From contig HF989914.1 in assembly GCA_000432255.1 (NCBI GenBank), positions 11,270 to 75,269 of the forward strand: 64,000 bases of DNA, read 5' to 3'. The notes below the pieces were generated by a model. It saw only the letters and a list, made by a program, of their open reading frames with translations, did not search any database and was not told the origin of the DNA. This DNA is from Acholeplasma sp. CAG:878. GTDB lineage: Bacteria > Bacillota_I > Bacilli_A > RF39 > UBA660. The position numbers and the translations under genes were made by a program. This document shows, in pieces, positions 1 to 64,000 of the stretch (within the stretch, counting starts at the first letter, position 1; every line of letters begins with the position of its first letter).

Positions 1-428
1 ATTCTATGAGTATCTTCACGTTTTTTAACAGCTGCACCTACTCCGTTAGCAGCATCCATAATTTCATTTGCTAGATTTTCAGCCATTGAATGACCTCCTC
101 TTAATCTAGCATATTGTACTAACCATCTTAAACCTAGAGCTTGACTTCTATCTGGTCTAACTTCAATAGGTACTTGGTAGTTAGCTCCACCAACACGACG
201 AGATTTAACTTCTAAAGCTGGTTTGATATTTTCTAAAGCTTTATTTAATACGTCCATTGGTTCAGAATTTGTTTTTTCTTTAATAATATCAAAAGCATCG
301 TAAAGGATTGTTTGTGCAACACCTTTTTTACCATCAATCATTAATCTATTGATTAGTTTTGTAACTAATTTAGAATTATATAGTGGATCTGGTAATACGT
401 CTCTTTTGACTGCACGTTTTTTACGCAT
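1..428 (-). CDS. rpsG: 30S ribosomal protein S7 (N-terminal part; gene runs off the window start)
   Basis: Minus-strand translation starting at ATG 428 reads [36 protein letters not shown]..., a classic S7 N-terminus. It lies directly downstream of rpsL with a GGAG SD (str operon order). Confidence 0.9.
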
Positions 429-444
429 CTAAATTTCTCCTTTC

Positions 445-864
445 TTACTTTTTGTCTTTTGGTCTTTTTGTACCATATTTACTACGTCCTTGACGACGTT
501 TTTCGATTCCATTAGTATCCATAGTACCACGAACAATGTGATATCTAACACCGATTAAGTCCTTAACACGACCACCTCTAATTAGTACAACACTGTGTTC
601 TTGAAGATTGTGTCCTTCTCCAGGTATATAAGCTGTAACTTCCATACCATTACTTAAACGAACACGAGCATACTTTCTTAAAGCTGAGTTTGGTTTCTTT
701 GGTGCCATCGTACCAACACGAGTACATACGCCACGTTTTTGTGGGGAATTTTGGTTAGTTCTTTTTTTATCTTTACTATTGTAACCGATTCCTAAAACTG
801 GTGATTTACTCTTTCTTGTTTTGTTTTGACGATTTTTTCTTACTAATTGATTAATAGTAGGCAT
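445..864 (-). CDS. rpsL: 30S ribosomal protein S12
   Basis: The ORF track protein contains [10 protein letters not shown]...; the true start is the internal ATG at 864, preceded by AGGAGGACG (SD). The S12 sequence is highly conserved. Confidence 0.95.
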
Positions 865-954
865 AACGTCCTCCTTTCTTACACACATCCAGGTGTTTCA
901 TTTTTTTGTTATTTTTTTGATTTACCCAAGTAAATCAAAATCAAACACGATATA

Positions 955-984
955 AATATACCACTTTTATTATATGATTGTCAA
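955..984 (-). promoter_or_regulatory. Candidate sigma-A promoter for rpsL-rpsG (TTGACA-18-TATATT)
   Basis: On the minus strand, TTGACA (plus 979-984) is followed by an 18-nt spacer and TATATT (plus 955-960), about 85 nt upstream of the rpsL ATG. Confidence 0.3.
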
Positions 985-1295
985 GCATTTTAATCCATAT
1001 TTTTTAAAAAAAATTCGAATGAAATTTTAAATACACCACTAAAAATACTAATGATTACTTTAGTCTTTCAATAATCATAACACATACATATAAAAAAGCA
1101 CTAAAAAATATAAAAATGGTATAAAAAGAGTTATGTCTTTATTTAAAACAGGTTTATTCTTATTAAATATAGCCTATAATTCTCGAATTAAAGTTCGGCT
1201 ACCTTTTTCTTTTATTCTATACGACATATAATCAAAATTAAAAATTTAACGTTTTATTATAAACCTTTAAAAAGGTCTTTTTGTGATTAATGAAA

Positions 1296-1340
1296 AAAAG
1301 ATAGAAATTATAAATTGTCAAAATCTTCTATCTTTTTCTA
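1296..1340 (-). terminator. Intrinsic terminator downstream of the prepilin-type gene
   Basis: Minus strand: AGATAGAA...TTCTATCT forms an 8-bp stem with a 19-nt loop, followed by TTTTTT(T). It also has an A-run on the other side, so it may act bidirectionally. Confidence 0.5.
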
Positions 1341-1416
1341 ATTTTTATACATTTAGGCGAAATTAGTCACTCATTTTGCCCTTATTTTATAAGGTAAAAT
1401 CAAAAACTGTCCTTAG

Positions 1417-2613
1417 TTAAGATTTTACAACATAAGGGTCTGAGCTTGTTCCACTTCCAGTAACTAATGTATCAGCACTTAGGTTAATAACAGGTCGAAC
1501 GCCATAATTACTGGCGACATGAAAGTCGCCAGTACGACCAGCGCTAACAACACCCCAAGCACGTGCATAATCATTATAAGTATAGAAGCCGGCGGGGCTC
1601 ATCATACAATATGCACTTCCATTTTTTAGATAAAAGTTTGAACTACTTCCTATTACTCCACCTGCAAATAGTACTTCATCTATTGTTATCAAACCTACTT
1701 TTCCACTTACGACACCTTTTCCGTTTCCATCTGTTGTACAATCAAATGATGGTGTGTAATTATCTTTTGTTGCTACTGTAGCACTTCCTGCAGTATAGTT
1801 TGTATTATATACTACTTTTGCTTGTTCACAAAAATAATTTCCATTTACCACTTTTTCATCAAAACCTTTGTCACTTATATTTGTTTTATACCAGTTTTCT
1901 ACTGCTGTTTTGATTTCTGAGTTTGTATAATACATTTTATCATATGTATTGTATGCACTATTAAATTTTTGACTTGAGATAACATTATCTTGTGTTATTA
2001 ATCTCATTGTTCCATCTTCATTGATTCTTACTATTCTCCATACTTTGTCAGCAAACTTTACATAATTATTTTCTACTGCTCCTTTAAAATAATATGTCGT
2101 TCCAGTGCTAGTGGTTTTTGAATATAATCCATCTCCACTTGTAACAACATTGGAATCATTAGTTCCTAACAACTTTTCTTTGAGTATTGGTTCTGATGAT
2201 ACATCATTTTCTTTAGTACAAGTAACATTACTATTAATAGTTCCATCACTATTTACATTCGTACATACATAATCTTTCATTGAAGCAAACTTTACTCCTT
2301 CAATCTTAATTCCTTTTTCAACGCTATCTTTTGAATTATAGATTGTCCATGTTCCTGCTATTGGTTTTTCTCCTGCTACTGTTAATTCATTTACATCTCC
2401 AGTAGTTATTTTATTTAAGTTTAGTAATCCTTCGGCATATTTTGTTCTTACCGCATCGATTACTCCATAGCAACTTTTTTCTATTGACTTAATTTTGGCA
2501 TTTTCGATGACATTAAATATTATTGGAGTTGTTATTAAGGCTATTATTGATAATACTACAATTACTGCCAATAATTCAATTAATGTAAATCCTTTTTTCT
2601 TTTTATTCTTCAT
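1417..2613 (-). CDS. Prepilin-type (class III signal peptide) protein with a large C-terminal domain; paralog of 49105..50902
   Basis: The N-terminus MKNKKKKG|FTLIELLAVIVVLSIIALI carries a prepilin cleavage/methylation motif with Glu at +5, followed by about 370 aa. The C-terminal roughly 200 aa (YYFKG...MSPAGF...GVRPVINLSADTLVTGSGTSSDPYVV) are closely similar to the C-terminus of ORF 49105..50532. Confidence 0.8.
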   Translation of the reverse strand: MKNKKKKGFTLIELLAVIVVLSIIALITTPIIFNVIENAKIKSIEKSCYGVIDAVRTKYAEGLLNLNKITTGDVNELTVAGEKPIAGTWTIYNSKDSVEKGIKIEGVKFASMKDYVCTNVNSDGTINSNVTCTKENDVSSEPILKEKLLGTNDSNVVTSGDGLYSKTTSTGTTYYFKGAVENNYVKFADKVWRIVRINEDGTMRLITQDNVISSQKFNSAYNTYDKMYYTNSEIKTAVENWYKTNISDKGFDEKVVNGNYFCEQAKVVYNTNYTAGSATVATKDNYTPSFDCTTDGNGKGVVSGKVGLITIDEVLFAGGVIGSSSNFYLKNGSAYCMMSPAGFYTYNDYARAWGVVSAGRTGDFHVASNYGVRPVINLSADTLVTGSGTSSDPYVVKS

Positions 2614-2744
2614 ATACTACTATTCCTTTCCTTATTTTTTAATATTATTTAATTTACTACTATTACTACTTTTTATGCACCGCCACCTTTTTTTATAAGT
2701 ATATTGTTAACTATAAAATACCATTTGATTATTTTCACAACACA

Positions 2745-2885
2745 TTCTTTGTTAAAAAACAAAAAAACACATCAAAAAACTAGTTTTCTCGTGTTTATTT
2801 ATATGGTTAGTTAAATACTTCTCTTTATTTGTTAACTTATTATATATATTATTTAACATAACCATATTGTTCACTCCTTGTTTTT
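2745..2885 (-). promoter_or_regulatory. Conserved upstream element, copy A (SD + short uORF + 17-bp inverted repeat + hairpin/T-run)
   Basis: Minus strand reads AAGGAGTGAacaatATGGTTATGTTAAATAAT...TATTTAACTAACCATATAAATAAACACGAG-AAAACTAGTTTT-TTGATGTGTTTTTTT. Arms atatggttatgttaaata and tatttaactaaccatat form a 17-bp inverted repeat separated by about 33 nt. The same block recurs at 50985..51125. Confidence 0.5.
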
Positions 2886-2968
2886 TTTAAATCTTTATTT
2901 AATTTGCAAATACAAATCAATAGTCATATCTTATGACAAGATAATCGTATCATATAAAATATAAAAAT

Positions 2969-3655
2969 TCAATATTTATTCAACATTTTTAATCTTCTAA
3001 TTACTTTCTTTTCGATTCTTGAAATATAAGATTGACTTATTCCCATAACCTCAGCAACATCTTTTTGAGTCAACTCAGCTTGACCATATAGTCCATACCT
3101 TAATGTCATTATTTTTTTATCACGAACTGGTAATTTATCAATCTCTTCATACAATATTTTTTTATCAATCTCATCTTCTAATGGTTTAGTTACTATATTA
3201 TTTTCTGTTCCTAAAATATCTTCTAAATGCAGTTCATTTCCTTCACTATCATAACTAAGACTATCTTCAAAACTAACTTCACTTCTTCTTTTTTTGTTTT
3301 TTCTTAAAAACATTAAAATTTCATTATCAATACACCTTGATGCATATGTAGCTAATTTAATATTTTTATCTAATTTATATGTATTAACACCTTTTATTAA
3401 TCCAATTGTTCCAATACTTACTAAATCTTCCAAATCCACACCTGTATTTTCATATTTTTTAGCTAAAAACACTACTAATCTTAAATTGTGTTCGATTAAT
3501 TTTTTTCTTGCTTCCTCTTCACCTTCTTGACTCCTAAGCACGTATGCTACTTCATCTTCTTTTGATAATGGTTCTGGTAGCTTATCCGCACTCCCTACAT
3601 AAAATATTTCACCTGTAAATATTTTTAATATTAATTCTTTAATTTTTTTTAACAT
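2969..3655 (-). CDS. sigE: Sporulation sigma factor sigma-E (pro-sigma-E)
   Basis: The protein aligns along its full length to B. subtilis SigE. The pro-sequence region ...EIFYVGSADKLPEPLSKEDE matches ...EVYYIGGSEALPPPLSKDEE, and LIEHNLRLVVFLAKKYENTGVDLEDLVSIGTIGLIKGV, KLATYASRCIDNEILMFLR and TQKDVAEVMGISQSYISRIEK are all shared. A GGAGGAATGAA SD lies in the 3' end of spoIIGA. Confidence 0.9.
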   Translation of the reverse strand: MLKKIKELILKIFTGEIFYVGSADKLPEPLSKEDEVAYVLRSQEGEEEARKKLIEHNLRLVVFLAKKYENTGVDLEDLVSIGTIGLIKGVNTYKLDKNIKLATYASRCIDNEILMFLRKNKKRRSEVSFEDSLSYDSEGNELHLEDILGTENNIVTKPLEDEIDKKILYEEIDKLPVRDKKIMTLRYGLYGQAELTQKDVAEVMGISQSYISRIEKKVIRRLKMLNKY

Positions 3656-3656
3656 T

Positions 3657-4421
3657 TCATTCCTCCAATAATTTTTTATTTAACAAACAATCTACTCCAT
3701 CAATTTTAATTTTATTCTCAAGAATTCCAATTATTACTTTTTCATATTCTTTTTCATTAATAATAACTTTATCTGCTTTAAAACATTTTATTAACCCTCT
3801 ACTAACACCAGTATAAGGTATAAAGTAATAATTAGCATCAATATTTATATCAATTAATAAAACTGCTTTTTTAGTAATTGGATCAACTAAATTATTGCCA
3901 GTATCTAAAAATCCTTTGCATTTTATTTCCTTTTTAGAAACATAAATAGTTACATCATAATAGTTATTATAATTGTGTTTTAACCAAATTCCTTGTTTTA
4001 TATACAAATATAATATTATCGGTGAGGATATAATTAAAAATACAAAATTAACCGATAACCCATTATTAATAAAAATCAATCCTTTTTGTTTATACGAAAA
4101 TGTTACATTTAAAAAGTACAAAAATCCTCCTAAAATCATACTTGTTGAATATAAATATAGTATATTTTTAAATGTATATTTCAAATCATAATATCCAAAA
4201 GTAATCAATACCATTAAAATACTTATAAATATTTTAAATATAAATAAAGTAAAAGTTGTAAATTCAAAAAACAAAAATAACATACTTAATCCACCTATAA
4301 AAGCTCCAAATATTATTCTTTTTATACTAGCATTTCTTTTTAAAACAATAGAAACAGTTAATAATAAAATAAAATCAAAGAAAAAATTCAAAAGCATAAT
4401 TATATCTATATATATTTTCAT
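3657..4421 (-). CDS. spoIIGA: Pro-sigma-E processing aspartic protease SpoIIGA
   Basis: MKIYIDIIMLLNFFFDFILLLTVSIVLKR aligns with the B. subtilis SpoIIGA N-terminus MKIYLDVIWLLNFCFDALLLLLTAFILKR. The protein is a multi-TM protein with the C-terminal FLDTGNNLVDP aspartyl-protease motif. The ORF-track start at 4478 is a TTG; the ATG at 4421 matches the homolog. Confidence 0.8.
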   Translation of the reverse strand: MKIYIDIIMLLNFFFDFILLLTVSIVLKRNASIKRIIFGAFIGGLSMLFLFFEFTTFTLFIFKIFISILMVLITFGYYDLKYTFKNILYLYSTSMILGGFLYFLNVTFSYKQKGLIFINNGLSVNFVFLIISSPIILYLYIKQGIWLKHNYNNYYDVTIYVSKKEIKCKGFLDTGNNLVDPITKKAVLLIDINIDANYYFIPYTGVSRGLIKCFKADKVIINEKEYEKVIIGILENKIKIDGVDCLLNKKLLEE

Positions 4422-4470
4422 AAACAAATTATACAAAAAATGATATAAATATTGTGTCGAAAGAAAGAAA
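4422..4470 (-). promoter_or_regulatory. Candidate spoIIG-type promoter: perfect TATAAT 6 nt before the spoIIGA ATG, with a Spo0A-box (TGTCGAA) over the -35 region
   Basis: Minus strand reads ...cTTTCGACAcaatatttatatcattttttgTATAATttgtttATG. The 0A-box consensus TGTCGAA is at plus 4455-4461 and the -10 hexamer at plus 4428-4433. No SD is present. Confidence 0.35.
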
Positions 4471-4491
4471 AAAAACAAGCTTTTTTAAGGC

Positions 4492-5748
4492 TTATTTTAT
4501 TATAAAACTAACACCAATTCTTTCATTTTGGATATTTATTTCATATCCTAACAAAGATAATGTTTTTTTAACAATTGATAGACCTAATCCAAATTGACCT
4601 TTCATACCCTTGGTATAAGGAGAAAATATACTATTAAGGACATCTTCATCAATTTTTGGTCCATCATTATAAAGAGTTATTTTATTGTTTTTTATGGTTA
4701 TTTTAATAACTTTATTTGCGTATCTAACAAAGTTATTTAATAGGTTATCAATTATTGCTTCCCATAGAGAAAATGTACCATTAAATTTTGTATTTCCACT
4801 GTAATTAATAGTAAATTTAACATCTTGTCTTTGAATTTTAAATTTAGTTATTGAACTTTCTATAACGTCTTTTAAATCTACTTTTTCTGTGTGATATTGC
4901 TCAAGGTCTTTAATATAATTTAATTTATTAAGATATAAAAGGGAGTGAACTTTATTCTCTAATTTTTCTACTTGTTCCTTGACTACTTTTCTTGCTTCTT
5001 TTGCATCTAACATATCATCATCTACAGCTTCCATATAAGATTTTATAACAGTTAGGGGTGTTTTAAAATCGTGTGATATATTTTGATACATTTGATTTTT
5101 ATATTCTTCTTGCTCTTTTAGGGAAATTTTAATATTATCAATAGCTTTAGACAAAACAGATAATTCATCATCAACATAATCAATATCTTCTGATTCGTAT
5201 TCAAAATTATCTAAGTTATCGATTTTTTTCTTGAGTATATTTATTTTTATAACAAGTCTTCTAGCCCATAAAACGACTATTGAAACTGCTATAAACAAAG
5301 TTATTATTAAAGTTGGGATTAGTGTATTAATAATATCTCTTCTAATATTTAAGACATATACATTATTTGTAAGAGTTACTCTCATTTGAGTATTTTTTAA
5401 TGAACTACAATAGTAATAGGTTTTACCTAAATTATTGAATTTACCACAGCCGTCATTTATATTCTCTAAAATCTGTTCAGGTTCTAAATCTATGATTTCA
5501 CTTAAGTTATTTGATACTAATAGTTGGGAGTTTTTGGTAACATATAAATAAGCGATATCATCTAATCCATTAGTCATAGTATCATCATCGATAAATTTTA
5601 ATGGTTGACTTAGGTATTGATAAATATTTCTCTCGTATATTGGAAGCATCAATCTTGGGAGGAGTAATCCAAGACCAATAAAGATTATTCCACATATTAT
5701 AATTGCAATAGCTACTAGTTGACGATATAAGGTTGTTTTTATTTTCAT
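4492..5748 (-). CDS. Sensor histidine kinase (two TM helices, extracytoplasmic loop, HisKA H-box HDFKTPLT, HATPase_c)
   Basis: H-box ISHDFKTPLTVIKSYMEA; C-terminal ATP-binding G-boxes (GLGLSIVKK); N-terminal TM helices flank a roughly 130-aa loop. Confidence 0.85.
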   Translation of the reverse strand: MKIKTTLYRQLVAIAIIICGIIFIGLGLLLPRLMLPIYERNIYQYLSQPLKFIDDDTMTNGLDDIAYLYVTKNSQLLVSNNLSEIIDLEPEQILENINDGCGKFNNLGKTYYYCSSLKNTQMRVTLTNNVYVLNIRRDIINTLIPTLIITLFIAVSIVVLWARRLVIKINILKKKIDNLDNFEYESEDIDYVDDELSVLSKAIDNIKISLKEQEEYKNQMYQNISHDFKTPLTVIKSYMEAVDDDMLDAKEARKVVKEQVEKLENKVHSLLYLNKLNYIKDLEQYHTEKVDLKDVIESSITKFKIQRQDVKFTINYSGNTKFNGTFSLWEAIIDNLLNNFVRYANKVIKITIKNNKITLYNDGPKIDEDVLNSIFSPYTKGMKGQFGLGLSIVKKTLSLLGYEINIQNERIGVSFIIK

Positions 5749-6401
5749 GTTAATCTATATCCATATCCATAGATTGTATTAACATTTAAGTTGGGCATTT
5801 TTTTTCTTAATCGTCTTACTAAATCATCTACTACTCTATCACTACCGAAATAATCACTTCCCCAAACTCGAGTTAATATTTCATCTCTACTGAATGATTT
5901 ACCTAAATTATTTACGAATAAAACTAATAAATCAAATTCTAAGGTTGTTAAGTTAATTTCCTTATTATTTTCTTTTACACTTCGCTTATCAAGATTAATT
6001 TCATATGATTCATAAACTGTACTATTGGAGTTATTATACACTCTTTTAAAAATATTATTTATTCTTAAAACGAGTTCTTTAGGTGAATATGGTTTAGTAA
6101 TATAATCATCACTTCCTAATTCTAAACCTATTATTTTATCTAAATCTTGATCACGAGCTGATGTAAAAATAACTGGAACATTTTGATTATATTCTCTTAT
6201 TTTTCTTATTAAATCGTAACCACTTATACTATCACCTAACATAATATCTAAAATCCATAAATCAACTTTTTCTTGACCTATAAAGTTATAAGCATCTATT
6301 CCGCTATAAAATGAAACTACTTCATAACCTGCTTTTTCAATATATGTTTTTAATAAATTATTTAAGTCTTTTTCATCCTCGACTAAACAAATCTTATACA
6401 T
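5745..6401 (-). CDS. OmpR/PhoB-family response regulator
   Basis: Receiver domain (ICLVEDEKDL...DLWILDIMLG...), C-terminal winged-helix (LTTLEFDLLVLFVNNLGKSFSRDEIL...GYGYRL). The likely start is ATG 6401 (MYKICLVEDE) with an AGGTGA SD; the ORF-track start at 6410 is a GTG inside that SD. Confidence 0.85.
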   Translation of the reverse strand: MYKICLVEDEKDLNNLLKTYIEKAGYEVVSFYSGIDAYNFIGQEKVDLWILDIMLGDSISGYDLIRKIREYNQNVPVIFTSARDQDLDKIIGLELGSDDYITKPYSPKELVLRINNIFKRVYNNSNSTVYESYEINLDKRSVKENNKEINLTTLEFDLLVLFVNNLGKSFSRDEILTRVWGSDYFGSDRVVDDLVRRLRKKMPNLNVNTIYGYGYRLT

Positions 6402-6406
6402 ATTTA

Positions 6407-6469
6407 TCACCTATCTAAAGTATAGCACTTTTTTATCTCATTTACCACCTCCATTTTAAATTTTATCAT
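6407..6469 (-). CDS. Short upstream ORF (20 aa, MIKFKMEVVNEIKKCYTLDR) with a perfect SD; its stop overlaps the response-regulator SD
   Basis: AAGGAGGTGatagaATG...; the TGA stop is part of the AGGTGA SD of the response-regulator gene. Confidence 0.25.
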   Translation of the reverse strand: MIKFKMEVVNEIKKCYTLDR

Positions 6470-6684
6470 TCTATCACCTCCTTGTAGTTTAAGTATACAA
6501 GATAAATGTGTAATTTTTTTGATAAAACAATGGGAAATTGTGGTAATGAATATAAAATAGTATTTTTTTAATATGATTTTTTATAGATTATCTAAGTAAT
6601 AATTGATTATTAACCCCACATTTTCTTTGGTAACTTTTAAATATAAAATGTGTATAATTGAATTAGAAAAAAATTTATAAAAAA

Positions 6685-6777
6685 ATGATGGGTACCCCAG
6701 GCGAGATGAATGCTCACATACAAAGTATGCTTACTGGCATTGCCAACACATCGTTATTCCTTCACAAGTATCCCATC
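6685..6777 (-). ncRNA. Candidate small structured RNA (about 95 nt), GC-rich, with its own extended -10 promoter and a closing stem plus U-run
   Basis: The minus strand carries tgcTATAATatatttgtaGATGGGATAC...(GC-rich about 75 nt)...GTACCCATCatttttttat. The closing helix is GATGGG(A)TAC/GTACCCATC. The region is GC-rich in an AT-rich genome. The promoter overlaps the stop codon of ORF 6804..7754. The family is unidentified. Confidence 0.3.
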
Positions 6778-6803
6778 TACAAATATATTATAGCATATAA
6801 TTG

Positions 6804-7754
6804 TTAATTATTCACAACTTTTTTATTTTTGAATTCTTCGATGTAAACTTGACTAATATATTCAATTGTTATATCACTATATTTATAAATTTTGGTTTTA
6901 GAATAAGGAAACTGATAACAATAATCTTGATTATTTTTTAATCCCTTTCTTTTACATATATCTTGAAATTTATTTGATGTAAATTTATGATTTGGACCTA
7001 GCGATAGCTCCAATGTTTCTTTTATCTTTTTAATTACTTCTGTAGCAGTATAAGGATGAGTTTTATCGATATCTTTTGGAACATTAATTATTGTAGCTTT
7101 TTCTCCACCATCTCTAACAACTGTGTATTTAATATCAGCTTCTTGCTCTTTTTTAGTAGATACTAATCTTAATGTTTGAGTTAAATTCTCATCTGAATCT
7201 AGTTCTTTTTTTATTTTTTTAAGCATTAACAAATTACTAGGATTTAATATTAAAGAAGAAACATCTTTATCATCTCCAGGATTAACTAACGCAATATATG
7301 GTGTTACCTTTTCATTTAAATTATATTCTGGAAATTGTTTTTTGAAAAACTTATTATAGTTTGTTAAACATCTTTGAAAAGCAGGGGATAATATAAAATC
7401 ATATTCTGGTAATATTAGATGTGTTGCTTTATTTCTAATATTTCTAACAAAAGAAATATTGTTCTTTGTTTTATCTGTTGTACTTGTAAAAACTTTCTCT
7501 ACACATTCATCTAGTCCAATTGTTCTATTAGTATCATCTTTATAATTTATTACATTGATATCTTTTGCTTTATTAATAAGATATGCTTTTAATAATAATT
7601 CCCAAGCATTACAGATAAAAAAACAAAATCCTTCAGTTCTATAATTAATAGTGGGTTTATTTATTATCTCAATTGACATTAAATATGCTTCTTCTGATTT
7701 ATTTAGTAGTGCATTAATATATTTATTTAATTCTTCTGTTTTGATAACTATCAT
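6804..7754 (-). CDS. Hypothetical protein, possibly DUF3644-like (N-terminal ...IINKPTINYRTEGFCFFICNAWELLLKAYLI... motif)
   Basis: 316-aa ORF with no housekeeping homolog recognised. The N-terminal motif resembles, as far as I can recall, the DUF3644 family often found in defence/RM neighbourhoods. It is a monocistronic gene next to tRNA-Leu. Confidence 0.6.
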   Translation of the reverse strand: MIVIKTEELNKYINALLNKSEEAYLMSIEIINKPTINYRTEGFCFFICNAWELLLKAYLINKAKDINVINYKDDTNRTIGLDECVEKVFTSTTDKTKNNISFVRNIRNKATHLILPEYDFILSPAFQRCLTNYNKFFKKQFPEYNLNEKVTPYIALVNPGDDKDVSSLILNPSNLLMLKKIKKELDSDENLTQTLRLVSTKKEQEADIKYTVVRDGGEKATIINVPKDIDKTHPYTATEVIKKIKETLELSLGPNHKFTSNKFQDICKRKGLKNNQDYCYQFPYSKTKIYKYSDITIEYISQVYIEEFKNKKVVNN

Positions 7755-7974
7755 CTCCTTTTAATTTACTATTATATCATAACTTATTTAAATTACTAAA
7801 TATAATTATACTACTCACTTTCAATATTCTTTTTATTTTTATTAGTTGGTTTAAAATTACCGAAAAAGTTTACTGTCATTTATCGAACGTTAAAAGAAAA
7901 AATATTGACGAAAATATTGGCAACATAGTTAAATTCGAAAACTTTTGGAAGTTTTTTAATATAATACATCAAAA

Positions 7975-8003
7975 AAGCCTTTATTTATAAGGCTCTTTAT
8001 TTT
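7975..8003 (-). terminator. Intrinsic terminator downstream of tRNA-Leu
   Basis: Minus strand: AGCCTT-ataaata-AAGGCT followed by TTTTTT. Confidence 0.5.
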
Positions 8004-8008
8004 ATATT

Positions 8009-8093
8009 TGGTGCGTGAAAAGAGACTTGAACTCTCACGATTATTAATCACAGACACCTCAAGCCTGCGTGTCTACCATTCCACCATTCACGC
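8009..8093 (-). tRNA. tRNA-Leu (anticodon GAG), class II with long variable arm, CCA encoded
   Basis: Minus strand: GCGTGAA-TG-GTGG-AATGGTAGA-CACG-C-AGGCT(T)TGAGG... The acceptor stem GCGTGAA/TTCACGC is perfect. The anticodon stem CAGGC/GTCTG encloses loop TTGAGGT (anticodon GAG). It has a long variable arm, T-arm GAGAG-TTCAAGT-CTCTT, discriminator A and CCA. Confidence 0.85.
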
Positions 8094-8103
8094 ATAAGAA
8101 GCT

Positions 8104-9408
8104 TTAATCTTTTGCTTTTAAAGCTTCATACATTTTTTTAAACATCCCACCACTTGAATAGTTTAATATACCTACTTTATATATTTTTAATCCGTATTTA
8201 ATCAACAAATATATTACAATAATCATTACAAATATAGCAATTACAAAATCAATAATAGTAAATTGTCCTAATACTAAAAGTGATGGCGCTAAAATAGCAG
8301 AAATAAATGGAAAGAAACCTAATATTTTTATAAATAATGCTCCTTTAAAAACTCCAGCCATCATAGCAAGATAATAACCTAATAATGAAATAATCATAAT
8401 TGGGCTTTGAATTTGTTGGAAATCTTCAGTATTTGTAGTCATACTCGATAAAATACCAGCAAGTAGTGAATATCCAACCATAGTTACCAACATAAGTATT
8501 AATATTAAAGGTATTAGATATGAAAGTGAATCCATAAATGATTGTGGTATCATAGATACAACATCACCTATAATATCAGTTGCTCCTGCTGTAATAGTAC
8601 TATTTCCTCTTAAAATAAAACCTATAATTCCATATCCTATTAATAACAAACCTTGAATAATTACAAATATATTACCAGCAATTACTTTAGAAAAGAAATG
8701 TACCTTTGGTGAAACATTAGATATTATAATTTCCATTCCTTTAGTAGTTTTCTCGTCATTAACTTCAGCGCCTATCATCTGGACTAAGAAAATCGACAAC
8801 ATAAAGAATGGTAATATAACAACTGGAAAAACCGATGTCATAATAATATTCATGTTTTCATCAACAGAAGAATCTTTATTCAAAACCTCCCTATCAATAT
8901 TAACTGAACTAGTTAAAGCATTCAACTCTTCCTCTGAAATATTATGTTTTTCAATTGCCATAACTAATTTAGTATTATTTATAGCTGTTGTTATAATTGG
9001 AATATCAACCAAATCTAAATAATCGTTTGTAATCATTTTAACGGATATAACATTTTCTTCATTATTGTCAAAAACAATTACTATACTATTTTTTTCTTCT
9101 TCGTTTTCTTTAAGCATAGTTACTGCTTCGTCATATGTTTTGTCATATAAAGATAAATTATAATTAGAATCATCTTTATTTATATAACCATCAAATAAAG
9201 AATATGCTTTATTAGTGTTATCAATTACATATATATTAGTTTTAGAGTCGAAATCTCCTCCGAAAAACTTAATAACACTATCTATATTAATTATACCAAT
9301 TATTAATACAGCTAAAGCAATGTTAGCTACTAAAAACCATTTTGTTTTAGTTTTTCTCTCTAAACTTTGTTTTATAAGAAATTTTAATTTATTTTTCATA
9401 GCTTTCAC
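8104..9408 (-). CDS. ABC-2 family transporter permease (multi-TM)
   Basis: 434 aa with an N-terminal TM helix, a large extracytoplasmic domain and six C-terminal TM helices. It is translationally coupled to the ATPase gene upstream. Confidence 0.8.
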   Translation of the reverse strand: MKAMKNKLKFLIKQSLERKTKTKWFLVANIALAVLIIGIINIDSVIKFFGGDFDSKTNIYVIDNTNKAYSLFDGYINKDDSNYNLSLYDKTYDEAVTMLKENEEEKNSIVIVFDNNEENVISVKMITNDYLDLVDIPIITTAINNTKLVMAIEKHNISEEELNALTSSVNIDREVLNKDSSVDENMNIIMTSVFPVVILPFFMLSIFLVQMIGAEVNDEKTTKGMEIIISNVSPKVHFFSKVIAGNIFVIIQGLLLIGYGIIGFILRGNSTITAGATDIIGDVVSMIPQSFMDSLSYLIPLILILMLVTMVGYSLLAGILSSMTTNTEDFQQIQSPIMIISLLGYYLAMMAGVFKGALFIKILGFFPFISAILAPSLLVLGQFTIIDFVIAIFVMIIVIYLLIKYGLKIYKVGILNYSSGGMFKKMYEALKAKD

Positions 9409-10297
9409 CTACTTTTTCAACAAATATTTCGTTTAGTGATGGTTCTTCAACAACAAATTTAGTTATGTTTGAACATCTACTAACATATTCAAACACTAAA
9501 GGAACAACATCTTCACTTTCAATTTTAATTTCATATTGAGAAGCTTCTTCTAAGACACTTACAACACCTTTTATTTTCTTAACTTCTAATACATCAATGT
9601 CGCCACATACTTTGATATTTTTCTTACGATATTGCTTTTTGATATCAACTAAATTTCCTTCTAAAACACTTTTTCCTTTTAATAAAACAACTAATTTCTT
9701 ACAAAATAATTCAACATGTTCCATTCTGTGAGATGAAAATATTATCATACTACCATTTTCAGCCATTCTAACAATTTCTGATTTAAACAATTCAACGTTA
9801 AATGGGTCTAATCCAGAAAATGGTTCATCTAAGATTAACAATTTTGGTTCATTAATAATAGCAGTAATGAATTGAATTTTTTGTTGATTACCTTTTGATA
9901 GTTCTTTAATTTTTTTATCTGCATATTCACTAATTCCAAATTTTTCAAGTAGTTCTTCCATTTTTTTATTAATTTTATCTATACTCATACCTTTTAGAGT
10001 GCCATAATAAATACATTGTTCTCTAACTGTCAATTTTAATAATAAACTTCTTTCTTCAGTTAGAAAACCTATTTCATCAGTAACACTATAATCTATTTTT
10101 TTACCATCTAGTGTTATTTTACCACTACTTAGTGGAAGTAAGCCCATAATCATTCTAAAAGTTGTTGTTTTTCCTGCCCCATTAACACCTAATAGTCCAA
10201 ATATTTCACCTGGTTTGACTTCAAAAGATAAATTATCTACTGCTAAGAAATCTCCATAATATTTTGTAACATTCTCTACTTTTAACACTATATCCAC
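9389..10297 (-). CDS. ABC transporter ATP-binding protein (ABC-2/NatA-like)
   Basis: Walker A GVNGAGKTT, ABC signature LSKGNQQKIQ, Walker B LLILDEPFSGLD, H-loop. Confidence 0.9.
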   Translation of the reverse strand: MDIVLKVENVTKYYGDFLAVDNLSFEVKPGEIFGLLGVNGAGKTTTFRMIMGLLPLSSGKITLDGKKIDYSVTDEIGFLTEERSLLLKLTVREQCIYYGTLKGMSIDKINKKMEELLEKFGISEYADKKIKELSKGNQQKIQFITAIINEPKLLILDEPFSGLDPFNVELFKSEIVRMAENGSMIIFSSHRMEHVELFCKKLVVLLKGKSVLEGNLVDIKKQYRKKNIKVCGDIDVLEVKKIKGVVSVLEEASQYEIKIESEDVVPLVFEYVSRCSNITKFVVEEPSLNEIFVEKVGESYEK

Positions 10298-10620
10298 CTT
10301 ACATTATCAATTTTTGATAACCTTTCTTCTTCAAACTTATCATATAGTCTACACATATTATTCATCAATTTTACACAAGGACTATATAAATCATCACTAA
10401 ATTCTTTAAAATAATTTTGTATATATCGATAAAATTCATCTTTATTTGTATATGCATCAAAAACTATATCTAATTTCTTTTTGTTTTTATTATTTCCAAA
10501 TAAATGTTCTTGAAAATTTTCAATTAAAACTTTCGATATTTCATCATTTTCTTGATACAAAAAATTAACGATTTTATCATAATTAGGACTATTATTGATA
10601 ATAGTATCTATACTTGCCAT
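10288..10620 (-). CDS. Hypothetical protein (first gene of the ABC operon)
   Basis: ORF only, 110 aa, overlaps the ABC ATPase start by 10 nt. Confidence 0.5.
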   Translation of the reverse strand: MASIDTIINNSPNYDKIVNFLYQENDEISKVLIENFQEHLFGNNKNKKKLDIVFDAYTNKDEFYRYIQNYFKEFSDDLYSPCVKLMNNMCRLYDKFEEERLSKIDNVRWI

Positions 10621-10627
10621 AAGTCAC

Positions 10628-11635
10628 CTACCTAAATCTTGTTATATCATTAAATGTAATAATTATCATTAATACCATAAGTAAAATAAAACCAATCGAA
10701 TGAATAGTGTTTTCAACTTTTGGATTTAAAGGTTTTTTTCTTACCTTTTCAATTAACATAAACAATATTCTTCCACCATCAAAAGCTGGAATTGGAAGTA
10801 AATTAATAAACCCAACATTTAAACTTAAATATCCCATTAAATATATTACATAAATTAAACCTATTTTAGCGCTTTCTCCTACTATATTATATATTCCAAC
10901 TGGACCAGATAAAGCGTTTAATTTCAAGTCTCCGGTAATCAAATAAAATATAATTAAAAACATTTGCTCTACTAAACTAATAAATTTTAAAAACGCATAT
11001 TTAATTGCTTCAAAGAAACCATATTTAACATTTTCTTTAAGCGTAAATCCATAATTATCTTCAAACGGAATATTAATAACTTCCTCTTTTCCATCAAGCA
11101 TTGTTGTAAGTTCTAATGTTTTTCCATAACTGATTTGATATTCTAATAAAAATCTATCTTGGTTATTAACTTTAACTCCATTTATTTTGGTTACTACCAT
11201 TCCACTTTTTAAATTCATTTTATAAGCGCTGCCATCTTCAGGTACTTGGTCTATTACAACACTTCCTATATTATTTCCTTTAACTAAACCAAAAATAAAG
11301 AAAATTATAAACGCAAATATAAAGTTAAACATAACTCCGGCAATGATAGTTAAAAATCTTTGTTTCCAAGTTTTTGACTGCATTCTCTTTTCTTCTGGTA
11401 TGTTTTCATCAACTTCAATTGATTCTCCTGATAACTGAACATAACCACCAATTGGAAGTAATCTTATACTATAATCAGTTTCATCATTTTTTCTGTTAAA
11501 TTTAAATAGTCTTGGTCCCATTCCAATACTAAATTCATATACATAGATTCCTGCTTTTTTAGCAAACAGAAAATGACCAAATTCATGGACACAAACTGTA
11601 ATACTTAAAACTAATATAAAATATATAATTGTCAT
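10628..11635 (-). CDS. rseP: RIP zinc metalloprotease RseP/RasP (site-2 protease, M50 with PDZ)
   Basis: HEFGHFLFAKKAG HExxH motif in TM1, central PDZ-like region, C-terminal LNLLPIPAFDGGR motif; conserved cdsA-rseP adjacency. Confidence 0.85.
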   Translation of the reverse strand: MTIIYFILVLSITVCVHEFGHFLFAKKAGIYVYEFSIGMGPRLFKFNRKNDETDYSIRLLPIGGYVQLSGESIEVDENIPEEKRMQSKTWKQRFLTIIAGVMFNFIFAFIIFFIFGLVKGNNIGSVVIDQVPEDGSAYKMNLKSGMVVTKINGVKVNNQDRFLLEYQISYGKTLELTTMLDGKEEVINIPFEDNYGFTLKENVKYGFFEAIKYAFLKFISLVEQMFLIIFYLITGDLKLNALSGPVGIYNIVGESAKIGLIYVIYLMGYLSLNVGFINLLPIPAFDGGRILFMLIEKVRKKPLNPKVENTIHSIGFILLMVLMIIITFNDITRFR

Positions 11636-11644
11636 AAATTCCCC

Positions 11645-12424
11645 CTATAATAATTTACTAAAATATACAAATGCTAACATAACTAAAATTATACTATCTA
11701 GCCTATCTAATATTCCTCCATGACCAGGCATAATATTTGAAAAATCTTTTATATTATGATTTCTTTTAATTTGCGAGAAAAACAAATCTCCTAGATGACC
11801 TACGATTGATAATACGAGTGTTATAAATGTTATTTTTAAAATAGAAGCATAAGGGTTAACTACAATTAAATACATCACTGTACTTAATATAACTCCTAAT
11901 ATAATTCCCCCTATATATCCTTCATAACTTTTATTAGGTGAAATTTCATTTACTTTATGTCGTCCAATAATAGTTCCGATTGCGTGAGCAAATGTATCAT
12001 TAAATATAGTTATTGAAAATAAATATACAAACAAAGGTAGACTCATGTTTCTAATAATCGGAAATAATGAAAAACCTAAACTTAAAAACAATGTGTATCC
12101 TAAAGTTTTAAATGTACCATCGACAGTATAAGTTTTATGATATAAAAGTGCAAGAAAACAAAAAATAAGAAATATAATAGAAACCATATTAATATCAAAT
12201 ATATTTGTAAATGATTTACTATCTAAATTAGAGTATACAATCATCATAGAACTTATAAAAGATACTAATTTAATTCCATTAGGACTATCATTAATTTTTA
12301 AAAATTCTCTTAATCCTAAAGCAGCTAGTATTATAACTAATAATTTAAAATAAATATCTCCTACATAAATAATTGGTACACATACAGAAAGTGCGATTAC
12401 TGCACTAATAACTCTTCGTTTCAT
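11645..12424 (-). CDS. cdsA: Phosphatidate cytidylyltransferase
   Basis: CdsA signature ...MPGHGGILDRLDS... in a multi-TM protein. The start is at ATG 12424 (MKRRVIS), preceded by a GGAGGT SD; the ORF-track ATG at 12436 is part of that SD. Confidence 0.85.
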   Translation of the reverse strand: MKRRVISAVIALSVCVPIIYVGDIYFKLLVIILAALGLREFLKINDSPNGIKLVSFISSMMIVYSNLDSKSFTNIFDINMVSIIFLIFCFLALLYHKTYTVDGTFKTLGYTLFLSLGFSLFPIIRNMSLPLFVYLFSITIFNDTFAHAIGTIIGRHKVNEISPNKSYEGYIGGIILGVILSTVMYLIVVNPYASILKITFITLVLSIVGHLGDLFFSQIKRNHNIKDFSNIMPGHGGILDRLDSIILVMLAFVYFSKLL

Positions 12425-12516
12425 ATTTACCTCCATAAATATCTCTATATAATATTATAATATATTTAACTTTTTAATACAAGAAAAAGAAGTAAAATGC
12501 TTCCTAAAATATAGTA

Positions 12517-12547
12517 TAATTTGATTAACAAAAAAAGAAGTAAAAAC
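12517..12547 (-). terminator. Intrinsic terminator after the rpsP-KH operon
   Basis: Minus strand: AAGAAGTTTTTACTTCTT followed by TTTTTTT. Confidence 0.4.
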
Positions 12548-12550
12548 TTC

Positions 12551-12796
12551 TTAAATAGAATCAATATGAATTCTAACTTTTTTATCGTTATGTGCGTAAG
12601 ATGATGCCTGAACAATCGTTCTTATCGCATTAGCAATAATGCCACCTTTTCCAATGACATAACCAATTTCATCATTACTTACTAATACTTCAATATGTAT
12701 TTCGTCTTCTAAAGGAGCAAATTGTTTGACAGAAACTGATGCTCCATCTTTAACTAAACTTTTAACTAAAAAACTTACTAAGTCGGCATAATTCAT
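12551..12796 (-). CDS. KH-domain RNA-binding protein (YlqC-like)
   Basis: 81 aa with GKGGIIANAIRTIV, a KH GXXG motif, immediately downstream of rpsP as in Firmicutes. Confidence 0.8.
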   Translation of the reverse strand: MNYADLVSFLVKSLVKDGASVSVKQFAPLEDEIHIEVLVSNDEIGYVIGKGGIIANAIRTIVQASSYAHNDKKVRIHIDSI

Positions 12797-12798
12797 AA

Positions 12799-13074
12799 TT
12801 ATTTACCTTCTTTTTTGTTTGCGTGATTTTTAGCTAAAATTCCTTGTTTTTTGAAAATATTTCTTACTGTATCAGTAGGTTCTGCTCCGTTTCCTAACCA
12901 TTTTAAAGCCAATTCTTCATCAATTTTGATTTCAGCTGGTTCTGTAATTGGATTATAAGTTCCAATAGTTTCAATAAATTTTCCATCTCTTGGACTACGA
13001 GAATCAGCGGCTACGATACGATAAAATGGTCTTTGTTTACTTCCCATTCTTTTTAATCTTAATTTAACTGCCAT
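12799..13074 (-). CDS. rpsP: 30S ribosomal protein S16
   Basis: [35 protein letters not shown]... from the internal ATG at 13074 with SD AGAAAGGAAG; the ORF-track N-extension is spurious. Confidence 0.9.
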
Positions 13075-13161
13075 AATTTCCTTCCTTTCTTTATTCATTT
13101 TAACACAAAAATATAATAGTGTCAACCTTTTTTGGTTAACACTATTATATGTTTTTATTTA

Positions 13162-14760
13162 TTAATCCATTCTAGTAAATAATAAATCTAAATTATTAAT
13201 TTTAAGATTGCCTTTTAAGTTATATTCTTCCCATTTATATTCATCTAAATTCAACATATCTTTAATTTTATTTGCACTTGATGGCATAAATGGATTTAAT
13301 AAATTTGATAAATTAGCCATTATATAAACACAAGTATATGTTATATCGTTAAATTCATCAATATTTTCTTTTACTTTAACCCAAGGTTCATTTTCATCAT
13401 AGTATTTATTACCTAATGTAGCATATTCAATAATACTTTCAATTGCTTGTCTTAATTCACCTTTTTCAATTAATAAACCAACTTCATTATATAAGTTAAT
13501 AGTTGTTTCTTTAATTTTAGAATCAATTACCCCTTCTTTTATAATTCCGTCAAATTTTTTATTGATAAATGATAAGTTACGATTGATGAAATTTCCAATT
13601 ACTCCAACTAAAAATTTGTTGTGGTAGTTAACTAAATCAGTGCTTGAAAAATTAACATCCTTTTTTTCAGGTCCATTATTAATCATATACATTCTAACTG
13701 TATCTTTATTATAGTTTTCAGCTAAATAATCAACTGTAATCAAATTACCTTTACTTTTACTCATTTTCTCATCATTCATATTAACATATTCACTTGAGAT
13801 AATATATTTTGGTAATTGCCATTTTGGATTAATTGCTTGTAATAGTGCTGGATAAATAATAGTATGGAAAGTAATATTATCCTTACCATGTACAAAATAA
13901 GTTCTTAAATTGTCATTATCAGTTACAAAAGAATTAAAGTCGATTCCTCTTTTCTTTAAAACTTGTTCACTTGCTGTTAGATAACCTAAAACAGCTTCAA
14001 TCCAAACATATATTTTTTTATCTTCGTATCCTGAAACTGGTACATCAACACCCCAATCAAGTTGTCTTGTAGCTGCTCTATCAATTAAACCTAAATTTAA
14101 ATATTTTTTTGATTCATTTAAAGCATTTTTACGCCAATCATTCTCATGACTATTTATAAATTCTTCTAAAACTTTTTGAAATGCTGATAATTTAAAATAT
14201 AAGTGTTTATTTTTTTTAATTATTGTTTCGCTATTACATGTTTTACAATGTTTTGAAAGAAGTTTAGAAGGGTCGATTGGACTTAAACACTCATCACACT
14301 GTTCTCCCATCGCTTTTCCCCCACAAATTGGACAAGTACCTAATATTTCTCTATCTGATAAAAATTCTTCGCAATTAGGACAATAATCTTGTTCTTCTTC
14401 CTTTTCATAAATGTAACCATTTTCTAATATTTTAGTAAAATATTCCATTACTTTTTGTTTATGTGTTAGAGTCATTGTAGCGGTATATAAATCATAAGAA
14501 AAATCTAATGAATTAAAACTATTTACAAATTCTTCGTGATATTTAGTTGCAATATCAACAGGTTTAACTCCTTCTTTTTTAGCTCTTACAGTAATTGGTG
14601 TTCCATGACAATCACTTCCTGATACATAAACAACCTCATCACCTAAACCTCTATAATATCTAGCAATAACATCAGCTGGAAGTAATGCGGCTAAGTGACC
14701 TATATGCAAAGAGTTATTTGCATAAGGCCACGCTCCTCCTATTAGTATATTTCTTTTCAT
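13162..14760 (-). CDS. metG: Methionine--tRNA ligase (short form)
   Basis: Class I aaRS with HIGH-type motif (SLHIGHLAAL), four-Cys zinc knuckle (CPNCEEF...CPICGG), KMSKS (KMSKSKGN). Confidence 0.9.
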   Translation of the reverse strand: MKRNILIGGAWPYANNSLHIGHLAALLPADVIARYYRGLGDEVVYVSGSDCHGTPITVRAKKEGVKPVDIATKYHEEFVNSFNSLDFSYDLYTATMTLTHKQKVMEYFTKILENGYIYEKEEEQDYCPNCEEFLSDREILGTCPICGGKAMGEQCDECLSPIDPSKLLSKHCKTCNSETIIKKNKHLYFKLSAFQKVLEEFINSHENDWRKNALNESKKYLNLGLIDRAATRQLDWGVDVPVSGYEDKKIYVWIEAVLGYLTASEQVLKKRGIDFNSFVTDNDNLRTYFVHGKDNITFHTIIYPALLQAINPKWQLPKYIISSEYVNMNDEKMSKSKGNLITVDYLAENYNKDTVRMYMINNGPEKKDVNFSSTDLVNYHNKFLVGVIGNFINRNLSFINKKFDGIIKEGVIDSKIKETTINLYNEVGLLIEKGELRQAIESIIEYATLGNKYYDENEPWVKVKENIDEFNDITYTCVYIMANLSNLLNPFMPSSANKIKDMLNLDEYKWEEYNLKGNLKINNLDLLFTRMD

Positions 14761-14772
14761 ATTTTATTCCTT

Positions 14773-17148
14773 TCATTTTACAACTATATTTACTATTTTA
14801 TTTGGTATAACTATTTCTTTTACAATTGTTTTTCCTTCTAAATATTTTAAAACATTACTTAATTCTTTAGCACATTTTAACATTTCTTCATTAGAACTAT
14901 TTAAAGCAATTGTAGTAGTTCCTCTTACTTTACCATTTACTTGAACAGCAAGTTCATACACTTCTTCTTTTGCTTTTTCTTGTTCAAATGTTGGCCATTT
15001 TTCATATGCTATAGTATTATTATGCCCTAGTTTTTCCCATAATTCCTCTGTTATGAAAGGTATTACTGGATTTAACAATTTTAAGAAACCTTCAGCGTAT
15101 TCTTTTGGAAATATATCTTCTTTGTATACTGCATTTACAAAAATCATCATTTGACTTATAGCAGTATTAAAATTAAGTGTCTCATAATCTTCAGTTACCT
15201 TTTTAACTGTTTGATGATATATTTTTTCTAAATTTTTATTTTCTAAATCTTTTATATTTCCTTCAGTATACAATCTGTATATTCTTTCAATAAATCTATG
15301 AGCTCCATTAACACCATCACTATTCCATGGTTTATCTGCTTCAAGAGGTCCCATAAACATTTCATATAATCTTAATGTATCTGCACCATATTCTTTTACA
15401 ACATCATTAGGATTAACAACATACTCTGGATATCTTTTTCCCATTTTAATTCCATTAGAGCCTAATATCATTCCTTGATGAACTAATTTTTTAAATGGCT
15501 CTTTAACTGGAGATACTCCTTTATCATATAAATAGTTATTCCACATTCGTGAATATAGTAAGTGTCCAACAGCGTGTTCAGGACCACCAACATATAAATC
15601 AACTGGCATCCAATGTTTTAATAAATCTTTATCAGCTATTTCTTTATCGTTATTAGGGTCGATATATCTTAAGAAATACCAACTTGAACCAGCACTACCA
15701 GGCATTGTAGAAGTTTCTCTTTTTCCAAGAGGTGTATTTACCCAAGAAGTTGCTCTTTCAAGTGGTGAGGCACCATCCTTAGAAGGACTATAATTATCTA
15801 ACACAGGTAATACTAAAGGTAAGTCTTTATCATCTAATGCAATGATATTATCATTATTATGAATTACAGGTATTGGTTCTCCCCAATATCTTTGTCTAGC
15901 AAATATCCATTCTCTCAAACGATAATTTACTTTTTTATTACCTTTTTTATTTTCTTCTAGCCATTCTAGCATTTTATTTATAGCATCTTCTTTGTTTAGA
16001 CCATTTAAGAAACCAGAATTAATATGAATACCATCACCTATATAAGCGGAATTAGCTACATCTCCACCTTCGATTACAGGTATAATTTTTATGTTGAATT
16101 TTCTAGCAAACTCATAATCACGTTCATCATGAGCAGGAACAGCCATAATCGCACCAGTACCATAACTTGCTAAAACGTAATCAGATATCCAAATAGGAAT
16201 TTGTTCATTGTTAACAGGATTTATTGCATATGCTCCTGTAAAAACACCAGTTTTTTCTTTATTTAATTCTGTTCTTTCCAAATCAGATTTTGATGCACAT
16301 AATTTTTGATAATTAATTACCTCTTCTTTTTTATCTTCAGTTGTTATTTTTGAAACATATTCATGTTCAGGGGACAAAACACAATATGTTGCTCCAAACA
16401 ATGTATCGCATCTTGTTGTAAATACTGTAAATTCTAAATCATGATTAGCAATTTTAAACACTACATTAGCGCCAATAGATTTTCCAATCCAATTTCTTTG
16501 CATTTCTTTAGTTGACTCTGGCCAATCTATTTCTTCTAAACCACTTAGTAATCTTTCGGCATATTTAGGAATGTCAATTACCCATTGTTTCATATTTTTT
16601 CTTATTACTGGATAACCCCCTCTTTCACTTTTACCATCGATTACTTCATCATTAGCTAGTACAGTTCCAAGTTCAGGACACCAATTAACAGGCATATCTA
16701 TTTGTTTAGCTAAGCCATCATTAAATAATTGTTTAAAAATCCATTGAGTCCATTTATAATATTTTGGGTCACTTGTAGATACTTCTTTAGACCAATCATA
16801 AGAAAAACCCAACATTTTTAATTGTTCTTTAAATATTTCAATATTTTTTTCTGTAAATCCATTAGGATTTTTTCCAGTTTTAATAGCAAATTGTTCAGCT
16901 GGTAAACCAAAAGAATCAAATCCCATTGGGTGTAATACATTAAAACCTTGCATTCTTTTCATTCTTGATACAATATCAGTTGCTGTATACCCTTCTGGGT
17001 GTCCTGCATGTAATCCTACTCCTGATGGATAAGGAAACATATCTAAACAATAAAATTTTGGTTTACTAAAATCTTTTATATCTGTTCTAAAAGTATCGTT
17101 ATCTTCCCAATACTTTCTCCATTTTTTTTCTATTTCACTTGTATTCAT
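14773..17148 (-). CDS. leuS: Leucine--tRNA ligase
   Basis: 791 aa, [20 protein letters not shown] (HIGH region) and the LeuS editing-domain signature; lies 12 nt upstream of metG. Confidence 0.9.
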
Positions 17149-17500
17149 TCATTACACATCCTTTTTTTATATAATATTTTCCAATTAAACTATAACATAT
17201 TACTAATAGTGGTATTAGAGTTAAGAAACCAACTAATAGTTGTAAAACAAAATTTTTGACTAAATAAGTTGTCATAAAAGCAGTAGAAATTATGAACGCG
17301 TTAGAGAGCGCGATTACATTCATAAATTTAGTTATATTTATTTTATTTAAATCTAAATTAAACCTTTTGACAAAAAACATAACTTGATTGCTTTTTTTAA
17401 ATTTTTCTATTTTTGATTTTTGCAGGATTACCGTCGCGAGGTAAAATAAGTATATGATTGCAAAAGATATTAAATATATTATAAAATACATATATATCAC
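17135..17500 (-). CDS. Hypothetical small membrane protein (doubtful)
   Basis: 121-aa hydrophobic ORF overlapping the leuS start. In AT-rich DNA such ORFs arise by chance, so it could instead be the leuS 5' leader. Confidence 0.35.
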
Positions 17501-17814
17501 CTTTATTAATTATATTATAAATTTCCTTTAATTACAAGAAAAATATGGCAATCACTAAAAAATTTAAAACATTATCTTTTCATTGAATTACTATGATAAA
17601 GAACTTCACACATGTGTATGTATTCCAAAAGATATACAAATTACTAGCAAATTTGAAGAATGTAAACCAGGATATTGATGGTTATACGCTTAAAGGTTAA
17701 AATGCTATAAAAATAATTAACTTTTAACAAGAAATAAATTTCTTAATTCATGTTTTATATACAACAATCACATTTTTTCTCACCTCCTAATTCTTGTCGT
17801 ATATTATTTAATTT

Positions 17815-17895
17815 CAACCAAAAAAAGATTGAAATATGTGATAAAAGTATCTATTTCAATCTTTTAAAAAAATGAATGTTTAAACATTCATTTTT
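17815..17895 (-). terminator. Two tandem intrinsic terminators downstream of ppdK
   Basis: Minus strand: ATGAATGTTTAAACATTCAT followed by TTTTTTT, then AAGATTGAAATA...TATTTCAATCTT (12-bp stem) followed by TTTTT. Confidence 0.5.
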
Positions 17896-17939
17896 TTAGT
17901 TTTTTATATAATCATAGGATTTACAGTATTTTAAGTAAA

Positions 17940-20576
17940 TTACTTTCTATCCCCAGATTTGATTGCGGCTTGTGCGGCTGCTAATCTTGCAATCGGAACT
18001 CTATATGGTGAGCAAGAAACATAATTTAGTCCGATATTATGACAGAACTCTATGCTTGATGGCTCTCCACCATGTTCACCACAAATACCAAGCTTAATAT
18101 CTGGTCTAGTTTTTTTACCTTTTTCTACAGCCATTTTAACTAATTGTCCAACACCTACCTGATCTAATTTAGCAAATGGGTCAATTTCATAAATTCTATT
18201 TTGATAATATGAATCCAAGAACTTACCAGCATCATCTCTTGAGAAACCGAAGGTCATTTGTGTTAAGTCATTAGTTCCAAATGAGAAGAATTCTGCTTCT
18301 TTAGCAATTAAATCTGCTGTTAGAGCTGCTCTTGGTATTTCAATCATAGTACCAATATGATATTTAATATCTGAATTTTTTTCCTTTTTAACTTCTTCTG
18401 CAACTTTAACCACAATATCTTTAACAAACTTAAGTTCTTTTTCTTCTCCAACTAATGGAATCATAATTTCAGGAACAATATCATAACCTTCTTCTTCCTT
18501 AACTTCAATGGCAGCTTCCATTAAAGCTCTAGTTTGCATACAAGCTATTTCAGGATAAGTAACTGCTAATCTACAACCTCTATGTCCCATCATTGGATTA
18601 AATTCATGAAGTTCAGAGATTTTATTTTTTAAATGTTCTACTGTAACATTCATATCTTTAGCTAAAGCAATAATATCCTCTTCTAAAGTTGGTAAAAATT
18701 CATGTAGTGGTGGGTCTAGGTATCTAACTGTCATAGGAAGCTCTTTTAATTCTTTATACATAGCTTTAAAATCACCTTTTTGGAATGGTATTAATTCATT
18801 TAAAGCTGCCACTCTATCTTCTACTGTTTCAGATAAAATCATTTTTCTGATTTTAGGAATTCTATTTTCTTCAAAGAACATGTGTTCTGTTCTACATAAT
18901 CCAATTCCTTCTGCTCCTAGTTCAACTGCTTTTTTAGTATCACGAGGATTATCAGCATTAGTTCTTACTTTAAGTGTTCTATATTCATCAGCCCATGACA
19001 TAATTCTTCCAAAATCACCACTAACAGTTGCTTCTTTTGTTTCAATATCACCAGCATAAATTTTACCAGTATTACCATCTAGAGAAATATAATCACCTTC
19101 ATGGAAAGTAATTCCTCCTAAAGTAAATTCTTTAGCTTCTTCATTAATGTTAATAGCTCCACATCCAGCTACACAGCAAGTTCCCATACCACGAGCAACA
19201 ACAGCAGCATGTGATGTTCTTCCACCTCTTACAGTTAGAATACCTTGAGCTGCTACCATACCTTCGATATCTTCTGGTGTAGTTTCTAATCTAACTAAAA
19301 CTACTCTTTCACCCTTACCACCTTTACCTAACATTTTAGCTTCTTCGGCAGTAAACACTACTTTACCAGCAGCAGCACCTGGGCTTGCAGGAAGTCCCTC
19401 ACCAATACTTTTTGCTTCTTTTAAAGATTTTACATCAAATGTTGGATGAAGTAATTGATCTAAACTTTTAGCATCAATTCTTAAAACTGCTTCCTCTTTT
19501 GTAATCATTCCTTCATCTACTAAGTCACATGCTATTTTAATAGCGGCATGAGCAGTTCTTTTACCATTTCTAGTTTGTAAGAAATATAGTTTACCTTCTT
19601 CGATAGTAAATTCCATATCTTGCATATCTTTATAATGGTTTTCTAACTTATTAGCTAAAGTTATAAATTCATCATAGCATTCTGGTAAATCTTCTTTTAG
19701 TTTAGTAATAGGTTCTGGAGTTCTAACACCAGCAACTACATCCTCTCCTTGAGCATTAATTAAATATTCACCATAAATACCTTTTTCTCCTGTTGCAGGG
19801 TCTCTTGTAAATGCAACACCTGTTCCACTAGTTTCGCCCATATTACCAAATACCATTGATTGAACATTAACAGCCGTTCCCCAATCTCCTGGAATATCAT
19901 TCATTCTTCTATAAACGATTGCTCTTTGGTTGTTCCATGAACGGAAAACTGCTTTAACAGCACCCATCAATTGTTCTTTTGGATTTTGTGGGAATTCTTC
20001 CCCGTTCATATGGTCACTATAAACTTTTTTAAATCTTTTTACTAACTCTTTTAAATCATCAACAGTAAGTTCTGTATCATAACATACACCTTTTTCATTT
20101 TTTAATTCATCAATGATTTTTTCAAAGAAAGATTTATTTACTTCCATTACTACATCAGAATACATTTGAATAAATCTTCTATAAGAATCATAGGCAAATC
20201 TAGGATTGTTAGTTTTTTTTGCAAAGCCTTCAACTGCTACATCATTTAATCCTAAATTAAGAATTGTATCCATCATACCAGGCATACTCGCTCTAGCACC
20301 ACTTCTTACTGATACTAACAATGGATTTTCAGTATCCCCAAATTTTTTTCCTTGTAATTTTTCTAATTCTTCTAAAGCATCAAAAATTTGTGTTTCAATT
20401 TCTTTAGAAATTTCGCATCCATTGTCATAGTAATTGGTACAAGCTTCTGTTGTAATTGTAAATCCTTGAGGTATAGGTAATCCTAAATTAGTCATTTCGG
20501 CTAAGTTTGCTCCTTTACCACCAAGTAAATTACGCATATCTTTGTTACCTTCACTAAAGGCATAAACATATTTCAT
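17940..20576 (-). CDS. ppdK: Pyruvate, phosphate dikinase
   Basis: 878 aa with PEP-utilising enzyme motifs: ATP-grasp N-terminus, central phospho-His region (GGRTSHAAVVARGMG), TIM-barrel C-terminus. Confidence 0.9.
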   Translation of the reverse strand: MKYVYAFSEGNKDMRNLLGGKGANLAEMTNLGLPIPQGFTITTEACTNYYDNGCEISKEIETQIFDALEELEKLQGKKFGDTENPLLVSVRSGARASMPGMMDTILNLGLNDVAVEGFAKKTNNPRFAYDSYRRFIQMYSDVVMEVNKSFFEKIIDELKNEKGVCYDTELTVDDLKELVKRFKKVYSDHMNGEEFPQNPKEQLMGAVKAVFRSWNNQRAIVYRRMNDIPGDWGTAVNVQSMVFGNMGETSGTGVAFTRDPATGEKGIYGEYLINAQGEDVVAGVRTPEPITKLKEDLPECYDEFITLANKLENHYKDMQDMEFTIEEGKLYFLQTRNGKRTAHAAIKIACDLVDEGMITKEEAVLRIDAKSLDQLLHPTFDVKSLKEAKSIGEGLPASPGAAAGKVVFTAEEAKMLGKGGKGERVVLVRLETTPEDIEGMVAAQGILTVRGGRTSHAAVVARGMGTCCVAGCGAININEEAKEFTLGGITFHEGDYISLDGNTGKIYAGDIETKEATVSGDFGRIMSWADEYRTLKVRTNADNPRDTKKAVELGAEGIGLCRTEHMFFEENRIPKIRKMILSETVEDRVAALNELIPFQKGDFKAMYKELKELPMTVRYLDPPLHEFLPTLEEDIIALAKDMNVTVEHLKNKISELHEFNPMMGHRGCRLAVTYPEIACMQTRALMEAAIEVKEEEGYDIVPEIMIPLVGEEKELKFVKDIVVKVAEEVKKEKNSDIKYHIGTMIEIPRAALTADLIAKEAEFFSFGTNDLTQMTFGFSRDDAGKFLDSYYQNRIYEIDPFAKLDQVGVGQLVKMAVEKGKKTRPDIKLGICGEHGGEPSSIEFCHNIGLNYVSCSPYRVPIARLAAAQAAIKSGDRK

Positions 20577-20690
20577 ATTATTTCCTCCTTCTATTTTACT
20601 AGTTAATTATAACAAAAAAAGTTAATATTTTCAATTAACTTTTTCCTATTTTATCTATTTTTTTTAATTATATTAATGTATAAGTTTATT

Positions 20691-22088
20691 TTAACAATCT
20701 TTCATTTTTACCAAAGATAGTTCCCAACTTTCCATCGCATCGTAAACATCTAGGTATAACTCAAATGTTTCATTTAAATTAAGAAAAACTTCATTAGAAA
20801 GTTTGTTTCTATATTTTTCATAATCTCCTATTATACCTTCTTGATGTGGAATTGTTAATTTAATTCCATCTTTTGTTACTTCATTAACAATTATAGTGAT
20901 TTTACCCATAATCATTGGTTCATTAGTTATTACTTTATAATAGGTAATAATTGGTTGAACTTTTTGTTTTTCCAATTCTTCTGCTGTTCCATAACAACCA
21001 TGAAATGGAATATGTGTAAGTTTTATGTAATAATCATTATCTACTATATAATTAACTACATCTTTATTTGGAAAACCTTTGCTTATTATATCTTTTGCTT
21101 CCTCTGGATTTTCTCGCAAATATTTTAAAAATGTATATACACCTGTTGCTTTAAAATGAGGATTTAATTCTGCTATTTGCTTCGCTGTATACCCTTCTAT
21201 ATTAATAGCATTAGGTAGGGCATAAGTCTTTTTCATTAAATATAAAATAAACTCATTAAATATATCATCATATTTAGATAAATCATTAAATAACACTTTA
21301 GAAACATTATCGCTTTTTCCTATTTCATTTTTAAAATAATTAATAAGCAATTTAGAAAAGAAAGAATCGTTCACTTTATTTTCTATTATTTTCTCTAGCG
21401 GTAATTCCATTTTTATTTTGTTTTCATAATTTGATACTTTTTTAAAAAGTATTTCGTATTCTGATAACAAATCAATAAAATCATTCCAATTCTCAGGCTC
21501 TGCACCATTGCCATTTATTTGTTTATTTAATCCATCTATGTTAATTTTTAGTTTCCACGCTATACTTTTATCTCCAGAATATTTTGTATTCCAATCAGCA
21601 ATAATTGTTTTTAATCTATTACAAAATTCATCAAACTTCGAAAGAGAAATCGAAACATTTAAATCATTAATATATGATGTTTTACTATTATCTAAATATA
21701 ATAAAACACATTTATTATTCGTTTTTGTTAAAGATAAGCAATAATTTTCGACAACTACATTAATACTTTCTTTTTTTACTTTATCTTGTGAAAAATCATA
21801 GTTAGGAACACCATAAACCTTTTGTGGTACATTATCCTCTGGTTCTATAACATACTTTTCCTTATTTTCATTTTTTCTTTTTTCTTGAAGCCAATTTGGT
21901 ACTCCGTATACTTCTCTTGGCAAATTATCTTCAGATTCTATAGTATATTTTTCTTTAATTTCATCTTGTTTTGCCCTTGCTTCTTCTTCCCATTGCTTTC
22001 TAATTACATCAGGAATACCATAAACTATTTGAGGCCTATTATCTTCTGCCTCAATATTATATTTATCTTTTTTATTAAATAATCCCAT
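20691..22088 (-). CDS. Hypothetical protein with three N-terminal tandem repeats (KYxIExEDNxPxxVYGVPN) and a C-terminal domain of about 360 aa with no recognised fold
   Basis: Repeats: KYNIEAEDNRPQIVYGIPDV / KYTIESEDNLPREVYGVPNW / KYVIEPEDNVPQKVYGVPNY. The likely start is ATG 22088 (MGLFNKK), preceded by a GGAGGAAAATAAA SD; the first ATG at 22103 is inside that SD. It is the last gene of the island operon. Confidence 0.6.
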   Translation of the reverse strand: MGLFNKKDKYNIEAEDNRPQIVYGIPDVIRKQWEEEARAKQDEIKEKYTIESEDNLPREVYGVPNWLQEKRKNENKEKYVIEPEDNVPQKVYGVPNYDFSQDKVKKESINVVVENYCLSLTKTNNKCVLLYLDNSKTSYINDLNVSISLSKFDEFCNRLKTIIADWNTKYSGDKSIAWKLKINIDGLNKQINGNGAEPENWNDFIDLLSEYEILFKKVSNYENKIKMELPLEKIIENKVNDSFFSKLLINYFKNEIGKSDNVSKVLFNDLSKYDDIFNEFILYLMKKTYALPNAINIEGYTAKQIAELNPHFKATGVYTFLKYLRENPEEAKDIISKGFPNKDVVNYIVDNDYYIKLTHIPFHGCYGTAEELEKQKVQPIITYYKVITNEPMIMGKITIIVNEVTKDGIKLTIPHQEGIIGDYEKYRNKLSNEVFLNLNETFELYLDVYDAMESWELSLVKMKDC

Positions 22089-22130
22089 TTTATTTTCCTC
22101 CATATTATCAATTATATATTTTTCAACATA

Positions 22131-23225
22131 TTAATCATCACCATATACATCTTTTATGCAAAAATTAGGTTTTCTCTCATCAAAATTAAATGTATGAAAT
22201 GAATCTCCTAAGCAATATTTCCAATTTGAACATTTTTCACATTTACTACACTTTGTTCTGTTTTCGGTTCTAAAAATTTTAAATCTATTTTCCCATACAT
22301 CAACAAAATTATCAGTTTTGATATTTCCTTGAATAAATTCTTTTCTTCTTTCTACATCTGGACATATAAATATATCACCGTTGCTTAAAATGCTTGCTAC
22401 ATATAACCCAGCAGTACATATAAAATAAGTATCTCGTATTTCTTTTTCTAAATTTATTCCTAAATAATGACTACAACCATATTCAACATTCATTAAATTT
22501 TCTTCTCTTTTTTCTTTTATAAAATTGAATAAATATTTATAATCTTCTTTATCTAATAAAATATCGTTGTTGTTTTTAGCTCTTCCTATTGGGTCTACAT
22601 TTATAACTCTCCATGAAATAACATTTAACTCTTTCATCAAATTATATACATCTTCTAATTCATGAATATTTTTTTTGTTAGCAACTGTTGTAACTTGAAC
22701 AATCTTAATACTTGGTACTTGTTGTAATTTTTTTATGTTATTAATAATTTTATCAAAACTATTCGGTACTTTTCTAAAACTTTCATGAGTTTCTTTTAAA
22801 CCATCTAAACTAATAGATATAGTTTCCATATTAGTATCAATCATCTTATTAATAATTTCATCATTTATTAACATTCCATTTGTTGTCATGCCCCATCTAA
22901 ATCCAAGTTCACAAGCATACTTCATAAGAGTAAATAAGTCTTTTCTAACTAATGGTTCTCCTCCAGTAACATTTAAAAGTATTTCATTAGCATTATATCT
23001 TTCAGAAATATCTCTTAATGTTCTTTTTAAATCTTCTATACTTATTTCATCTTTTAAAATTGTATCACCGCAACTACTACCACAGTGTTCGCATCTTGCA
23101 TTACATCTTAATGTCACTTCTAAAAATAAATCTTTTAAAATTGGTTTTTCATAGAGTTTTTTTCTGTAATCAGCTAATTTATCCATGTTATCAATTTTAA
23201 TTTTTTTTATATATTCTTCATTCAT
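22131..23225 (-). CDS. Radical SAM enzyme with C-terminal SPASM domain (peptide/protein-modifying maturase type)
   Basis: CNARCEHCG (CX3CX2C), GGEPL, and a C-terminal Cys cluster C...C...CSKCEKCSNWKYC (SPASM, 7 Cys). AGGTG SD. Confidence 0.85.
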   Translation of the reverse strand: MNEEYIKKIKIDNMDKLADYRKKLYEKPILKDLFLEVTLRCNARCEHCGSSCGDTILKDEISIEDLKRTLRDISERYNANEILLNVTGGEPLVRKDLFTLMKYACELGFRWGMTTNGMLINDEIINKMIDTNMETISISLDGLKETHESFRKVPNSFDKIINNIKKLQQVPSIKIVQVTTVANKKNIHELEDVYNLMKELNVISWRVINVDPIGRAKNNNDILLDKEDYKYLFNFIKEKREENLMNVEYGCSHYLGINLEKEIRDTYFICTAGLYVASILSNGDIFICPDVERRKEFIQGNIKTDNFVDVWENRFKIFRTENRTKCSKCEKCSNWKYCLGDSFHTFNFDERKPNFCIKDVYGDD

Positions 23226-23236
23226 ATTTACACCTA

Positions 23237-24685
23237 TTATTTTTCATTCAGTATTTGAATAGACTTTTTTCTTTCTCCAGCATACCAATAAATTAAATGC
23301 TTTATACTTTTTATATCATCTAAATCATTTGTATTATTATATTGTTCTATATTTCTATTCACTATAGCACTTAAAATAGTCCCATCTTCTTGTATATCAA
23401 CTATATATAAGCAAATTCCTGTCCAACTTCTATATATGTAAAACTTATTATTTTCATAAAATGCAAACCAATGGTCTTCCATTTCTTTTGGAATATGTCC
23501 TTTTTTTAATTTGGTTAAATTTTCTTTCGTAAGTTTTAAATCTAATTTAATTTTTTTTGTTTCATTTGGCATATCAAGAATTTTCCAACTTTTTCTAGTT
23601 GCTATTTCATCTTCTTCGTATAAATATTTATCATAATCGTTTAATTTGTTAATAAATTTATTTATTAATTCAGATACATAATCTTTTTTTTGAATTACTT
23701 TTAACCATTCTTGTGGTATTTCATCAAAACCATAGATTAAACCTGCTAAACCACCAGTTAAAGCTCCAATAGTATCTGTATCATCACCGAGATTAACTGC
23801 TTTTAGTAAAGCATCTTTATAATTGTTTGTCGTTAAAATGGTCCACATAACTGCTTCTAAGGTATCAACAATATAGCCACTTGACTTTATTTCTTTTTCA
23901 CCTAAATTACTAATGTCATCTACTAAAATCCTTTTATATATATTTAAAGTAATTTCTTTGTCTCCTTTTAAAACATCACAATTATTAAACCATTTTTTTA
24001 GTAAAATATAAGCATCTTTTGGATTTATACCGTCTAATAAGTATTCTATATATTTTGAATAAATAAAACATCCAATTTTACTATATATATGTGAATGAGT
24101 TAAAGAAGAACCAGTATAAATAAAATTTTTAAATAAATTATCGTCTAAAATTAACATATTACCATAAATTGCTAATGGTAAAATACGCATCAATGAACCA
24201 TTTCCATTTGAACTAATATCATCATATCCACAATTAATTAATTTTTCTAATTTTGAATCATTAATGATATTTTCATTGTATTTTTCTTTTTTGTTTTTGT
24301 AATTTGTTAAAGAATAATTAGTAGAATTTCCTATATCAAAAACATTATTAAATGGCGTGTATTTACTATTAATTTTCCAATTTAAAAATGCATCTAATAT
24401 ATTTTTAAACATTGTATAAGTATTCATATCATCAATCGGTGTATTTACAATTGCATCCATGGTTGCTAATACCATAGAAGTATCATCACTCCAAGTTCCT
24501 TTCGGTTGATTATGCGTTCCATATTCTTCCATATCTTTTACTTTTTTTCTTTTTAGTATATTTCTACTTTGAAACTCAATTGGAACACCTAGAGCATCGC
24601 CTACAACAAATCCCATAATACTTGCTTTTATTCGATTTGATTTATTTAAATTTTTAGTTAAATTAGATTTATTACTAAGTATCAT
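23237..24685 (-). CDS. ADP-ribosylglycohydrolase (ARH/DraG family) with an extra C-terminal domain of about 140 aa
   Basis: N-terminal IMGFVVGDALGVPIEF and C-terminal GDDTDTIGALTGGLAGLIYGFDEIPQEW ARH motifs. Residues from about 345 to the end form an additional domain with no recognised homology. Confidence 0.85.
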   Translation of the reverse strand: MILSNKSNLTKNLNKSNRIKASIMGFVVGDALGVPIEFQSRNILKRKKVKDMEEYGTHNQPKGTWSDDTSMVLATMDAIVNTPIDDMNTYTMFKNILDAFLNWKINSKYTPFNNVFDIGNSTNYSLTNYKNKKEKYNENIINDSKLEKLINCGYDDISSNGNGSLMRILPLAIYGNMLILDDNLFKNFIYTGSSLTHSHIYSKIGCFIYSKYIEYLLDGINPKDAYILLKKWFNNCDVLKGDKEITLNIYKRILVDDISNLGEKEIKSSGYIVDTLEAVMWTILTTNNYKDALLKAVNLGDDTDTIGALTGGLAGLIYGFDEIPQEWLKVIQKKDYVSELINKFINKLNDYDKYLYEEDEIATRKSWKILDMPNETKKIKLDLKLTKENLTKLKKGHIPKEMEDHWFAFYENNKFYIYRSWTGICLYIVDIQEDGTILSAIVNRNIEQYNNTNDLDDIKSIKHLIYWYAGERKKSIQILNEK

Positions 24686-24696
24686 TATAACACATC

Positions 24697-26013
24697 CTAT
24701 ATTCTAAATTGTTGAAAAGAAGATTTGCAAACATTTAATTTTTCTGCTTCATGTATTTTTTCTTCTATATCTAATTGTTCTAATTTCTTATCTATTTCTT
24801 TTATTAAATTATCAATTTTAGTTGGTTCATTTGATAATTCAGTTTCAAATTGATTTCCAAAGTTTTCTTTTTTTAAACGAACAAACTGTTCAAGATTAAA
24901 CATTTTAATTTGCTTTTTTTCTAATACTGGCTTATCTATGTTCAATTTTTCAACTGGTATATATAATGAATCTACTTTTTCTTCATATTCTTGATTATTA
25001 ATAAATAATTTTATTGTTTTAGAAATTATTACTAAGTCACTTAGTTTAGTTATATAGTTTCCATATTTTTCAATCAAATCTTCGTAAGAACGTGTACCTA
25101 TTTCAAATCTAATATTTCTTGAAATTCCAGAACTTAACATATCACTTAATTCATTAACCATTTCTAATACATCAATATTATCAAGTACAAAATTAAATTT
25201 ATTATATTTTTTTGAGTTTATTAATATTGTAAATAATTGTTCAATAAACATTGTTGCAACATTATTTATATATCTATTTTCATCTTTGGCAATTAAGAAA
25301 ATAGCAGTCGGTTTAGTCATAATATCATCATAACTAAATGTAGTTTTGTTAAGTAAAACACTTAACATTTCTCTACTTACGTAAGTTCTTAATTTTTCTC
25401 TTGCAACTGAAACTATACTTCCTTTTGTTTCTTTTGGAGCAAGAAAAGTAGACGCCGCAAAAATATAAGATTGTGAACATGGATTTTTCAATTTAAAATA
25501 TTGAGTTATATAATCGCTAGTAGCATAATTGTTATTTATTCCATTAAACATTAAATTAACACTGTTTAAATTAATTTCTTCTTCCTTGCCATCCTCAAAT
25601 AATCCAAGCACAATACCAGTATAAAAATCTGATGCCGTATTTGACCAAAATGGGTCTATTGTAGAATTTTCGTAAAACATTATTTTTGCTTGTTTTTCTA
25701 TATAATCTATAGCTTCATCAATCATACCTTTCTTATATAAATTATAAGGATATTCTAAAGGATTCCAACCATCACTTTTATTTAAATCTCTTAAATTTAA
25801 TATAATAATATTATAGTTTTTATTCTTTAAATCATTATAATATTTATTTATGTATTCCTCTTTTGAATCTAGTATTAATAAACTTTGTCCATCATTAATC
25901 GCTTCCCCAACTAATGGAAACAATACATTTGATGTTTTACCAGATGAAATATCACCTGATACAATTAAATTTTTTTTACTATTAAGCATTTCTTTTAATA
26001 TTTCTTTTTTCAT
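24697..26013 (-). CDS. VirD4/TraG/TrwB-family (type IV coupling protein-like) P-loop ATPase core, without the N-terminal transmembrane segment
   Basis: Walker A LIVSGDISSGKTSNVLFPLV, then LLILDSKEEY, GWNPL and DPFWSNTASDFYTGIVLGL, which match the T4SS-DNA_transf / TrwB hallmark series (GxGKT...DpKgE...NPL...dpfW.nsA). Only 438 aa and no predicted TM helices. Confidence 0.7.
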   Translation of the reverse strand: MKKEILKEMLNSKKNLIVSGDISSGKTSNVLFPLVGEAINDGQSLLILDSKEEYINKYYNDLKNKNYNIIILNLRDLNKSDGWNPLEYPYNLYKKGMIDEAIDYIEKQAKIMFYENSTIDPFWSNTASDFYTGIVLGLFEDGKEEEINLNSVNLMFNGINNNYATSDYITQYFKLKNPCSQSYIFAASTFLAPKETKGSIVSVAREKLRTYVSREMLSVLLNKTTFSYDDIMTKPTAIFLIAKDENRYINNVATMFIEQLFTILINSKKYNKFNFVLDNIDVLEMVNELSDMLSSGISRNIRFEIGTRSYEDLIEKYGNYITKLSDLVIISKTIKLFINNQEYEEKVDSLYIPVEKLNIDKPVLEKKQIKMFNLEQFVRLKKENFGNQFETELSNEPTKIDNLIKEIDKKLEQLDIEEKIHEAEKLNVCKSSFQQFRI

Positions 26014-26389
26014 ACTTCCTCCTCAACACCTTTTCTTCAGTTGTTTCTTGTAATTCATTTATTTTTTTAAGAGCGCTTTGTTGTTGTAATATTTCTAATC
26101 TTTTGTATTTTAAACTTAACAAATATATTCTTTCTTCAATTTCTTTTTTCTTTTTTTCTAATATCTCATTATTCAAATGATTTTTATAAGTAGCAATTTC
26201 TTCTAAAGTAAAATCTAGAGATTTAAGTAATTTAATTAATTCGCATTCAATAACATTTTCATCACTATAATACCTATAACCAGTAAAATTATCTATTTGA
26301 CTTGGTTCTAGAACTCCATATTGTGCATAAAACCTTAAGGTTCTAACAGGAATACCCACGATTTTTGAAAAATCGCCAATCTTATACAT
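25982..26389 (-). CDS. MerR-family transcriptional regulator
   Basis: MYKIGDFSKIVGIPVRTLRFYAQYGVLEPS (MerR HTH), followed by a coiled-coil. The start at ATG 26389 has an AAAGGAG SD. The 3' end overlaps the ATPase gene start by 32 nt. Confidence 0.8.
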   Translation of the reverse strand: MYKIGDFSKIVGIPVRTLRFYAQYGVLEPSQIDNFTGYRYYSDENVIECELIKLLKSLDFTLEEIATYKNHLNNEILEKKKKEIEERIYLLSLKYKRLEILQQQSALKKINELQETTEEKVLRRKYEKRNIKRNA

Positions 26390-26700
26390 ATTATCTACTC
26401 CTTTTAATACCAACTATTCCTCCTTTCAAATAAAGTTTAACATTTCAGTCATATGGAGAGTCAATACCTTTTTGCATTTCATAACAAAAGTTTGATTATT
26501 ATAGTTTTAACAAAGTATTTTATTTTTTATATTATATTTACTTATTAACATTATAACATGTTTTTTCATATTTTGTTTAAATATTAAAATAATCAATAAT
26601 TTATTTTAAATATATAACAAAAAAATTAACTCAATTATACTGAATTAATTTTTTATAAATTTTGTTTCACATCATTTACAAATATACACTTTTTACTATT

Positions 26701-27549
26701 TTATTTATTTTTCATAAAACATTCATAAACGTTATTTAATAACATTGCAACTGTCATAGGACCAACTCCTCCTGGAACTGGTGAATAATTTAAAATTCCA
26801 TCCTTTTTTACATCTCCATATAATTTTCCTTGAAATCTTGTTATTCCAACATCAACAATAATAGCATCTTCCTTAACCATATCTTTTGTAATTAAATCCT
26901 TAACACCAGTTGCTGATACTAATATATCAGCATCTTTAGTATATTCTCTTAAGTTTTTGGTATATGAATGACATATTGTAACTGTTGCATTTTCTTGTAA
27001 AAATAGTTGTCCTAATGGTTTACTGACTAAATTACTTCTTCCTATGATTACAACATTACAATCTAATTTAACATTATAATATTTCAATAATTTTATTACT
27101 CCTAGGGAAGTACATGGAACTAAATTATTATTACCCTTAAATAAATTACCCATATTAGTTGTAGTTAATCCATCAACGTCTTTATTAGGACTTATTAGAT
27201 CAAGTAGCCTATTTTCATTCAAATAACTTGGCAATGGGAGTTGAATTAGTATACCAGATACACTGTTATCATTATTTAATTCGATTATTTTGTTTGCTAA
27301 TTCTTCTTCTTTAACATTATCATACTTTAAATGTTTAAAAGATATTCCTACTTCTTCACAAGCCTTTCTTTTTGAGTTAACATAAACGTTACTTGCTTCA
27401 TCATTTCCAACTTGAATTACTACTAATTTGGGATTAATATTATTTTTGATAATATTATCTTTTATATTTTGCTTTATTTCAAGACTCACTTTTTTTCCAT
27501 CTAAAATCAAAATATCACTCCCCAAATTTATATTTTGAAGTAATTTCAT
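26701..27549 (-). CDS. folD: Bifunctional methylenetetrahydrofolate dehydrogenase/cyclohydrolase
   Basis: [12 protein letters not shown]..., [13 protein letters not shown]. The N-terminal start is uncertain (35-nt overlap with the glyA 3' end). Confidence 0.85.
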
Positions 27550-28726
27550 AAACTCGTTTAATTAAGTTTTCTCTACTATCACTCTTAGTTAAAGTATCAT
27601 AAATAATTAAACCTATATTTTTAAAATCATCTTCTTTCAATCCTCTTGTTGTCATAGCAGGACTACCTATTCTAATACCACTTGTAATAGTCGGTGAGGT
27701 CTTATCATAAGGGATAGAATTCTTATTTACTGTAATATTTACTTCATCTAATAATTCTTCAGCCTCTTTTCCTGTTAAATTTAATGACGTTACATCGACT
27801 AAAATTAAATGGTTATCAGTTCCATTAGATACTATTCTTAATCCCTTTTCTTGTAAGGTATCTGATAAAGCTTTAATATTCTTTAATACTTGTTTTTGGT
27901 ATAAAACAAATTCTGGTTTTAAAGCTTCGAAAAAACATTGGGCTTTAGCGGCTATAACATGCATTAAAGGTCCACCTTGAATACCTGGAAAAACAGTTTT
28001 ATTTATTTTTTTTATTATTTCTTCACTATTGGTTAGAATTAATCCTCCTCTTGGACCTCTTAGGGTTTTATGAGTAGTTGTTGTCACAACATCAGCATAA
28101 GGAATTGGCGATGGATGAAGTTCCGTAGCTACCAATCCTGCTATATGAGCCATATCAACCCAAAAATATGCATCAACTTTTTTAGCAATCTTGCTAATCC
28201 TTTCAAAGTCGATTATTCTTGAATAAGCACTTGCGCCTGCTATAATCATTTTAGGTCGTTCTAATAAAGCTAATCTTTCTAGTTCATCATAATCAATTAC
28301 TTCTGTTTCTTTGGAAACATCGTAACTTACAATATTATACTCTAAACCACTAAAGTTAATCCTATGTCCATGGGTCAAATGTCCACCATGACTTAAATTC
28401 ATTCCCATTACTTTATCATTTGGTTCGAGTAACGCTTTATATACTGCCATATTGGCATTACTTCCTGAATGTGGTTGGACATTTGCATAATTACATTTAA
28501 ACAACTTAGTTGCATAAGAAATCGCTAAATTTTCAATTGTATCAACATTAACACAACCACCATAATAACGCTTACTAGGGTAACCTTCAGCATATTTATT
28601 AGTAAAAATACTTCCTTGTAGTTCTAGAATTGCCTTACTTACATAGTTTTCTGATGCGATTAATTCAATATTATCTTGTTGCCTTTTTTTTTCTTTTTCT
28701 AATGCTTCTTTTATTTTTTCATCCAT
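27515..28726 (-). CDS. glyA: Serine hydroxymethyltransferase
   Basis: [28 protein letters not shown]-lysine motif. The start at ATG 28726 (MDEKIKE) has an AGGTGA SD; the ORF-track GTG at 28735 is within that SD. Confidence 0.9.
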
Positions 28727-28823
28727 TTTAATCACCTTTCTTGAATACTTATAATCAGAATTATACCACTAATTACCAAATTTTCAAATAAAATTGACTA
28801 CAAAAACATAACATAAACTCTTT

Positions 28824-30047
28824 TTATATTAAATCCTTTTTATTATTCAAATATTCTTCTTTTGTAAGACCATACATAACTAAATCTTCTACACCACCAT
28901 AGTAATAAAACATTGCCTGCTTTCTAGTTCCTTCATACTTTAATCCAATTTTTTCCATTATTCTTAATGTTCCTTTATTATCTTTCGCACCACATGATTC
29001 AATTCTATTTAAATCTAGTTCATCAAAAGCAAATTCTAAAATTTTTTTAGATGCCTCTGTAACATAACCTTTACCCCATTCATCTTCCCTTAACCAATAA
29101 TCAATTCCAGCAGTTTTGGCTTTTTCATCATGAATATTTAAATATATAGTTCCAAGTATTTTATTGTCTTCTTTTTTTACTATTGTCCATCTATAATAGT
29201 CTAAATTGTCGTAATTAGATTCACTAAAATATTTTCTGTTTTTTTCTAAATCATTACCTAATTTAGTAGTTCCTAAATACCTTCTTAAATTTGGATTTAG
29301 TTGAATATAGAAAAATTCATCTATATCATCTTTAGTAGTTCTTCTATAAATAAGCCTTTCGCTTTCTAAAAAAATGGTTCCTTTGTGTTTAATTGGAATG
29401 TAATCATGTCCATTTAAATCAATTTTATAGTTTTCAACTAAATTGTGTTCACCAACATATAAAATATCATTATTTTCAATCCTAACAAATGAATCATTAG
29501 GCAAAATAGTTATAGGTACATAATTACTTACCTCAAAAACTTCTTTTAAATAATCTACATTGCTCCAAACTAAATGAGGATATATGTTTATATCTACAAG
29601 TCCTAATCCATCGTATTTTAGCACTCTATCTTCGTAAGTTTCATCTATGTATACTACTTTATTTGATTGATTAATTGCCCCAGCACTAACACCTATTACT
29701 ATTTTTTTGTTTTTAATTTTATTTATTAAAGAATATTCTTTAATAAAATTCATTTGTAATATAGGACTACCACCCATTAAAAATACTATATCTGCTTCAT
29801 CAATTAAAGTTTTAGCTTCTAAATTCTTTTTCCTATTATCGATTAAATTTGAAGAATTAAAAGTAATTCCTATTTTTTTAAAATTTTCTATAAAATTGTT
29901 AAATTTTAAATCATTTTTTTCATAAGCATCTGCTACAGATGATATGAATACAATCTTTGAATTGTTTTTAATATCCTTCTTTAAATATTTTCCTTGATTT
30001 TCATTAAATCCATCATTAGATATTGCACTAAATAAATAATTAATCAT
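28824..30047 (-). CDS. Fusion protein: N-terminal S51 peptidase (PepE-like) domain + C-terminal GNAT N-acetyltransferase (RimJ/RimL-like) domain
   Basis: N-terminal half: GGSPILQMNF...IVIGVSAGAINQ (S51 Ser nucleophile context). C-terminal half: GNAT motifs (RIESCGAKDNKGTLRIMEKIGLKYEG). Confidence 0.7.
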   Translation of the reverse strand: MINYLFSAISNDGFNENQGKYLKKDIKNNSKIVFISSVADAYEKNDLKFNNFIENFKKIGITFNSSNLIDNRKKNLEAKTLIDEADIVFLMGGSPILQMNFIKEYSLINKIKNKKIVIGVSAGAINQSNKVVYIDETYEDRVLKYDGLGLVDINIYPHLVWSNVDYLKEVFEVSNYVPITILPNDSFVRIENNDILYVGEHNLVENYKIDLNGHDYIPIKHKGTIFLESERLIYRRTTKDDIDEFFYIQLNPNLRRYLGTTKLGNDLEKNRKYFSESNYDNLDYYRWTIVKKEDNKILGTIYLNIHDEKAKTAGIDYWLREDEWGKGYVTEASKKILEFAFDELDLNRIESCGAKDNKGTLRIMEKIGLKYEGTRKQAMFYYYGGVEDLVMYGLTKEEYLNNKKDLI

Positions 30048-30093
30048 AATAATACCTCCAGTTTAATTATATCAAAAATAAAGAAAAAAACAA

Positions 30094-30273
30094 CTATTCA
30101 GCTGTTTTAATTACTTCTTTATTCTTGTAAGTTCCACATTTTGGACATACTCTGTGTGGTTTTTTAACTTCTCCACATTTTGGACATGTAGTAGTTGTAT
30201 TTTCACTTATTTTGTAGTGAGTACGACGTTTACGTCCACGAGTCTTACTAACTTTTCTAAATGGTACTGCCAT
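30094..30273 (-). CDS. rpmF: 50S ribosomal protein L32
   Basis: Minus-strand translation [58 protein letters not shown]. It is not in the ORF track because it is short. yceD lies upstream, as is typical. Confidence 0.85.
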
Positions 30274-30288
30274 TTATAACACCTCTTT

Positions 30289-30753
30289 CTATAATAATTC
30301 TTTAAGTTTTTCTAATTCTGGATTAACTCTTTTTTCTTCTTCAGTAATAAGTTTCCATCCATCACCACTTGTTTTAGTAGCTTTCTTTCCACTTACAACC
30401 TTCAAAGGAACTTCCATTAATATATTTTCCCATATAATTGGAAAAATATCAAGTGTATTTGTTAAATTTTGACCAATTTCTTGTAAAATTTCCTCTAAAT
30501 CACCTTCAACATGAGTATTCAATGGAACACTTACTGGTTCTAGAGTTAAGGAACAAGGTAATATAAATTCTCCTTTAATATCTATAGATATGTAATATCT
30601 TCCATAATTATAACTAATATTTCCTTTAATATTAACGTCATCTAAACTAATGATATCTGTATTTTTAAGTTCATCAGTTTTAAATGAATAATTAAAATCA
30701 ATTGGAAGAGACTCTAAAACACCACTTCTAAGTTTTGTAATATCAATAATCAT
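30289..30753 (-). CDS. yceD: YceD/DUF177 family protein
   Basis: 154 aa, conserved yceD-rpmF pairing; acidic C-terminus with a Cys-containing motif. Confidence 0.8.
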   Translation of the reverse strand: MIIDITKLRSGVLESLPIDFNYSFKTDELKNTDIISLDDVNIKGNISYNYGRYYISIDIKGEFILPCSLTLEPVSVPLNTHVEGDLEEILQEIGQNLTNTLDIFPIIWENILMEVPLKVVSGKKATKTSGDGWKLITEEEKRVNPELEKLKELL

Positions 30754-30828
30754 CTAATCACCTAGAACATTATACATTAAAATCTTTGAAAAGTAAACAA
30801 TTAATGATATAATTAAGTTGGTGAGTTT

Positions 30829-31890
30829 ATGGTAGGAATTATAGCAGAATATAATCCATTTCACAATGGACATTTAAAACAAATAAATATGGTAAAAGAA
30901 ATGTTCCCAAATGATATTATTACTATAGTCTTAGCAGGTAATTTTTTAAATAGAGGCGATGTTAGTGTTATAGACAAATGGGATAAAACTAAACTAGCAC
31001 TAGAATACGGCGTTGATATAGTTGTAGAATTACCTTTTGTTTTTGCTACTCAAGCTTCAGATTATTATGCTTATGGGGGAGTCAAAACATTAAATTTATT
31101 AAAAGCTGATTATTTAGTTTTTGGAAGTGAATCAAATGATTTAAATAACCTAATTAAAATAGCAAATACTAATATAAATAATGAAGAATTAAAAAATAAT
31201 ATAAAAAAAGGATACAATTATCCTAAAAGTATTGCCTGTTCTATTAATTCTAATATTGATAGTCCAAATGATTTATTAGGAATAAGTTATATAAAAGCAA
31301 TTAATAAAATAAATAGCAATATAAAACCTATAACAATTAAAAGAACAAATAACTACCATAGTTTAGATATTAATAGTAATATAATTAGTGCATCAGCGAT
31401 TAGAAATTTAGTAAAAAATAACAAAAATATTGATAAATATGTTCCAAGTAAAACTTTAAAATATATTAAAAATAGAAGTTTAAATGATTATTTCTACATT
31501 TTAAAATATAAAATCATGAATGAAGATATATCTAAATATGTAGACATTAAAATAAATAATAAACTTAAAAAAGTAATAAATGATTGTAATAATATAGATG
31601 AATTGATTAGTAAAGTTAAAACTAAAAACTATAGTTATAATTATATAAAAAGAAGTTTGGTTCATATTTTATGTGAATTTGAAACTAAACATTATGATGT
31701 TTCTTATGTAAGGGTATTAGGATTTAATAATAAAGGTCAAGAATACTTAAAAAGTATTAAAAAAGATGTCAAATTAATTACAAATTATTGTAACATACTA
31801 GAATATGAATTGAAAGTTAGCAACATATATAATATGTTTGACAAAGAATACATCAATAAAGAGTTAAATAAACCAATAAAACTGGATTAA
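30829..31890 (+). CDS. tmcAL: tRNA(Met) cytidine acetate ligase (TmcAL/YlbM, nucleotidyltransferase fold)
   Basis: N-terminal MVGIIAEYNPFHNGHLKQI, the HIGH-like nucleotidyltransferase motif typical of YlbM/TmcAL. Confidence 0.75.
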   Translation: MVGIIAEYNPFHNGHLKQINMVKEMFPNDIITIVLAGNFLNRGDVSVIDKWDKTKLALEYGVDIVVELPFVFATQASDYYAYGGVKTLNLLKADYLVFGSESNDLNNLIKIANTNINNEELKNNIKKGYNYPKSIACSINSNIDSPNDLLGISYIKAINKINSNIKPITIKRTNNYHSLDINSNIISASAIRNLVKNNKNIDKYVPSKTLKYIKNRSLNDYFYILKYKIMNEDISKYVDIKINNKLKKVINDCNNIDELISKVKTKNYSYNYIKRSLVHILCEFETKHYDVSYVRVLGFNNKGQEYLKSIKKDVKLITNYCNILEYELKVSNIYNMFDKEYINKELNKPIKLD

Positions 31891-32768
31891 ACCAGTTTTT
31901 TTATGTATTCATATACTTCATCAATTGTTTTATTAAAGTCATTAAAATTAACATTAAACCATGTAACATTCATTTGATTATTAAACCAAGTGTATTGCCT
32001 TTTAGCATATTTTCTACTATTTTGTTTAATTTTTTCTAAACAAACATCTAGTGTTTCTTTATTTTCAAAATATGGGAATAATTCTTTATAAGCTATTGGT
32101 GTTGTGACGGCTTTTGTTCTAATATTGCTATCATATATTTGTTTTGCTTCTTCTAAAAGACCTTCAGTAACCATAACATCTACCCTTTTATTAATTCTAT
32201 CATATAAAATACTTCTATCTGTAGTTAAGCCAATAAAAATAGAATCATAAATCAATTTGTCTGTTTTTTCTTTTTGACTAAAAGGTAAATTAGTTGAAAC
32301 ACAATAATTTAATGCTCTAATCAATCTTTTTCGATTATTAATATGAATTTTATTATTTTTATCATATTTTAATAACTCATTATATATTTCCTCGTTAGTT
32401 AATGTCTCATAATTGTTGACTATTTTTTCATCACTAAATTTATAATCATATAAAGCCGCTTTAATATATAATCCTGTCCCACCTACTAAAATAGGTGTTT
32501 TATTTCTACTTAATATTTCATCAATTTTACATCTAGCATCTTTTTGATAATCATAAGCAGTATAGTTTTCAGTTAATTCTTTAATATCAAATAAATGATG
32601 AGCAATACCTTGCTTTTCTTCTTCTGTTACTTTAGCTGTTCCTATATTTAAATTTTTATAAACTTGAGTACTATCAGCATTTATAATCTCACCATTTAAT
32701 TTTTTAGCTAATTCTACACTTAGTTTTGTTTTACCTACTGCTGTTGGACCTAGTATTACTATAACCAT
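31887..32768 (-). CDS. miaA: tRNA dimethylallyltransferase
   Basis: P-loop ILGPTAVGKT, conserved MiaA core. Confidence 0.9.
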   Translation of the reverse strand: MVIVILGPTAVGKTKLSVELAKKLNGEIINADSTQVYKNLNIGTAKVTEEEKQGIAHHLFDIKELTENYTAYDYQKDARCKIDEILSRNKTPILVGGTGLYIKAALYDYKFSDEKIVNNYETLTNEEIYNELLKYDKNNKIHINNRKRLIRALNYCVSTNLPFSQKEKTDKLIYDSIFIGLTTDRSILYDRINKRVDVMVTEGLLEEAKQIYDSNIRTKAVTTPIAYKELFPYFENKETLDVCLEKIKQNSRKYAKRQYTWFNNQMNVTWFNVNFNDFNKTIDEVYEYIKKLV

Positions 32769-33358
32769 GATTTTACCTCGTTATAAATTGCTTCTTTAGC
32801 CAAATCAATGAAAACTTCAACTTCTTTTATACCAAACATATAAGTTTGACCTTTCTTTGAATCTTTAATAATTCTTTCCATTTCATCTACAACTATGTTT
32901 AATTTATCCATAGGTATTTCTTCTATAATGTTATTAATCTTAGGAATTTCGTTGGAAAAAATATCTAAACTCAAATTATAATCACGAATCAATTCGATAT
33001 TTAAGTTACTATAATCAGCATATAAATAATTTGTTAACTCTTCTTCTTGTAGCTTGTTTTTTAAAGGATTTTCAACATACCTTGGTAAAAAAAACTTGAA
33101 CCATAAATAATCAGTATATAAATGAATATAATAACCTAAAACAAAATCGTCGCTTAAATAATTAGAATACTTATTTAAAAACAATTTTAAATCTGGTATG
33201 TCATCATTTTTTTCTTGAAAATGAGTTTCCATTTTATGAACTCCAATATATTTTGCTATGTCAGGAGCGATACTTCCAATTAATAACTCTAAACTTTTTT
33301 TATTTGTTTTTTTTAAATATTCATTTGCTACACATAAATGTATTACTGCACTTGCCAC
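32759..33358 (-). CDS. Hypothetical protein (possible metal-dependent hydrolase), upstream of miaA
   Basis: ORF only, 199 aa; His-containing motifs (HLCVANE, HFQEKND, HLYTDY). The family call is low confidence. Confidence 0.5.
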   Translation of the reverse strand: MASAVIHLCVANEYLKKTNKKSLELLIGSIAPDIAKYIGVHKMETHFQEKNDDIPDLKLFLNKYSNYLSDDFVLGYYIHLYTDYLWFKFFLPRYVENPLKNKLQEEELTNYLYADYSNLNIELIRDYNLSLDIFSNEIPKINNIIEEIPMDKLNIVVDEMERIIKDSKKGQTYMFGIKEVEVFIDLAKEAIYNEVKSWL

Positions 33359-33377
33359 TTTATCACCTAAATATATT

Positions 33378-34448
33378 TTATAACAAATTTATTTTATCTT
33401 CAATTGTTTTTTTATTTTCTTTTAATCTTTCTATATTAGGACTTATTTCAATCGCTTTATTAACGCAATCTAGTGCTTTAGCATAATTACTTAAATTAAA
33501 ATAAGCTATACTTAATAAATCATAAATTGTATGGTCATAACAGAATGGTTCATTAATGTATGTTTTGTTGTGTTTTTTAATTTTTAAAGCATCATAACTA
33601 TATTTTATTAATAGTTCCCATTCTTCTAAATTGTAGTTTAAAAACATCATTTCTACATATGGTTCTCGTAAGTAAGGTGCTTCTTTTATAGCTTTTTCTA
33701 ACCACATTCTCGCCTCTTCAAATCTATTTAAGTTTTGATAACATCTTGCAATATATTGCATAGATGCACATCTCTCATCCTTCCAAGTAGATGTTTTTAA
33801 GTTTAAATGTTTAATTAATGTATCAATACTTTCATTGTATTTTTTATGATACATATACTCTCTACCTAAATAATGCATATTTCTATCATCTTCTGGTTCT
33901 TCCCTAATTGACAATTCTAACAATTCTAAATAATTACTTCTTGATTTAGTTTCATCCGGATAATGATTAATTATTATATTATCAGTTGTTTTTATAACCT
34001 CTTCTTCACCTACTAAAACTTCATGAACAGGATGTTTCCAAGTATATCCTTTTCTTTTATGTATTTTATCAGCGTAAAAACTAACAACTGGTTTATTATC
34101 TATTAATTTCCAATTATAGATGTACCTTATTCTTGTTGTTTTGTCACTAAATAATTTAATTAATTCATCTCTAAATCCAGGAGATATTACTTCATCTAAA
34201 TCTACACAAACACATATATCATAATAATCAGGTACCATTTCTAATGATTTATTTCTTGCTATATCAAATCTAAATGGTTCTATAATTTCTTGTTTTACAA
34301 AAGCGCCTCTCTTTTTTAATTTATCTATTGTATCATCAGTTGAACCAGTATCTAATATAAAAACATCATCAGCTTCACTAACACTATCCATAAATCTATC
34401 AACAAATTTACTTTCATTTTTACATATAGCATAAACTGCTACTTTCAT
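33378..34448 (-). CDS. Family-2 glycosyltransferase with C-terminal TPR repeats
   Basis: N-terminal KVAVYAICKNE...ILDTGSTDDT (GT2 DXD-type), C-terminal TPR-like helical repeats. The probable start is MKVAVYAI at 34448. Confidence 0.7.
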   Translation of the reverse strand: MKVAVYAICKNESKFVDRFMDSVSEADDVFILDTGSTDDTIDKLKKRGAFVKQEIIEPFRFDIARNKSLEMVPDYYDICVCVDLDEVISPGFRDELIKLFSDKTTRIRYIYNWKLIDNKPVVSFYADKIHKRKGYTWKHPVHEVLVGEEEVIKTTDNIIINHYPDETKSRSNYLELLELSIREEPEDDRNMHYLGREYMYHKKYNESIDTLIKHLNLKTSTWKDERCASMQYIARCYQNLNRFEEARMWLEKAIKEAPYLREPYVEMMFLNYNLEEWELLIKYSYDALKIKKHNKTYINEPFCYDHTIYDLLSIAYFNLSNYAKALDCVNKAIEISPNIERLKENKKTIEDKINLL

Positions 34449-34501
34449 AAAATCACCCAAAATATTATATGAAAAAAATAGATAGCGTTTACTATCTATT
34501 A

Positions 34502-35515
34502 TTATTTTATAAACATACTATCACCAAACGAAAAGAAACGATACTTTTCTTCTACTGCTATTTTGTAAGCATTCATAATATTTTCTTTTCCTGCTAGTGC
34601 ACTTACTAACATCATTAAAGTTGATTTAGGAAGATGAAAATTTGTTATTAAAGCATCAATTGCTTTAAATTCATACCCTGGATATATAAATATATCTGTC
34701 CAACCACTACATTCGATAAACTTTCCATATAAATTTTTAATCGTTTCTAATGTTCTTGTTGATGTTGTTCCAACACTTATAATTCTTCCTTTAGCATTAT
34801 TTAATATATCAGCAGTATCACTACTCATTTGATAAAATTCTTGATGCATATGATGAGATTTAACATCTTCTACATTAACTGGCCTAAATGTTCCAAGACC
34901 AACGTGTAAAGTAATAGGAACTATTTTAACGCCTTTTTCTTTTATTTTTTCTAATAATTCTTCTGTAAAATGTAATCCTGCTGTTGGAGCGGCCGCACTT
35001 CCACTGTTTTTAGCATAAACTGTTTGATATCGATTTTTAGATTCTAATTGTTCATGAATATATGGAGGTAGTGGCATAGTACCTAATTTATCTAAAATTT
35101 CATATAAAATACCTTCATTTTTTAATTCAAAAATTCTAATACCTTCCTCTTTAACTTCGACGCATTTCATTTTAAGTAAATCGCCAAAATTAACAACAGT
35201 TCCTACCTTAATTCTTTTAGCTGGTTTAGTTAAACATTCCCACTTATTATTAGATATTTCTTTTAGTAATAATACTTCTATTAAAGCTTTTGTTTCTTCT
35301 TTTTCACCATATAATCTTGCGGGAATTACTTTAGTATCATTTACTACTAAAATATCATCTTCATTTAAATAATTAATTATATTTTTAAATACCTCATGTT
35401 TAATGCTTCCAGTTTTTTTATCTAGTACCAAAAGTCTTGATTCATCCCTTTTTTCTAGTGGTGTTTGGGCAATTAACTCTAAAGGTAATTCATAATCAAA
35501 TTCACTTGTTTTCAT
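34502..35515 (-). CDS. queA: S-adenosylmethionine:tRNA ribosyltransferase-isomerase
   Basis: Full-length QueA homology; ruvA-ruvB-queA operon order as in Bacillus. Confidence 0.9.
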
Positions 35516-36525
35516 TATTCTATCTCCAATTTTTCTTGATGTTCTATTTTTAAGTGGTCATAGGCTTTTGGCGTTACTACTCTACCTCGCGCTGTTCGTT
35601 TTAAAAATCCGTGTTGTAATAGATAAGGTTCGTAAACATCTTCTATAGTAGATGCTTCTTCACCTATTGAAGATGCGATTGCATCGATTCCAACTGGACC
35701 ACCATTAAATTTTTCTATTATCGCTTTTAATAAATTGTAATCAGTTTCATCTAATCCACTACTATCTACTTTTAATTTATCTAAAGCTAGTCTTGTTATT
35801 TCACTATCAATTATTGGTTTATTCATAACCAATCCAAAATCTCTAACTCGTTTAAATAATCTGTTTGCTATTCTTGGTGTTCCTCTGCTTCTTCTTGCTA
35901 ATTCTAAAGCTGCATCTTCTTCGATTGGACTATTTAAAACTCTACTTGTTCTTTTAATTATCTCTTTTAGCTCATCCTCAGTATAATAATTTAATTTTGA
36001 GATAATTCCAAATCTATCTCTTAGTGGACTTGTTAAGTCACCAGTTCTTGTTGTTGCTCCAACTAAAGTAAATGGTGGGAGGTCTATTTTAATGCTTCTA
36101 CTACTTGCATCATTTCCTATAACGATATCTAAAGTAAAATCTTCCATAGCTGAATATAAAATTTCTTCAATATATCTTGGAATACGATGAATTTCATCTA
36201 TAAATAATACATCACCAGGTTCTAGTGTTGATAAAATAGCAGCCAAATCTCCTGTTTTTTCTATAGCTGGACCACTACTTGTTTTTATATTTCTTCCTAA
36301 TTCATTTGCTATAATATACGCTAGTGTTGTTTTACCTAATCCTGGTGGACCATAAAGTAATACATGATCTAATGGTTCTTCACGAATTTTTGCAGCTTTT
36401 ATAAAAACTTTTAAGTTTTCTTTGATTTCACTTTGACCAATGTATTCTTCAATACTATCAGGTCTAATCGTTTTTTCAAATGAATCTTCAAGAAGAGTGT
36501 TCTCAGTTACAACTCTATCATCCAT
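35515..36525 (-). CDS. ruvB: Holliday junction branch migration ATPase RuvB
   Basis: Walker [10 protein letters not shown], Walker [10 protein letters not shown], highly conserved RuvB. Confidence 0.95.
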
Positions 36526-36534
36526 AAAATCCTC

Positions 36535-37089
36535 CTAACTTTTAAGTAATAATTTCAATGCTTCTTTTATTTGTTGTTCTAATGTTTCATTACTATTTAC
36601 CTTTGGCAATACTTTTACAATATCAGCTTGTTTATAACCCAATCCTTTTAAGGCTTCAATTACTTCTTCATTACTATCTTTTGAAATAGTAATGTTGTTA
36701 TTTAATTTGCCTTTTAAATCTAAAATAATTTGTTTGGCAACTTTGTCGCCAATTTTTGGAAATTTCTTTAAATAAAGTATATTTTCTCTTTCAATAGCGT
36801 CAACTATTCCACTTATTGAACCAGTTGCTAGCATTGGAAGTGCCATTTTACAACCTAATCCTTTAACTTCTATTAGTTTTAAAAATAAGTCTTTTTCTTC
36901 TTTTGTTTTAAAACCATAAAGAGTCATTTCATCTTCACGAATGTTTTGATAAATCCATACTAAAGTTTCTTCATTTTCTTTAAAACTATATGGATTTGGT
37001 GTGTAAATCAAATAACCAATACCATTGTTATCTAGTACAATATAATTGCTTTCTATAAGAGTAACTATTCCTTTTATATATGAATACAT
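36535..37089 (-). CDS. ruvA: Holliday junction DNA helicase RuvA
   Basis: MYSYIKGIV..., HhH motifs (GIGYK), RuvA domain III. Confidence 0.9.
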   Translation of the reverse strand: MYSYIKGIVTLIESNYIVLDNNGIGYLIYTPNPYSFKENEETLVWIYQNIREDEMTLYGFKTKEEKDLFLKLIEVKGLGCKMALPMLATGSISGIVDAIERENILYLKKFPKIGDKVAKQIILDLKGKLNNNITISKDSNEEVIEALKGLGYKQADIVKVLPKVNSNETLEQQIKEALKLLLKS

Positions 37090-37097
37090 AAAATCAC

Positions 37098-37397
37098 CTA
37101 TTTTTTCTTAAAAAAAGTTTTTACAATATAACATTCAAATGCTACATAATTAGCAAATAATAACCATAATAATACAATTTCAAATATACCACTTGAATAC
37201 ATACTAATAATTCCTGAAACACTACTTGGAAAATATGTATTTATAAAACCATTAATTGGTGGAATATTGTTTCCTAAAAAATCAATTAATCTTAAAAATA
37301 TATCTACAAATGCTACATAATATACAAAACTTCCAAATCTTTTGAATATTAATACGGCTAATGCTCCTAAAACTAAAATTATAACTACTACATCCAT
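37098..37397 (-). CDS. Hypothetical small membrane protein
   Basis: ORF only, 99 aa, 3 predicted TM helices. Confidence 0.4.
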   Translation of the reverse strand: MDVVVIILVLGALAVLIFKRFGSFVYYVAFVDIFLRLIDFLGNNIPPINGFINTYFPSSVSGIISMYSSGIFEIVLLWLLFANYVAFECYIVKTFFKKK

Positions 37398-37413
37398 TTT
37401 ATTTCTTCCTTCC

Positions 37414-37917
37414 TTACTCCATAATGTAATCTACCGTATATGGATAACCATACACTAAACTAAAATCACAATTTATTTTTGTTGTTTTATCATCTTTTTT
37501 ATAAACAACTATTTTTATATTTTCATCTGTATTTAATTTGTTTTCCAATAGTTTATTATACTCTTCTACACTTACAATGTAAGTTAATGTATTTAAAATA
37601 TAATTTTGACTTTCTAAAGTACCATTTTTAATCAAGTTATTAATATCTTCTAATTTTAGAGCAAAATTATATTCTTTAAAATCATTTTTCGAATATGTTT
37701 TTCCATTATATGTTATTTTAAAATCTTTAACTGTTATTTCATTATTTATAACATAGTAATACTTTGTATAGTTATCACTAATTGGTTTTTCTTCTTTAAA
37801 AGAATTAATGTAAATAAAACAAAACACAAAAAATATAGCATATAAAGCTAAAATTATAATAGCTCTATATCTTTTATTCGCCCATATTTCTTTTAGTTTT
37901 TTGAATTTTTCTTTCAT
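37414..37917 (-). CDS. Hypothetical protein with N-terminal TM anchor
   Basis: ORF only, 167 aa. Confidence 0.5.
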   Translation of the reverse strand: MKEKFKKLKEIWANKRYRAIIILALYAIFFVFCFIYINSFKEEKPISDNYTKYYYVINNEITVKDFKITYNGKTYSKNDFKEYNFALKLEDINNLIKNGTLESQNYILNTLTYIVSVEEYNKLLENKLNTDENIKIVVYKKDDKTTKINCDFSLVYGYPYTVDYIME

Positions 37918-37918
37918 T

Positions 37919-38872
37919 TTACATTAGCATCCTTCCAAGAAGAGTTTGAAAACCATTCATAAAATCTTTGGCGTTCATTTTCTTTTTACCTTCTAATTGA
38001 ACGACTTTAAAGATAATTTCTCCGTTTCCCACTTTAACGCCAAAACCATCATCATAAACGCTTGTAATTTCTCCATTAAGTCCCATTGGATAGTTATTTG
38101 AAAGTGAACTTTCAAATACTTTTAATCTTTTGCCTTCAAAAAAGCAATAAGCACCTGGAAATGAATTTAATCCTCTTATTTGATTATAAATTTGTCTTGC
38201 ATTTTTATTGAAATCAATTCTTTCATCCTCTGGTTTAATATTGAAAGCATATGTTGCTTCACTTGCTTCTTGTCTTTCTCTACTATTAGTTCCATTAATT
38301 ATACTAGGTAAAGTTTCTAATAATAAATCTCTTCCTAAGAGCATTAATTTATCATGCAAAGATGAGGATGTATCAGTATCGAGTATTTCAATACTCTTTT
38401 TGCTAATTATATCTCCTTCATCCATTCTCTCATTCATGTACATAATTGTTATACCAGTTTCTTTATATCCATTCATAATTGCTCTTTGAATAGGAGCTCC
38501 ACCTCTTAATTTAGGAAGTAATGAAGCATGAACATTAATACATCCTAATCTAGGACAATCAAGTAACTCTTTAGGAATGATTTGCCCATATGCACAAGTT
38601 ATAATTAAATCAGGTTTTAAATCTATTATTTCTTGATATTCTTCTTTTATTTTATTAGGTTGTAAAACTAAAATTGTGTGTTCTTTTGCTACTTTTTTTA
38701 CTGGTGTTTCAATTAAATTACCATGTTTATCTTTTGCTCTATCAGGTTGTGTGACAACTGCTCTTACTTTATAATTTTCTATCAATCCTTCTAATACAGG
38801 AACAGCAAAATAAGGTGTTCCCATAAAAACAATTTGTAATTCTTTTTCAACTGTTATATTAGATAAATCCAT
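37919..38872 (-). CDS. fmt: Methionyl-tRNA formyltransferase
   Basis: IVFMGTPYFAVPVLEGL..., HASLLPKLRGGAPI formyltransferase motif. Confidence 0.9.
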   Translation of the reverse strand: MDLSNITVEKELQIVFMGTPYFAVPVLEGLIENYKVRAVVTQPDRAKDKHGNLIETPVKKVAKEHTILVLQPNKIKEEYQEIIDLKPDLIITCAYGQIIPKELLDCPRLGCINVHASLLPKLRGGAPIQRAIMNGYKETGITIMYMNERMDEGDIISKKSIEILDTDTSSSLHDKLMLLGRDLLLETLPSIINGTNSRERQEASEATYAFNIKPEDERIDFNKNARQIYNQIRGLNSFPGAYCFFEGKRLKVFESSLSNNYPMGLNGEITSVYDDGFGVKVGNGEIIFKVVQLEGKKKMNAKDFMNGFQTLLGRMLM

Positions 38873-38975
38873 TCTTAATCACCCATTAACATTATACCAT
38901 TTAGTTATGTTTTTTACAAACATTTATTTTATGGTAAAAGAAAATTCTAGATTTAAACTAGAATTAATCTAATGC

Positions 38976-39095
38976 TTTAATTATAATACGATAAGCAAAA
39001 CTATATATGTTTGTAGTATCACTATATTTTTGTAGTTTGAAAGAAAATGGTGTATCATTTCCATCACATACTACTGTATTACTTATATTTGCCAT
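38976..39095 (-). CDS. Small ORF (39 aa, MANISNTVVCDGNDTPFSFKLQKYSDTTNIYRFCLSYYN) with strong SD
   Basis: An AAAGGAAG SD lies 8 nt upstream of the ATG, in the 267-bp fmt/RNB-protein intergenic region. It is unsupported by homology. Confidence 0.2.
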
Positions 39096-39139
39096 ATTTA
39101 GTCTTCCTTTTGATACGTTCATTATTTTAACAAAAAATC

Positions 39140-41140
39140 CTAAATTAGGCTCTTTTGTTTTTCCTTAGTTCTATGTTCAACTCTTCGTTGATTTGCTAGA
39201 ACAATAATTTTTTTAATTTCTTGTTGCCATTCTTCACTTTTATATTTTCTTTCGTTGATATAAAAATCATCAATCAGTTTTTGTAAAGTTAATGTAATAT
39301 AACTGTCAATAGGACTAAACAAATCTAAAAAATATGCTTGCCCACAACCATCATGACCTATATTTTCACTAGCGTAATAAGCTTTATTAGTATCTTCACA
39401 TATAATCTGATAAATTACTTTAGCCGTATTTCTATCTAATTTTCCCATCAAACTGTTTAGAACATTCATATCTCTTACAAATGAATCTTCATCTTGATGA
39501 GCTTGAACACGATAAATGCATGGTAATCCTTTTTTAGTAAAATAAGTTCCAACTGCTCTTGATACTTTAGATAAATACATTTTTTCTAATGTTTTTCCAA
39601 AATCTTTATCATCTAAATCAAAATCATTTAACAATGTATAATAACTAAATGTTACTTCTTTATTTGGTAATATAAAGTTATCATATGAATATATTTTATC
39701 TAAACTAACAATACTTCTATATATATCAAAACTTGCTATTCTACCATTATTTGATAGTTCTATTTCATATGTTATAGCAGGTCTTTTAATCATTGGTTCA
39801 AATGATAAATAATTTGTTATAATATCCATTGGAAAAATCGGATTTTCGCCTGTAAACATCTTATTTCTAAAATAAGATTCTAATTCATCATATTTTACAT
39901 AAGCACTTATATCAATAGTATGAACTTTAATTACCACTCTTCCTTTTTCATTAATATTTGCTGAATAACATTTATTAATATAAGAATTATCTAGACTAGT
40001 TATAGCAAAAGTAGGAGAATCTTCAACTCTTTCATTTAAATCCATTTGCCTTCTATATAAATATCCAAATGAAGAATAATCAGGATTTATAAAGTCTTCA
40101 ATGTTGTTTTCTTCTTGTTTACCTAAATTATAAATACTTTTTAAAATTTCCGGATATTTTTTATAGTGCTTAATTGTTTCAACAAATTCTTCGATTTTAA
40201 TTTGAATTAAAGCTTCATATTCTTTATTAAAATAAGGATGATTGACAAATAAATTAAATATTTTTTCATAATATTCTTTAGGAATATATGTAGAAGTTTG
40301 ATTTTTAAGCTCAATTAAGCAACTTTCAAAATAATAATCTAATATTACAAAAATAATGTTTTGATTATTTATAGAGATATTTAAGATATCTGGCATTAAT
40401 TCGATTAATCTTTTGATTTTATCATAATTATTTAAAGTGTTTAAAAAGTATTTGATTATATCTATTCTATTATCGTAAAAAGTAATTTCTTCATATTTAA
40501 AATCTAATATAGAATAAATTTCTTTTAATTTATTAACTAAAGCTTTTTTGTTTTGTTTTTTTAATTCTCTTCTTTTAATGATTGTTTGGTGTTTTAAACT
40601 GTTCAACAACGGTTCGATTTCTTCTTTTAATTTACTATCAGAACTACTATAAATAACCATTAATCTAATAGCAACTTGCTTTAATAAATCTAGGTCAACT
40701 AAAGTATTTAATAAATATAAATATAGTGATGTTAATTCTGATATTTTAAATGTTTCAATTTCCGTAGTTTTAGCTTTTTCCAATAAATCAGAAGATAAAG
40801 TCACTTCTTTTTTTTCATCTTTATCTACTGCTTTTCTCTCATTAAAAGAATTTATCTTTTTAGCGTGGCTTAAATATTCTTGTAAAATTTGCTTTTGAAA
40901 ATTACAAAACAAAACTGCTTCTTTTACATCTGGTTTTAATCTCAACTTTTGTTCTTCTTTATAATAATTATTTTTATTCTTTTTATATTCATTTATTGCT
41001 TTATTTAATTTTTCAATTTCTCTTTCAATTTCTTCTAAAAGTTGCCTTGAAACTTCTTTATCAAATGGTTTTAGAAAAGGATATTTTAAAACCAATTCTC
41101 TCATTTTATTAATACTAAAATTAAACTTCATATAATTCAC
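39140..41140 (-). CDS. RNB-domain (RNase II/R-like) protein with long N-terminal coiled-coil; catalytic motifs degenerate
   Basis: C-terminal half matches RNB landmarks: ...KVHTIDISAYV..., IFPMDI, CIYRVQAH, ENIGHDGCGQAYFLDLFSPIDSYITL (cf. GHFGL...YTHFTSPIRRYxDL). The acidic DxxxxxDDA block is replaced by SLDNSYINKC and RR by DS. Confidence 0.6.
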   Translation of the reverse strand: MNYMKFNFSINKMRELVLKYPFLKPFDKEVSRQLLEEIEREIEKLNKAINEYKKNKNNYYKEEQKLRLKPDVKEAVLFCNFQKQILQEYLSHAKKINSFNERKAVDKDEKKEVTLSSDLLEKAKTTEIETFKISELTSLYLYLLNTLVDLDLLKQVAIRLMVIYSSSDSKLKEEIEPLLNSLKHQTIIKRRELKKQNKKALVNKLKEIYSILDFKYEEITFYDNRIDIIKYFLNTLNNYDKIKRLIELMPDILNISINNQNIIFVILDYYFESCLIELKNQTSTYIPKEYYEKIFNLFVNHPYFNKEYEALIQIKIEEFVETIKHYKKYPEILKSIYNLGKQEENNIEDFINPDYSSFGYLYRRQMDLNERVEDSPTFAITSLDNSYINKCYSANINEKGRVVIKVHTIDISAYVKYDELESYFRNKMFTGENPIFPMDIITNYLSFEPMIKRPAITYEIELSNNGRIASFDIYRSIVSLDKIYSYDNFILPNKEVTFSYYTLLNDFDLDDKDFGKTLEKMYLSKVSRAVGTYFTKKGLPCIYRVQAHQDEDSFVRDMNVLNSLMGKLDRNTAKVIYQIICEDTNKAYYASENIGHDGCGQAYFLDLFSPIDSYITLTLQKLIDDFYINERKYKSEEWQQEIKKIIVLANQRRVEHRTKEKQKSLI

Positions 41141-41160
41141 CTACTAACTTTAAGAACACA

Positions 41161-42057
41161 CTATTTACGCATGTTATCGCTATTCATTTCGATAACATCA
41201 CATAATTGTTTAACCCTCTCAATTATTCTTTTTGCTTTCACAACTTCTTTTCCATTAAAACTTAAGTGTTGTTCTAAATCATCAATACTTAAATTAGAAG
41301 TAAAAAATGTTGGTAGTTTTTCATCCATTCTATACTGTAAAATAGGACATAATATTTCATCTCTTGACCATGCACTGATTGCTTCAGCGCCAATATCATC
41401 GATTAATAAAATTGGTGTTTTTTTGACATTTAGTAATTTATCAGAAAAATCGCTATCAAATGAACTTTTTAATTCTTGTAAAAATTCAGAAAAGAAAACG
41501 ATTGTACTTCTTACTTGTTTTTTTGCTAACTCATTTAACATGGCAGTTATTAAATATGATTTACCACATCCAAAATTACCATATAAATATAATCCTTTTG
41601 AAACATTTGGATAGTTATTTTTAAAATCATTTAACCATCTAATTGTATCTTTTCTTTTAAGATATTTTCCATCTATATTACTCCAAGATGCATTACTAGC
41701 ACCTACTGGAGTGTTATAATATTTAACATATTTTAAATGATTATTTTCTTTATTTTTATTATTTGTATAATGACATGCCTTATATCTAAAGACTAATGTA
41801 TTATTAACAACTTTAGGTAAGTATGTATAACCTCTTATTTTATTCAAACATTCCATTAATCCGCTACAATTTAAACAATTATTATATTCTATAGTACTTT
41901 CTTCTAAATTAGATGTATGCTTCATCATTTCTTCTTTAGGTAGATTAAATTTATTAACGAAATTTTTAAATTGTTCATTTTCTAAACTTTTTTCATATTC
42001 GTAAGAAAGTTCCGTTTTTTTATTATATCCATTAGTAAGTTCGCTTGCTTTAATCAT
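41161..42057 (-). CDS. dnaI: Primosomal helicase loader DnaI
   Basis: N-terminal Zn-binding CLNCSGLMEC, AAA+ Walker A GNFGCGKSYL, Walker B LLIDDIG. Confidence 0.85.
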   Translation of the reverse strand: MIKASELTNGYNKKTELSYEYEKSLENEQFKNFVNKFNLPKEEMMKHTSNLEESTIEYNNCLNCSGLMECLNKIRGYTYLPKVVNNTLVFRYKACHYTNNKNKENNHLKYVKYYNTPVGASNASWSNIDGKYLKRKDTIRWLNDFKNNYPNVSKGLYLYGNFGCGKSYLITAMLNELAKKQVRSTIVFFSEFLQELKSSFDSDFSDKLLNVKKTPILLIDDIGAEAISAWSRDEILCPILQYRMDEKLPTFFTSNLSIDDLEQHLSFNGKEVVKAKRIIERVKQLCDVIEMNSDNMRK

Positions 42058-43294
42058 TAATACCTACTCCTAATTCTTTTTCAAAAGCTCTCAATTCTTC
42101 TTCACTCATCAAATCTGATTTTATTTCTTTATCTAACCAATCGGGTAATTTTTTAGATTGTTGTTTTATTTTTTTCTTATTTTCACCTTTGGCAATATTA
42201 ATAGCATCGGCTACCGTATTTATATTACATCTTATCCATTGTGAGGCTATTTTTTCAACATATGCTTTATTTAATTTATTATTATTTATTCTTAAAACAT
42301 AATCTATTAAAACATTTACAACTCCTGGTTTTAGATTTAAATCGATTAACAAATATTCGATTAATTTTAAATCAGCTCTAGTTGGTTCACAACCACCATT
42401 TTTGCTCGTTAAAAATTCTTTTGGACTTGCTTCTTCTAATTCTTTTATATATAAATCTAATTTACTTCCTCCATTAGTATTACTACGCCAAGCATAAGGT
42501 TGTTCTCTATCAACAATCGCTGGAACATGATTTTTATTTTCAAACTTATAGTAATTTCTACAATTTGTTTTTAATACATCAGTTTCAATTTTTTTATTAC
42601 AACCTAGGGAATCTTCAATAATCGTAGTCATCGTTTTGTTATCATAACCATAAACTAAAGCTAATTGATAAATTAACATTCTTGTGTTGCTATCAATGCT
42701 TTTATAATCAATCAACTCACTTGGAATATTTCCTAATACTTCTCTTAAGTCGATTGTTGGCTCAAAATCTAATCCTAAATGTTTTACTTTGACAATATTT
42801 TTATTATTAATTCTTTTAGTTTGTGTAAAACTAAATACATCTCTAAATGTTTTACTTATATCTTTATATTCACTTAAATTGATATTTGGAATACTAAATT
42901 TATTAACAATGTTTTCATATGCTTTTTTACCTACATTGTTAAATAAAGATGTATCTAAAATTGGATTATTTATAAACTCATAAGCAGTAAGTGGTGAGTA
43001 TAATTCATATATATATTCATTTAAATCACCTTTTTTTACATATGTTTTAAGTAAACCTAAGGCTTCTAATTTTTCTCTTGCTTTACATATATCTTCTAAT
43101 TTTAATTGCATAGTATTTACTATATCATAATGATTAATATTTTCATTACCAATAAATCCCCATAAAGTAACATATAAATTAAAAGCAATGCTTCCCATTA
43201 TTGGTTGATATAAAAGGGATAACACTTCTCTATTCTGATCATTTAAAAATGTATGATTGATTACTATAAAACTATCTAGTGGTAGTACATCCAT
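42050..43294 (-). CDS. dnaB: Replication initiation/membrane attachment protein DnaB (Firmicutes DnaB/DnaD family)
   Basis: Conserved dnaB-dnaI pairing with an 8-nt overlap; DnaB/DnaD-like C-terminal region. Confidence 0.7.
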   Translation of the reverse strand: MDVLPLDSFIVINHTFLNDQNREVLSLLYQPIMGSIAFNLYVTLWGFIGNENINHYDIVNTMQLKLEDICKAREKLEALGLLKTYVKKGDLNEYIYELYSPLTAYEFINNPILDTSLFNNVGKKAYENIVNKFSIPNINLSEYKDISKTFRDVFSFTQTKRINNKNIVKVKHLGLDFEPTIDLREVLGNIPSELIDYKSIDSNTRMLIYQLALVYGYDNKTMTTIIEDSLGCNKKIETDVLKTNCRNYYKFENKNHVPAIVDREQPYAWRSNTNGGSKLDLYIKELEEASPKEFLTSKNGGCEPTRADLKLIEYLLIDLNLKPGVVNVLIDYVLRINNNKLNKAYVEKIASQWIRCNINTVADAINIAKGENKKKIKQQSKKLPDWLDKEIKSDLMSEEELRAFEKELGVGIND

Positions 43295-43347
43295 GTTTTT
43301 CCCTCCCTTTCAATATAATAACATATTTTAGAAATAAAAAAAAGAAA

Positions 43348-43635
43348 TTAATCTAAAATATTTATAATTTCTTCTTTTAATTTTTCGTCTTTAACTAAAT
43401 TTAATATTAATTTTTTTTTATTGTAAATTTTTAACTTTTCTTCATACATTAATAGTTTGTCAATAGTATCTTTTAATGACTTAAAAACAGCATTTCTACT
43501 TACATTATCATTTAAAGCGATTTCTTGTAAGGTTAGATTGTCAAAATAATATGCTTTAAAATATTCTTGTTGTTTTAAAGTTAAAAGATTATAATAACAA
43601 TCAAAAAGATTTGTGTATAGTATTATATCTTCCAT
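43348..43635 (-). CDS. ylxM: UPF0122 protein YlxM (SRP-associated putative DNA-binding protein)
   Basis: ...LTLKQQEYFKAYYFDNLTLQEIALNDNVSRNAVFKSLKDT... is the YlxM helix-turn-helix signature. Confidence 0.75.
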   Translation of the reverse strand: MEDIILYTNLFDCYYNLLTLKQQEYFKAYYFDNLTLQEIALNDNVSRNAVFKSLKDTIDKLLMYEEKLKIYNKKKLILNLVKDEKLKEEIINILD

Positions 43636-43636
43636 A

Positions 43637-43936
43637 CTATATAAATAAGCTAACTAATAGTAGTATTCCAAACAACATATAAACATATGTCATATATTTT
43701 CTTTTATATACTTTTTGATTATTAAATGCTAGTACAAACATCATAACACTAATTAAAACTTCACATATTATAAATAAATCTTTATTAAAAATAGATAAAA
43801 TACCGAAACTAATTATAAAAATAATTAAAGCCATTTGAAATAATAGTGTTATTTGATAAAATTCTTTTAAATCGATTACTTTTCTAGTTTTCATCATTAC
43901 CTCCAAATAATCCATAGATATATTTTTCAATATCAA
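43637..43936 (-). CDS. Hypothetical small membrane protein
   Basis: ORF only; overlaps the ftsY 3' end by 53 nt, so the start is probably internal. Confidence 0.35.
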   Translation of the reverse strand: MILKNISMDYLEVMMKTRKVIDLKEFYQITLLFQMALIIFIISFGILSIFNKDLFIICEVLISVMMFVLAFNNQKVYKRKYMTYVYMLFGILLLVSLFI

Positions 43937-44855
43937 ATACTTTTAAATCTTCTTCTTTTTCTCCTAAACCGATAAACTTAACTGGAATGCCGACTTTTTC
44001 TTTAATTGCAAGTACAATACCACCTTTAGCAGTTCCATCTAGTTTTGTTAATACAATTCCTGTTATATTTGTGATTTCTTTAAAACTTTTGGCTTGACTT
44101 ATACCATTTTGACCACTAGTAGCGTCGATTACTAACAAAACTTCATGAGGGGCGTTTGGAATAATTTTTCCAATTACTTTATTAATCTTTTCTAATTCAT
44201 TCATTAAATTAACTTTATTTTGAAGTCTTCCAGCTGTATCGATTAAAACAACATCATAATTTTCATTTTTAGCTTTTTCTAATCCATCATATATAACACT
44301 AGCAGCATCTTTTGTATCTTTATAACAAACTTCACAATTCGTTTTAATACCCCATTCTTTTATTTGTTCTACTGCTCCTGCTCTAAATGTATCTCCAGCT
44401 ACTAATAATACTTTTTTTCCTTCTTTTTTTAATTTATAAGCAATTTTACCGATTGTAGTAGTTTTACCTACTCCATTAACACCAACAAATAGTATTACAG
44501 TTGGTCCTTCCTTACTATAATTTATCTTATTTACAATGATATCATTATTAACATAAATAACAAACATTTCATCAATTATAATATCCATTAAATCTTTGCT
44601 ATCAACTATATTTTCTTTTTTTACTCTTCTTTTTAATTTATCAATTAAATCCATAACTGTCTCAACACCGATATCGGCTGTTATGAAAATTTCTTCTAGT
44701 TCGTCAAAGTATTCATCACTTACTTTTTTATATTTACCATTTAAAATTGATAATTTTGATTTAAATTCTTTGCTTGTTTTTTCTAAACCTGTTTTATAAT
44801 CTTCTAACTCTTCTTTGTTGCTAAATAAATTTTTAAATTTTTTAAATATTTGCAT
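43884..44855 (-). CDS. ftsY: Signal recognition particle receptor FtsY (NG domain only)
   Basis: GVNGVGKTTTIGK (G1), DTAGR (G3), TKLDGTAKGG (G4). It lacks the N-terminal acidic A domain, as in many Firmicutes. Confidence 0.9.
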   Translation of the reverse strand: MQIFKKFKNLFSNKEELEDYKTGLEKTSKEFKSKLSILNGKYKKVSDEYFDELEEIFITADIGVETVMDLIDKLKRRVKKENIVDSKDLMDIIIDEMFVIYVNNDIIVNKINYSKEGPTVILFVGVNGVGKTTTIGKIAYKLKKEGKKVLLVAGDTFRAGAVEQIKEWGIKTNCEVCYKDTKDAASVIYDGLEKAKNENYDVVLIDTAGRLQNKVNLMNELEKINKVIGKIIPNAPHEVLLVIDATSGQNGISQAKSFKEITNITGIVLTKLDGTAKGGIVLAIKEKVGIPVKFIGLGEKEEDLKVFDIEKYIYGLFGGNDEN

Positions 44856-44943
44856 GCTTAATCACCTATATTTATTATACTATTTTTAATCTTACTTTAC
44901 AATTATTTTTTTTGTGTTATAATAAGAAACCGTGAGGTGACTT

Positions 44944-45765
44944 ATGTTTAAAAAATTATTAAAACTAACAAAAGATATTACTGAATTATATCAAAAATTA
45001 GGTTACTTAGAATGTCAAGGAAGAAAAAATAGTCAAGAATGGCATTTATCAAAAGCTGAACTTAAAGAAAAATTAGAAGAAGAAAAGAAATTTTACGAAA
45101 ATCTTGAAGCAATCAGTACCGAAGAATTAGATGAAATAAAATGTGATGATATTGTAATGGCAAGAATTAAAAGTAAACTTACAAAAGTTCAAATAAAGCA
45201 AATGGAAGATGAAATGTTAACAATTGCAGAAGAAAACGGCAATTTACCTTATATTAAATCAGTTCTTTTTAAAGTAGGTAAACTTAATAATTGCATTGAT
45301 AATGATATTACTATGAATGCTTTAGTTTATTTAAACGAATACTTACCTTATATAGGTTCAAAGGATTTAGCGATTAGTTTTATGTATGAAAAATTTAGAA
45401 TTGCTGCTGCTAGTATAGATGATTGTGAAAATTTATTGTTTGACGCAAATTTTGAACTACCAAATACTGCTTATACAACATGTCAAACATGTGGTAGATT
45501 ATTAGGTCTTGATGATAATACTATAAATGAAGCAATTGATTCTAATTGTTTAAACCTTTTAACTAGTTTACTTAATATAAATATAAAAGAAGATACATTT
45601 GAAGAAGTAAAACCATATTATATGTGTCAAATTAAAGCAAGAGTTACTTTACTTAGTGATGAAGGACTAAATCAACTTTCCAATTTATTAGAAGAAAGTA
45701 ATAATACTATAATAAGTTGTTTAATGGAAAAAACAATAAAAGAACTTAAAGGAAAAACTTACTAA
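44944..45765 (+). CDS. Hypothetical protein
   Basis: 273-aa ORF with a GGTG SD (gtgaggtgacttATG); no family recognised; followed by a hairpin terminator. Confidence 0.55.
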   Translation: MFKKLLKLTKDITELYQKLGYLECQGRKNSQEWHLSKAELKEKLEEEKKFYENLEAISTEELDEIKCDDIVMARIKSKLTKVQIKQMEDEMLTIAEENGNLPYIKSVLFKVGKLNNCIDNDITMNALVYLNEYLPYIGSKDLAISFMYEKFRIAAASIDDCENLLFDANFELPNTAYTTCQTCGRLLGLDDNTINEAIDSNCLNLLTSLLNINIKEDTFEEVKPYYMCQIKARVTLLSDEGLNQLSNLLEESNNTIISCLMEKTIKELKGKTY

Positions 45766-45770
45766 AACAC

Positions 45771-45793
45771 CTTAGTGGTGTTTTTACTTTACA
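45771..45793 (+). terminator. Intrinsic terminator
   Basis: AACACC-ttagt-GGTGTT followed by TTTT. Confidence 0.4.
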
Positions 45794-45851
45794 AATTTAC
45801 AAAAACAATGTATAATTAATTAGTCGCAAAACTTTTAAGAAAGGAGGATTC

Positions 45852-47495
45852 ATGGAAAATAAATTTACTAAAGTATTTGCTTTAGGTGGTTTGGGTGAAG
45901 TTGGAAAAAATATGTATTGCATTATGTATGACAAAGAAATCATTATTACTGATGCAGGTATTACTTTTCCACAAGAGATTAAGGGTGTTGATTATATAAT
46001 TCCAGATTTCACATTTTTAAAGAAAAATGAAAAATATATTAAAGCTCTATTTATAACCCATGGTCATGAGGATCATATAGGAGCGATACCTTTTCTTTTA
46101 AATATGGTAAACATTCCTCGTGTATATGCTCCAAACCAAGCAGTGGGTCTAATTAGAAAAAAATTAGAAGAAAGAAATATTCAATATAAAAATTTATTTG
46201 TTTATACTGAAAAAAATCATATTAAATTTAAAAATATTAGTGTTGAATTTTTTATGACAACTCACTCTATACCAGATTCACATGGTATTGTAGTTCATAC
46301 TCCAGATGGTACTATTGTAACAACGGGTGATTTTAAATTTGACTTAACACCAATTGGTCCAATGGCTAATTTACATAAAATGGCCGAAGTTGGAAAAAAA
46401 GGTGTTACTCTACTTTTAAGTGATAGTACTAATGCTTTAAATAGTGGTTTTTCAGCTAGTGAGTCAAAAGTTGATGAAGCGTTAGCTGGTATTTTTAGAA
46501 CTCATAGTGGACGTATTATAATTGCAACATTTGCTTCTAATATATACAGATTAAAACATATAGTTGATACTTGCCAAAGAAACGGTAGAAAAATCGCTGT
46601 ATTTGGACGTAGCATGGATACTAATATTGAAATATCTATTAAAGATGGTTATATTAAAAATAAAGGTATTTTTATAACACCTGAAGAAGCAAATCATTTA
46701 CCAAATAATAAAGTATGCTTGTTATGTACTGGCTCTCAAGGTGAACCACTTGCTGCTTTATCAAGAATTGCTAATGGTAGTCATAGACAAATAAAATTAC
46801 AAGCAGATGATGTAGTTGTATTTTCATCATCAGCTATTCCTGGTAATGCTATTAGTATATCAAGAACAATCAACAAATTATATTTAAAAGGTGTTAAAGT
46901 ATATACCAATACACTATTAAGTGATATTCATACATCTGGTCATGGAAGTCAAGAAGAATTAAAGTTAATGTTGCGACTAATTAAACCAAAATATTTCATG
47001 CCATTTCACGGTGAATATCGTATGCTTAAAAAACATGCTGACCTTGCTACTTTATGTGGCGTACCTAAGGAAAACACATTTGTTTTAGGTAATGGCGAAG
47101 TTTTAACTATTAAAAAAGGTATTGTTAAAAAACAAGGTACTGTTCCTGCTGGTGATATATATGTCGATGGTAATAAAATTGGTGATGTTGATAATCTAAT
47201 TATGAAAGAAAGAAAAATAATGTCTAATGATGGTATTGTTATTGTAATTATTAATACTAAAAATAATAAATTAATAACAAAACCAAGCATTGCTACTCGT
47301 GGTTTTGTAGTTGTCAATGATAATCAAGAATTACTACATGAACTTGAAAATTATGTTGAAAAAGTTATAATAAATAGTAAAAACAATGATATCAAACCAT
47401 TAGTTATTAATGAACTATCAGATTATATATTTACTAAAACTGGAAGAAAACCAATTATTATGCCTGTAATAATGGAAATTAAAAAAACACATTAA
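45852..47495 (+). CDS. rnj: Ribonuclease J
   Basis: Metallo-beta-lactamase HGHEDHIGA motif, beta-CASP and C-terminal domains; AAGGAGG SD. Confidence 0.9.
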   Translation: MENKFTKVFALGGLGEVGKNMYCIMYDKEIIITDAGITFPQEIKGVDYIIPDFTFLKKNEKYIKALFITHGHEDHIGAIPFLLNMVNIPRVYAPNQAVGLIRKKLEERNIQYKNLFVYTEKNHIKFKNISVEFFMTTHSIPDSHGIVVHTPDGTIVTTGDFKFDLTPIGPMANLHKMAEVGKKGVTLLLSDSTNALNSGFSASESKVDEALAGIFRTHSGRIIIATFASNIYRLKHIVDTCQRNGRKIAVFGRSMDTNIEISIKDGYIKNKGIFITPEEANHLPNNKVCLLCTGSQGEPLAALSRIANGSHRQIKLQADDVVVFSSSAIPGNAISISRTINKLYLKGVKVYTNTLLSDIHTSGHGSQEELKLMLRLIKPKYFMPFHGEYRMLKKHADLATLCGVPKENTFVLGNGEVLTIKKGIVKKQGTVPAGDIYVDGNKIGDVDNLIMKERKIMSNDGIVIVIINTKNNKLITKPSIATRGFVVVNDNQELLHELENYVEKVIINSKNNDIKPLVINELSDYIFTKTGRKPIIMPVIMEIKKTH

Positions 47496-48310
47496 TTGTG
47501 TTTTTTTTGACAACAAGGACAATAATAAGTTCCTCTTCCACCTACTCTTATTTTTAAAATATCAGAATTACAATTTGGACAATTCTTTTTTGTATGCACT
47601 AGTAATTCATTTTGAAATCTTCCATGAACTCCTTCACTTGATTCATAACTTTTTATAGTAGTACCACCTAATTCAATAGCTTTTTCTAATACAATTTTTG
47701 AATTATCTATAATTGCTTGTAATTCTTTTTCATTTAATTCACATGCTTTAGTTAAAGGATTAATTTTACTTAAAAAAAGTACCTCATCAGCATATATATT
47801 ACCTAATCCTGTAATTATTTGTTGATCTAAAATAACTGTTTTAATTGGTGTTTTCTTATTTTTGTATTTTTCTTTTAAATATTTAACATTTAAATTATCA
47901 TCAAATGGTTCATATCCCAATTCATTTAATGGTTTATTATTATAAACTTCATCTTTTTTATATAGATACATTTTTCCAAATTTTCTTGTATCTTGATATC
48001 TTAATTCTTCATCTTCAAATTTAAATACAACATGTTGGTGTTTAGATAAAGGTTCATTTGTTTTTATATAAAACTTTCCTTCCATTCTAAGATGACTTAA
48101 TAAATAATAATCATTTAATTCAAACATTAACCATTTTCCTCTTCTTTTAATATCGATTATTGTTTGTTCCTTTAAATTATTAATAAATTCTTCTACTTTG
48201 GGGTAAGCAATTATATTGTTATAATACACTTGTACATCAATTATCTTTTTATTTAAAATTTGTTTTTTTAGTGTTTCTTTTACTGTTTCTACTTCTGGTA
48301 ATTCTGGCAT
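47492..48310 (-). CDS. mutM: Formamidopyrimidine-DNA glycosylase
   Basis: MPELPEVETV N-terminus (catalytic Pro2), C-terminal zinc finger CPNC...CPCC. Confidence 0.9.
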   Translation of the reverse strand: MPELPEVETVKETLKKQILNKKIIDVQVYYNNIIAYPKVEEFINNLKEQTIIDIKRRGKWLMFELNDYYLLSHLRMEGKFYIKTNEPLSKHQHVVFKFEDEELRYQDTRKFGKMYLYKKDEVYNNKPLNELGYEPFDDNLNVKYLKEKYKNKKTPIKTVILDQQIITGLGNIYADEVLFLSKINPLTKACELNEKELQAIIDNSKIVLEKAIELGGTTIKSYESSEGVHGRFQNELLVHTKKNCPNCNSDILKIRVGGRGTYYCPCCQKKHN

Positions 48311-48311
48311 A

Positions 48312-49034
48312 CTAATCCTCCAATACTACTTCTTCTAAATAATACTTTTCTTTAATTATTTTATCTATATTTGAAATTAATGTGTGATTTACTTTACTAA
48401 AATATAATCTTATTTGTTTTTCTTTGTTACCTAATTTTAATGTGTCAGCTAAAATTGTACCCATATTTATTAATGGTATTTTACTATCTAAATAATCATT
48501 CAATTCTTTTTCAATAATTGGATAATGTGTACATCCTAGTATTAACACATCGACTTTATCTTTAAAAATATTCATATATTTTGGTATTATATCTGTTAGA
48601 GATTGTTCATTTTCAATATATGGTACAAAATCATTACATGACCTAGCTATTATTTTTTTATTTATTCTTTTTTCAAATGTTTTACTCTTAATCGTCATAT
48701 TTGTTCCTATTAGTCCTATAGTTTCATAATTAGAATTGTTTATATAATCAATAGTAGGACTTATAACATCATATATTTTAGTGTCTTTGGGTAATTTATC
48801 AAATACATTAGAACTTATAGTTCCACACGCAACTATAATTAAATCAACATCTTTTTTGTTTAAAAAGTTAATTATTTTATTTGATAGTTTTAATAATTCT
48901 TCTTTTGATTTTGTTCCATAAGGTGCGTTTATATTATCTCCAAAATAATAATATTTATTATTTGGGTATTTTTTTATTAATTCTGCTAAAACTGTTAATC
49001 CACCTATTCCTGAGTCAAAAATACCTATTTTCAT
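48312..49034 (-). CDS. murI: Glutamate racemase
   Basis: IGIFDSGIGGLTV, VACGTIS, GCTHYP racemase motifs. Confidence 0.9.
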   Translation of the reverse strand: MKIGIFDSGIGGLTVLAELIKKYPNNKYYYFGDNINAPYGTKSKEELLKLSNKIINFLNKKDVDLIIVACGTISSNVFDKLPKDTKIYDVISPTIDYINNSNYETIGLIGTNMTIKSKTFEKRINKKIIARSCNDFVPYIENEQSLTDIIPKYMNIFKDKVDVLILGCTHYPIIEKELNDYLDSKIPLINMGTILADTLKLGNKEKQIRLYFSKVNHTLISNIDKIIKEKYYLEEVVLED

Positions 49035-49059
49035 AAAAACCTCCTAATTAATTATATCA

Positions 49060-49090
49060 CATTAAAGAAAAAAACTGATTATTTTCAGTT
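49060..49090 (-). terminator. Intrinsic terminator downstream of the prepilin-type gene fragment
   Basis: Minus strand: AACTGA-aaataa-TCAGTT followed by TTTTTT. Confidence 0.4.
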
Positions 49091-49104
49091 TTTTATTTTG
49101 ATTT

Positions 49105-50532
49105 TTATTTTACAACATAAGGATTAGCACTTGTTCCACTTCCAGACACAAGCGTATCAGCACTTAGGTTCAAAACTGGGCGGACGCCACGAGTAGCGCT
49201 GACATAATCGTAGTTAGTAGTACCATCACTATTAGCATACCAAGCATTAGCATTAGCACTATTATACATATTACTGAAGCCGGCGGGGCTCATAGTCCAA
49301 TAACTACTTCCACTATTCAAGTAATATGGATAACTACGCCCTCTTACATAATACCATCCTCCAGCATAGATTGTCTCATCATATGTTACTAATCCTACTT
49401 TTGATGTTACTACTCCTTTTCCATTTCCATCTGTTGTACATTCAAATGTTGGTGTATATGATTCTTTTGCTGTCAATTTTGTAGAACCTGTTTTTAATTT
49501 AAAATTAGTTCCATCATATGCAACTCTTGCAGCCTCACAGAAATAGTTTCCACTTACTACTTTACTTGCATTATCTCCTGTTATATTGGTAGTAAACCAA
49601 TTATCAACTACCGTTTTAAGTTCTGAATTTGTATAATACATTTTATCATATGTTTTGTATGTACTATTAAATTTATTGTATCCAATACTTGATGTTAACA
49701 TTATTCTAATTGTTCCATCTTCATTAACTCTTAATATTCTATAGTCTTTTCCTGCAAATTTTATGTAGTTATTTGTTGGATTTCCTCTGAAATAATATGT
49801 TTTATTACCCCCCAATGTTTGGGCATATAATCCGCTTTGGTCACTTGTTTGCCATGAAGTTGTCCAAGTTTGGTCAGTTGCTATTACATTAGAGTTATTT
49901 GTTCCTAATATTGCACTTTTTAAGCCAACTGTATTACTAACTGTTATTTTTACAGTTGCTTCTGCAGTTTTTCCATTTGTTCCTGTTGCTGTACATTTTA
50001 CTGTATGGTCTCCTGCATCTAATGAACTTACATTTTCTACTTCACATGTAACTTGTCCGCCAGTTTTTCCAAATTTTACATTGAAGCAATTTTTGATTTT
50101 TACATCTGTTCCTTTATTTACTGTTACTGCTGCTTCTTTCGCGCTAATAGTAGGTTGAAATTCATCAACTCCATCTTTTTCGCATGTTACTTTACTTGTT
50201 ATTTTGTCATTTTCATCAACATTTGAACAAGTATAGTTTTTCATTGATGCGAATTTTACTCCGACAATTTTGATTCCTCTTTCATCACTATTTTTTGAAT
50301 TATCTATTGTCCATGTCCCCATGTATGGATGTTCTCCTGCTATTGTTAAATCTGCTACTTCTCCTGATAGATTAACTGTTCCATCAGTTGAATTTAATAA
50401 TCCTTCTGCATATTTTGTTCTTACTGTATCGATTACTCCATAGCAACTATTTTCTAATGACTTAATTTTTGCATGGTTCCTCGTTCTTTCCATCTTTAGC
50501 GCAAGTAACTTTACTATTAATGGTTCCATCAC
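49105..50532 (-). pseudogene. 3' portion of a prepilin-type paralog: second copy of the head module + Ig-like segment + shared C-terminal domain. It has no signal peptide and is frame-disrupted relative to 50462..50902.
   Basis: Homology to 1417..2613 begins at ...AKIKSLENSCYGVIDTVRTKYAEGLLN, exactly at the stop of the upstream ORF but in another frame. There is no class III signal peptide of its own. The C-terminal 200 aa are paralogous to gene 1417..2613 (MSPAGF...GVRPVLNLSADTLVSGSGTSANPYVV). Confidence 0.5.
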
Positions 50533-50902
50533 TATTTACATTTGTACATGTATAATCTTTCATTGATGCAAATTTTACATCTTTTATTTTTATTCCTCGA
50601 TTATCTGGATTACTTGAATTATCAATCTCCCATATTCCAGCGATTGGTTGTTCTCCCGATACTGTTATTTCTGTTACATTTCCTTTTGATTTTACTGTTC
50701 CATCTTCTGAATTTAATAATCCTTCGGCATACTTTGTTCTTACCCCATCAATTACTTCATAACAACTATTTTCTATTGACTTAATTTTTTCATTTTCGAT
50801 TACATTAAATATTATTGGAGTAGCTATTAAGGCTATTATTGCTAGTACTATAATGACTGCTAATAATTCTATTAATGTAAATCCATTCTTTTTATTTTTC
50901 AT
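50462..50902 (-). CDS. Prepilin-type protein, N-terminal module only (146 aa); forms a frame-shifted tandem arrangement with 49105..50532
   Basis: MKNKKNG|FTLIELLAVIIVLAIIALI has a prepilin motif, then one head module (IENEKIKSIENSCYEVID...KVTC). It ends AKDGKNEEPCKN* where homology continues in the +1 frame. Confidence 0.6.
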   Translation of the reverse strand: MKNKKNGFTLIELLAVIIVLAIIALIATPIIFNVIENEKIKSIENSCYEVIDGVRTKYAEGLLNSEDGTVKSKGNVTEITVSGEQPIAGIWEIDNSSNPDNRGIKIKDVKFASMKDYTCTNVNSDGTINSKVTCAKDGKNEEPCKN

Positions 50903-50984
50903 TTTTACTTTCCTCTCTACTAATTATTTTTATACTTTAATCTCATCTTATTATATTTTTTATACCACTTCCTTTTATTAAGCA

Positions 50985-51125
50985 ACAAAAAAACACGAAA
51001 GAAACCTAGGCAATAAACCTAGTTTCTCCGTGTTTATTTATATGGTTAGTTAAATAACCCCCCATGTGTTAACTCATTGTATACATTATTTAACATAACC
51101 ATATCAATCACTCCTACTATTTAAA
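50985..51125 (-). promoter_or_regulatory. Conserved upstream element, copy B: promoter (TTGAAA-17-TATTAT), strong SD, 18-codon uORF, 17-bp inverted repeat, 15-bp-stem terminator
   Basis: Minus strand: TTGAAAaatgatttattatgtgtTATTATttaaatagtAGGAGTGattgatATGGTTATGTTAAATAATGTA...TTATTTAACTAACCATATAAATAAACACGGAGAAACTAGGtttattgCCTAGGTTTCTTTCGTGTTTTTTT. It shares the ATGGTTATGTTAAATA / TATTTAACTAACCATAT inverted repeat with copy A. Confidence 0.5.
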
Positions 51126-51156
51126 TAATAACACATAATAAATCATTTTTCAAGTA

Positions 51157-53655
51157 TTATTCTATGTCAATATTATCAATAATACCTTCAATTTGAAGCA
51201 TTCTATTATCAATATCATCTAACGATATATCTAATATTTCTTCTTCTATTTCTTTATTTTCTTTTGTTTTTTTAGTCAATTCTACTAATTCAAAACAATC
51301 TTTAATTCCTTTTTTATTAATAACTGTACCGGTTGAATATCTATCTACAATTGGCAATTCTGTTACTTTTAAATGTTTAATTTCATCAGTTAATATTAAA
51401 ATATTTTTAGTATTTACAAACGTTTTTAATATTTTGTATGGATTAGTTTTAACATCCCTAACTAATAAAATACCTTTTCTTGCTCTTGTGGATAATTCAA
51501 ATTCATTTAATTTAATTCTTTTTCCTGTACCATTTTCAGTAATTACAGTTATATAATCAGCACTATTAAATACTAAACCACTTCTAACTTCATCATTTTT
51601 CAAATTAATCGACTTAACGCCACTTGCTTTAATTCCAACAGTTGATACTTCCGATGTATTGTATCTTAAGGCATAACCATTTTTAGTTGTTACAAATATG
51701 TTATTGCCATCTACATTAGATACGCTTACCAATTTGTCATGATTTTTCAAATTCATACAACACATTGGTTTAGAATATCTATTAACTTTAAATTCATTTA
51801 AACTTGTTCTTTTTACAAAACCATCTTTGCTAAATAAAGTTATTAAAGTGTTGTTAAACTCATATACCGGCATACTTGCTATAATGTTTTCATCACTATT
51901 AAGTTTTACAATATTAGATATATGTTTACCTAATTCTTTCCACTTTAATTCTGGTATTTCATATACTGGTAAATATATATAATTACCTAAATCAGTAAAT
52001 AATAAAATTGTATTTAATGTATTAATTTCATATAATCCAATTAAATAATCTCCATCTTTTACTAGTGTGTCTTCATCTTTATTATAACTTCTAAGTGATA
52101 CTCTTTTAACATAACCTTCCTTAGTTATTGCTACTACGACGTCATCTTTTGGTAACATTTTAGTCGCATCTATTTTTATATCTTCGATTTCATCTAACAC
52201 TTCTGTTTTTCTATCTACGGCATAAAGTTTTTTAATTTCTCTTAATTCTTCTTTCATAACACTTTTCAAAACATCTACATTAGATAAAATAGAATTTAAT
52301 TTATCAACAATTATTTTTAAATTGTTAGCTTCTTCAATTAATTCAGAAACATCTGTATTAGTTAATTTATAAAGTTGTAATTCGACAATTGCTTTAGCTT
52401 GCTTTTCACTAAAATCATAGTTATTAACTAAATTAACTTCAGCATCACTTTTATTTTTACTACTTCTAATCGTTTTAATAACTTCATCTAAAATACTTAA
52501 AGCCTTAATTAATCCTTCAACAATATGTATTCTTGCTTTTGCGTGTTCTAAATCAAATTGTGTTCGTTTTAATATAACTTCCTTTTGATGAGCTATATAA
52601 GCGTCTAATATTGATAATATTCCTAAAACTACTGGTCTATGATTTACTATAGCAACCATATTATAGTTATAAGATATTTGCATATCAGTATTTTTCAATA
52701 AATAATTTACTATTAAATTTGTATCAGCATCTTTTTTTAAGTCGATTACTATTGTTTCTGGATTTTCTAAATCTGATTCATCTCTTACTTCTAAAATTCC
52801 TTCTATTTTTTTATCAATTCTAATTTCATCTATTTTTTTAACTAATAAACTTTTATTAACATCAAATGGAATTTCAGTTATTATTATTTGGTCTTTTCCT
52901 TTGTTTTTAACTATTTCATACTTTGATTTAACTATTACTTTTCCTTTTCCTGTTTTGAAAGCATCGATTATTCCTTGTTTTCCACAAACAATTCCTCCGG
53001 TTGGAAAATCTGGTCCTTTAATAATGTCTAAAATAGTATCTAAATAGCAATTAGGACTATCTATTCTTTTTATTGTAGCATCTATTACTTCACCTAAATT
53101 GTGAGGAGGAATGTTAGTTGCATATCCAGCACTTATTCCATTTGCTCCATTTACTAATAAATTGGGAAATCTTGCTGGTAAGACAGTTGGTTCGAATAAT
53201 GTGTCATCATAGTTATATGTCATTACAACTGTATCTTTATTTATGTCTTTTAATAATTCATTGCTTATTCTACCTAATCTTGCTTCGGTATAACGATAAG
53301 CGGCTGGACTATCCCCATCCATTGAACCATTATTACCATGCATATCGATATATAAAGTGTTTTGTTTCCACCATTGACTCATTCTTACCATTGCATCATA
53401 TATTGAAGCATCTCCATGTGGGTGGTAGTGTCCCATAACATCTCCAACGGTTTTTGCACATTTACGATATGGTTTATCATATGTGTTTTTACCTTGATAC
53501 ATTGTATATAAGATTCTTCTTTGAACAGGTTTTAAGCCATCCCTTACATCTGGTAAGGCTCTATCTTGAATAATTTCTTTAGCATATCTTGAAAACCTAT
53601 CCCCCATTATATCTTCTAGTGAATAATCATAAATTCTTTTGATTATATCTTGCAT
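51157..53655 (-). CDS. parC: DNA topoisomerase IV subunit A (type IIA topoisomerase A subunit; ParC rather than GyrA because there is no GyrA-box)
   Basis: LPDVRDGLKPVQRRILY, active-site Tyr region AAYRYTEARL; the C-terminal beta-pinwheel lacks a QRRGGKG GyrA box. It lies downstream of parE in the same operon and not in the dnaA context. Confidence 0.8.
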   Translation of the reverse strand: MQDIIKRIYDYSLEDIMGDRFSRYAKEIIQDRALPDVRDGLKPVQRRILYTMYQGKNTYDKPYRKCAKTVGDVMGHYHPHGDASIYDAMVRMSQWWKQNTLYIDMHGNNGSMDGDSPAAYRYTEARLGRISNELLKDINKDTVVMTYNYDDTLFEPTVLPARFPNLLVNGANGISAGYATNIPPHNLGEVIDATIKRIDSPNCYLDTILDIIKGPDFPTGGIVCGKQGIIDAFKTGKGKVIVKSKYEIVKNKGKDQIIITEIPFDVNKSLLVKKIDEIRIDKKIEGILEVRDESDLENPETIVIDLKKDADTNLIVNYLLKNTDMQISYNYNMVAIVNHRPVVLGILSILDAYIAHQKEVILKRTQFDLEHAKARIHIVEGLIKALSILDEVIKTIRSSKNKSDAEVNLVNNYDFSEKQAKAIVELQLYKLTNTDVSELIEEANNLKIIVDKLNSILSNVDVLKSVMKEELREIKKLYAVDRKTEVLDEIEDIKIDATKMLPKDDVVVAITKEGYVKRVSLRSYNKDEDTLVKDGDYLIGLYEINTLNTILLFTDLGNYIYLPVYEIPELKWKELGKHISNIVKLNSDENIIASMPVYEFNNTLITLFSKDGFVKRTSLNEFKVNRYSKPMCCMNLKNHDKLVSVSNVDGNNIFVTTKNGYALRYNTSEVSTVGIKASGVKSINLKNDEVRSGLVFNSADYITVITENGTGKRIKLNEFELSTRARKGILLVRDVKTNPYKILKTFVNTKNILILTDEIKHLKVTELPIVDRYSTGTVINKKGIKDCFELVELTKKTKENKEIEEEILDISLDDIDNRMLQIEGIIDNIDIE

Positions 53656-53665
53656 AATTCACCTC

Positions 53666-54235
53666 TTATTTAAATAATTGTTTAAATATAACAATTATAT
53701 TATTAATTAATATTTTAAAGTCGAACATAAAACTTAAATTATCATAATATTCAATATCACATTTTAATGTTTCACTATAACTAAGGTATCTTCCACCTCT
53801 TGATTGAGCTAAGCCAAAAATTCCTGGTTTTACTAGATATCTTTTTTCACTAATAGTGCCTTCTGGTAATTTTTCATTACATATGAATGCTCTAGGTCCT
53901 ATTAAAGACATATCACCCATTAAAACATTATAAAACTGTGGTAATTCATTTAGTGATAATTTATCTATTATTTTACTTGTCTTAGTATATGTACTATTTC
54001 CTTGCTTATCATAAACTCTAGTTCTTATTTTGTACATATAAAATGGTTTTTTATTTTTACCCTCTCTTGGTATTCTAATGTCGATAATCGGTTTTCCTAA
54101 ATTAATTAGAGTTATTAACATAACTATTAACATCGGAATAAAAGTTAAAATTATTAAAATCAACGATATAATTATATCTAATAATCTTTTAATATATTTT
54201 CTATACATAATCATCCTGTAAGGTAAAATCGACAT
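53666..54235 (-). CDS. Small monotopic phosphoglycosyl (sugar) transferase (Bac_transf family, PglC/EpsL-like)
   Basis: RLLDIIISLILIIL membrane helix, KPFYMYKIRT, LNELPQFYNVLMGDMSLIGPRAF, KPGIFGLAQS motifs. It is inserted between parE and parC and overlaps the parE 3' end by 35 nt. Confidence 0.75.
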   Translation of the reverse strand: MSILPYRMIMYRKYIKRLLDIIISLILIILTFIPMLIVMLITLINLGKPIIDIRIPREGKNKKPFYMYKIRTRVYDKQGNSTYTKTSKIIDKLSLNELPQFYNVLMGDMSLIGPRAFICNEKLPEGTISEKRYLVKPGIFGLAQSRGGRYLSYSETLKCDIEYYDNLSFMFDFKILINNIIVIFKQLFK

Positions 54236-56102
54236 TCTCTTCTATCCATTCTTTACGAGGTTCTACTTTATCCCCCATTAAAATGCTTACTCTTTTTTCT
54301 GCTAATAAGACATCGTTTATATTAACTTTAACTAAACTTCTAGTATCAGGATTCATTGTAGTTTCCCATAATTGATCAGCATTCATTTCTCCTAAACCTT
54401 TATATCTTTGTGTTTCTAACTTTAATTTAGATTTAGAAAGTATTTCTTTTCTCTCTTCATCAGTCCAAGCATAATATACTACTTTACCGCTAAATAGTTT
54501 ATATAAAGGTGGCATTGCAATATATAATTTTCCTTTTTCAATTAAAGGTTTCATATATCGATAAAAGAAAGTTAATAATAATATTTGAATGTGAGCCCCA
54601 TCAACATCAGCGTCAGTCATTATTATTATTTTATCGTAATTAGCATCATTAATATCAAAATCACTTCCAACACCAGCTCCAACTGTATGAATAATAGTGT
54701 TTATTTCCTCGTTTTTTAAAATCTCTTCTAATTTTGTTTTTTCACAGTTAAGTACCTTACCCCTAAGTGGTAAAATAGCTTGAAATTTACGGTCTCTTCC
54801 TTGTTTAGCAGAACCACCAGCTGAATCTCCTTCGACTAAAAATAATTCATTTTTGTTTGGATTTTTAGTTTGAGCTGGAGTTAATTTGCCACTCAATGCA
54901 TGTTCTTTTTTATTTTTACTTTTTCCGTTTCTTGCTTCATCGCGAGCACGTCTTGCTGCTTCTCTTACCATCTTACTTTTAACCATTTTGTCTAGTATAG
55001 AAGTTGCGACTGATTTATTTTCCTCTAAGAAAAATTGTAATTTTTCTGTAACGATACTTTCTGTGATTGTTCTTGCTTGAGGAGTACCTAATTTTGATTT
55101 TGTTTGTCCTTCAAATTGTAGTAAATTTTCTGGAATTTGCAAACTTATAATAGCTGTCAATCCTTCTCTAGTGTCGCTACCTTCTAAATTTTTATCTTTA
55201 TTTTTTAAGTATCCATTATTTTTAGCATAATCATTAAACACTTTAGTTAAAGCTGTTTTAAAGCCAACTTCATGAGTTCCACCATCAATTGTTTTAACAT
55301 TGTTAGCAAAACTAATTAAATTATCTTGGTATGTATCAGTATATTGAAAAGCCACTTCAACATTTATTCCATCTTTAACACTTTCAAAATGAACAACTTT
55401 GTGTAATTCTGGTTTACCATCATTTAAATATTCAACAAATGATTTTAATCCATTTTCATAGCAGAAAGTTTCATGTTTATCATCTTCTTCATCGATTACC
55501 TCAACAGTTAATCCCTTCAATAAAAAAGCTGATTCTTGCATTCTTTCACACACTGTCGTAAATGAAAATTGAATAGTTGAAAATATTTGAGTATCTGGTA
55601 GGAATCTAACAGTTGTTCCTGTTTTACTTGTTTTTTCTAATTTTTTTAGAGGTATTTTTACTTTACCACCGTTTTCAAATCTAATATAGTATGTATAACC
55701 ATCACGATTTATAGTGACTTCCATCCATTTTGATAAAGCATTAACAACACTTGCCCCAACTCCATGTAGACCACCTGATACTTTATATCCAGAATTTTCA
55801 AATTTACCTCCAGCGTGTAATACTGTATATATTACTTCAGGGGTAGACATTCCACTTGCATGCATCCCAACTGGAACACCTCTACCTTCATCAGATACAC
55901 TAACGCTTTTATCTTTATGTAATATTATTTTTATTTTTTTACCATAACCATTTAAAACCTCATCAATACTATTATCAACAATTTCCCAAATTAAATGGTG
56001 TAGGCCTCTTTTATCAGTTGAACCAATATACATACCTGGTCTTTTTCTAACTGCTTCTAATCCTTCTAATATTTTAATAGAACTTTCATCATAATTTGCC
56101 AT
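54201..56102 (-). CDS. parE: DNA topoisomerase IV subunit B (type IIA topoisomerase B subunit)
   Basis: GHKL ATPase (EIVDNSIDE, GLHGVGASVVNALS), TOPRIM (EGDSAGGSAKQGRDRKFQAILPLRGK), PLYKL. Confidence 0.85.
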   Translation of the reverse strand: MANYDESSIKILEGLEAVRKRPGMYIGSTDKRGLHHLIWEIVDNSIDEVLNGYGKKIKIILHKDKSVSVSDEGRGVPVGMHASGMSTPEVIYTVLHAGGKFENSGYKVSGGLHGVGASVVNALSKWMEVTINRDGYTYYIRFENGGKVKIPLKKLEKTSKTGTTVRFLPDTQIFSTIQFSFTTVCERMQESAFLLKGLTVEVIDEEDDKHETFCYENGLKSFVEYLNDGKPELHKVVHFESVKDGINVEVAFQYTDTYQDNLISFANNVKTIDGGTHEVGFKTALTKVFNDYAKNNGYLKNKDKNLEGSDTREGLTAIISLQIPENLLQFEGQTKSKLGTPQARTITESIVTEKLQFFLEENKSVATSILDKMVKSKMVREAARRARDEARNGKSKNKKEHALSGKLTPAQTKNPNKNELFLVEGDSAGGSAKQGRDRKFQAILPLRGKVLNCEKTKLEEILKNEEINTIIHTVGAGVGSDFDINDANYDKIIIMTDADVDGAHIQILLLTFFYRYMKPLIEKGKLYIAMPPLYKLFSGKVVYYAWTDEERKEILSKSKLKLETQRYKGLGEMNADQLWETTMNPDTRSLVKVNINDVLLAEKRVSILMGDKVEPRKEWIEENVDFTLQDDYV

Positions 56103-56161
56103 GTTCTCACCTAAACTTGATTATACATTATTTTGACTTAAAAAACAAGCAAAAAGAGGTA

Positions 56162-56524
56162 TTATTCTACCTCTTTAACATCAACTTCGTACCTAAGCCC
56201 ATCATTAGTATTTGTAACAGTAATTATAGTATCGTCACTAAATTTTTTACTACTTATTGGACTAATAACATCTTTTGTTATATATCCTTTTTCTTTTAAA
56301 TCACCTAGCGTTATTGTATAGCTTTGACTTAAATCCGGCAAAAGTTCTGGATTATCAGCAAAATAATTTTTTGTATTCTCAACAATACTATTAATTTGAA
56401 TATTATATGCGTTTTTTCTATTTTCTTTTAAACTTCTATCAACTATCGTAACAACAATCGTTGCAATAATACCAAGTAGTACAACCACTCCTAATAGTTC
56501 AACTAAAGTAAATCCTTTTTTCAT
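56162..56524 (-). CDS. ComGC/PulG-like major pseudopilin (prepilin-type N-terminus), orphan
   Basis: MKKG|FTLVELLGVVVLLGIIATIVV has a class III signal with Glu+5; 120 aa. It overlaps the murC stop by 4 nt. No comGA/GB or prepilin peptidase is present in the window. Confidence 0.7.
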   Translation of the reverse strand: MKKGFTLVELLGVVVLLGIIATIVVTIVDRSLKENRKNAYNIQINSIVENTKNYFADNPELLPDLSQSYTITLGDLKEKGYITKDVISPISSKKFSDDTIITVTNTNDGLRYEVDVKEVE

Positions 56525-57825
56525 TGCTCACCTTCTAACAATTTTTCATATTTTTCTTGTAATACATATATATCTTTACTACTCATAAAGATCATTACAG
56601 CATTTTTATGTTTCAATAATTTATCAACTAGAGCAAGTGACATATATTCACAACCAGGAACTTTTTCTTGAATTATTTTGTATGTGACATCATCATATCC
56701 CACTTCTTCTCTATCAACTCCAACATCCATAATATAAGCTTTATCTGCTAGTTTTAAGGCTTCAGCAAATTCGTTTGCCATTTCTTTAGTTCTTGATAGA
56801 GTATGTGTTTTTAAGATGGCTACGATTTCTTTATCTGGGTATTTTTGTCTTGCCCCTTTAATCGTTACCTTTACTTCTGTTGGATGGTGGGCGTAATCAT
56901 CAATTGTTACAATATCACCAATTACTTTTTCTTTGAACCTTCTTTTTGCTCCTTTAAATGTTTTCAAGTTTTTAGATACTTCTTTAGCATCTAATCTTTC
57001 ATAATAACAAACACCAATTACTGCTAAAGAATTTAAAAGCATATGTTTACCAAATAATGGTAAGTCAAAATGACCATAGTAATTATCTTCAACATAAACA
57101 TCAAAACTAGTACCTTCATTAGTATAATTAACATCACGGGCAACTATATCATTATCTTCATTTAAGCCATAAAAGAATATTGGTTTTTTTGGTTCAAGCA
57201 TATGTGTATATTGGTCATCACCACACGCTATAACCATCTTCTCAGCATTATTGGCATATTCTCTAAAAGCATCAATATAATCATCAATATCTTTGTAATA
57301 ATCTATATGATCTAATTCTATATTAGTTATTATAGCATATTGTGGGGTATAACTTAAAAAATGTCTTTTGTATTCACATGCTTCTAAAACAAAATAATTA
57401 TTTTCTTTTATAGCATAACCACTTCCATCACCAATTAAATAATTAGCACCTACTATATTATTTAACACATGACTTAACATAGCGCTTGTTGTTGTTTTAC
57501 CGTGGCAACCTGCAACTGTTATAGTATTAAACATTTTAGTTAATTTTCCAACCATCTCTTGATATGTATAAATTTTTAAATTTAATTCTTTTGCCCTTAC
57601 TACTTCTTCATTTGTATCTGAAAAAGCGTTTCCTTGAACTATAAGCATATCTTCTTTGATATTATCTTTATTAAATGGCAAAATTTTAATACCTCTTTCA
57701 ATTAAAGGTTTTTCTGTAAAGAAATGGTCAGGTTTATCACTTCCCATTACCTCATAACCCAAATCGAATAGAATTTGAGCTAAAGCACTCATACCTGTTC
57801 CTTTTATTCCAATTAAATAATACAT
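56521..57825 (-). CDS. murC: UDP-N-acetylmuramate--L-alanine ligase
   Basis: GIKGTGMSALAQIL N-terminus, Mur ligase central/C-terminal domains (TVAGCHGKTTTS). Confidence 0.9.
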   Translation of the reverse strand: MYYLIGIKGTGMSALAQILFDLGYEVMGSDKPDHFFTEKPLIERGIKILPFNKDNIKEDMLIVQGNAFSDTNEEVVRAKELNLKIYTYQEMVGKLTKMFNTITVAGCHGKTTTSAMLSHVLNNIVGANYLIGDGSGYAIKENNYFVLEACEYKRHFLSYTPQYAIITNIELDHIDYYKDIDDYIDAFREYANNAEKMVIACGDDQYTHMLEPKKPIFFYGLNEDNDIVARDVNYTNEGTSFDVYVEDNYYGHFDLPLFGKHMLLNSLAVIGVCYYERLDAKEVSKNLKTFKGAKRRFKEKVIGDIVTIDDYAHHPTEVKVTIKGARQKYPDKEIVAILKTHTLSRTKEMANEFAEALKLADKAYIMDVGVDREEVGYDDVTYKIIQEKVPGCEYMSLALVDKLLKHKNAVMIFMSSKDIYVLQEKYEKLLEGEQ

Positions 57826-57963
57826 AATACTCCTCCTTAGGAATTCATTATAATTATATTCATTAATAATATTTTAACGCAAATAATTATTATAGTCAAC
57901 TAAAACAAATTTTATATTACTATAAATAGTTGTATTAAAATTACAAAAATAAGAGTAAAACTC

Positions 57964-59229
57964 TTATTCTGTATATTCAAATTCATAATCTAAAATGCGA
58001 ATTGTATCTCCTTCTTCCGCTCCTAGTTCTTTTAATTTATCATCAACGCCTAAATGTCTTAATTTGCTAGCAAAACGAGCAGCTGCTTCATCTGTATTAA
58101 ATTTAGTCATACGGAGTAATTTTTCAACTACTTCTCCTTTTATTACATAGGCATCTTCTTCTTTAGTAATTGTAAAAGGTTCTTTTAAAGAAAATTTATA
58201 TAATACATGACTTTCAAATTTCTCTTCTTCATAAAGTGGTTGTTTTGCTATTTTATCTAACATTTCTGATAGTTTTTCTATAACTTCTTTTAATCCTTCA
58301 CCTGTAATAGCTTTAACTGGATATACATTATCTACTTTTTTCTTGAACTCTTCTAAGTTCTTTTCGGCATCTGGCATATCCATTTTATTAGCAATCACGA
58401 TTTGTGGTTTTTCTAATATTTTAGGATTAAATTCTTTTAATTCTTTATTAATTTTAATATAATCTTCATATGGACACCTTCCTTCAGTTCCTCCCATATC
58501 GATAACATGAGCAATAACCCTAGTTCTTTCAATATGTTTTAAAAATTGGTCTCCTAATCCTTCGCCTAGGCTAGCGCCTTCAATCAACCCTGGTAAGTCG
58601 GCAACTACAAAAGAACTATTGTTAGATTTTACTACTCCTAAATTGGGTTTTAAAGTTGTAAAATGATAAGCAGCTATTTTAGGTTTAGCGGCTGATATTT
58701 TAGAAATAATTGTTGATTTTCCAACGCTTGGCATTCCAACTAAACCGACATCAGCAAGTAATTTTAATTCTACTTTTACATTCTTTATTTCTCCTGGTTC
58801 GCCACCTTCGGCGTATCTTGGTGCGGGGTTCGCTTGCGTAGCAAACGCCATATTTCCTCTTCCACCTCTACCTCCATGAGCAACGATAACTTCATCATCT
58901 TTTTTAGTTAAATCAGCTATTATTAAATTTGTATCTAAATCTGTTATTATAGTCCCAAGAGGAACATTAATAATCACATCTTCGGCTTTAGCACCATGCA
59001 TGCCCTTACCTAGACCATTGTTTCCTTTTTTTCCTTTGATTTGTTTTTGATACCTTAAATCAACTAATGTATTTAATCCTTCATCTACTTTAAATATAAT
59101 GTCAGAACCCTTACCACCATTTCCGCCATAAGGTCCTCCCATTTCAATATATTTTTCTCTTCTAAATGCCATACAACCATCTCCACCAGTTCCGGCAATT
59201 AGTATGAGTTTAACTTCATCTATAAACAT
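57964..59229 (-). CDS. obg: GTPase Obg/CgtA
   Basis: MFIDEVKLILIAGTGGDGCMAFRREKY (Obg fold), G domain GMPSVGKST/DLPGLIEGAS/NKMD, C-terminal OCT domain. Confidence 0.95.
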   Translation of the reverse strand: MFIDEVKLILIAGTGGDGCMAFRREKYIEMGGPYGGNGGKGSDIIFKVDEGLNTLVDLRYQKQIKGKKGNNGLGKGMHGAKAEDVIINVPLGTIITDLDTNLIIADLTKKDDEVIVAHGGRGGRGNMAFATQANPAPRYAEGGEPGEIKNVKVELKLLADVGLVGMPSVGKSTIISKISAAKPKIAAYHFTTLKPNLGVVKSNNSSFVVADLPGLIEGASLGEGLGDQFLKHIERTRVIAHVIDMGGTEGRCPYEDYIKINKELKEFNPKILEKPQIVIANKMDMPDAEKNLEEFKKKVDNVYPVKAITGEGLKEVIEKLSEMLDKIAKQPLYEEEKFESHVLYKFSLKEPFTITKEEDAYVIKGEVVEKLLRMTKFNTDEAAARFASKLRHLGVDDKLKELGAEEGDTIRILDYEFEYTE

Positions 59230-59312
59230 AATATCACCTATCTAAAATTTATTATGAACACATTATAATTTTTTTTGTCTAAAAAGTCAAGTTTTCACTT
59301 AAAAAGTCTTGA

Positions 59313-59669
59313 TTATTCAAGGCTTTCAGTTTTTTTATATATAACTAATGATAATATTCCTATTAATATATATATAATACCTATTGTAGTAATAGTTCTA
59401 AGTATTCTTGGCATCAAGGTTTTAATCATATTAGCATATTCTTCAAAGATAAAGTCTACTAAAGTTGGTGTGAGAAATCTTAAAACTATAAACAATATAC
59501 CACTTATAATAACAGCAATTCCTAATGATTTTAGTGGCTTTTTAAAACTTTTATTTATTAGTGACAATAACAAATATATAATCACTACAAATCCCAATAA
59601 TATTAACCATAAATATGGACTTTTTATTATATTAAGTATAATTACTACTGAATCATTCATTAACATCAC
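59313..59669 (-). CDS. Hypothetical small membrane protein
   Basis: 118-aa ORF with 3 TM helices; chosen over the overlapping plus-strand ORF 59275..59673 because it is co-directional and 17-nt-overlap-coupled with the upstream gene. Confidence 0.4.
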   Translation of the reverse strand: MMLMNDSVVIILNIIKSPYLWLILLGFVVIIYLLLSLINKSFKKPLKSLGIAVIISGILFIVLRFLTPTLVDFIFEEYANMIKTLMPRILRTITTIGIIYILIGILSLVIYKKTESLE

Positions 59670-60156
59670 CTAATTCTTCTCTTAAGGTTTTATTGATTTC
59701 GTTCAATAATTCTTCTTTATCAATTTCAATTTGCTCTTCCTTAAGTATTTTACTTACTTGTTCGTTATTTAATAATTTGTCTAGAGAATCATAATCTAAT
59801 TGTGGTATAGGAGCATCTGTAAGTTCATAATCAACCACTTCACTTATTATTTTTCCTAATACCTCTTTTACCTCTCTACTTTCAATTACCTCAATTGCTA
59901 TTTTACTATCTATAGAAGCACTTTCAAGTTCAGTTATGATTGCTTCTTCTATTGTCATATCCTTGTATTTTTCATCTAGTTCTTTAATTCCTAACTCACT
60001 TATTTTCATTTCTTTAATGTCAATATCATCTAGAATTTGTGTATAATAATTTTGATTAAAGAATCTACTTACTAGAAATGAAATACCAAATATTGTTATA
60101 CCTATAAAAAATATTAATTCAAATACAAAAGAAAATATTTTTGTTAAAATTTTCAT
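59653..60156 (-). CDS. Hypothetical protein, N-terminal TM helix + acidic coiled-coil domain (occupies the spo0B position)
   Basis: ORF only, 167 aa; lies between rpmA and obg, where Bacillus has spo0B, but shows no Spo0B similarity. Confidence 0.5.
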   Translation of the reverse strand: MKILTKIFSFVFELIFFIGITIFGISFLVSRFFNQNYYTQILDDIDIKEMKISELGIKELDEKYKDMTIEEAIITELESASIDSKIAIEVIESREVKEVLGKIISEVVDYELTDAPIPQLDYDSLDKLLNNEQVSKILKEEQIEIDKEELLNEINKTLREELGDVNE

Positions 60157-60215
60157 ATATGCCTCCTTAATTGTATAACTTATTTACAAATCAAATTTTT
60201 TAAAAGAAAAAGTGC

Positions 60216-60506
60216 TTACAAAGTTGGGTAAACACTTACTTGTTTTTTGTCTTTTCCTTTTCGTTCAAATTTTACATAACCATCAATTTTAGCATATACA
60301 GTATCATCTGAACCAATTCCTACATTAGTTCCTGGATAAATTTTTGTACCTCTTTGACGATAGATAATTGAACCACCTGTTACATATTCGCCATCACTAG
60401 CTTTAGCACCTAGTCTTTTTGAAATAGAGTCACGACCATTTTTAGTAGAACCTTGACCTTTTTTATGAGCGAATAATTGTATATTTAATTGCATCAATTC
60501 AAACAC
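60216..60506 (-). CDS. rpmA: 50S ribosomal protein L27 with N-terminal propeptide (Prp-cleaved)
   Basis: ...QLNIQLFA|[14 protein letters not shown]... parallels B. subtilis MLRLDLQFFA|SKKG. The AAGGAGGTG SD is 8 nt before GTG 60506; the ATG at 60494 is an alternative start. The ORF-track start at 60515 is the GTG within the SD. Confidence 0.9.
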
Positions 60507-60508
60507 AA

Positions 60509-60793
60509 TCAACACCTCCTTATATTTTCTGGATATTGTTTTTCTAATTCTTCTAATAATTCTAACATATTAGTTATTAAAAGATTAACTATTTCATCTT
60601 TTTTTAATATTTCGATAACAAGTTCATCACCATTAGTATACTTAATAGCTTTATTATTATATCTTAATATAGCATTAACAGAAGTTATTACTATACTCGA
60701 TACACTAGCGCATACTATGTCTTTTCCATATTCATCAAAACCAGCATGACCACTTATAATTATTTTGTTATCATTTTCTTTGAATTTTATCAT
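60509..60793 (-). CDS. prp: Ribosomal-processing cysteine protease Prp (YsxB)
   Basis: ISGHAGF...DIVCASVS His/Cys dyad context; conserved rplU-prp-rpmA arrangement. Confidence 0.85.
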
Positions 60794-60794
60794 A

Positions 60795-61097
60795 TTAATT
60801 CTCTTTTATACTTTTAATTTCAACTTTAGTATAAGGTTGACGATGACCTTGAGTTTTACGGAATTTTTTCTTAGCATTGTATTTAAATACTTTAATTTTT
60901 TTGTTTTTTCCGTGTTTTAAAACTTCACCTGTTACAACAACATTATTTAAAAATGGTCTCCCAGATACTCCATTAGCCATTAAAACTTTGTCAAATTTTA
61001 CTTCTTTTCCAGTTTCAGCGTCTAATTTTTCAACATAGATAATTGAACCTTCTTCAACATAATATTGTTTTCCTCCAGTTTCGATTACAGCTTTCAT
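60795..61097 (-). CDS. rplU: 50S ribosomal protein L21
   Basis: [25 protein letters not shown]... is the canonical L21. Confidence 0.95.
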
Positions 61098-61104
61098 ATA
61101 ATAC

Positions 61105-61200
61105 CTCCTTTAATCTCAGACTCGCCATTAAGGTACATTAAATGTTTATAACCTTTTTTGTGCGGTTGTAGAGAGGTCTCTACACAGTAATTAATTTTAA
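61105..61200 (-). promoter_or_regulatory. Candidate L21-operon leader RNA structure (ribosomal-protein leader)
   Basis: A GC-rich structured segment upstream of rplU on the minus strand: TGTGTAGAGACCTCTCTACAACCGCACA (nested stems), then GGCGAGTCTGAGATTAAAGGAGG leading to the ATG. This is the position where Firmicutes carry the L21 leader. Confidence 0.3.
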
Positions 61201-61211
61201 CACATTTTCCT

Positions 61212-61925
61212 TTATTTGTCAAATATTTTCTTAAGTATTTCTTTTTCTGTTAGCCATGTATTTTTAATTCTAAATAAATGTTTTTTATTCAAACTCATTT
61301 GTTTTAATTTTGTTATTTTTTTTGTTTTTTTATAATTAAAATTTGAAAGATATCGTTCTAGTAAAAATTTATTAAAAATTTCTTTTACCTTTTTATGTTC
61401 TAATACTACTCTATATAATATTAATAACATTATTAGATATAATAATATATTGTTATACTTTAATATAACTAGTAAAATCATTATATAAGATAAATATATT
61501 ATTAGTTTTAAACTAGAATAAAAAGATAAGAAATTATTAAATATTACATTTACTATTTTCGAACCATCCAATGGATAAATCGGTATTAAATTAAACAATA
61601 ATAGTGAATAATGAATATTCAATAAGGTATTATCTTTTATAAATAAACCTATTATTAATTGAAAAATTGGCCCTAATAGACTGACAAATAATTCTTCCTT
61701 TAATGGATGATTTATTTTGTTGTTAAATATAGTTAGCCCTCCAAATGGCATTATAATTACTTCTTCTATTTTCCATTTGCAAATTATTCCTGCAAATATA
61801 TGACCAATTTCATGAAATAAAATTAAAAAAGTGAAAAATAAGAAAAACTTTATATATCCAGTTATTAAACATATAATTGCAACAACATAAAAAAATGGAT
61901 GAATTTTAAATATATGGTTTATAAT
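61212..61925 (-). CDS. spoIVFB: Pro-sigma-K processing metalloprotease SpoIVFB (M50B), probably initiating at a non-AUG (AUU/AUA) codon
   Basis: The frame reads ...IINHIFKIHPFFYVVAIICLITGYIKFF...FHEIGHIFAG...IMPFGGL...NLIPIYPLDGSK...KFLLERYL. This aligns with B. subtilis SpoIVFB (KIHVHPFLWIIAALGLLTGHMK, HELGH, LLPFGGT, NLLPIWPLDGGK, RFLLERYY). Upstream in frame there is ATG GAG AGG TAG TAG ATT ATA AAC..., with GGAGAGG acting as the SD. The first in-frame ATG is at 61751, which is after the HExxH motif. Confidence 0.75.
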   Translation of the reverse strand: MINHIFKIHPFFYVVAIICLITGYIKFFLFFTFLILFHEIGHIFAGIICKWKIEEVIIMPFGGLTIFNNKINHPLKEELFVSLLGPIFQLIIGLFIKDNTLLNIHYSLLLFNLIPIYPLDGSKIVNVIFNNFLSFYSSLKLIIYLSYIMILLVILKYNNILLYLIMLLILYRVVLEHKKVKEIFNKFLLERYLSNFNYKKTKKITKLKQMSLNKKHLFRIKNTWLTEKEILKKIFDK

Positions 61926-62430
61926 CTACTACCTCTCCATTTGAAATGAATTTTAAATATAGGTTATTGTTTACTTCTCCTATTAAAACGCCACTATCAA
62001 TATAGTCATATAACTTAACATTTATATTATCTAAATTTGAATACCATACATCAATACCATTTTGTTGTTGTACTATTACAGTATTTCCATAATCTTCCTT
62101 CTCACCTATAAAAATAACTATTCCTTTTTCTAAACTAGGTACTAAATAGTTACTTCCAACTTCTAATTTAACTCCATCCATATATTTAGAAGCATCAGAA
62201 TATTTTAACTTTTCTTTAAAAACGGCTTGGTTTTCTTTTATAAGGTCTTTAAATGGCAAGGGACTTCCAAATTTACTTTCATACCAATTATTAATTGTCG
62301 CAAATGAAAAATTAGTATCATATACATATTGGTAAAATTTTGTTTTAAATCCAACATTTTGTTTTATTAGTATTAAAACCACTAGCATAATAATTATGGA
62401 TAATAAAAATTTTATAACTACTTTTTTCAT
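61906..62430 (-). CDS. spoIVFA: SpoIVFA-like membrane protein (degenerate LytM/M23 domain)
   Basis: NNWYESKFGSPLPF aligns with B. subtilis SHWFETKFGNPLAF. The C-terminal ...TVIVQQQNGIDVWYSNLDNINVKLYDYIDSGVLIGEV aligns with ...LTVKVQHADNTYSIYGELKDVDVALYDFVDKGKKLGSI. N-terminal TM anchor; overlaps spoIVFB. Confidence 0.7.
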   Translation of the reverse strand: MKKVVIKFLLSIIIMLVVLILIKQNVGFKTKFYQYVYDTNFSFATINNWYESKFGSPLPFKDLIKENQAVFKEKLKYSDASKYMDGVKLEVGSNYLVPSLEKGIVIFIGEKEDYGNTVIVQQQNGIDVWYSNLDNINVKLYDYIDSGVLIGEVNNNLYLKFISNGEVVDYKPYI

Positions 62431-62617
62431 TTAATCACCATTAAATTATATTATCATTTTATATTAAAAATTACTATTAACATTTCTTCATTGTAAGAAA
62501 TCGTATTTTTGATTTATAGTATATTTCAACTAAAAACTTCATTTAATAATGAAGCTTAGAGTATTTTTATTTAAAAATTTTATAAGTATTTAAAAATAAA
62601 ATATATATAAATCAATT

Positions 62618-62650
62618 AATAAAAGAGCCTACATTTTCATGTAAGCATAT
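62618..62650 (-). terminator. Intrinsic terminator downstream of tig
   Basis: Minus strand: GCUUACAU-gaaa-AUGUAGGC (8-bp stem with one G.U) followed by a U-rich tract. Confidence 0.4.
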
Positions 62651-62657
62651 ACTAGTT

Positions 62658-63896
62658 TTATTTTTTCAATATTTCAATAGCTCTTTTCATGCTTAAATCA
62701 TATTTAACCATCTCTAAGCCACCAAATAATTTTAAGAATTCATCTTTGTTCATATCATATTTAATAGCTAAATCTTCAGCTTCTTTTGAAGCTTCTTCAT
62801 CACTAATTTGAATGTTTTCTTTTTCAGCTATTGCTTCTAACATTAAACGATATTTAACATTCTTTTCTGCTTCGCCGTGTAATTGGTCTTTTAACGCTTT
62901 CTCATCTGAATTAGTAAATTGATAAAACATTTCTAAAGTTATTCCTTGCATTTTTAATCTTTCTTCATATTGTTTTAACATACGGTCTAACTCATCATGA
63001 ATCATAATATGTGGTATTGAAACTTTAGTTTCACCTGCAGCAGCTTCTAATAATTCATCGATATATTTATTTTCAACTTCTTGAGTTTTGCGAGCTTCAA
63101 TGTTCTCTTTAAGTTGTTTTTTTAATGATTCAGCATCTTCTATTCCTTCCATACCTAAATCTTCAAAAAAATCTTTATCTAATTCTGGTAATTTTACTTC
63201 TTGAACTTCTTTTACTTTTACTTTAAAAACAACTGGTTTCCCTTTTAAATTTTCAGAATGATAATCTTCTGGGAAAGTTACATTAATGTCTTTTTCTTCA
63301 CCTTTAGACATTCCAATTATTTGTTCTTCAAAACCTGGAATAAATGTATTACTTCCAATTTTTAATGAATAATCCTCACCTTTTCCACCTTCAAAAGGAA
63401 CTCCATTATCAAATCCTTCAAAGTCGATTACAGCAATATCTCCATCTTCAACTTTACCATCTTTGTTAACATTTTCAGTATATCTTTTACGCATATTTAT
63501 AAGAGCTTCATCAACTTCTTCGTCAGTTACTGTAACTTCTTCTTTTTTAATATTAAAACCATTGTATTTACCTAATTCAACTTCTGGTTTTGTTACTAAA
63601 ACAAATTTATATTCTATTGCATCTTCTGTTACACTATTGATTTCTACTCTTGGTTGAGCAACAATTTGTAAATCTTTATTATCTTCCATTACTTTTTTAT
63701 AAGCATCTTCTAATAAAATCTCTGCTGCTTCTTCAAATAATACACCAATTCCATATTTTTTTAAAAACACATCTTTAGGTGCTTTTCCTGGTCTAAATCC
63801 ATCTATTTTAGCAGTTTTATTTGCTTTTTTAAATGCTTGATTTAAAGCATCTTGCCATTCTTCTCCTTCAAACTTAACTAATATTTCTTTTTCCAT
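62658..63896 (-). CDS. tig: Trigger factor
   Basis: MEKEILVKFEGEEWQDALNQAFKK...GFRPGKAPK (ribosome-binding signature), FKBP-type PPIase middle domain, C-terminal arm. Confidence 0.95.
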   Translation of the reverse strand: MEKEILVKFEGEEWQDALNQAFKKANKTAKIDGFRPGKAPKDVFLKKYGIGVLFEEAAEILLEDAYKKVMEDNKDLQIVAQPRVEINSVTEDAIEYKFVLVTKPEVELGKYNGFNIKKEEVTVTDEEVDEALINMRKRYTENVNKDGKVEDGDIAVIDFEGFDNGVPFEGGKGEDYSLKIGSNTFIPGFEEQIIGMSKGEEKDINVTFPEDYHSENLKGKPVVFKVKVKEVQEVKLPELDKDFFEDLGMEGIEDAESLKKQLKENIEARKTQEVENKYIDELLEAAAGETKVSIPHIMIHDELDRMLKQYEERLKMQGITLEMFYQFTNSDEKALKDQLHGEAEKNVKYRLMLEAIAEKENIQISDEEASKEAEDLAIKYDMNKDEFLKLFGGLEMVKYDLSMKRAIEILKK

Positions 63897-64000
63897 AAAA
63901 TCCTTCCTTCCACTTTTAATAGTATATAATATAATTCAAAATAAATCAAGTAAATCCAAAAAATTAAAGATTTCTCTTTAATTTATTTCAATAATTTTAA

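Follow-up and report, generated by a model that had tools for sequence, protein, structure and literature searches.

A radical SAM/SPASM enzyme and an adjacent protein with Tyr-Gly repeats: a candidate enzyme-substrate pair in Acholeplasma sp. CAG:878

In a 64,000-nucleotide stretch of DNA from Acholeplasma sp. CAG:878 (the window), a gene for a radical SAM (rSAM)/SPASM enzyme is directly followed by a gene for a protein with three Tyr-Gly (YG) repeats. These two genes very probably encode an enzyme and its substrate, given that the enzyme's relatives are nearly always encoded beside otherwise unrelated proteins bearing the same Tyr-Gly motif. On balance, we favor the reading that the enzyme modifies its neighbor at the Tyr-Gly of each repeat, with tyramine splicing as the likeliest chemistry. 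The first-pass annotation of this DNA had proposed such a pair, with an aromatic-Gly core as the target, and the proposal is now supported by the conservation of a YG neighbor and by a domain that moves between enzyme and substrate.

The locus and its two proteins

Both genes were confirmed as minus-strand ORFs 27 nt apart. They belong to a five-gene cluster with the order MerR, ATPase, ADP-ribosylglycohydrolase (ARH), rSAM/SPASM enzyme and repeat protein:

25982..26413, minus strand: MerR-family regulator, first gene of the cluster (Pfam MerR_1, 7.7e-17), overlapping the ATPase gene by 32 nt
24697..26013, minus strand: soluble VirD4/TrwB-like P-loop ATPase, 438 aa, same operon (Pfam T4SS-DNA_transf, 8.8e-19)
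23237..24685, minus strand: ARH, 482 aa, same operon (Pfam ADP_ribosyl_GH, 1.2e-59), 11-nt gap to the rSAM gene
22131..23225, minus strand: rSAM/SPASM enzyme, 364 aa (Pfam Radical_SAM and SPASM), the proposed modifying enzyme
22104..22130, minus strand: spacer of 27 nt between the rSAM and repeat-protein genes, in frame with both and translating to YVEKYIIDN
20691..22103, minus strand: repeat protein, ORF of 470 aa directly downstream of the rSAM gene, the proposed substrate

The repeat protein probably starts at the second ATG, at 22088 (MGLF...), giving 465 aa, since GGAGG lies 8 nt upstream and a 99%-identical cluster (P0001) begins there. A promoter and terminator scan returned nothing informative in the AT-rich DNA of the window. 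The order MerR-ATPase-rSAM-repeat protein was seen again in related loci L002, L004, L006, L008, L011-L014, L034-L036, L039, L113, L115 and L118, and relaxase or transposase genes adjoin some related loci. As MerR, ATPase and ARH accompany only the closest relatives of the enzyme, with the ATPase present only beside rSAMs at least about 78% identical to that of the window, the rSAM and the YG protein constitute the minimal conserved unit. The C-terminal module of the ARH, of about 130 aa, is also found inside some homologs of the repeat protein (46% identity to residues 540-643 of P0095, E 8e-30).

The enzyme matches Radical_SAM (PF04055, 4.3e-22) and SPASM (PF13186, 1.3e-08, residues 270-332) above their cutoffs, and it displays both hallmarks of the superfamily, a CX3CX2C motif and a C-terminal seven-cysteine SPASM motif:

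23082..23105, minus strand: CNARCEHC, the CX3CX2C motif (C41, C45, C48) of the SAM-binding [4Fe-4S] cluster, without variation in alignments A1 and A3
22158..22475, minus strand: SPASM region with seven cysteines (C251, C270, C288, C329, C332, C338, C356), invariant columns in A1

The seven cysteines would be enough for two auxiliary Fe-S clusters. The best NCBIfam match of the enzyme is TIGR04133, at 317.2 bits against a curated cutoff of 425, and TIGR04133 is likewise the best-scoring curated family for all ten relatives compared (256-324 bits). Because every score is below the cutoff, the clade is best regarded as a sister of TIGR04133 rather than a part of it, and the window enzyme appears to belong to this uncurated sister clade. 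TIGR04133 ("rSAM_w_lipo") is paired with the putative lipoprotein family TIGR04134; its partner, as here, is a protein and not a short peptide. Some relatives of the window enzyme also stand beside lipoproteins (L029, L095, L105 and L110); however, none of the YG-bearing lipoproteins from Firmicutes matches TIGR04134, and the small YG proteins gave no match to it or to any other NCBIfam family. The closest solved relative of the enzyme is CteB (PDB 5wgg, 1.8e-22), and a PDB search found no splicease structure for comparison.

The partner protein had initially been described as three near-identical 26-aa repeats followed by a unique domain of about 360 aa. There are indeed three repeats, all fitting KY.IE.EDN.P..VYG.P; instead of abutting, near-identical 26-mers, they share a conserved core of 20 aa with 60-70% identity between copies and spacings of 38 and 31 aa. 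In place of a single unique domain, the AlphaFold2 model (m8dc6ecb3e7ab) contains three folded domains:

22005..22064, minus strand: repeat 1, KYNIEAEDNRPQIVYGIPDV, aa 14-33, with V27-Y28-G29 at 22017-22025
21891..21950, minus strand: repeat 2, KYTIESEDNLPREVYGVPNW, aa 52-71, with V65-Y66-G67 at 21903-21911
21798..21857, minus strand: repeat 3, KYVIEPEDNVPQKVYGVPNY, aa 83-102, with V96-Y97-G98 at 21810-21818
21414..21773, minus strand: predicted folded domain 1, alpha/beta, model residues 106-225, block pLDDT mostly 70-89
21078..21398, minus strand: predicted folded domain 2, helical, model residues 231-337, with ..SKYDDI.NEF..Y..GYTAK.I.ELNP..
20706..21032, minus strand: predicted folded domain 3, beta-rich, model residues 353-461

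The N-terminal stretch with the repeats is predicted to be disordered and accessible (pLDDT < 50 in the same model). Domain 2 is the best-conserved module of the family, and a fold search of the repeat-protein model against the PDB returned only a weak, Mago-like match, at domain 1 (E 5e-3). None of the 113 homologs of the repeat protein has a Pfam domain or a name, and neither the protein nor its long homologs matched Pfam, NCBIfam, PADLOC or PHROGs. These relatives reach 966 aa, and in the long ones the motif sits between folded modules.

The repeats are old: each pair shares 12-14 identical residues, 5-8 of which are specified by different codons. The pattern N.P..[VILM]YG[VIP]P occurs three times in the ORFs of the window, each time in the repeat protein, which is far above chance (mean of 0.0005 occurrences in 2000 shuffles of the window ORF residues). 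When the repeat region served as the query, the search returned only six fragments, and the two examined came from this same cluster in frameshifted form, with the rSAM gene adjoining.

The Tyr-Gly motif and the enzyme across related loci

Among about 110 related loci, the sole constant neighbor of the rSAM is a protein with x-Tyr-Gly-(Pro/Val/Ile) repeats. Starting from the repeat protein, every homolog (39-79% identity) has a gene for an rSAM/SPASM enzyme of 364-368 aa directly upstream. The first-pass annotation had pointed to orthologous rSAM genes lacking such a neighbor as evidence against a pair; in this reverse direction, rSAM homologs at 38-100% identity were found to retain the YG-repeat neighbor. 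Multi-YG ORFs, with at least two YG[VIP] within 80 aa, made up 23/154 of the ORFs lying no more than 700 bp from the rSAM and 0/911 of those farther away in loci L001-L032 (Fisher 1e-20, a value that overstates significance because the loci are phylogenetically non-independent). In 80 metagenome loci the corresponding counts were 41/494 and 7/1414, and overall such ORFs represent about 0.5% of non-adjacent ORFs (13/2612). After clustering at 75% identity, at least 25 of the 36 assessable rSAM clusters have a multi-YG neighbor. About a quarter have no clear one, and several of the clusters outside the 25 are accompanied instead by a membrane protein with one YG or by a KYAPP variant; one relative carries KYAPP repeats in which Ala replaces Gly.

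The pairing extends over scaffolds that are unrelated to each other: modular proteins, WXG100 fusions (33 bits in Pfam for L030), signal-peptide or transmembrane proteins, lipoproteins and Dockerin_1 proteins. Signal peptides of the usual Sec or lipoprotein kinds are present on many of the YG proteins. These scaffolds have nothing in common but the YG motif, and the YG-repeat neighbor is kept where ARH, ATPase and MerR are missing and the scaffold is wholly different. A search for natural rSAM fusions carrying the motif found none, and a literature search on radical SAM enzymes with WXG100, TIGR04133 or VYGPP/LYGPP/VYGVP/VYGIP motifs found nothing relevant.

Within the motif, Tyr and Gly are nearly invariant. 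In window-type repeats, whose family logo from 156 distinct instances reads K-Y-[DN]-[IV]-x-[PA]-E-D-N-x-P-Q-x-V-Y-G-[IV]-P-[DN], Tyr is present in 125/126 and Gly in 125/127 cases; in other scaffolds Tyr is present in 36/36 and 48/48, and neither Phe nor Trp ever takes its place. From scaffold to scaffold, Tyr is preceded by different amino acids (V, L, K, D, A, T and others). The third position, after Gly, is more variable than Tyr-Gly (P, V, I, T, A, S, K), with I, V, P and T in window-type repeats and mostly P, V and I elsewhere.

A second tie between the two proteins comes from a helical N-terminal domain. In rSAM homologs of 514-520 aa, this domain is homologous to that of 696-aa repeat proteins (BLASTP 2e-9), and where the rSAM bears it the downstream substrate does not; thus, it is found on the substrate in some genomes and on the enzyme in others. 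It is absent from both window proteins, and tblastn detected none in the rest of the window. We compared the window sequence ...DD*YVEKYIIDNMEENKMGLF with ...IKEYIVDDMEEKDMGLF of homolog P0003 across the 27-nt spacer. The spacer peptide YVEKYIIDN is a remnant of the end of the helical N-domain of the longer homologs, a domain deleted from both genes in the window. Its swapping is a natural parallel to engineered splicease-leader fusions (PMC11414181).

Possible chemistries and other readings of the locus

According to our favored model, the rSAM/SPASM enzyme would post-translationally modify the protein encoded next to it at the Tyr-Gly of all three repeats, the sites being located in the disordered stretch ahead of the three folded domains. 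Each site would probably carry its own recognition sequence in the approximately 13 conserved residues upstream of V-Y-G. Chemistry based on the 5'-deoxyadenosyl radical would remove C8H9NO (tyramine) from tyrosine and the backbone would be rejoined, turning Val-Tyr-Gly into α-keto-β-valine and Gly with a loss of about 135.07 Da per site, or about 405 Da for three. The product would thus harbor electrophilic ketoamide groups in its linker region. We infer that a modification takes place, that it is a splicing reaction and that it has any later function, for example in inhibiting proteases or resisting them.

In published work, spliceases are recognized by a SPASM rSAM with an X-Y-G motif encoded beside it; these enzymes cut out tyramine, and an α-keto-β-amino acid remains (PMC11414181, PMC9811515, PMC10849128). 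As relayed by PMC10849128, the criterion of Scott et al. 2022 was an ORF with one or more X-Y-G motifs beside a SPASM rSAM, and the gene next to the window enzyme has three VYG sites. The known systems include PlpX-PlpY, PcpX, RhaX, RcsX and RasX (Morinaka 2018, Scott 2022, Richter 2024). As in the window, their enzymes adjoin a protein with one or several X-Y-G, in which X varies and Tyr and Gly are fixed, and several sites per substrate are possible. Flanking residues are also alike, with PQKVYGVPN here and QPKYGVV in relatives compared with the validated PlpA tags PIRPLYGLPI and AVAAGYGVVFP (PMC10533398), in the general form P..[VL]YG[VL]P. Some known systems are binary, without a separate Y protein, and tags in full-size proteins are processed (PMC11414181, PMC10533398, PMC11626197). 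The first-pass annotation had considered a large protein an unusual substrate; it is unusual, but splice tags placed inside proteins and modified by spliceases are precedents (PMC10533398, PMC11414181).

There are also differences. The window enzyme is TIGR04133-like and lies outside the type I PlpX family (IPR026482/TIGR04103), which it matches at 97.5 bits against a cutoff of 725. Because the generic SPASM families AhbD, NirJ2 and MftC score higher than that, homology by itself gives no pointer to splicing. The window has no leader peptide, RRE or Y protein, its proposed substrate, at 465 aa and with folded domains, is no RiPP precursor, and its operon contains MerR, a VirD4-like ATPase and ARH in place of proteases or exporters. 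For the window pair, splicing is a proposal from sequence comparison. Published binary spliceases require an activating helix from the leader (PMC11414181), and the lack of the helical N-domain from the window enzyme and substrate is a counterpoint to splicing in this respect. Another is that Pro, Val or Ile after Gly would equally fit a three-residue Tyr-to-Cβ cyclophane.

The same pair and motif might therefore undergo another chemistry, namely, a cyclophane from the Tyr ring to Cβ of the Val, Ile or Pro two residues on (triceptide-like, -2 Da), or hydroxylation or epimerization within Y-G-[VIP]; we regard this as possible, with distinctly less confidence than splicing. Triceptide (3-CyFE) motifs are repeated aromatic-X-X sequences, the aromatic residue being W, F or Y, and they receive a -2 Da cross-link. 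The resemblance to the window lies in the SPASM rSAM, the short repeated motifs and the several sites per substrate, and the window motif can formally be read as Y-G-[VIP]; the residues after Gly (I, V, P, T) all have a Cβ-H. Cross-linking is frequent among SPASM enzymes, the nearest solved relative, CteB, is a thioether synthase, MftC and WgkB are among the high-scoring NCBIfam matches, and the enzyme is outside the PlpX family. In contrast, no leader recognition of the RRE type is apparent here, and the invariant pair is Tyr-Gly rather than Tyr and the third residue. Cyclophane-forming enzymes commonly take any aromatic residue, yet Phe and Trp never substitute for Tyr in the window clade. 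A strictly required Gly right after Tyr is a splicease signature (PMC11414181, PMC10849128). This signature and the strict Tyr/Gly invariance lead us to favor tyramine splicing over the -2 Da cross-link to which the first-pass annotation had pointed.

A further precedent for a protein-sized substrate is offered by anaerobic sulfatase-maturing enzymes (anSMEs), SPASM rSAMs that modify a short motif in whole, folded sulfatases before export. Unlike the window system, they target C/S-x-P-x-R with formylglycine chemistry, and there is no sulfatase at the window locus.

It is improbable that the repeats are mere flexible inter-domain linkers and that adjacency reflects operon membership, with the rSAM acting on another protein or, like viperin in a defense or conflict island with ARH and ATPase, on a small molecule or nucleotide. 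The location of the motif between folded modules in long homologs would agree with this, as would the ARH and VirD4-like ATPase in the cluster, the relaxase or transposase genes by some relatives and the match of PADLOC pVip models to the rSAM (3.6e-26). However, in a mere linker there is no reason for purifying selection to hold 18 residues so strongly while synonymous sites diverge from copy to copy, multi-YG ORFs are rare away from the enzyme, and the YG neighbor persists without ARH, ATPase or MerR and on different scaffolds. A viperin or defense identity of the enzyme itself was rejected on its score of 88.9 bits for viperin NCBIfam NF038283 (cutoff, 180) and on its full SPASM domain with all seven cysteines; viperins are not known to have a SPASM domain.

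We give very little credence to the idea that the VirD4-like ATPase, acting as a coupling protein, reads the repeats as signals for recognition or export, with the rSAM as an unrelated passenger. The ATPase does belong to the T4SS coupling-protein type and some relatives' YG proteins are WXG100-type secretion substrates, but sequence inspection revealed no obvious membrane segment in the ATPase, the YG-rSAM pairing reaches far beyond the subclade to which the ATPase is confined, and the usual Sec or lipoprotein signals are found on many YG proteins.

Implications for YG-repeat proteins of Firmicutes

The window clade may already be catalogued among the spliceases of Scott et al. 2022, of which 27 are validated and 939 predicted. 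A broader proposal, which we put forward as a rather unlikely extension, is that backbone tyramine splicing or some other radical modification of Tyr-Gly reaches beyond small RiPP natural products and is a general way of modifying proteins among the Firmicutes of gut and rumen. A single rSAM clade would then install it on diverse full-size proteins, namely lipoproteins, small membrane proteins, WXG100-type secretion substrates, cellulosome components with dockerins and the mosaic multi-domain proteins of the MerR, VirD4-like ATPase and ARH cluster, which in that setting is taken to be mobile. The linker sites of the window protein would turn into electrophilic ketoamide warheads against which serine and cysteine proteases would be trapped or fail, and the protein would serve as a decoy for proteases or as their inhibitor in conflicts between bacteria or with phages.

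Should the pairing prove genuine, a radical SAM enzyme of the peptide type would have a protein of 465 aa with folded domains as its natural substrate, and one enzyme clade would mark Tyr-Gly on widely differing proteins of Firmicutes, among them dockerin proteins and candidate substrates of type VII secretion. The chemistry of ketoamide and β-amino-acid backbones would be extended from natural products to ordinary proteins, and leader-free recognition tags of about 18 residues would become available for protein engineering. The VYGPP/VYGVP-type repeats of many unnamed gut and rumen proteins would then have a testable function.

Gene cluster and repeat protein

Almost all genes of the window, whose G+C content is approximately 25%, are on the minus strand. 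A tightly packed cluster of five genes is flanked by folD (27549..26701) and the pyruvate phosphate dikinase gene (20576..17940):

26413..25982, minus strand, MerR regulator
26013..24697, minus strand, soluble VirD4/TrwB-like P-loop ATPase
24685..23237, minus strand, ADP-ribosylglycohydrolase (ARH) with an additional C-terminal module
23225..22131, minus strand, radical SAM/SPASM enzyme (rSAM; Pfam Radical_SAM and SPASM)
22103..20691, minus strand, repeat protein (470-residue ORF)

The five genes very probably constitute a single operon, since the intergenic distances are, in order, just −32, 11, 11, and 27 nt. A cluster of identical content is present on metagenome contig OJMM01000009.1 (locus L033; 99 to 100% match, 100% for the rSAM), and the closest binned relatives are annotated as uncultured Bacilli of human gut origin.

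The C-terminal ~130 residues of the ARH (23237-23640) form an extra module without a Pfam family, which shares 46% identity (E 8e-30) with a module inside the repeat-protein homolog P0095 and is also found in the 964- to 966-residue repeat proteins of loci L011, L012, and L035; neighboring genes of the cluster exchange modules. At L002-L008, L113, and L115, the MerR-ATPase-rSAM-repeat core is flanked by recurrent unnamed proteins of about 247-248, 311, 179-181, 305, and 418 residues, and by recurrent ARH, DUF1963, DUF6508, integrase, relaxase, TnpV, and transposase genes. The cluster resembles a piece of a mobile, mosaic island, whose copy in the window consists of the five-gene core alone, between folD and ppdK.

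The first-pass annotation had recognized a SPASM rSAM next to a repeat-bearing protein, which was borne out by the Pfam domains of the former and by three copies of the motif KY.IE.EDN.P..VYG.P in the latter (residues 14-33, 52-71, and 83-102). These had been described as near-identical tandem units of 26 residues; their number is correct, but they are only 60 to 70% identical over a 20-residue core and are spaced by 38 and 31 residues. In each pair of repeats, five to eight identical residues are specified by different codons, which argues that the repeats are old and maintained by selection at the protein level. No other copy of the motif occurs in the window, and shuffled sequence yields it essentially never. 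Translation likely starts at the second ATG (22088), because GGAGG is located 8 nt upstream and this start agrees with that of homolog cluster P0001.

In an AlphaFold2 model resting on 45 homologs, residues 1 to 103 mostly have pLDDT values below 50. A folded region does follow the repeats, as proposed, but instead of one unique domain of about 360 residues it comprises three confident ones (106-225, 231-337, and 353-461). A fold search against solved structures returned no convincing relative for any of the three.

None of the 113 homologs of the repeat protein has a Pfam domain or a name. Mostly longer (536 to 815 residues), they are mosaics of small modules with zero to six motif copies in between, and the logo of 156 distinct motif instances reads K-Y-[DN]-[IV]-x-[PA]-E-D-N-x-P-Q-x-V-Y-G-[IV]-P-[DN]. 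Relative to the 696-residue homologs, the window protein lacks a helical N-terminal domain of ~150 residues (N-domain) and a C-terminal module of ~66 residues. The rSAM and repeat-protein genes share a reading frame with a single TAA between them, and the 27-nt spacer 3′ of the rSAM stop codon (22104-22130) reads YVEKYIIDN in frame, recognizable as the tail of the absent N-domain (IKEYIVDD in homolog P0003). This remnant indicates that the N-domain was lost through deletion of about 150 codons.

Association of the enzyme with YG-bearing proteins

In every context recovered, homologs of the repeat protein (39 to 79% identity) have an rSAM/SPASM gene encoding 364 to 368 residues directly upstream. 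In a search with the repeat region alone, the two motif-bearing fragments examined came from frameshifted versions of this cluster, beside an rSAM. Homologs of the rSAM were sampled at 23 loci in genomes and 80 in metagenomes (38 to 100% identity). Those at least about 71% identical are followed by a window-type repeat protein; the neighbors of more distant ones are wholly different proteins, yet they carry x-Y-G-(P/V/I) repeats (YG, Tyr-Gly motif). The MerR, ATPase, and ARH genes accompany only rSAMs at least ~78% identical to that of the window, so the minimal conserved unit is the rSAM and a YG protein; no further constant neighbor was found across the rSAM loci.

Multi-YG ORFs, defined by two or more YG[VIP] in 80 residues, accounted for 23 of 154 ORFs no more than 700 bp from the rSAM versus 0 of 911 farther off in the first set, and 41 of 494 versus 7 of 1414 in the metagenome set, but as these loci are kin the counts are non-independent trials, and the recurrence of YG on unrelated scaffolds is therefore the stronger argument. 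The pairing also withstood the search for rSAM orthologs devoid of a repeat neighbor, a check proposed in the first-pass annotation: when the rSAMs are grouped at 75% identity, a multi-YG neighbor is kept in 25 of the 36 assessable clusters (background over all loci, 13/2612 ORFs). Among the "negative" clusters, several are accompanied by a membrane protein with one YG or by an LXG-like protein bearing a KYAPP array.

Other YG-bearing scaffolds at rSAM loci
WXG100-like proteins whose N terminus carries QPKYGV or VYGPPP repeats: L030 (above the Pfam threshold); L021, L052, L066, L073 (slightly below)
Small, membrane-anchored proteins that have a signal peptide and one to three YG motifs: L023, L024, L028, L057, L092
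Lipoproteins with (Y/F)DPxxN(I/V)xxDVYGPPxxF: L029, L095, L105, L110
Dockerin_1 proteins: L091, L101, L106
Helical proteins bearing extended arrays of LYG or KYG: L018, L020, L056, L074

The secreted Dockerin_1 proteins (L091, 5140-5967; L101, 5246-5977; L106, 68-901; also L093, L097, and L109) have the domain above the Pfam cutoff and three to eight xYGPP motifs. They are encoded directly upstream of the rSAM, and cellulosome-type proteins may thus be substrates. At L091 and L097, two or three YG proteins occur in tandem. In other loci (L021, 9106-11981; L030, 4856-6842; L052; L053; L066; L073), the rSAM lies amid small helical WXG100-like genes, with YG repeats fused to the N terminus of the WXG100 domain, which hints at a link with type VII-like secretion. 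At L061 (7163-8334; also L019, 2161-2807), an rSAM of 56 to 57% identity precedes a 91-residue WXG-like protein and a 295-residue helical protein; the latter has seven DDPIAVTKYAPPSF repeats with Tyr-Ala-Pro-Pro in place of Tyr-Gly. L032 has both LYGPPP and LYAPP. The requirement for Gly may not be absolute.

Seven rSAM homologs of 514 to 520 residues have an additional N-terminal domain of ~150 residues, homologous to the N-domain of the 696-residue repeat proteins (27% identity over 142 residues, E 2e-9) and modeled by AlphaFold as a confident helical bundle running into the rSAM core. When the N-domain is on the enzyme, the repeat protein, 2 to 4 nt downstream, begins straight at its first repeat. 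A simple read-through fusion cannot explain this swap, because the domain is at the N terminus of the enzyme. Such a domain, borne by the putative substrate or by the enzyme depending on the genome, is a classical argument for physical interaction. The proposal that the rSAM and repeat protein form an enzyme-substrate pair is thus supported by adjacency, YG on unrelated scaffolds, and the domain swap, and we consider it highly likely.

Enzyme family and predicted chemistry

The rSAM, with its Radical_SAM and SPASM domains, contains CX3CX2C and seven more cysteines, invariant across homologs. Its best curated family is TIGR04133 (317 bits), under the cutoff of 425; ten relatives covering all scaffold types similarly scored 256 to 324 bits, and the group is therefore an uncurated sister clade of that family. 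The window rSAM scores only 97.5 bits for NCBIfam TIGR04103, the characterized PlpX family of spliceases, and its clade is separate from that family. The solved structures compared with the rSAM included no splicease, and the nearest was the thioether synthase CteB.

The window rSAM itself ends with CIKDVYGDD (22131-22160), but this VYG is probably a coincidence because homologs carry different residues there (alignment A1 of rSAM homologs). The rSAMs of L021, L022, L025, and L031 have an N-terminal coiled extension of ~90 residues. The C-terminal tail of a subgroup at 63 to 66% identity (P0212 and P0216-P0232, 384 to 441 residues) is 27 to 80 residues long, rich in lysine, and of low complexity, and it ends in (K)F[IVL][IFV][ESNV].

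In window-type repeats, the Tyr position is Y in 125/126 and the Gly position G in 125/127. The other scaffolds have Y in 36/36 and 48/48, never Phe or Trp, and across scaffolds the preceding residue is V, L, K, D, A, T, I, R, M, or E. This pattern is the X-Y-G signature of spliceases, SPASM rSAM enzymes that remove a tyramine equivalent from the backbone, converting X to an α-keto-β-amino acid (PMC11414181, PMC9811515, PMC11002830). PQKVYGVPN in the window and QPKYGVV in relatives are similar to the validated splice tags PIRPLYGLPI and AVAAGYGVVFP (PMC10533398). Multiple sites per substrate and leaderless tags inside full-size proteins are within splicease ability (PMC10533398, PMC11414181). 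As far as it is described in PMC10849128 and PMC10533398, the work of Scott et al. 2022 located splicease systems through YG-rich ORFs adjoining SPASM rSAMs, of which 939 were predicted and 27 validated, in 189 genera; the present clade may be among their predicted types.

Given the signature, the likeness to splice tags, and the known systems, each V-Y-G would be converted to α-keto-β-valine-Gly (−135.07 Da per site). Tyramine excision at each of the three VYG positions in a full-size, modular protein is the most likely mechanism in our analysis, although we hold splicing as such to be just about evenly probable or slightly better. The realistic alternative, less likely than splicing, is a cyclophane joining Tyr to Cβ within Y-G-[VIP] or a different radical modification at the same site. 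A pure linker role was rejected, as an 18-residue motif is under selection on unrelated proteins, always next to the same enzyme. Recognition of the repeats as an export signal by the VirD4-like ATPase was discarded because this ATPase is limited to one subclade, and a viperin-like or small-molecule role because the NCBIfam viperin score falls short of its cutoff (88.9 versus 180) and the enzyme has an intact SPASM domain. Tyramine excision remains the preferred chemistry, and proteins of the WXG100, dockerin, lipoprotein, and membrane types appear to be targets of the same rSAM clade in gut and rumen Firmicutes.

Follow-up and report, generated by a model that had tools for sequence, protein, structure and literature searches.

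Defence and counter-defence by ADP-ribosylation is a fast-moving field, which includes DarTG, CmdTAC, the phage Alt/Mod enzymes and the Tre1/Tri1 pair. In ARH1, ARH3 and DraG, metal binding by the (S/T)-D-D and D-x-D-T motifs of the ADP-ribosylglycohydrolases (ARH) is established. In Tri1, an extension binds and occludes the incoming toxin. To our knowledge, host-side systems that act as "erasers" of ADP-ribosylation are computational predictions only.

The "ARG-centric" systems are predicted to undo the ADP-ribosylation imposed by invaders or viruses (Iyer, Burroughs, Anantharaman, Aravind 2022, Viruses 14:1977; PMC9503650, section 3.8). Their ARH occurs without an ADP-ribosyltransferase (ART) or a sirtuin. 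A Nudix-HTH or WYL-HTH regulator is present in >42% of these systems and a coupled phosphatase in ~55%, and the accessory predicted chaperone domains are vWA, SseB and TY-Chap1-3, TY-Chap3 being a permuted 5-strand sheet with two helices (PMC9503650). The systems are reported from actinobacteria, planctomycetes and proteobacteria (PMC9503650).

The closest solved relatives of the ARH described here are Lmo0067 (PDB 8za7) and Tri1 (PDB 6dre), which the titles of the PDB entries present as immunity partners of ART toxins. ARH-type DarG antitoxins are also known (PMC13069673).

The window analysed here is a stretch of 64,000 nucleotides of contig HF989914.1 from Acholeplasma sp. CAG:878. It encodes an ARH that continues into a second, C-terminal domain (CTD) and lies within a cassette of five genes. 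A preliminary description of the window, made from the sequence alone, had reported the ARH and its extra domain and had linked such fusions to toxin/immunity systems.

The ARH gene and its catalytic domain

23237..24685, minus strand: ARH-CTD gene, 482 aa, ATG to stop in the list of open reading frames (ORF)
23642..24634, minus strand: ARH catalytic domain, residues 18-348

The ORF reported in the preliminary description is real and encodes 482 aa; its strand has to be corrected to minus, the plus-strand translation of 23237..24685 being riddled with stops. The exact protein is present in 86 blocks of the assembly collection, 234 contigs bear one member of its 90% cluster, and both domains are kept in homologues of 40-69% identity. 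The ORF is therefore a genuine gene and not a chance reading frame. Its sole annotation on record is that of the exact 482-aa protein, CCY28253.1, "ADP-ribosylglycohydrolase [Acholeplasma sp. CAG:878]".

The ARH core had been described as complete, which is borne out by the profile and structure matches. Pfam PF03747 matches residues 22-326 with an E-value of 1.2e-59 and 202.8 bits (gathering score 26.2), covering profile positions 2-287 of 287, and PDB 8za7 matches residues 18-348. The all-alpha fold of the PF03747 ARH/DraG superfamily is found here as well. The motifs quoted earlier (GDALGVPIEF, GDDTDTIGALTGGLAG and HWFAFYENNKFYIYRSWTG) all occur in the protein, and the (S/T)-D-D and D-x-D-T motifs align with those of 8za7 and 6dre. 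In an alignment of 34 homologues, residues T64, S66, D67 and D68 as well as D302, T303, D304 and T305 are invariant. Loss of the catalytic Asp/Thr residues, which would have pointed to a pseudo-enzyme, is thus not seen, since both the catalytic and the metal-binding motifs are kept. Judged from its sequence, the ARH domain is apparently complete, catalytically competent and part of the Lmo0067/Tri1 clade. The AF2 model of the full-length protein has two domains, with a pLDDT of 94.2 and a pTM of 0.92.

The gene cassette

26434..26464, minus strand: putative MerR-type promoter, TTGACT-19 nt-TAAACT, read directly from the sequence
25982..26413, minus strand: MerR-family transcription factor (Pfam MerR_1, E 7.7e-17)
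24697..26013, minus strand: VirD4/TraG-like P-loop ATPase, 438 aa (Pfam T4SS-DNA_transf, E 8.8e-19)
22131..23225, minus strand: radical SAM/SPASM enzyme, 364 aa (Pfam Radical_SAM and SPASM)
20691..22103, minus strand: repeat protein, 470 aa, with three "KYxIxxEDNxPxxVYGxP" repeats at aa 15, 53 and 84

The ARH-CTD gene is the third of five, placed between the genes for the MerR regulator and the ATPase on one side and those for the radical SAM/SPASM enzyme and the repeat protein on the other. At its 3' end, the MerR gene extends into the beginning of the ATPase gene, and the two genes adjoin in 11/11 cassette loci. The element with the 19-nt spacer precedes the MerR gene in the same number of loci (the window and 10 others). 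The cassette proteins are 45-73% identical across loci, the radical SAM/SPASM enzyme reaching 80-93% between cassettes.

The ATPase resembles the VirD4/TraG/TrwB coupling proteins in that T4SS-DNA_transf and TrwB_AAD_bind both score above the Pfam gathering scores and the Walker A motif (GDISSGKT) is intact. On the other hand, this motif is located at residues 20-27 of a protein of only 438 aa, which leaves no space for a membrane anchor at the N-terminus. The Walker B position is D278-N279, with DN instead of DE in 5/5 homologues, and the match to NF045973, a profile of coupling proteins from conjugative elements of Bacillota, gives 129.5 bits, under the cut-off of 250. Also unlike the coupling proteins, the cassette ATPase has a MerR gene as its constant partner, and the window shows no transfer genes such as those for a relaxase or VirB4. 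A role of the cassette as part of a conjugation apparatus was considered and rejected, as transfer genes are missing and the ATPase has no anchor. With the ATPase as query, the metagenome scan returned seven loci and the viral scan a single distant match of 23% identity.

The radical SAM/SPASM enzyme carries a CX3CX2C motif (C41/C45/C48) and a C-terminal Cys cluster, and scores 317 bits against TIGR04133, under the cut-off of 425. The repeat protein has no match in Pfam, NCBIfam or PDB, and its homologues retain 2-4 repeats. In PADLOC-DB v2, no system matches ARH-CTD or the ATPase; the match of the MerR protein to mad1 is weak and the similarity of the radical SAM enzyme to pVip is generic.

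The C-terminal domain and its family

23240..23617, minus strand: CTD, residues 357-482, ~125 aa (AF2 model and alignments)

The extra domain is present, although it is not of 140 aa as first described: a long linker helix joins the ARH to a CTD of ~125 aa. As stated then, it holds no recognisable motif, and no match is found in Pfam, NCBIfam, PHROGs, PADLOC or the PDB sequences. The HMM scan and structure prediction suggested at that stage give no family match for the CTD and a predicted fold of topology beta-alpha-beta4-alpha, with a pLDDT of ~95-98 across the domain in the model of the full-length protein. Among the closest comparisons listed are TBP-like/helix-grip alpha+beta folds, such as TBP, the N-terminal domain of AlkA, the C-terminal domain of phosphoglucomutase, Bet v 1, KA1 and Atp11. 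A structure search of BFVD with the full-length protein returned ARH matches only. The conserved residues of the CTD are W367, G396, P399, M402, E403, D404, W406, F407, R419, S420, W421 and G423, and its single conserved polar/aromatic site is formed by MEDxWF and RSWxG.

An exhaustive HMMER scan assigns to the CTD family at least 2,117 representative clusters (50% identity) at E <= 1e-3, and 1,058 clusters at E <= 1e-10. A word-indexed search, which found two fragments only, had suggested a near-orphan domain; the exhaustive scan overturned this view. The CTD is borne by 64 of the 120 best homologues and is therefore a common extension within this ARH clade, not unique to the gene. The preliminary description had considered that the region might turn out to be a common extension of known function; it is indeed common, but every source name seen among the family members is "hypothetical protein". 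A scan of GTDB genomes with peptide patterns of the ARH core retrieved mostly ARH-only loci, with the CTD in 1/80.

Stand-alone proteins make up ~60% of the family, and the genomic surroundings of three such genes were uninformative. Among 61 multidomain representatives, the fusion partners of the CTD are Macro (8), ARH (7), NADAR (6), NUDIX (4) and PARG (1), and SseB, a PTP/rhodanese-type phosphatase (PTP-SAK/Tc-R-P), HIRAN and PD-(D/E)XK are found once each. Gene neighbourhoods include NADAR, NADAR, CTD-ARH and HD_4 in one case and CTD-NADAR followed by Macro in another. The CTD family is found together with enzymes of ADP-ribose removal or processing (Macro, ARH, NADAR, NUDIX and PARG), and some of its loci conform to the ARG-centric template.

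These features may also be read in terms of catalysis. The CTD would then be an enzyme, rather than a reader or chaperone, that processes the released ADP-ribose or a related nucleotide, akin to the phosphatases coupled to ARG. The invariant polar/charged cluster of E403, D404, R419, S420 and N443-R444 at one pole of the sheet is in line with this, as are the many small stand-alone members and the frequent adjacency or fusion to NUDIX and phosphatases. We nevertheless regard an enzymatic CTD as hardly likely.

Sister cassettes and genomic setting

The position of the CTD varies between cassettes. It sits on the ARH in the window and in loci L091, L093 and L101, on the repeat protein in L095 and L102, and on the ATPase in L094; in the homologues concerned (P0147 and P0128 for the repeat protein, P0193 for the ATPase) it forms the C-terminus. 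Three cassettes (L094, L100 and L102) lack any ARH, so the role of the CTD is not solely to aid an ADP-ribosylhydrolase. A role as homotypic adaptor common to the cassette proteins was rejected, the window having exactly one copy of the CTD. Sister locus L095 also contains Metallophos.

The preliminary description saw no partner ART, and this stands: no ART Pfam domain occurs among the window ORFs checked, the remaining ORFs being judged housekeeping by eye. Likewise, no ART, T6SS or T7SS Pfam family is present within +/-10 kb or among the other window ORFs of unknown function, and Pfam and PADLOC show no DarT-like gene in the cassette. The DarTG systems with an ARH-type antitoxin (DarG3) differ in this respect, their DarT gene being adjacent.

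An unlikely explanation is orphan or acquired immunity against the ART toxins of other bacteria, in which the ARH would reverse the modification and the CTD would bind and occlude the toxin as in Tri1. The earlier link to toxin/immunity systems holds insofar as Lmo0067 and Tri1, the solved proteins closest to this ARH, are immunity partners of ART toxins. However, both end with the ARH (332 and 366 aa) and have no CTD, and each partners an ART toxin, whereas ARH-CTD has neither toxin nor secretion system nearby; its neighbours are the MerR regulator, the ATPase, the radical SAM/SPASM enzyme, the repeat protein, folD and ppdK. The match to the Tri1 equivalog NF041672 (170.9 bits against a cut-off of 490) falls short of Tri1-level similarity. 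Toxin-specific binding is also hard to reconcile with a CTD that occurs on structurally unrelated proteins (Macro, NADAR, NUDIX, ATPase and repeat proteins) and mostly stands alone. A simple toxin/immunity pair is thus argued against by the conserved MerR/ATPase/radical SAM operon, in which the gene is embedded, and by the movement of the CTD between the cassette proteins.

The window cassette is flanked by the housekeeping genes folD and ppdK and not by an obvious defence island. This setting would suit an endogenous regulation of the DraG/DraT type, in which ARH-CTD would reset a host protein modified by the cell's own ART encoded elsewhere, and the ARH family does include DraG (TIGR02662, E 2.8e-35). 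Yet the score against the DraG equivalog is 121.9 for a cut-off of 337, the cassette is patchy and modular with a CTD that swaps between proteins, and the characterised members of this ARH clade are immunity proteins. Such an endogenous regulation is very improbable.

As is seen in mobile islands, genes for serine recombinases and HTH proteins adjoin some of the cassette copies, and in locus L006 the identical ARH-CTD protein has a different upstream flank. The cassette could accordingly be anti-defence cargo of a mobile element, with ARH-CTD stripping from the DNA or RNA of the element the ADP-ribose added by a host ART of the DarT or CmdT type. The relation of the ATPase to the NF045973 coupling proteins and the existence of the ARH-type DarG antitoxins point the same way. 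Against this, the transfer genes and the room for an anchor are missing, as seen above, and the CTD has no homologue in 50,697 phage records and only three matches among 72,556 plasmids. Furthermore, the cassette lies between core genes in the window, and most metagenomic copies have the same flanks as the window. We consider anti-defence cargo quite unlikely.

A putative system for the reversal of ADP-ribosylation

The explanation tentatively preferred, which we hold at somewhat below an even chance, is that the cassette can be induced to undo ADP-ribosylation of external origin and that its CTD serves for recognition or as a sensor; the cassette would be a variant of the predicted ARG-centric systems. 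The cassette would be off by default and switched on via the MerR-type promoter. Then, the ARH would remove from host molecules the ADP-ribose placed by an ART of a phage or competitor, not encoded in the cassette. The MEDxWF and RSWxG site of the CTD may serve to recognise a ligand or target that bears ADP-ribose, and thereby to direct or gate the protein to which it is attached. We infer the trigger, the substrate, the ligand of the CTD and the roles of the ATPase, the radical SAM enzyme and the repeat protein.

A wider proposal is rather unlikely as a whole: the MerR/VirD4-like ATPase/CTD core, with optional ARH, radical SAM/SPASM enzyme and repeat protein, could form a conflict system in Mollicutes and Bacillota of the gut that is inducible and was not described before. 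The CTD would be a new reader of ADP-ribose (or of an NAD-derived nucleotide), attachable to any of the ATPase, hydrolase and repeat protein, and the ATPase, given the Asn in its Walker B motif, would act as a nucleotide-bound switch and not as a DNA pump. The literature search retrieved nothing relevant for Lmo0067, for TIGR04133 or for the combination of VirD4, ARH and radical SAM.

Under the preferred explanation, the locus would exemplify an eraser-type system that is compact, highly conserved and abundant in the gut. It brings together a soluble, coupling-protein-like ATPase in constant association with a MerR regulator, the pair of a radical SAM enzyme and a protein bearing conserved short repeats, and a domain from a family unnamed in the databases (at least 2,100 clusters) that tracks five unrelated families of ADP-ribose-processing enzymes. 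Binding of ADP-ribose conjugates by the CTD, if it occurs, would add a new reader module beside the macrodomain.

Like the ARG-centric systems, the window cassette has an ARH without a linked ART or sirtuin, a transcription factor at the head of the operon and a small alpha+beta accessory domain, the CTD, for which TY-Chap1-3 are candidate counterparts. The partners of the CTD across its family (Macro, NADAR, NUDIX, the R-P phosphatase, SseB, HIRAN and the REase) are essentially the ARG-centric component list (PMC9503650). On the other hand, the regulator is a MerR protein and not Nudix-HTH or WYL-HTH, the phosphatase is missing from the window cassette, and the VirD4-like ATPase, the radical SAM/SPASM enzyme and the repeat protein are additions; the terms "VirD4" and "radical SAM" have 0 occurrences in the text of PMC9503650. 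The ARG-centric report covers no Mollicutes or Bacillota, whereas the cassette comes from such a host. On the Aeromonas plasmid pE31A, the gene order is WYL transcription factor, ARH, hypothetical protein, NUDIX-CTD, DUF262 and SNF2; unlike the window cassette, this CTD locus does contain a WYL regulator.

The ARH-CTD gene and its operon

The ADP-ribosylglycohydrolase (ARH) with an unnamed C-terminal domain (CTD, residues 357-482) is encoded in a tightly packed minus-strand block of five genes, preceded by a promoter-like element:

26434..26464, minus strand: promoter-like element TTGACT-19 nt-TAAACT, about 20 nt upstream of the MerR start
25982..26413, minus strand: MerR regulator
24697..26013, minus strand: VirD4/TraG-like ATPase
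23237..24685, minus strand: ARH-CTD gene, ATG-to-stop ORF of 482 aa, third gene of the operon
22131..23225, minus strand: radical SAM/SPASM (rSAM) enzyme
20691..22103, minus strand: 470-aa repeat protein with no family match

The ARH-CTD ORF was confirmed, on the minus strand, and all the peptide motifs cited in the preliminary description are found in its translation; the plus-strand reading of the same interval contains many stops. The protein is genuine and abundant: its exact sequence is found in 86 assembly-collection blocks and is recorded at NCBI as CCY28253.1, "ADP-ribosylglycohydrolase [Acholeplasma sp. CAG:878]", and a single protein of its 90% cluster was present on 234 contigs. The organism is filed under Mollicutes in the NCBI taxonomy and the G+C content of the window is 26.2%.

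The ARH domain

The Pfam PF03747 profile matches residues 22-326 over its full length (E 1.2e-59), in agreement with the complete ARH core claimed originally. Among solved structures, Lmo0067 (8za7, E 9e-63, residues 18-348) and Tri1 (6dre) are closest in sequence. The two-metal-binding positions of known ARHs, here T64/S66-D67-D68, D302-T303-D304-T305 and E37, do not vary among 34 aligned homologues. This predicts an active enzyme, and the loss of catalytic Asp/Thr residues, considered earlier as the mark of a pseudo-enzyme, does not hold. As an ARH, the enzyme belongs to a known family and is unremarkable within it. It is neither a Tri1 equivalog (170.9 bits against a cut-off of 490) nor a DraG equivalog (121.9 bits against 337), the latter score counting against the rival explanation of a DraG-like endogenous regulation.

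A large CTD family without a name

Nothing in Pfam, NCBIfam, PHROGs or PADLOC matches the CTD, and a 41-sequence profile run at E <= 10 likewise drew no PDB sequence, which bears out the absence of a recognisable motif. A word-indexed search returned two fragments only. When 1.84 billion representatives were scanned exhaustively with HMMER, 2,117 clusters passed E <= 1e-3 and 1,058 passed E <= 1e-10. In the best 149 representatives, the domain stands alone in 90 (110-170 aa) and is N-terminal in 29, C-terminal in 21 and internal in 9; two carry a tandem pair. A profile search gave 711 matches in a 5.8-billion-sequence database. Nearly all of the 120 listed are named "hypothetical protein" at source, none of these 120 has a precomputed Pfam domain, and the source organisms include Nostoc, a Halobacteriota archaeon and Erysipelotrichaceae. 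The CTD is a widespread domain without a name in current public libraries. Nor is it a one-off extra domain, since 64 of the 120 best ARH homologues have the same fusion, which is common within this ARH clade. Other ARHs of the clade (P0061, P0084 and P0044 with PF20118; P0027, P0050 and P0074 with PF08837) carry a C-terminal DUF6508 or DUF1810 at the position of the CTD, which may represent displacement by domains of equivalent role.

In the predicted model, a long helix (334-355) follows the ARH core and leads into a compact CTD with a pLDDT of about 95-98 per block. Its elements are a strand (376-384), a helix (387-394), four strands (406-411, 414-419, 425-431 and 436-443) and two helices (454-468 and 472-480). 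Alignments show conservation of W367, G396, P399, M402, E403, D404, W406, F407, R419, S420, W421 and G423; N443-R444-(D/N)..Q-Y is also kept in most members outside the ARH-fused subfamily. Given the hairpin topology, the conserved residues at the start of strand 2 and the ends of strands 3 and 5 would gather at the same pole of the sheet, pointing to a single site. A polar/aromatic site of this kind fits a recognition module; that the CTD is itself an enzyme is a less likely rival explanation.

Composition and variation of the cassette

The MerR and ATPase genes are present and adjacent in all 11 cassette loci compared, including the window. The promoter-like element lies upstream of MerR in the 10 other loci (L091, L093-L095, L100-L105); TATATT stands for TAAACT in some, and the 19-nt spacer is invariant (11/11). 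Spacers of 19-20 nt are a signature of MerR-family-controlled promoters, and this spacing therefore suggests an operon turned on by a signal.

The Walker A motif of the ATPase (GDISSGKT) is intact at residues 20-27, leaving no space for an N-terminal membrane anchor, and the protein is predicted to be soluble. Its Walker B motif (FVLDN) has D278-N279 instead of D-E in 5/5 aligned homologues; with Asn replacing the catalytic Glu, the ATPase may bind ATP and hydrolyse it poorly. The rSAM enzyme retains the CX3CX2C motif and the SPASM cysteines. Its gene, very conserved (80-93% identity between cassettes), is always followed by that of the repeat protein, and both are found in 6/11 loci. The 470-aa protein contains the KYxIxxEDNxPxxVYGxP repeat three times, at aa 15, 53 and 84 (2-4 times in homologues), and the two proteins could plausibly be maturase and substrate.

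The ARH-CTD gene is present in 4/11 loci (window, L091, L093 and L101). In L095 and L102 it is the repeat protein that bears the CTD; in L094, a locus lacking both ARH and rSAM genes, it is the ATPase. No CTD was detected in L100, and the window has exactly one copy. Local BLAST retrieved an ATPase homologue with a CTD (P0193, 53% identity) and two such homologues of the 470-aa protein (P0147 and P0128, 50% and 38%). From this variation in carrier and in ARH presence, the CTD behaves as a portable cassette module and the ARH as an optional insertion. The ARH-CTD gene P0082 lies outside any such cassette. No description of the cassette was found in the searchable literature.

The flanks of the cassette-ppdK block differ among metagenomic copies with identical ARH-CTD protein (L001 and L005 16970-21449; L006 1-8000). 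In some copies the downstream side holds an island that encodes HTH, Metallophos or DUF4116 as well as a serine recombinase, and in one the upstream region differs and includes a C39-peptidase ABC transporter.

Partners and neighbourhoods of the CTD

A Pfam scan of 61 multidomain CTD representatives identified as partners Macro (8), ARH (7), NADAR (6), NUDIX (4) and microbial PARG (1). SseB, PTP-SAK/Tc-R-P phosphatase, HIRAN, PD-(D/E)XK, GIY-YIG and VirD4-type ATPase occur in one case each. Since the former are five structurally unrelated ADP-ribose-processing families, the CTD appears closely linked to ADP-ribose chemistry. Gene neighbourhoods agree with these fusions: NADAR, NADAR, CTD-ARH and HD_4 at one locus; AsnC regulator, stand-alone RNA-polymerase alpha-CTD gene, 63-aa gene, CTD-NADAR and Macro at another; WYL regulator, ARH, hypothetical protein, NUDIX-CTD, DUF262 and SNF2 on Aeromonas media plasmid pE31A; and inositol-monophosphatase family protein, NUDIX and CTD protein on a Rhodobacter plasmid.

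The alpha C-terminal domain of RNA polymerase is a classic ADP-ribosylation target of phage T4 Alt/ModA. A 123-aa stand-alone gene for it adjoins CTD-NADAR and Macro in two loci (L097 6278-8447 and L098 1362-3531), and its product could be a decoy or sensor.

The partners and neighbours of the CTD are essentially the component list of the ARG-centric systems (PMC9503650, section 3.8), predicted to strip viral-ART ADP-ribose from host macromolecules (Iyer et al. 2022, PMC9503650). These systems include small predicted chaperone domains, TY-Chap1-3; TY-Chap3 is said to combine two helices with a permuted sheet of five strands (PMC9503650). The CTD may correspond to a chaperone family of this computationally predicted kind.

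Functional interpretation

The preliminary description had noted no partner ADP-ribosyltransferase (ART) in the window, and this was borne out: ART, DarT and sirtuin domains are absent from the precomputed Pfam lists within +/-10 kb of the ARH-CTD gene and from scans of the cassette and ten unassigned window ORFs. The other window ORFs were recognised as housekeeping genes by reading their translations. The most economical reading is an inducible cassette in which the ARH would erase ADP-ribose marks set by an enzyme whose gene lies elsewhere, most likely in an invader, with the CTD as a module recognising a ligand or target. An orphan immunity against interbacterial ART toxins is a less likely rival explanation.

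The invader-erasing reading is weakened by the ARH-less cassettes. The stand-alone CTDs, which form most of the family and were uninformative in the three contexts inspected, also count against it, as does PADLOC, which recognised nothing at the cassette. The same applies to the scarcity of CTD homologues in phage (0/50,697) and plasmid (3/72,556) records, figures that also count against the rival in which the cassette is anti-defence cargo of a mobile element.

Other genes of the window

A 316-aa protein (6804-7754, minus strand) with DUF3644 and an EC042_2821-like restriction-endonuclease-like domain adjoins tRNA-Leu (8009-8093) and may serve in defence or abortive infection. Type-IV-pilin-like N-terminal methylation motifs (GFTLIELLAV) occur at 1417-2613, 49105-50532, 50462-50902 and 56162-56524 (all minus strand), two of these genes sharing large, mutually similar C-terminal domains; such genes are unexpected in an organism classed as Mollicutes. 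By eye, a sporulation-type sigma factor adjoins a SpoIIGA-like membrane protease at 2969-4478 (minus strand), and the NCBI label Acholeplasma sp. CAG:878 may be loose, because this pair is odd for an 'Acholeplasma'.

Follow-up and report, generated by a model that had tools for sequence, protein, structure and literature searches.

The gene at positions 24697..26013 (minus strand) of the 64-kb stretch of Acholeplasma sp. CAG:878 DNA analysed here (64,000 nucleotides; further referred to as the window) encodes a protein of 438 aa that is homologous to the coupling proteins of type IV secretion systems (T4SS), lacks their N-terminal membrane domain, carries substitutions in the ATPase active site and forms a gene pair with a MerR-family regulator behind a MerR-type promoter. 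Type IV coupling proteins (T4CPs) are ATPases that normally feed DNA into bacterial conjugation machines, and in the field they are viewed as obligatory parts of type IV secretion. We tentatively propose that the T4CP-like protein (T4CPl) is a captured, hydrolysis-impaired T4CP paralogue that may well serve as a cytosolic nucleotide-binding receptor, switch or scaffold under MerR control, not as a translocase. T4CPs are discussed only within type IV secretion in a 2025 review of nomenclature (PMC12857230) and in a 2020 review of T4CPs (PMC7434980). What is new here is a sizeable conserved clade of T4CPs in which the membrane anchor and the catalytic glutamate have been lost, and which is chromosomal and wired to a MerR switch. 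Such a clade would represent a clear exaptation of the T4CP substrate receptor.

Sequence, fold and active site of the ATPase

The VirD4/TrwB-type identity claimed in the sequence-only reading is borne out by profile matches and by fold. The motifs listed there are all found in the ORF: GDISSGKTS at aa 20–28, LLILDSKEEY at aa 45–54, GWNPL at aa 82–86 and DPFWSNTASDFYTGIVLGL at aa 120–138. The protein matches Pfam PF02534 (T4SS-DNA_transf; E 8.8e-19, 68 bits with the cut-off of 20.1), Pfam PF10412 (TrwB_AAD_bind; E 7.5e-9, 35 bits with the cut-off of 20.5) and NCBIfam NF045973 ('VirD4-like, CD1115 family'; E 1.6e-37, aa 9–319), the last at 129.5 bits and thus below the curated cut-off of 250 bits. 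As judged from sequence, the match to coupling proteins is far above the chance level. Searches of PDB sequences with the single protein and with a profile gave nothing usable. In the structural comparison T4CP structures ranked above VirB4, DndH-C and HerA. Assignment to another P-loop family (HerA, FtsK or AAA_10) was ruled out, as none of these was among the Pfam matches and T4CP structures ranked top.

As is typical of coupling proteins, T4CPl consists of an all-alpha domain inserted into a nucleotide-binding domain, the latter being of the FtsK-HerA class. All elements listed below are on the minus strand. In the Walker A motif GDISSGKT (aa 20–27; 25933..25956), G20, G25 and K26 show no variation among 35 homologues. 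The all-alpha domain (aa 86–233; 25315..25758) has nine helices, is delimited by the secondary structure of the model and the PF10412 match, and corresponds to the T4CP substrate-receptor domain. The Walker B strand FNFVLDN (aa 273–279; 25177..25197) contains D278 and N279, both invariant in the alignments. The sensor-1 position is occupied by T307-R308-S309 (25087..25095), with I-Q-N in canonical forms, and a putative Arg finger, R299 (25117-25119), is present in the window protein. The T4CP catalytic site is hence incomplete: Walker A and R299 are there, but Walker B reads LDN and sensor-1 reads TRS. The C-terminal tail (aa 346–438; 24700..24978), conserved across the family, contains the IKMFNLEQFV motif, a long helix (IDNLIKEIDKKLEQL) and an SxFQQF end.

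The N-terminal membrane domain is genuinely absent, as had been suspected. The Kyte–Doolittle scan detected no transmembrane (TM) segment, the model begins with a short helix followed by the P-loop strand at aa 15–20, and there are in-frame stops upstream. A missed upstream TM exon or a frameshift was ruled out: the ATPase frame has a stop four codons before the ATG and further stops beyond it, the upstream DNA codes for MerR in a different frame, and this overlapping layout is kept in other genomes. The notion that a missing TM domain (TMD) is unusual in itself does not stand, given that TMD-less T4CPs are a recognised subclass in conjugation systems (PMC7434980).

The soluble family is near-monophyletic and includes at least 83 clusters (at 50% identity) from gut Bacillota metagenome-assembled genomes. 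In all 83 clusters the Walker B motif is [LIVFM]DN, with Asn in place of the catalytic Glu of T4CPs (further, DN forms). Most DN forms have Thr-Arg at sensor-1; the variants TRS, TRD and TRN alone account for 48/83. In 30 canonical forms Walker B is DE and sensor-1 is mostly IQx; wherever the N-terminus is complete, it has two TM helices, and the two-TM relatives retain LDEF and IQN. On the neighbor-joining tree the smallest clade containing every DN form has 93 tips, 84 of which are DN. Apparent second T4CP-like copies were rejected as artefacts of single-linkage clustering caused by fusion proteins. Full-length ORFs of the family are found in about 29 species with 40–74% identity, the LDN and TRS changes are invariant in close homologues of T4CPl, and about 70 alignment columns show no variation, the derived N279 and R308 included.

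For the functions of the Arg finger and of the sensor-1 Gln in the HerA/FtsK clade we relied on PMC10853773. The P-loop Lys is retained in 83/83 DN clusters and the entire Walker A in 74/83; the second P-loop Gly is missing in 9/83, and fewer than half have kept the Arg finger. Because of the latter two losses, catalysis looks dispensable in this family. The Walker B Asn would lower hydrolysis but need not abolish it, and Arg308 could partially compensate. The family may be used as a natural 'Walker B mutant' for probing the roles of T4CPs beyond ATP hydrolysis.

The MerR gene, its promoter and the downstream genes

The MerR-family gene lies at 25982..26413 on the minus strand (PF13411, E 7.7e-17; PF00376, E 9.8e-11). 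Its ORF opens at TTG 26413, and the probable start is ATG 26389, which gives a protein of 135 aa (MYKIGDF...); homologues are 135–137 aa long and start at MYKIG. In the protein, a winged HTH at the N-terminus is followed by a coiled coil. There is a single invariant Cys, and neither the HTH nor the Cys varies in the alignment of 24 loci. No effector-binding domain or metal-binding loop was recognised, only the coiled coil following the HTH, and none of the NCBIfam equivalog cut-offs was reached. The 3' end of the gene overlaps the ATPase start by 32 nt. MerR is located directly upstream of the ATPase in 25/33 informative loci, with the same overlap and promoter motif, and is missing at 8/33.

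Promoters regulated by MerR-family proteins are σ70 promoters with an over-long spacer of 19–20 bp that carries the operator. The promoter in the window (26434..26464, minus strand) consists of the −35 box TTGACT (26459-26464), a 19-nt spacer and the −10 box TAAACT (26434-26439), the spacer length being read straight from the sequence. Hence a MerR-type HTH and a σ70-type promoter with the over-long 19-bp spacer, the two attributes of a MerR-regulated operon, are both present. The motif TTGACTNNNCANNNRACTGNNNTGTTA occurs once per locus, just upstream of MerR, in 25 loci including the window, with no further copy in either the window or the loci. The spacer contains the dyad GCAGTC[A/G]ACTGC in many loci; the clade of the window has CATATG, a weak dyad. 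A generic promoter scan (69 sites with 57 expected) was uninformative in this AT-rich DNA and is blind to 19-nt spacers. Nothing was found in the operon by the Rfam and terminator scan.

The minimal MerR-family regulators TnrA and GlnR are controlled by a partner protein, glutamine synthetase. Like them, the MerR protein of the operon is an HTH with a coiled coil and has no ligand-binding domain. By analogy, the co-expressed partner could be the source of the signal for MerR. Alternatively, given the invariant Cys, MerR could be a direct thiol sensor.

Three genes on the minus strand follow the ATPase in the window. The first encodes an ADP-ribosylglycohydrolase (ARH; 23237..24685; aa 1–345, PF03747, E 1.2e-59) with a C-terminal domain denoted domain X (aa 351–482; nt 23240-23635); it does not reach the Tri1 and DraG cut-offs of NCBIfam. 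The second encodes a radical SAM/SPASM enzyme of 364 aa (rSAM; 22131..23225; PF04055, PF13186), which is TIGR04133-like (317 bits, under the cut-off of 425), has 79–92% identity across loci and co-occurs with VYG[IV]P repeats. The third, g470 (20691..22103), encodes a protein of 470 aa without a Pfam match. It contains three KYxIExEDNxPxxVYG[IV]P repeats (21789-22103), a core domain (21414-21779), a helical domain Y (21069-21407) and a beta-rich C-terminal domain (20694-21047). No Pfam domain was found in any of 113 g470 homologues. The AF2 model of g470 has three folded domains; in a search of the model against PDB no fold was significant, the core domain being weakly Mago-like. With this family, an operon of dark-matter proteins is defined in abundant uncultured gut Bacillota.

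The genes downstream of the MerR–T4CPl pair vary between loci. They encode ARH, radical SAM/SPASM and g470 proteins, as well as DUF4272 proteins at other loci, and the g470 core domain is the most frequent product encoded immediately downstream of T4CPl. Some of the domains are fused to the ATPase. Fusions of domain X are seen with the ATPase in P0096/L039 and with a g470-like protein in L005/L026 (a homologue search with the ARH domain X yielded two fragments only), those of domain Y with T4CPl in L006 and L040, and those of DUF4272 with the ATPase C-terminus in L010 and P0169. Each of the domains X, Y and DUF4272 occurs once per locus on differing carriers, the ATPase C-terminus among them. 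This Rosetta-stone evidence suggests a link between these domains and the ATPase. The pair stands alone, without downstream genes, in L002/L032, L012, L016 and L020. Since the downstream genes are absent from several loci, a scaffold role cannot be the whole function of T4CPl.

No nuclease or other obvious effector is encoded in the operon. PADLOC (PADLOC-DB v2) did not support a known defence system: the ATPase, ARH and g470 had no match, rSAM had a generic viperin-like match only and MerR, an HTH match only. In the literature on soluble or orphan T4CPs, DUF4272 and DUF6508 nothing relevant was found.

Genomic context and relation to conjugation systems

Within the 64-kb window, the claim of a small chromosomal operon without conjugation genes is confirmed. 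No relaxase, VirB4 or other T4SS genes were found there, and the sole tblastn match of a related T4SS cluster to the window was the ORF 24697..26013 itself. The window contains housekeeping genes, namely leuS, metG, ppdK, folD, glyA, miaA, ruvAB, queA, fmt, ftsY, murC, obg, tig and genes for topoisomerase subunits. In some species the housekeeping synteny around the MerR–ATPase pair is conserved, while across loci the neighborhood is variable. A plasmid-borne family was ruled out: among 72,556 plasmids the best matches were 23–29% identical and none covered at least 80% of the query. Phage origin was ruled out as well, with no PHROG match and only a 23%-identity relative in one IMG/VR scan.

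The VirD4-type T4CPs include TrwB of R388, Cag-beta and DotL and, in Firmicutes, the 'CD1115 family' of pLS20-like T4SS. Compared with them, T4CPl has no TM helices, has Asn for the Walker B Glu and Arg for the sensor-1 Gln, has no linked relaxase or T4SS, scores well under the NCBIfam cut-off given above, and is just 23–29% identical to plasmid-borne members. The closest canonical relative (38.5% identity) is an 879-aa T4CP, the closing gene of a chromosomal pLS20-like Gram-positive T4SS cluster in related genomes. The identity rises to 41.5% in the all-alpha domain, and both tail motifs of T4CPl are present in the 879-aa protein too. The gene, described as lying outside any conjugation context, has no conjugation genes near it in the 64 kb but is not wholly separate from conjugation, its nearest canonical relative being a T4SS coupling protein. 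A canonical T4CP gene, the last gene of such T4SS clusters, lies within 10 kb of the MerR–ATPase pair at just two of the family loci, L016 and L020, the distance being approximately 8 kb.

One possible role is chromosomal fertility control. T4CPl might act on the lineage's own T4SS as a decoy or negative regulator, switched on by MerR, with the dead paralogue poisoning mixed hexamers with the membrane T4CP or sequestering the relaxase or relaxosome via the all-alpha domain and the tail. The conservation of these regions and the proximity of the two genes in L016 and L020 agree with such a role, as does the fact that T4CPs mutated in the ATPase site lose conjugation and keep localisation, nucleotide binding and substrate binding (PMC7434980). 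Nevertheless, we regard the decoy as unlikely: no T4SS is present in the 64 kb of the window, and the recurrent g470-core partner, ARH, rSAM and the domain fusions are left unexplained.

T4CPl might also be a working coupling protein for a T4SS encoded elsewhere, attached to the membrane by another protein. TMD-less T4CPs that work with a small membrane partner are known, as with TraJ of pIP501, which acts within a conjugation system with the membrane partner TraI (PMC7434980). TraJ and T4CPl are alike in being soluble and in having a gene for a MerR-like DNA-binding protein in their gene set, and the MerR/excisionase-like TraN of pIP501 co-elutes with TraJ (PMC7434980, PMC10877727). However, TraJ is required for transfer and is encoded in a tra operon with the relaxase, VirB4 and the repressor TraN, whereas the T4CPl operon is chromosomal, has no tra genes and no TraI-like partner, and encodes an altered active site; the flanking genes are MerR upstream and ARH, rSAM and g470 downstream. 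The presence of T4SS in related genomes and the intact Walker A of the window protein would agree with a working coupling protein. Still, we consider it quite doubtful, since each of the T4SS clusters observed has a full-length two-TM T4CP of its own as the last gene, the whole family has a substitution at the catalytic Glu, the adjacent upstream gene encodes a cytosolic MerR and not a membrane protein, there is no linked relaxase, and the family was not found on the 72,556 plasmids.

Possible functions of the ATPase and its operon

Repurposing, suggested in the sequence-only reading, is upheld as the best interpretation of T4CPl. The protein no longer has the two TM helices at its N-terminus; the catalytic Glu has become Asn and the sensor-1 Gln, Arg. 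It retains Lys in the P-loop, Asp in Walker B, the entire all-alpha receptor domain and the ancestral C-terminal tail. Because of this combination of features kept and catalytic residues lost, we propose binding without turnover: T4CPl would bind a nucleotide, and probably a T4CP-type ligand too, and would hydrolyse ATP poorly or not at all. MerR and T4CPl would be transcribed from the promoter with the 19-bp spacer, which apparently controls only this operon, and would be produced in a fixed proportion because of translational coupling via the 32-nt overlap. The downstream products, that is, the g470 core protein, ARH (via domain X) and, elsewhere, the DUF4272 proteins, would dock on the ATPase. 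Speaking against this proposal are the 8/33 loci without MerR, the loci without downstream genes, the lack of a PADLOC match for the ATPase and the lack of an obvious effector gene. If the ligand is a relaxase, T4CPl would also be a handle for blocking conjugation.

As for the biological role of such a receptor, we favour one of two options: conjugative transfer could be under its surveillance or regulation, or the operon could be a conflict system of the 'HerA/FtsK-capture' type. ATPase domains of the HerA/FtsK clade have been captured together with HTH domains in counter-invader systems (PMC10853773), and the co-elution of TraN with TraJ in pIP501 is a second precedent (PMC10877727). The counter-invader systems combine the ATPase and HTH with an effector, usually an endonuclease, in a mobile or variable neighborhood. 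Of these features, a captured ATPase, an HTH and a variable neighborhood are seen here, and in some species the pair is in conserved housekeeping synteny. The known examples (the C-domain of DndH/DptH, Sir2-HerA and DUF4297-HerA) retain both the Arg finger and the sensor-1 Gln and include nucleases or NADases; in contrast, the T4CPl operon has no nuclease, its ATPase has no PADLOC match, and the active site is degenerate. With this clade, the 'HerA/FtsK capture' idea would be extended to VirD4-type proteins. Degenerate FtsK-like ATPase domains are also present in EccC/EssC of type VII secretion, but these domains (D2/D3) belong to a different clade and, unlike T4CPl, are fused to an active D1 and a membrane anchor as part of a secretion machine.

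A more novel reading is a new kind of anti-mobile-element sensor, to which we give little credence. Here, the dead host-captured T4CP would use its substrate-receptor domain to detect conjugative elements, incoming or resident, in the cytosol by their relaxase or DNA, switch on its own operon via the co-translated MerR, and recruit partner enzymes and proteins (the ADP-ribosylglycohydrolase, rSAM-modified proteins, DUF4272 proteins) via the shuffled docking domains.

Of the two options offered previously, a translocase or a sensor, the latter fits better. A translocase is unlikely because of the family-wide Walker B Asn, the prevalence of Arg at sensor-1 and the loss of the P-loop Gly in 9/83 clusters. 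Accessory DNA-binding proteins recruit T4CPs or FtsK-type pumps, and by analogy T4CPl could be a cytosolic DNA translocase loaded by the MerR-like protein at a specific chromosomal site, in line with the hexameric-pump fold and the coupling to a sequence-specific DNA-binding protein. This is highly improbable: the catalytic Glu and the sensor-1 Gln are gone, part of the family shows erosion of the P-loop and the Arg finger, and MerR has a single conserved site, which is a promoter whose spacer has the classic length of 19 bp.

Finally, T4CP ancestry and visible decay downstream (rSAM in fragments at L018 and L019, a frameshifted gene pair at L017) might indicate a non-functional remnant of an integrative conjugative element that has decayed, but this explanation hardly deserves consideration, as full-length ORFs persist in at least 83 clusters with the invariant columns described above, N279 and R308 among them, and both the translational overlap and the promoter are conserved.

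Identity and origin of the coupling-protein-like ATPase

The 438-aa product of the ORF 24697..26013 (−), further referred to as T4CPl, contains all the motifs by which the sequence-only reading had assigned it to the VirD4/TrwB-type type IV coupling proteins (T4CPs). Family membership was confirmed by the Pfam search (PF02534, E = 8.8e-19, and PF10412, E = 7.5e-9, both above the gathering cut-off); the TraG-D_C match was under its own cut-off. The nearest NCBIfam family is 'VirD4-like conjugal transfer protein, CD1115 family' (E = 1.6e-37), with a score of 129.5 bits, well under the cut-off of 250 bits. In the nucleotide-binding domain, two strands are separated by an insertion of nine helices (aa 86–233), the all-alpha domain of T4CPs. 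The lack of N-terminal transmembrane (TM) helices also held: no hydrophobic segment was seen, and the P-loop strand starts at residue 15. A missed upstream TM segment was rejected, given the same-frame stop four codons before the ATG.

The absence of conjugation genes around T4CPl was upheld too, as a related complete type IV secretion system (T4SS) cluster used in a tblastn search matched only the T4CPl ORF in the window. The remaining window is ordinary chromosome, with genes for aminoacyl-tRNA synthetases and topoisomerase subunits, as well as ppdK, folD, glyA, miaA, ruvAB, fmt, ftsY, murC, obg, tig and spoIIGA-sigE.

T4CPl shares 38.5% identity over 322 residues with an 879-aa two-TM T4CP (41.5% in the all-alpha domain, 41.8% and 33.7% in the N- and C-terminal parts of the nucleotide-binding domain, respectively), as well as two tail motifs. 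The gene of the latter protein is the final one in a Gram-positive T4SS cluster that also encodes small TM proteins, an 867-aa polytopic protein, a TraC-like protein, a VirB4-like ATPase and a 775-aa putative cell-wall hydrolase. T4CPl is therefore a lineage-specific paralogue of a conjugation-type coupling protein. In loci L016 and L020, a T4CP of the 879-aa type is located about 8 kb upstream of the MerR–T4CPl gene pair. Such pLS20-like clusters were observed in related uncultured Bacillota (L041, 1–12640; L035/L036; L016 and L020, 3–1781). In several species the cluster adjoins DedA/VTT and RmuC, and this shared chromosomal position points to a conjugation-type system that is old and perhaps domesticated.

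Soluble clade with an altered Walker B motif

The word-indexed search yielded 509 relatives of T4CPl; the best 120 of the 509 have identities of 53% or more, lengths of mostly 430–465 aa and no name in any source. The HMMER profile search of 1.84 billion cluster representatives produced 3876 matches (561 with E ≤ 1e-30), and the top 150 of the 3876 split into two groups. Canonical proteins are mostly 580–940 aa long and, given a complete N-terminus, have two TM helices near residues 5 and 48, whereas the soluble ones are mostly 300–650 aa long, start at profile position 1 and have no TM helices. The canonical and soluble motifs are, respectively, IGxTGSGKT and xGDxxSGKT for Walker A, NFILDEFANMP and FNFxLDNxD for Walker B, and IRFxxIIQNFAQL and IKFxIxTRS for the sensor-1 strand. 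Markers of the HerA/FtsK class are the sensor-1 Gln ending the strand after Walker B and the Arg finger directly before that strand (PMC10853773).

Motifs were counted per cluster at 50% identity. Walker B with Asp-Asn (DN forms) instead of the canonical Asp-Glu (DE forms) occurs in 83 clusters. All of these keep the P-loop Lys and 74 the full GxxxxGK[ST]; the second P-loop Gly is replaced in 9 of the 83. Less than half of the DN forms retain the Arg finger (SR), versus 26 of 30 canonical ones. The smallest clade of the neighbor-joining tree with every DN form has 93 tips (84 DN) and is nested among DE forms. We infer that this clade originated once from a canonical T4CP, and that catalysis has since been under relaxed or altered constraint. 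Outside catalysis, constraint is strong, as indicated by approximately 70 invariant columns, including N279 and R308, in an alignment of 35 sequences.

Distribution, operon structure and partner domains

GTDB representatives contributed 29 genome loci, nearly all of them from MAGs of uncultured gut 'Bacilli', Bacillota or 'Tenericutes'; another 11 came from metagenomes, some being duplicates or loci of canonical relatives. PLSDB plasmids lack the family; their best matches (23–29% identical) are CD1115-family T4CPs of pLS20-like conjugation clusters. In IMG/VR, only one relative (23% identity) was found. The family is confined to uncultured gut Bacillota.

The minus-strand order in the window is promoter, MerR gene (25982..26413), T4CPl, ADP-ribosylglycohydrolase (ARH, 23237..24685), radical SAM/SPASM enzyme (rSAM, 22131..23225), a 470-aa protein (g470, 20691..22103) and ppdK. 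The MerR and T4CPl genes overlap by 32 nt, and the following intra-operon gaps are 11, 11 and 27 nt, while the 114 nt between g470 and ppdK hold a separate promoter-like site ahead of ppdK. The MerR gene lies directly upstream of T4CPl, with the identical overlap, in 25 of the 33 loci with the upstream region available. Some species have the pair on its own amid housekeeping genes; in L016 and L020, for instance, it is followed by two small genes and then ppdK, the window's own synteny.

The MerR regulator is minimal (135 aa, HTH and coiled coil, one invariant Cys). One copy of the promoter TTGACT-N19-TA(A/G)(A/T)(C/A)T was found in each of the 25 MerR–T4CPl loci and none elsewhere in the loci or the window. 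A 19-bp spacer is a hallmark of MerR-type promoters; in many loci it contains a GCAGTC(A/G)ACTGC dyad. The short leader between this promoter and the MerR start codon (26387–26430 (−)) contains two strong Shine-Dalgarno-like sequences, AGGAGG and then AAGGAG, about 25 nt apart, both conserved in 24 other loci.

Genes 3' of T4CPl differ from locus to locus. The commonest product directly after it, also in distant members L033, L037 and L038, carries the g470 core domain (W..Y.G....W.I.L....I.G.G..P.NWN..I.LL..YE.LF). Domains X (ARH C-terminus), Y (mid-g470) and DUF4272 are each present once in a locus, on varying polypeptides. Several genomes have one of them fused to the C-terminal end of T4CPl (X in P0096/L039, Y in P0091/L040 and L006, and DUF4272 in L010 and P0169), and 563-aa T4CPl forms have an unrelated extension there. 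This shuffling and fusion provide classical Rosetta-stone evidence that the partners and the ATPase function as one assembly. Except for DUF4272, the partner domains have no Pfam family; no PDB fold match or literature was found for them. Domain X of ARH (23240–23635 (−); ~130 aa, motif KGHxPxxMEDHW...RSWTG) is attached in other genomes to the coupling-protein-like ATPase or a g470-like protein. When used as a database query, it retrieved two fragments only.

The rSAM, the best-conserved operon protein (79–92% identity), co-occurs with KYxIxPEDNxPQxVYG[IV]P repeats of the g470-like protein (window 21789–22103 (−)). At least two repeats are present in all 11 intact-rSAM loci (L001, L003–L005, L007, L008, L011, L015, L026, L030, L039), and none in the five loci having a g470-core protein and lacking rSAM. 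The pattern suggests that the repeats are the substrate of rSAM, which would act in the manner of a RiPP or protein cross-linking maturase.

Recurrent unannotated proteins of 830–1138 aa were observed at the distal end of the extended locus (L005, 16511–19927; L039, 15361–17853; L010, 10001–12493). They have a TPR-like N-terminus, DUF4272 and three more unnamed domains, with parts shuffled among polypeptides; their companions are a 311-aa membrane protein, a 305-aa HExxH protein and a JAB-like 250-aa protein.

Possible role and other genes of the window

Of the proposed repurposing as a translocase or sensor, the motor part is unlikely, given the active-site changes, and a nucleotide-binding receptor or scaffold is favoured. 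In T4CPl the nucleotide pocket persists, with the P-loop Lys and Walker B Asp as a minimum, and so do the substrate-receptor domain and the ancestral tail; MerR is a tightly coupled DNA-binding partner. Hence our tentative reading, given slightly under even chances, is that T4CPl would bind nucleotide and serve as a receptor or scaffold, acting together with MerR and docking the proteins of the downstream genes. Leading candidates for its role are that it might regulate or poison a resident T4SS, or belong to a counter-invader system of the 'HerA/FtsK-capture' type known from DndH and others (PMC10853773). A pure scaffold is disfavoured by loci where the MerR–T4CPl pair is alone, such as L032 amid housekeeping genes (serS-VWA-MerR-T4CPl-dacA-rluB-rlmN-prpC-prkC), and by loci without MerR.

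Neither a TMD-less T4CP nor a captured FtsK/HerA ATPase is new in itself. Conjugation systems offer two precedents, the TMD-less T4CPs, namely TraJ of pIP501 with TraI (PMC7434980), and the MerR/excisionase-like repressor TraN, which co-elutes with TraJ (PMC10877727). In our literature search, we came across no account of a VirD4-type clade that is chromosomal, coupled to MerR and devoid of the catalytic Glu. That the family is an evolutionary and structural oddity is well supported.

Elsewhere in the window, the prepilin-type N-terminal methylation motif (PF07963) occurs in several products (1417–2613 (−), 49105–50902 (−), 56162–56524 (−)). The overlapping 50462–50902 and 49105–50532 resemble two pieces of a single large pilin-like gene, broken by a frameshift or rearrangement; its product is paralogous to that of 1417–2613. 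The 316-aa product of 6804–7754 (−), with DUF3644 and an EC042_2821-like restriction-endonuclease-like domain, is a possible defence protein; its gene is a solitary one, flanked by a two-component system and an ABC transporter. The 407-aa product of 28824–30047 (−) is a fusion of peptidase S51 (PepE-like) and GNAT acetyltransferase domains.

Follow-up and report, generated by a model that had tools for sequence, protein, structure and literature searches.

A predicted RNB-fold pseudonuclease encoded directly downstream of dnaB and dnaI in uncultured low-GC Bacillota

A gene directly downstream of dnaB and dnaI, in a 64,000-nucleotide stretch of contig HF989914.1 of Acholeplasma sp. CAG:878 (hereafter the window), encodes a protein that has kept the fold of the RNase II/R catalytic domain (RNB) and, judging from alignments and profile matches, has almost certainly lost its catalytic chemistry. 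Every residue needed for cutting RNA has been lost, which makes it probable that the protein acts by binding instead of cutting. On balance, we favor the view that it is a non-catalytic RNB-fold binding or scaffold protein which is co-expressed with dnaB-dnaI and would most likely take part in helicase loading or primosome function. The replication part of this view is suggested by gene order.

The window has a G+C content of about 25%, and its minus strand carries most of the genes. In the list of open reading frames, the gene appears as a 666-aa ORF (39140..41140, minus strand) starting at the GTG at 41140, and the ATG at 41131 is the likelier start. All homologues begin with MKFNFS, three codons past the mechanical start, and a GGTGA ribosome-binding site precedes this ATG; thus, the protein most likely has 663 aa (39140..41131, minus strand, stop codon included), and all residue numbers given here follow the 663-aa form. 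The genes upstream on the same strand are, in order, ftsY, a small ORF, ylxM (UPF0122), dnaB, and a dnaI-like gene. The dnaB gene (42050..43294, minus strand) is of the Firmicute type, encoding a replication initiation and membrane attachment protein (DnaB_2, PF07261), and it overlaps the start of the dnaI-like gene by 8 nt. The latter (41161..42057, minus strand; Pfam IstB_IS21 and Bac_DnaA) encodes an AAA+ helicase loader and is separated from the RNB-like gene by a 29-nt gap. No terminator-like site was detected at this junction, and the RNB-like gene has its own ribosome-binding site. An earlier note, made from the sequence alone, had described the gene as lying immediately after dnaI and co-directional with dnaB-dnaI, which is the arrangement seen here and again in distant relatives.

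Downstream, a spacer of 267 nt separates the RNB-like gene (X in the gene orders below) from fmt. A promoter-like element with an extended -10 (TTGTAA-17-TGgTATAAT; 38891..38919, minus strand) lies before fmt, is conserved in relatives, and likely marks the end of the dnaB-dnaI-X unit. Scanning for promoters was uninformative in this AT-rich window, where 57 sites were found and 53 expected. The spacer also holds a 44-aa ORF (MANISNTVVCDGNDTPF...; 38960..39094, minus strand) with a ribosome-binding-like site. It was rejected as an operon member: in the relatives L006 and L008, the spacer is shorter by about 84 nt and lacks the ORF, which is thus probably not a gene.

Further features of the window are given as observations. 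Between fmt and ruvA are two small ORFs of 167 and 99 aa (37098..37917, minus strand), the shorter one hydrophobic and both without a Pfam match, and L006 and L008 have ORFs of equal length there. An RNase J-type gene (547 aa, 45852..47495) and an adjoining 273-aa ORF without a Pfam match (44944..45765) belong to the small number of plus-strand genes and are divergent from ftsY. The RNase J-type call rests on the positional counterpart of equal size in L006 and L008, which matches Pfam Lactamase_B, RNase_J_b_CASP, RMMBL, and RNase_J_C. The only Rfam matches at gathering level in the window are a ribosomal protein L21 leader (RF00559, 54.8 bits; 61108..61177, minus strand) and one tRNA (8012..8093, minus strand).

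The RNB-like protein exceeds the Pfam RNB (PF00773) cut-off of 29.3 bits with a score of 60.8 (E = 1.8e-16), and the match falls in two stretches, one covering profile positions 5-126 and the other the C-terminal part. NCBIfam scores are far under their cut-offs, with 33.3 bits versus 597.85 for RNase R (TIGR02063) and 41 bits versus 368.6 for VacB-RNase II (TIGR00358). The best solved relative is RNase R of Bacillus subtilis, found with the family profile at E = 1.7e-21. The fold region, predicted to be non-catalytic, spans aa 366-663 (39143..40036, minus strand) with no S1 domain after it. The structural motifs VHTID, LPCIYR, AYY, GH, and SP..Y are retained, and the RNB landmark series that the earlier note had recognized in the C-terminal half is thus borne out.

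The catalytic motifs are degenerate. Aligned without gaps, TIDGADAKDLDDAVT of B. subtilis RNase R corresponds to AITSLDNSYINKCYS, and the aspartate positions of DxxxxxDxDD, which in the active enzymes provide Mg2+ ligands and the 3'-OH contact, are occupied by T378 (D1), Y384 (D2), N386 (D3), and K387 (D4). This degenerate motif I (FAITSLDNSYINKCYSA; 39959..40009, minus strand) is defined from the RNase R alignment, the family table, and the translation. In the degenerate motif IV region (NIGHDGCGQAYFLDLFSPIDSYITLTLQK; 39278..39364, minus strand), the alignments show GHFGL as GHDGC, SPIRRY as SPIDSY, and VHR as LQK. Both arginines of SPIRRY are absent, including the catalytic one, which we take to be the equivalent of R500 of Escherichia coli RNase II. 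When the dead family was aligned with hmmalign to a profile of active RNase R, only the C-terminal motifs of the window protein could be placed, and the result was applied to that region alone. The earlier readings of the acidic cluster as SLDNSYINKC, of SPIDSY, and of GHDGC were each checked residue by residue against B. subtilis RNase R and were confirmed; the claim that the fold was retained and the chemistry probably lost is likewise supported, all four aspartates and both arginines being gone. Acidic residues present but shifted were also looked for. In the RNase R alignment, no shifted acidic cluster occurs in the motif I loop, where the sole acidic residue is D381, and this residue is not conserved even in orthologues with 40% identity.

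A defense-system or phage origin of the gene was considered and rejected. PADLOC gave no match for the protein, the sole PHROGs match was a generic nuclease family at the RNB C-terminus, and a viral fold search (BFVD) matched only RNB proteins of giant viruses.

A word-indexed homologue search returned only eight clusters with 40-99% identity, and single-protein and profile queries likewise gave close relatives only. The degenerate motifs are conserved in all eight clusters, including those at 40-43% identity. The family itself came to light when 1.84 billion representatives were searched exhaustively with a profile, which gave 1139 matches. Among the best 150 of these, 74 share the N-terminal helical region, and 66 of the 74 have neither the aspartate motif nor the arginine; a further 69 match the RNB part only, 56 of them carrying both motifs and being true RNase R/II. 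The family thus comprises at least 66 clusters (50% identity), all metagenomic. Most of the dead members have a deletion of about five residues in the aspartate loop, and the family consensus at SPIRRY is P(L/I)(D/N)(S/N)Y or carries a one-residue deletion. Over an identity range of 16-92%, the degenerate motifs are conserved together with a second, non-RNB module.

Pfam RNB scores fall along a gradient within the family, from 209 bits for P0079 through about 115 for P0089, P0127, and P0128 to 61 for the window protein, and P0046, P0061, P0041, and P0034 have no Pfam RNB match; many members are thus invisible to Pfam. The only GTDB/NCBI genome with an orthologue (69% identity) is a MAG labeled “uncultured Muribaculaceae” (L010 / L004, CAZTXU010000021.1). 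This contig carries Bacillota-type DnaB_2/DnaI, ylxM, and ftsY, which fit poorly with a Muribaculaceae (Bacteroidota) label, and it is possibly mis-binned or mislabeled.

The structure of the protein was predicted with AF2 from a 77-sequence family alignment (model m565d848c587a; pLDDT 87.6, pTM 0.64); an earlier run from six sequences (pLDDT 60.9) was discarded. The C-terminal part has the three-dimensional RNB fold, and bacterial RNase R is its best match by both sequence and fold, ahead of Dis3L2 and Ssd1. The N-terminal 365 residues contain about 17 separate helices and one beta hairpin, the longest helix having 39 aa, and the N-terminal coiled-coil of about 330 aa proposed in the earlier note is therefore abandoned. 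Instead, the model depicts the N-terminal half as a multi-helix, alpha-solenoid-like region, for which a fold search matched only generic helical-repeat or solenoid proteins. In its first part (aa 1-215; 40487..41131, minus strand), delimited from the model and from low family conservation, helices 29-51 and 67-105 make up a long helical hairpin and residues 56-65 a beta hairpin; residues 1-200 vary in sequence and length across the family, with 0 to about 350 extra aa. The second part (aa 220-335; 40127..40474, minus strand) is a conserved helical module that equals the RNB core in conservation across the family and defines the family jointly with it. No CSD or S1 domain was found by Pfam at E values up to 10 or in the AF2 model, in agreement with the earlier note, and the protein ends about 50 aa past motif IV.

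Gene order was compared among 14 divergent lineages. In 10 of them, dnaI is directly upstream of X with a gap of at most 29 nt or an overlap, and these 10 are less than 70% identical to each other. The dnaB-dnaI-X order occurs in the group of the window, L006, and L008 and in L004, L002, L001, L013, L011, L015, L018, L019, and L022, and the flanks of this block, before dnaB and after X, carry different genes from lineage to lineage. X is apart from dnaI in the remaining four lineages (L014, L017, L021, and L016) and lies near thrS in three of these. L014 and L017 have the order yqeY-X-(about 187 aa)-thrS. In L021 (4827..10866, plus strand), a 568-aa family member is followed by an RNase R-like gene and then thrS, with no dnaB or dnaI nearby; the middle gene is genuinely RNase R-like (792 aa, RNB 334 bits, weak CSD2). 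X has unrelated neighbors in L016. In two of the dnaI-adjacent lineages, L011 and L019, thrS is found within two genes downstream of X. Lineage L018 (8383..10047, plus strand) has a 554-aa RNB paralogue directly after the dead RNB gene, with the same helical N-module; it keeps three of the four aspartates (TIDTKRAQYLDDA), and its arginine motif is altered to SPIIER. From its sequence, this semi-intact paralogue may represent an intermediate or a partner.

In B. subtilis, dnaB-dnaI-ytxB-ytxC-thrS form one operon (PMC8208703). X occupies the ancestral slot between dnaI and thrS, and part of the linkage to dnaI may therefore be inherited. The genes ytxB and ytxC hold the same operon position as X does in L011 and L019. 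No homology between ytxB or ytxC and the RNB-like protein was detected, and Pfam finds only RNB in the latter.

Compared with bacterial RNase R and RNase II (B. subtilis RNase R, 8cdu; Mycoplasma genitalium RNase R, 7dic; E. coli RNase II, 2ix0), the RNB-like protein shares the motifs VH(I/T)xD, LP(F/C)IYR, AxY, GH, and SPI..Y, and its closest sequence relatives are bacterial RNase R. In contrast to these enzymes, it has neither DxxxxxDxDD nor the SPIRRY arginines, the histidine of VHR is replaced by Q, and an all-helical N-terminal region of about 365 aa stands in place of their domains, CSD1, CSD2, and S1 being absent. Mitochondrial Dss1 (6f3h) is an RNB exoribonuclease that also has non-canonical N-terminal domains, and it is catalytically active and retains S1; the N-terminal regions of Dss1 and the RNB-like protein showed no sequence relationship.

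By analogy, the closest functional counterpart would be Ssd1 of yeast (7am1), which, like related fungal RNB pseudonucleases, has the RNB fold, has lost the catalytic aspartates, and is under selection. Ssd1 is a fungal pseudonuclease with a blocked channel and binds RNA on its CSDs (PMC8934651). The origins of the two are independent, as the RNB-like protein is bacterial and RNase R-like whereas the Ssd1 type is derived from Dis3L2 (PMC8934651, PMC8097288). Ssd1 also keeps CSD1, CSD2, and S1 and uses the CSD surface to bind RNA, whereas the RNB-like protein has none of these domains, and its gene sits in a replication operon context.

The main rival reading, a role resembling that of Ssd1 itself, seems less likely to us, although several observations speak for it. 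The RNB-like protein would then be an RNA-binding post-transcriptional regulator without a role in replication, and its place after dnaI would be a leftover of the Bacillota dnaB-dnaI-...-thrS operon. That X stays beside thrS where it is separated from dnaI (L014, L017, and L021), and that thrS is close by in L011 and L019, is consistent with such a leftover. The genuine RNase R-like neighbor in L021 and the semi-intact paralogue in L018 point to an RNA-metabolism origin and context, and Ssd1 shows that a dead RNB protein can act by binding RNA (PMC8934651). However, the CSDs through which Ssd1 binds RNA are missing here, dnaB-dnaI-X has stayed together in 10 lineages despite changing flanking genes, and co-expression is suggested by the very short gaps to dnaI or overlaps with it.

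Activity retained through non-canonical residues, so that the protein would still be a nuclease or phosphodiesterase using, for example, D381 or D407 together with other side chains, is very improbable. D407, in VHTID, is nearly invariant in the family, but it belongs to the structural HIAD motif of all RNB proteins and is not a metal ligand. D381 varies already at 40% identity, and its loop is deleted in most members. The relatives P0079, P0089, P0127, P0128, and P0133 combine the same N-module with D1, D3, D4, and the arginine, which would suit an active enzyme; this retention indicates that the lineage descends from active enzymes, and since these semi-intact relatives share the helical N-module, that domain is older than the loss of catalysis. 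Against retained activity, the SPIRRY arginine is lost family-wide, and single motif-aspartate mutations abolish activity throughout the RNase II family (PMC8097288).

Selection on the gene was assessed with Nei-Gojobori estimates from unsaturated pairs. The dN/dS of the RNB-like gene is 0.15-0.17 and similar in its N- and C-terminal halves, compared with 0.08-0.12 for dnaI and dnaB and 0.07 for fmt; its non-synonymous rate is about twice that of dnaI and dnaB. The 663-codon frame is intact in every relative. This purifying selection argues for a pseudo-enzyme and not a decaying gene, a distinction that the earlier note had left to be checked, and the conservation of the degenerate motifs down to 40% identity agrees with it. 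That the gene is a decaying remnant of an RNase R gene, as the lost catalytic motifs and a Pfam score of 60.8 bits versus over 300 for true RNase R might suggest, can be dismissed in view of the intact frame, the dN/dS values, the conservation of the degenerate motifs and the non-RNB module across the family, and the confident AF2 fold.

The synonymous divergence of the region is uneven. Between the window and L006, dS is 0.22 for the RNB-like gene and 0.14 for fmt, and it is 0.02 for dnaB, 0.04 for dnaI, 0.016 for ftsY, and 0.009 for ruvB. The stretch concerned, examined against L006 and L008, is 38872..41140 of the window. For the pair with L006, dS in the RNB-like gene and fmt is 5 to 25 times that of the flanking genes, an excess that looks like recombination import or a local divergence hot spot.

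For the favored non-catalytic binding or scaffold protein, a mechanism can be outlined. The gene would be co-transcribed with the helicase-loading genes dnaB-dnaI. In its product, a helical N-terminus that varies across the family precedes the conserved alpha-solenoid-like module, and the RNB shell that follows has lost the Mg2+-binding aspartates and the catalytic arginine; all three OB-fold RNA-binding domains of the active enzymes (CSD1, CSD2, and S1) are missing. The shell and the helical module may together offer a surface on which a single-stranded nucleic acid end, a protein partner, or both could dock. The setting would be DnaB/DnaI-dependent helicase loading or primosome function, either at initiation or at replication restart. 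Weighing against this view are the four lineages in which X is apart from dnaI, the operon of B. subtilis, given which the adjacency to dnaI could reflect inherited position and not functional coupling, and the faster non-synonymous evolution relative to dnaI and dnaB.

A more specific version, which we regard as doubtful and put forward as speculation, would make the protein a dedicated third part of the DnaB-DnaI loader in a clade of uncultured low-GC Bacillota. The shell derived from RNase R would grip a single-stranded 3' end (of an RNA primer, R-loop RNA, or ssDNA) and leave it undegraded, thereby guiding where the helicase is loaded during initiation or when forks have stalled. If true, bacteria would have their first RNB pseudonuclease, and the RNase II fold its first connection to replication.

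To our knowledge, RNB pseudonucleases have so far been described only in fungi (Ssd1 and its relatives), and our literature search found neither a bacterial RNB pseudonuclease nor a link between RNB proteins and dnaI. The protein described here would be an independent bacterial case, with a helical N-domain in place of the cold-shock and S1 domains. It belongs to a sizeable undescribed family of which many members escape Pfam, and with semi-intact relatives among its members, the stepwise loss of activity should be traceable. If the link to replication proves to be only positional, the finding would still be an annotation correction, as the members of this family should not be called ribonucleases. 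The recurrent tight position after dnaB-dnaI gives rise to a testable hypothesis, namely that the family may provide an accessory factor of Gram-positive-type helicase loading.
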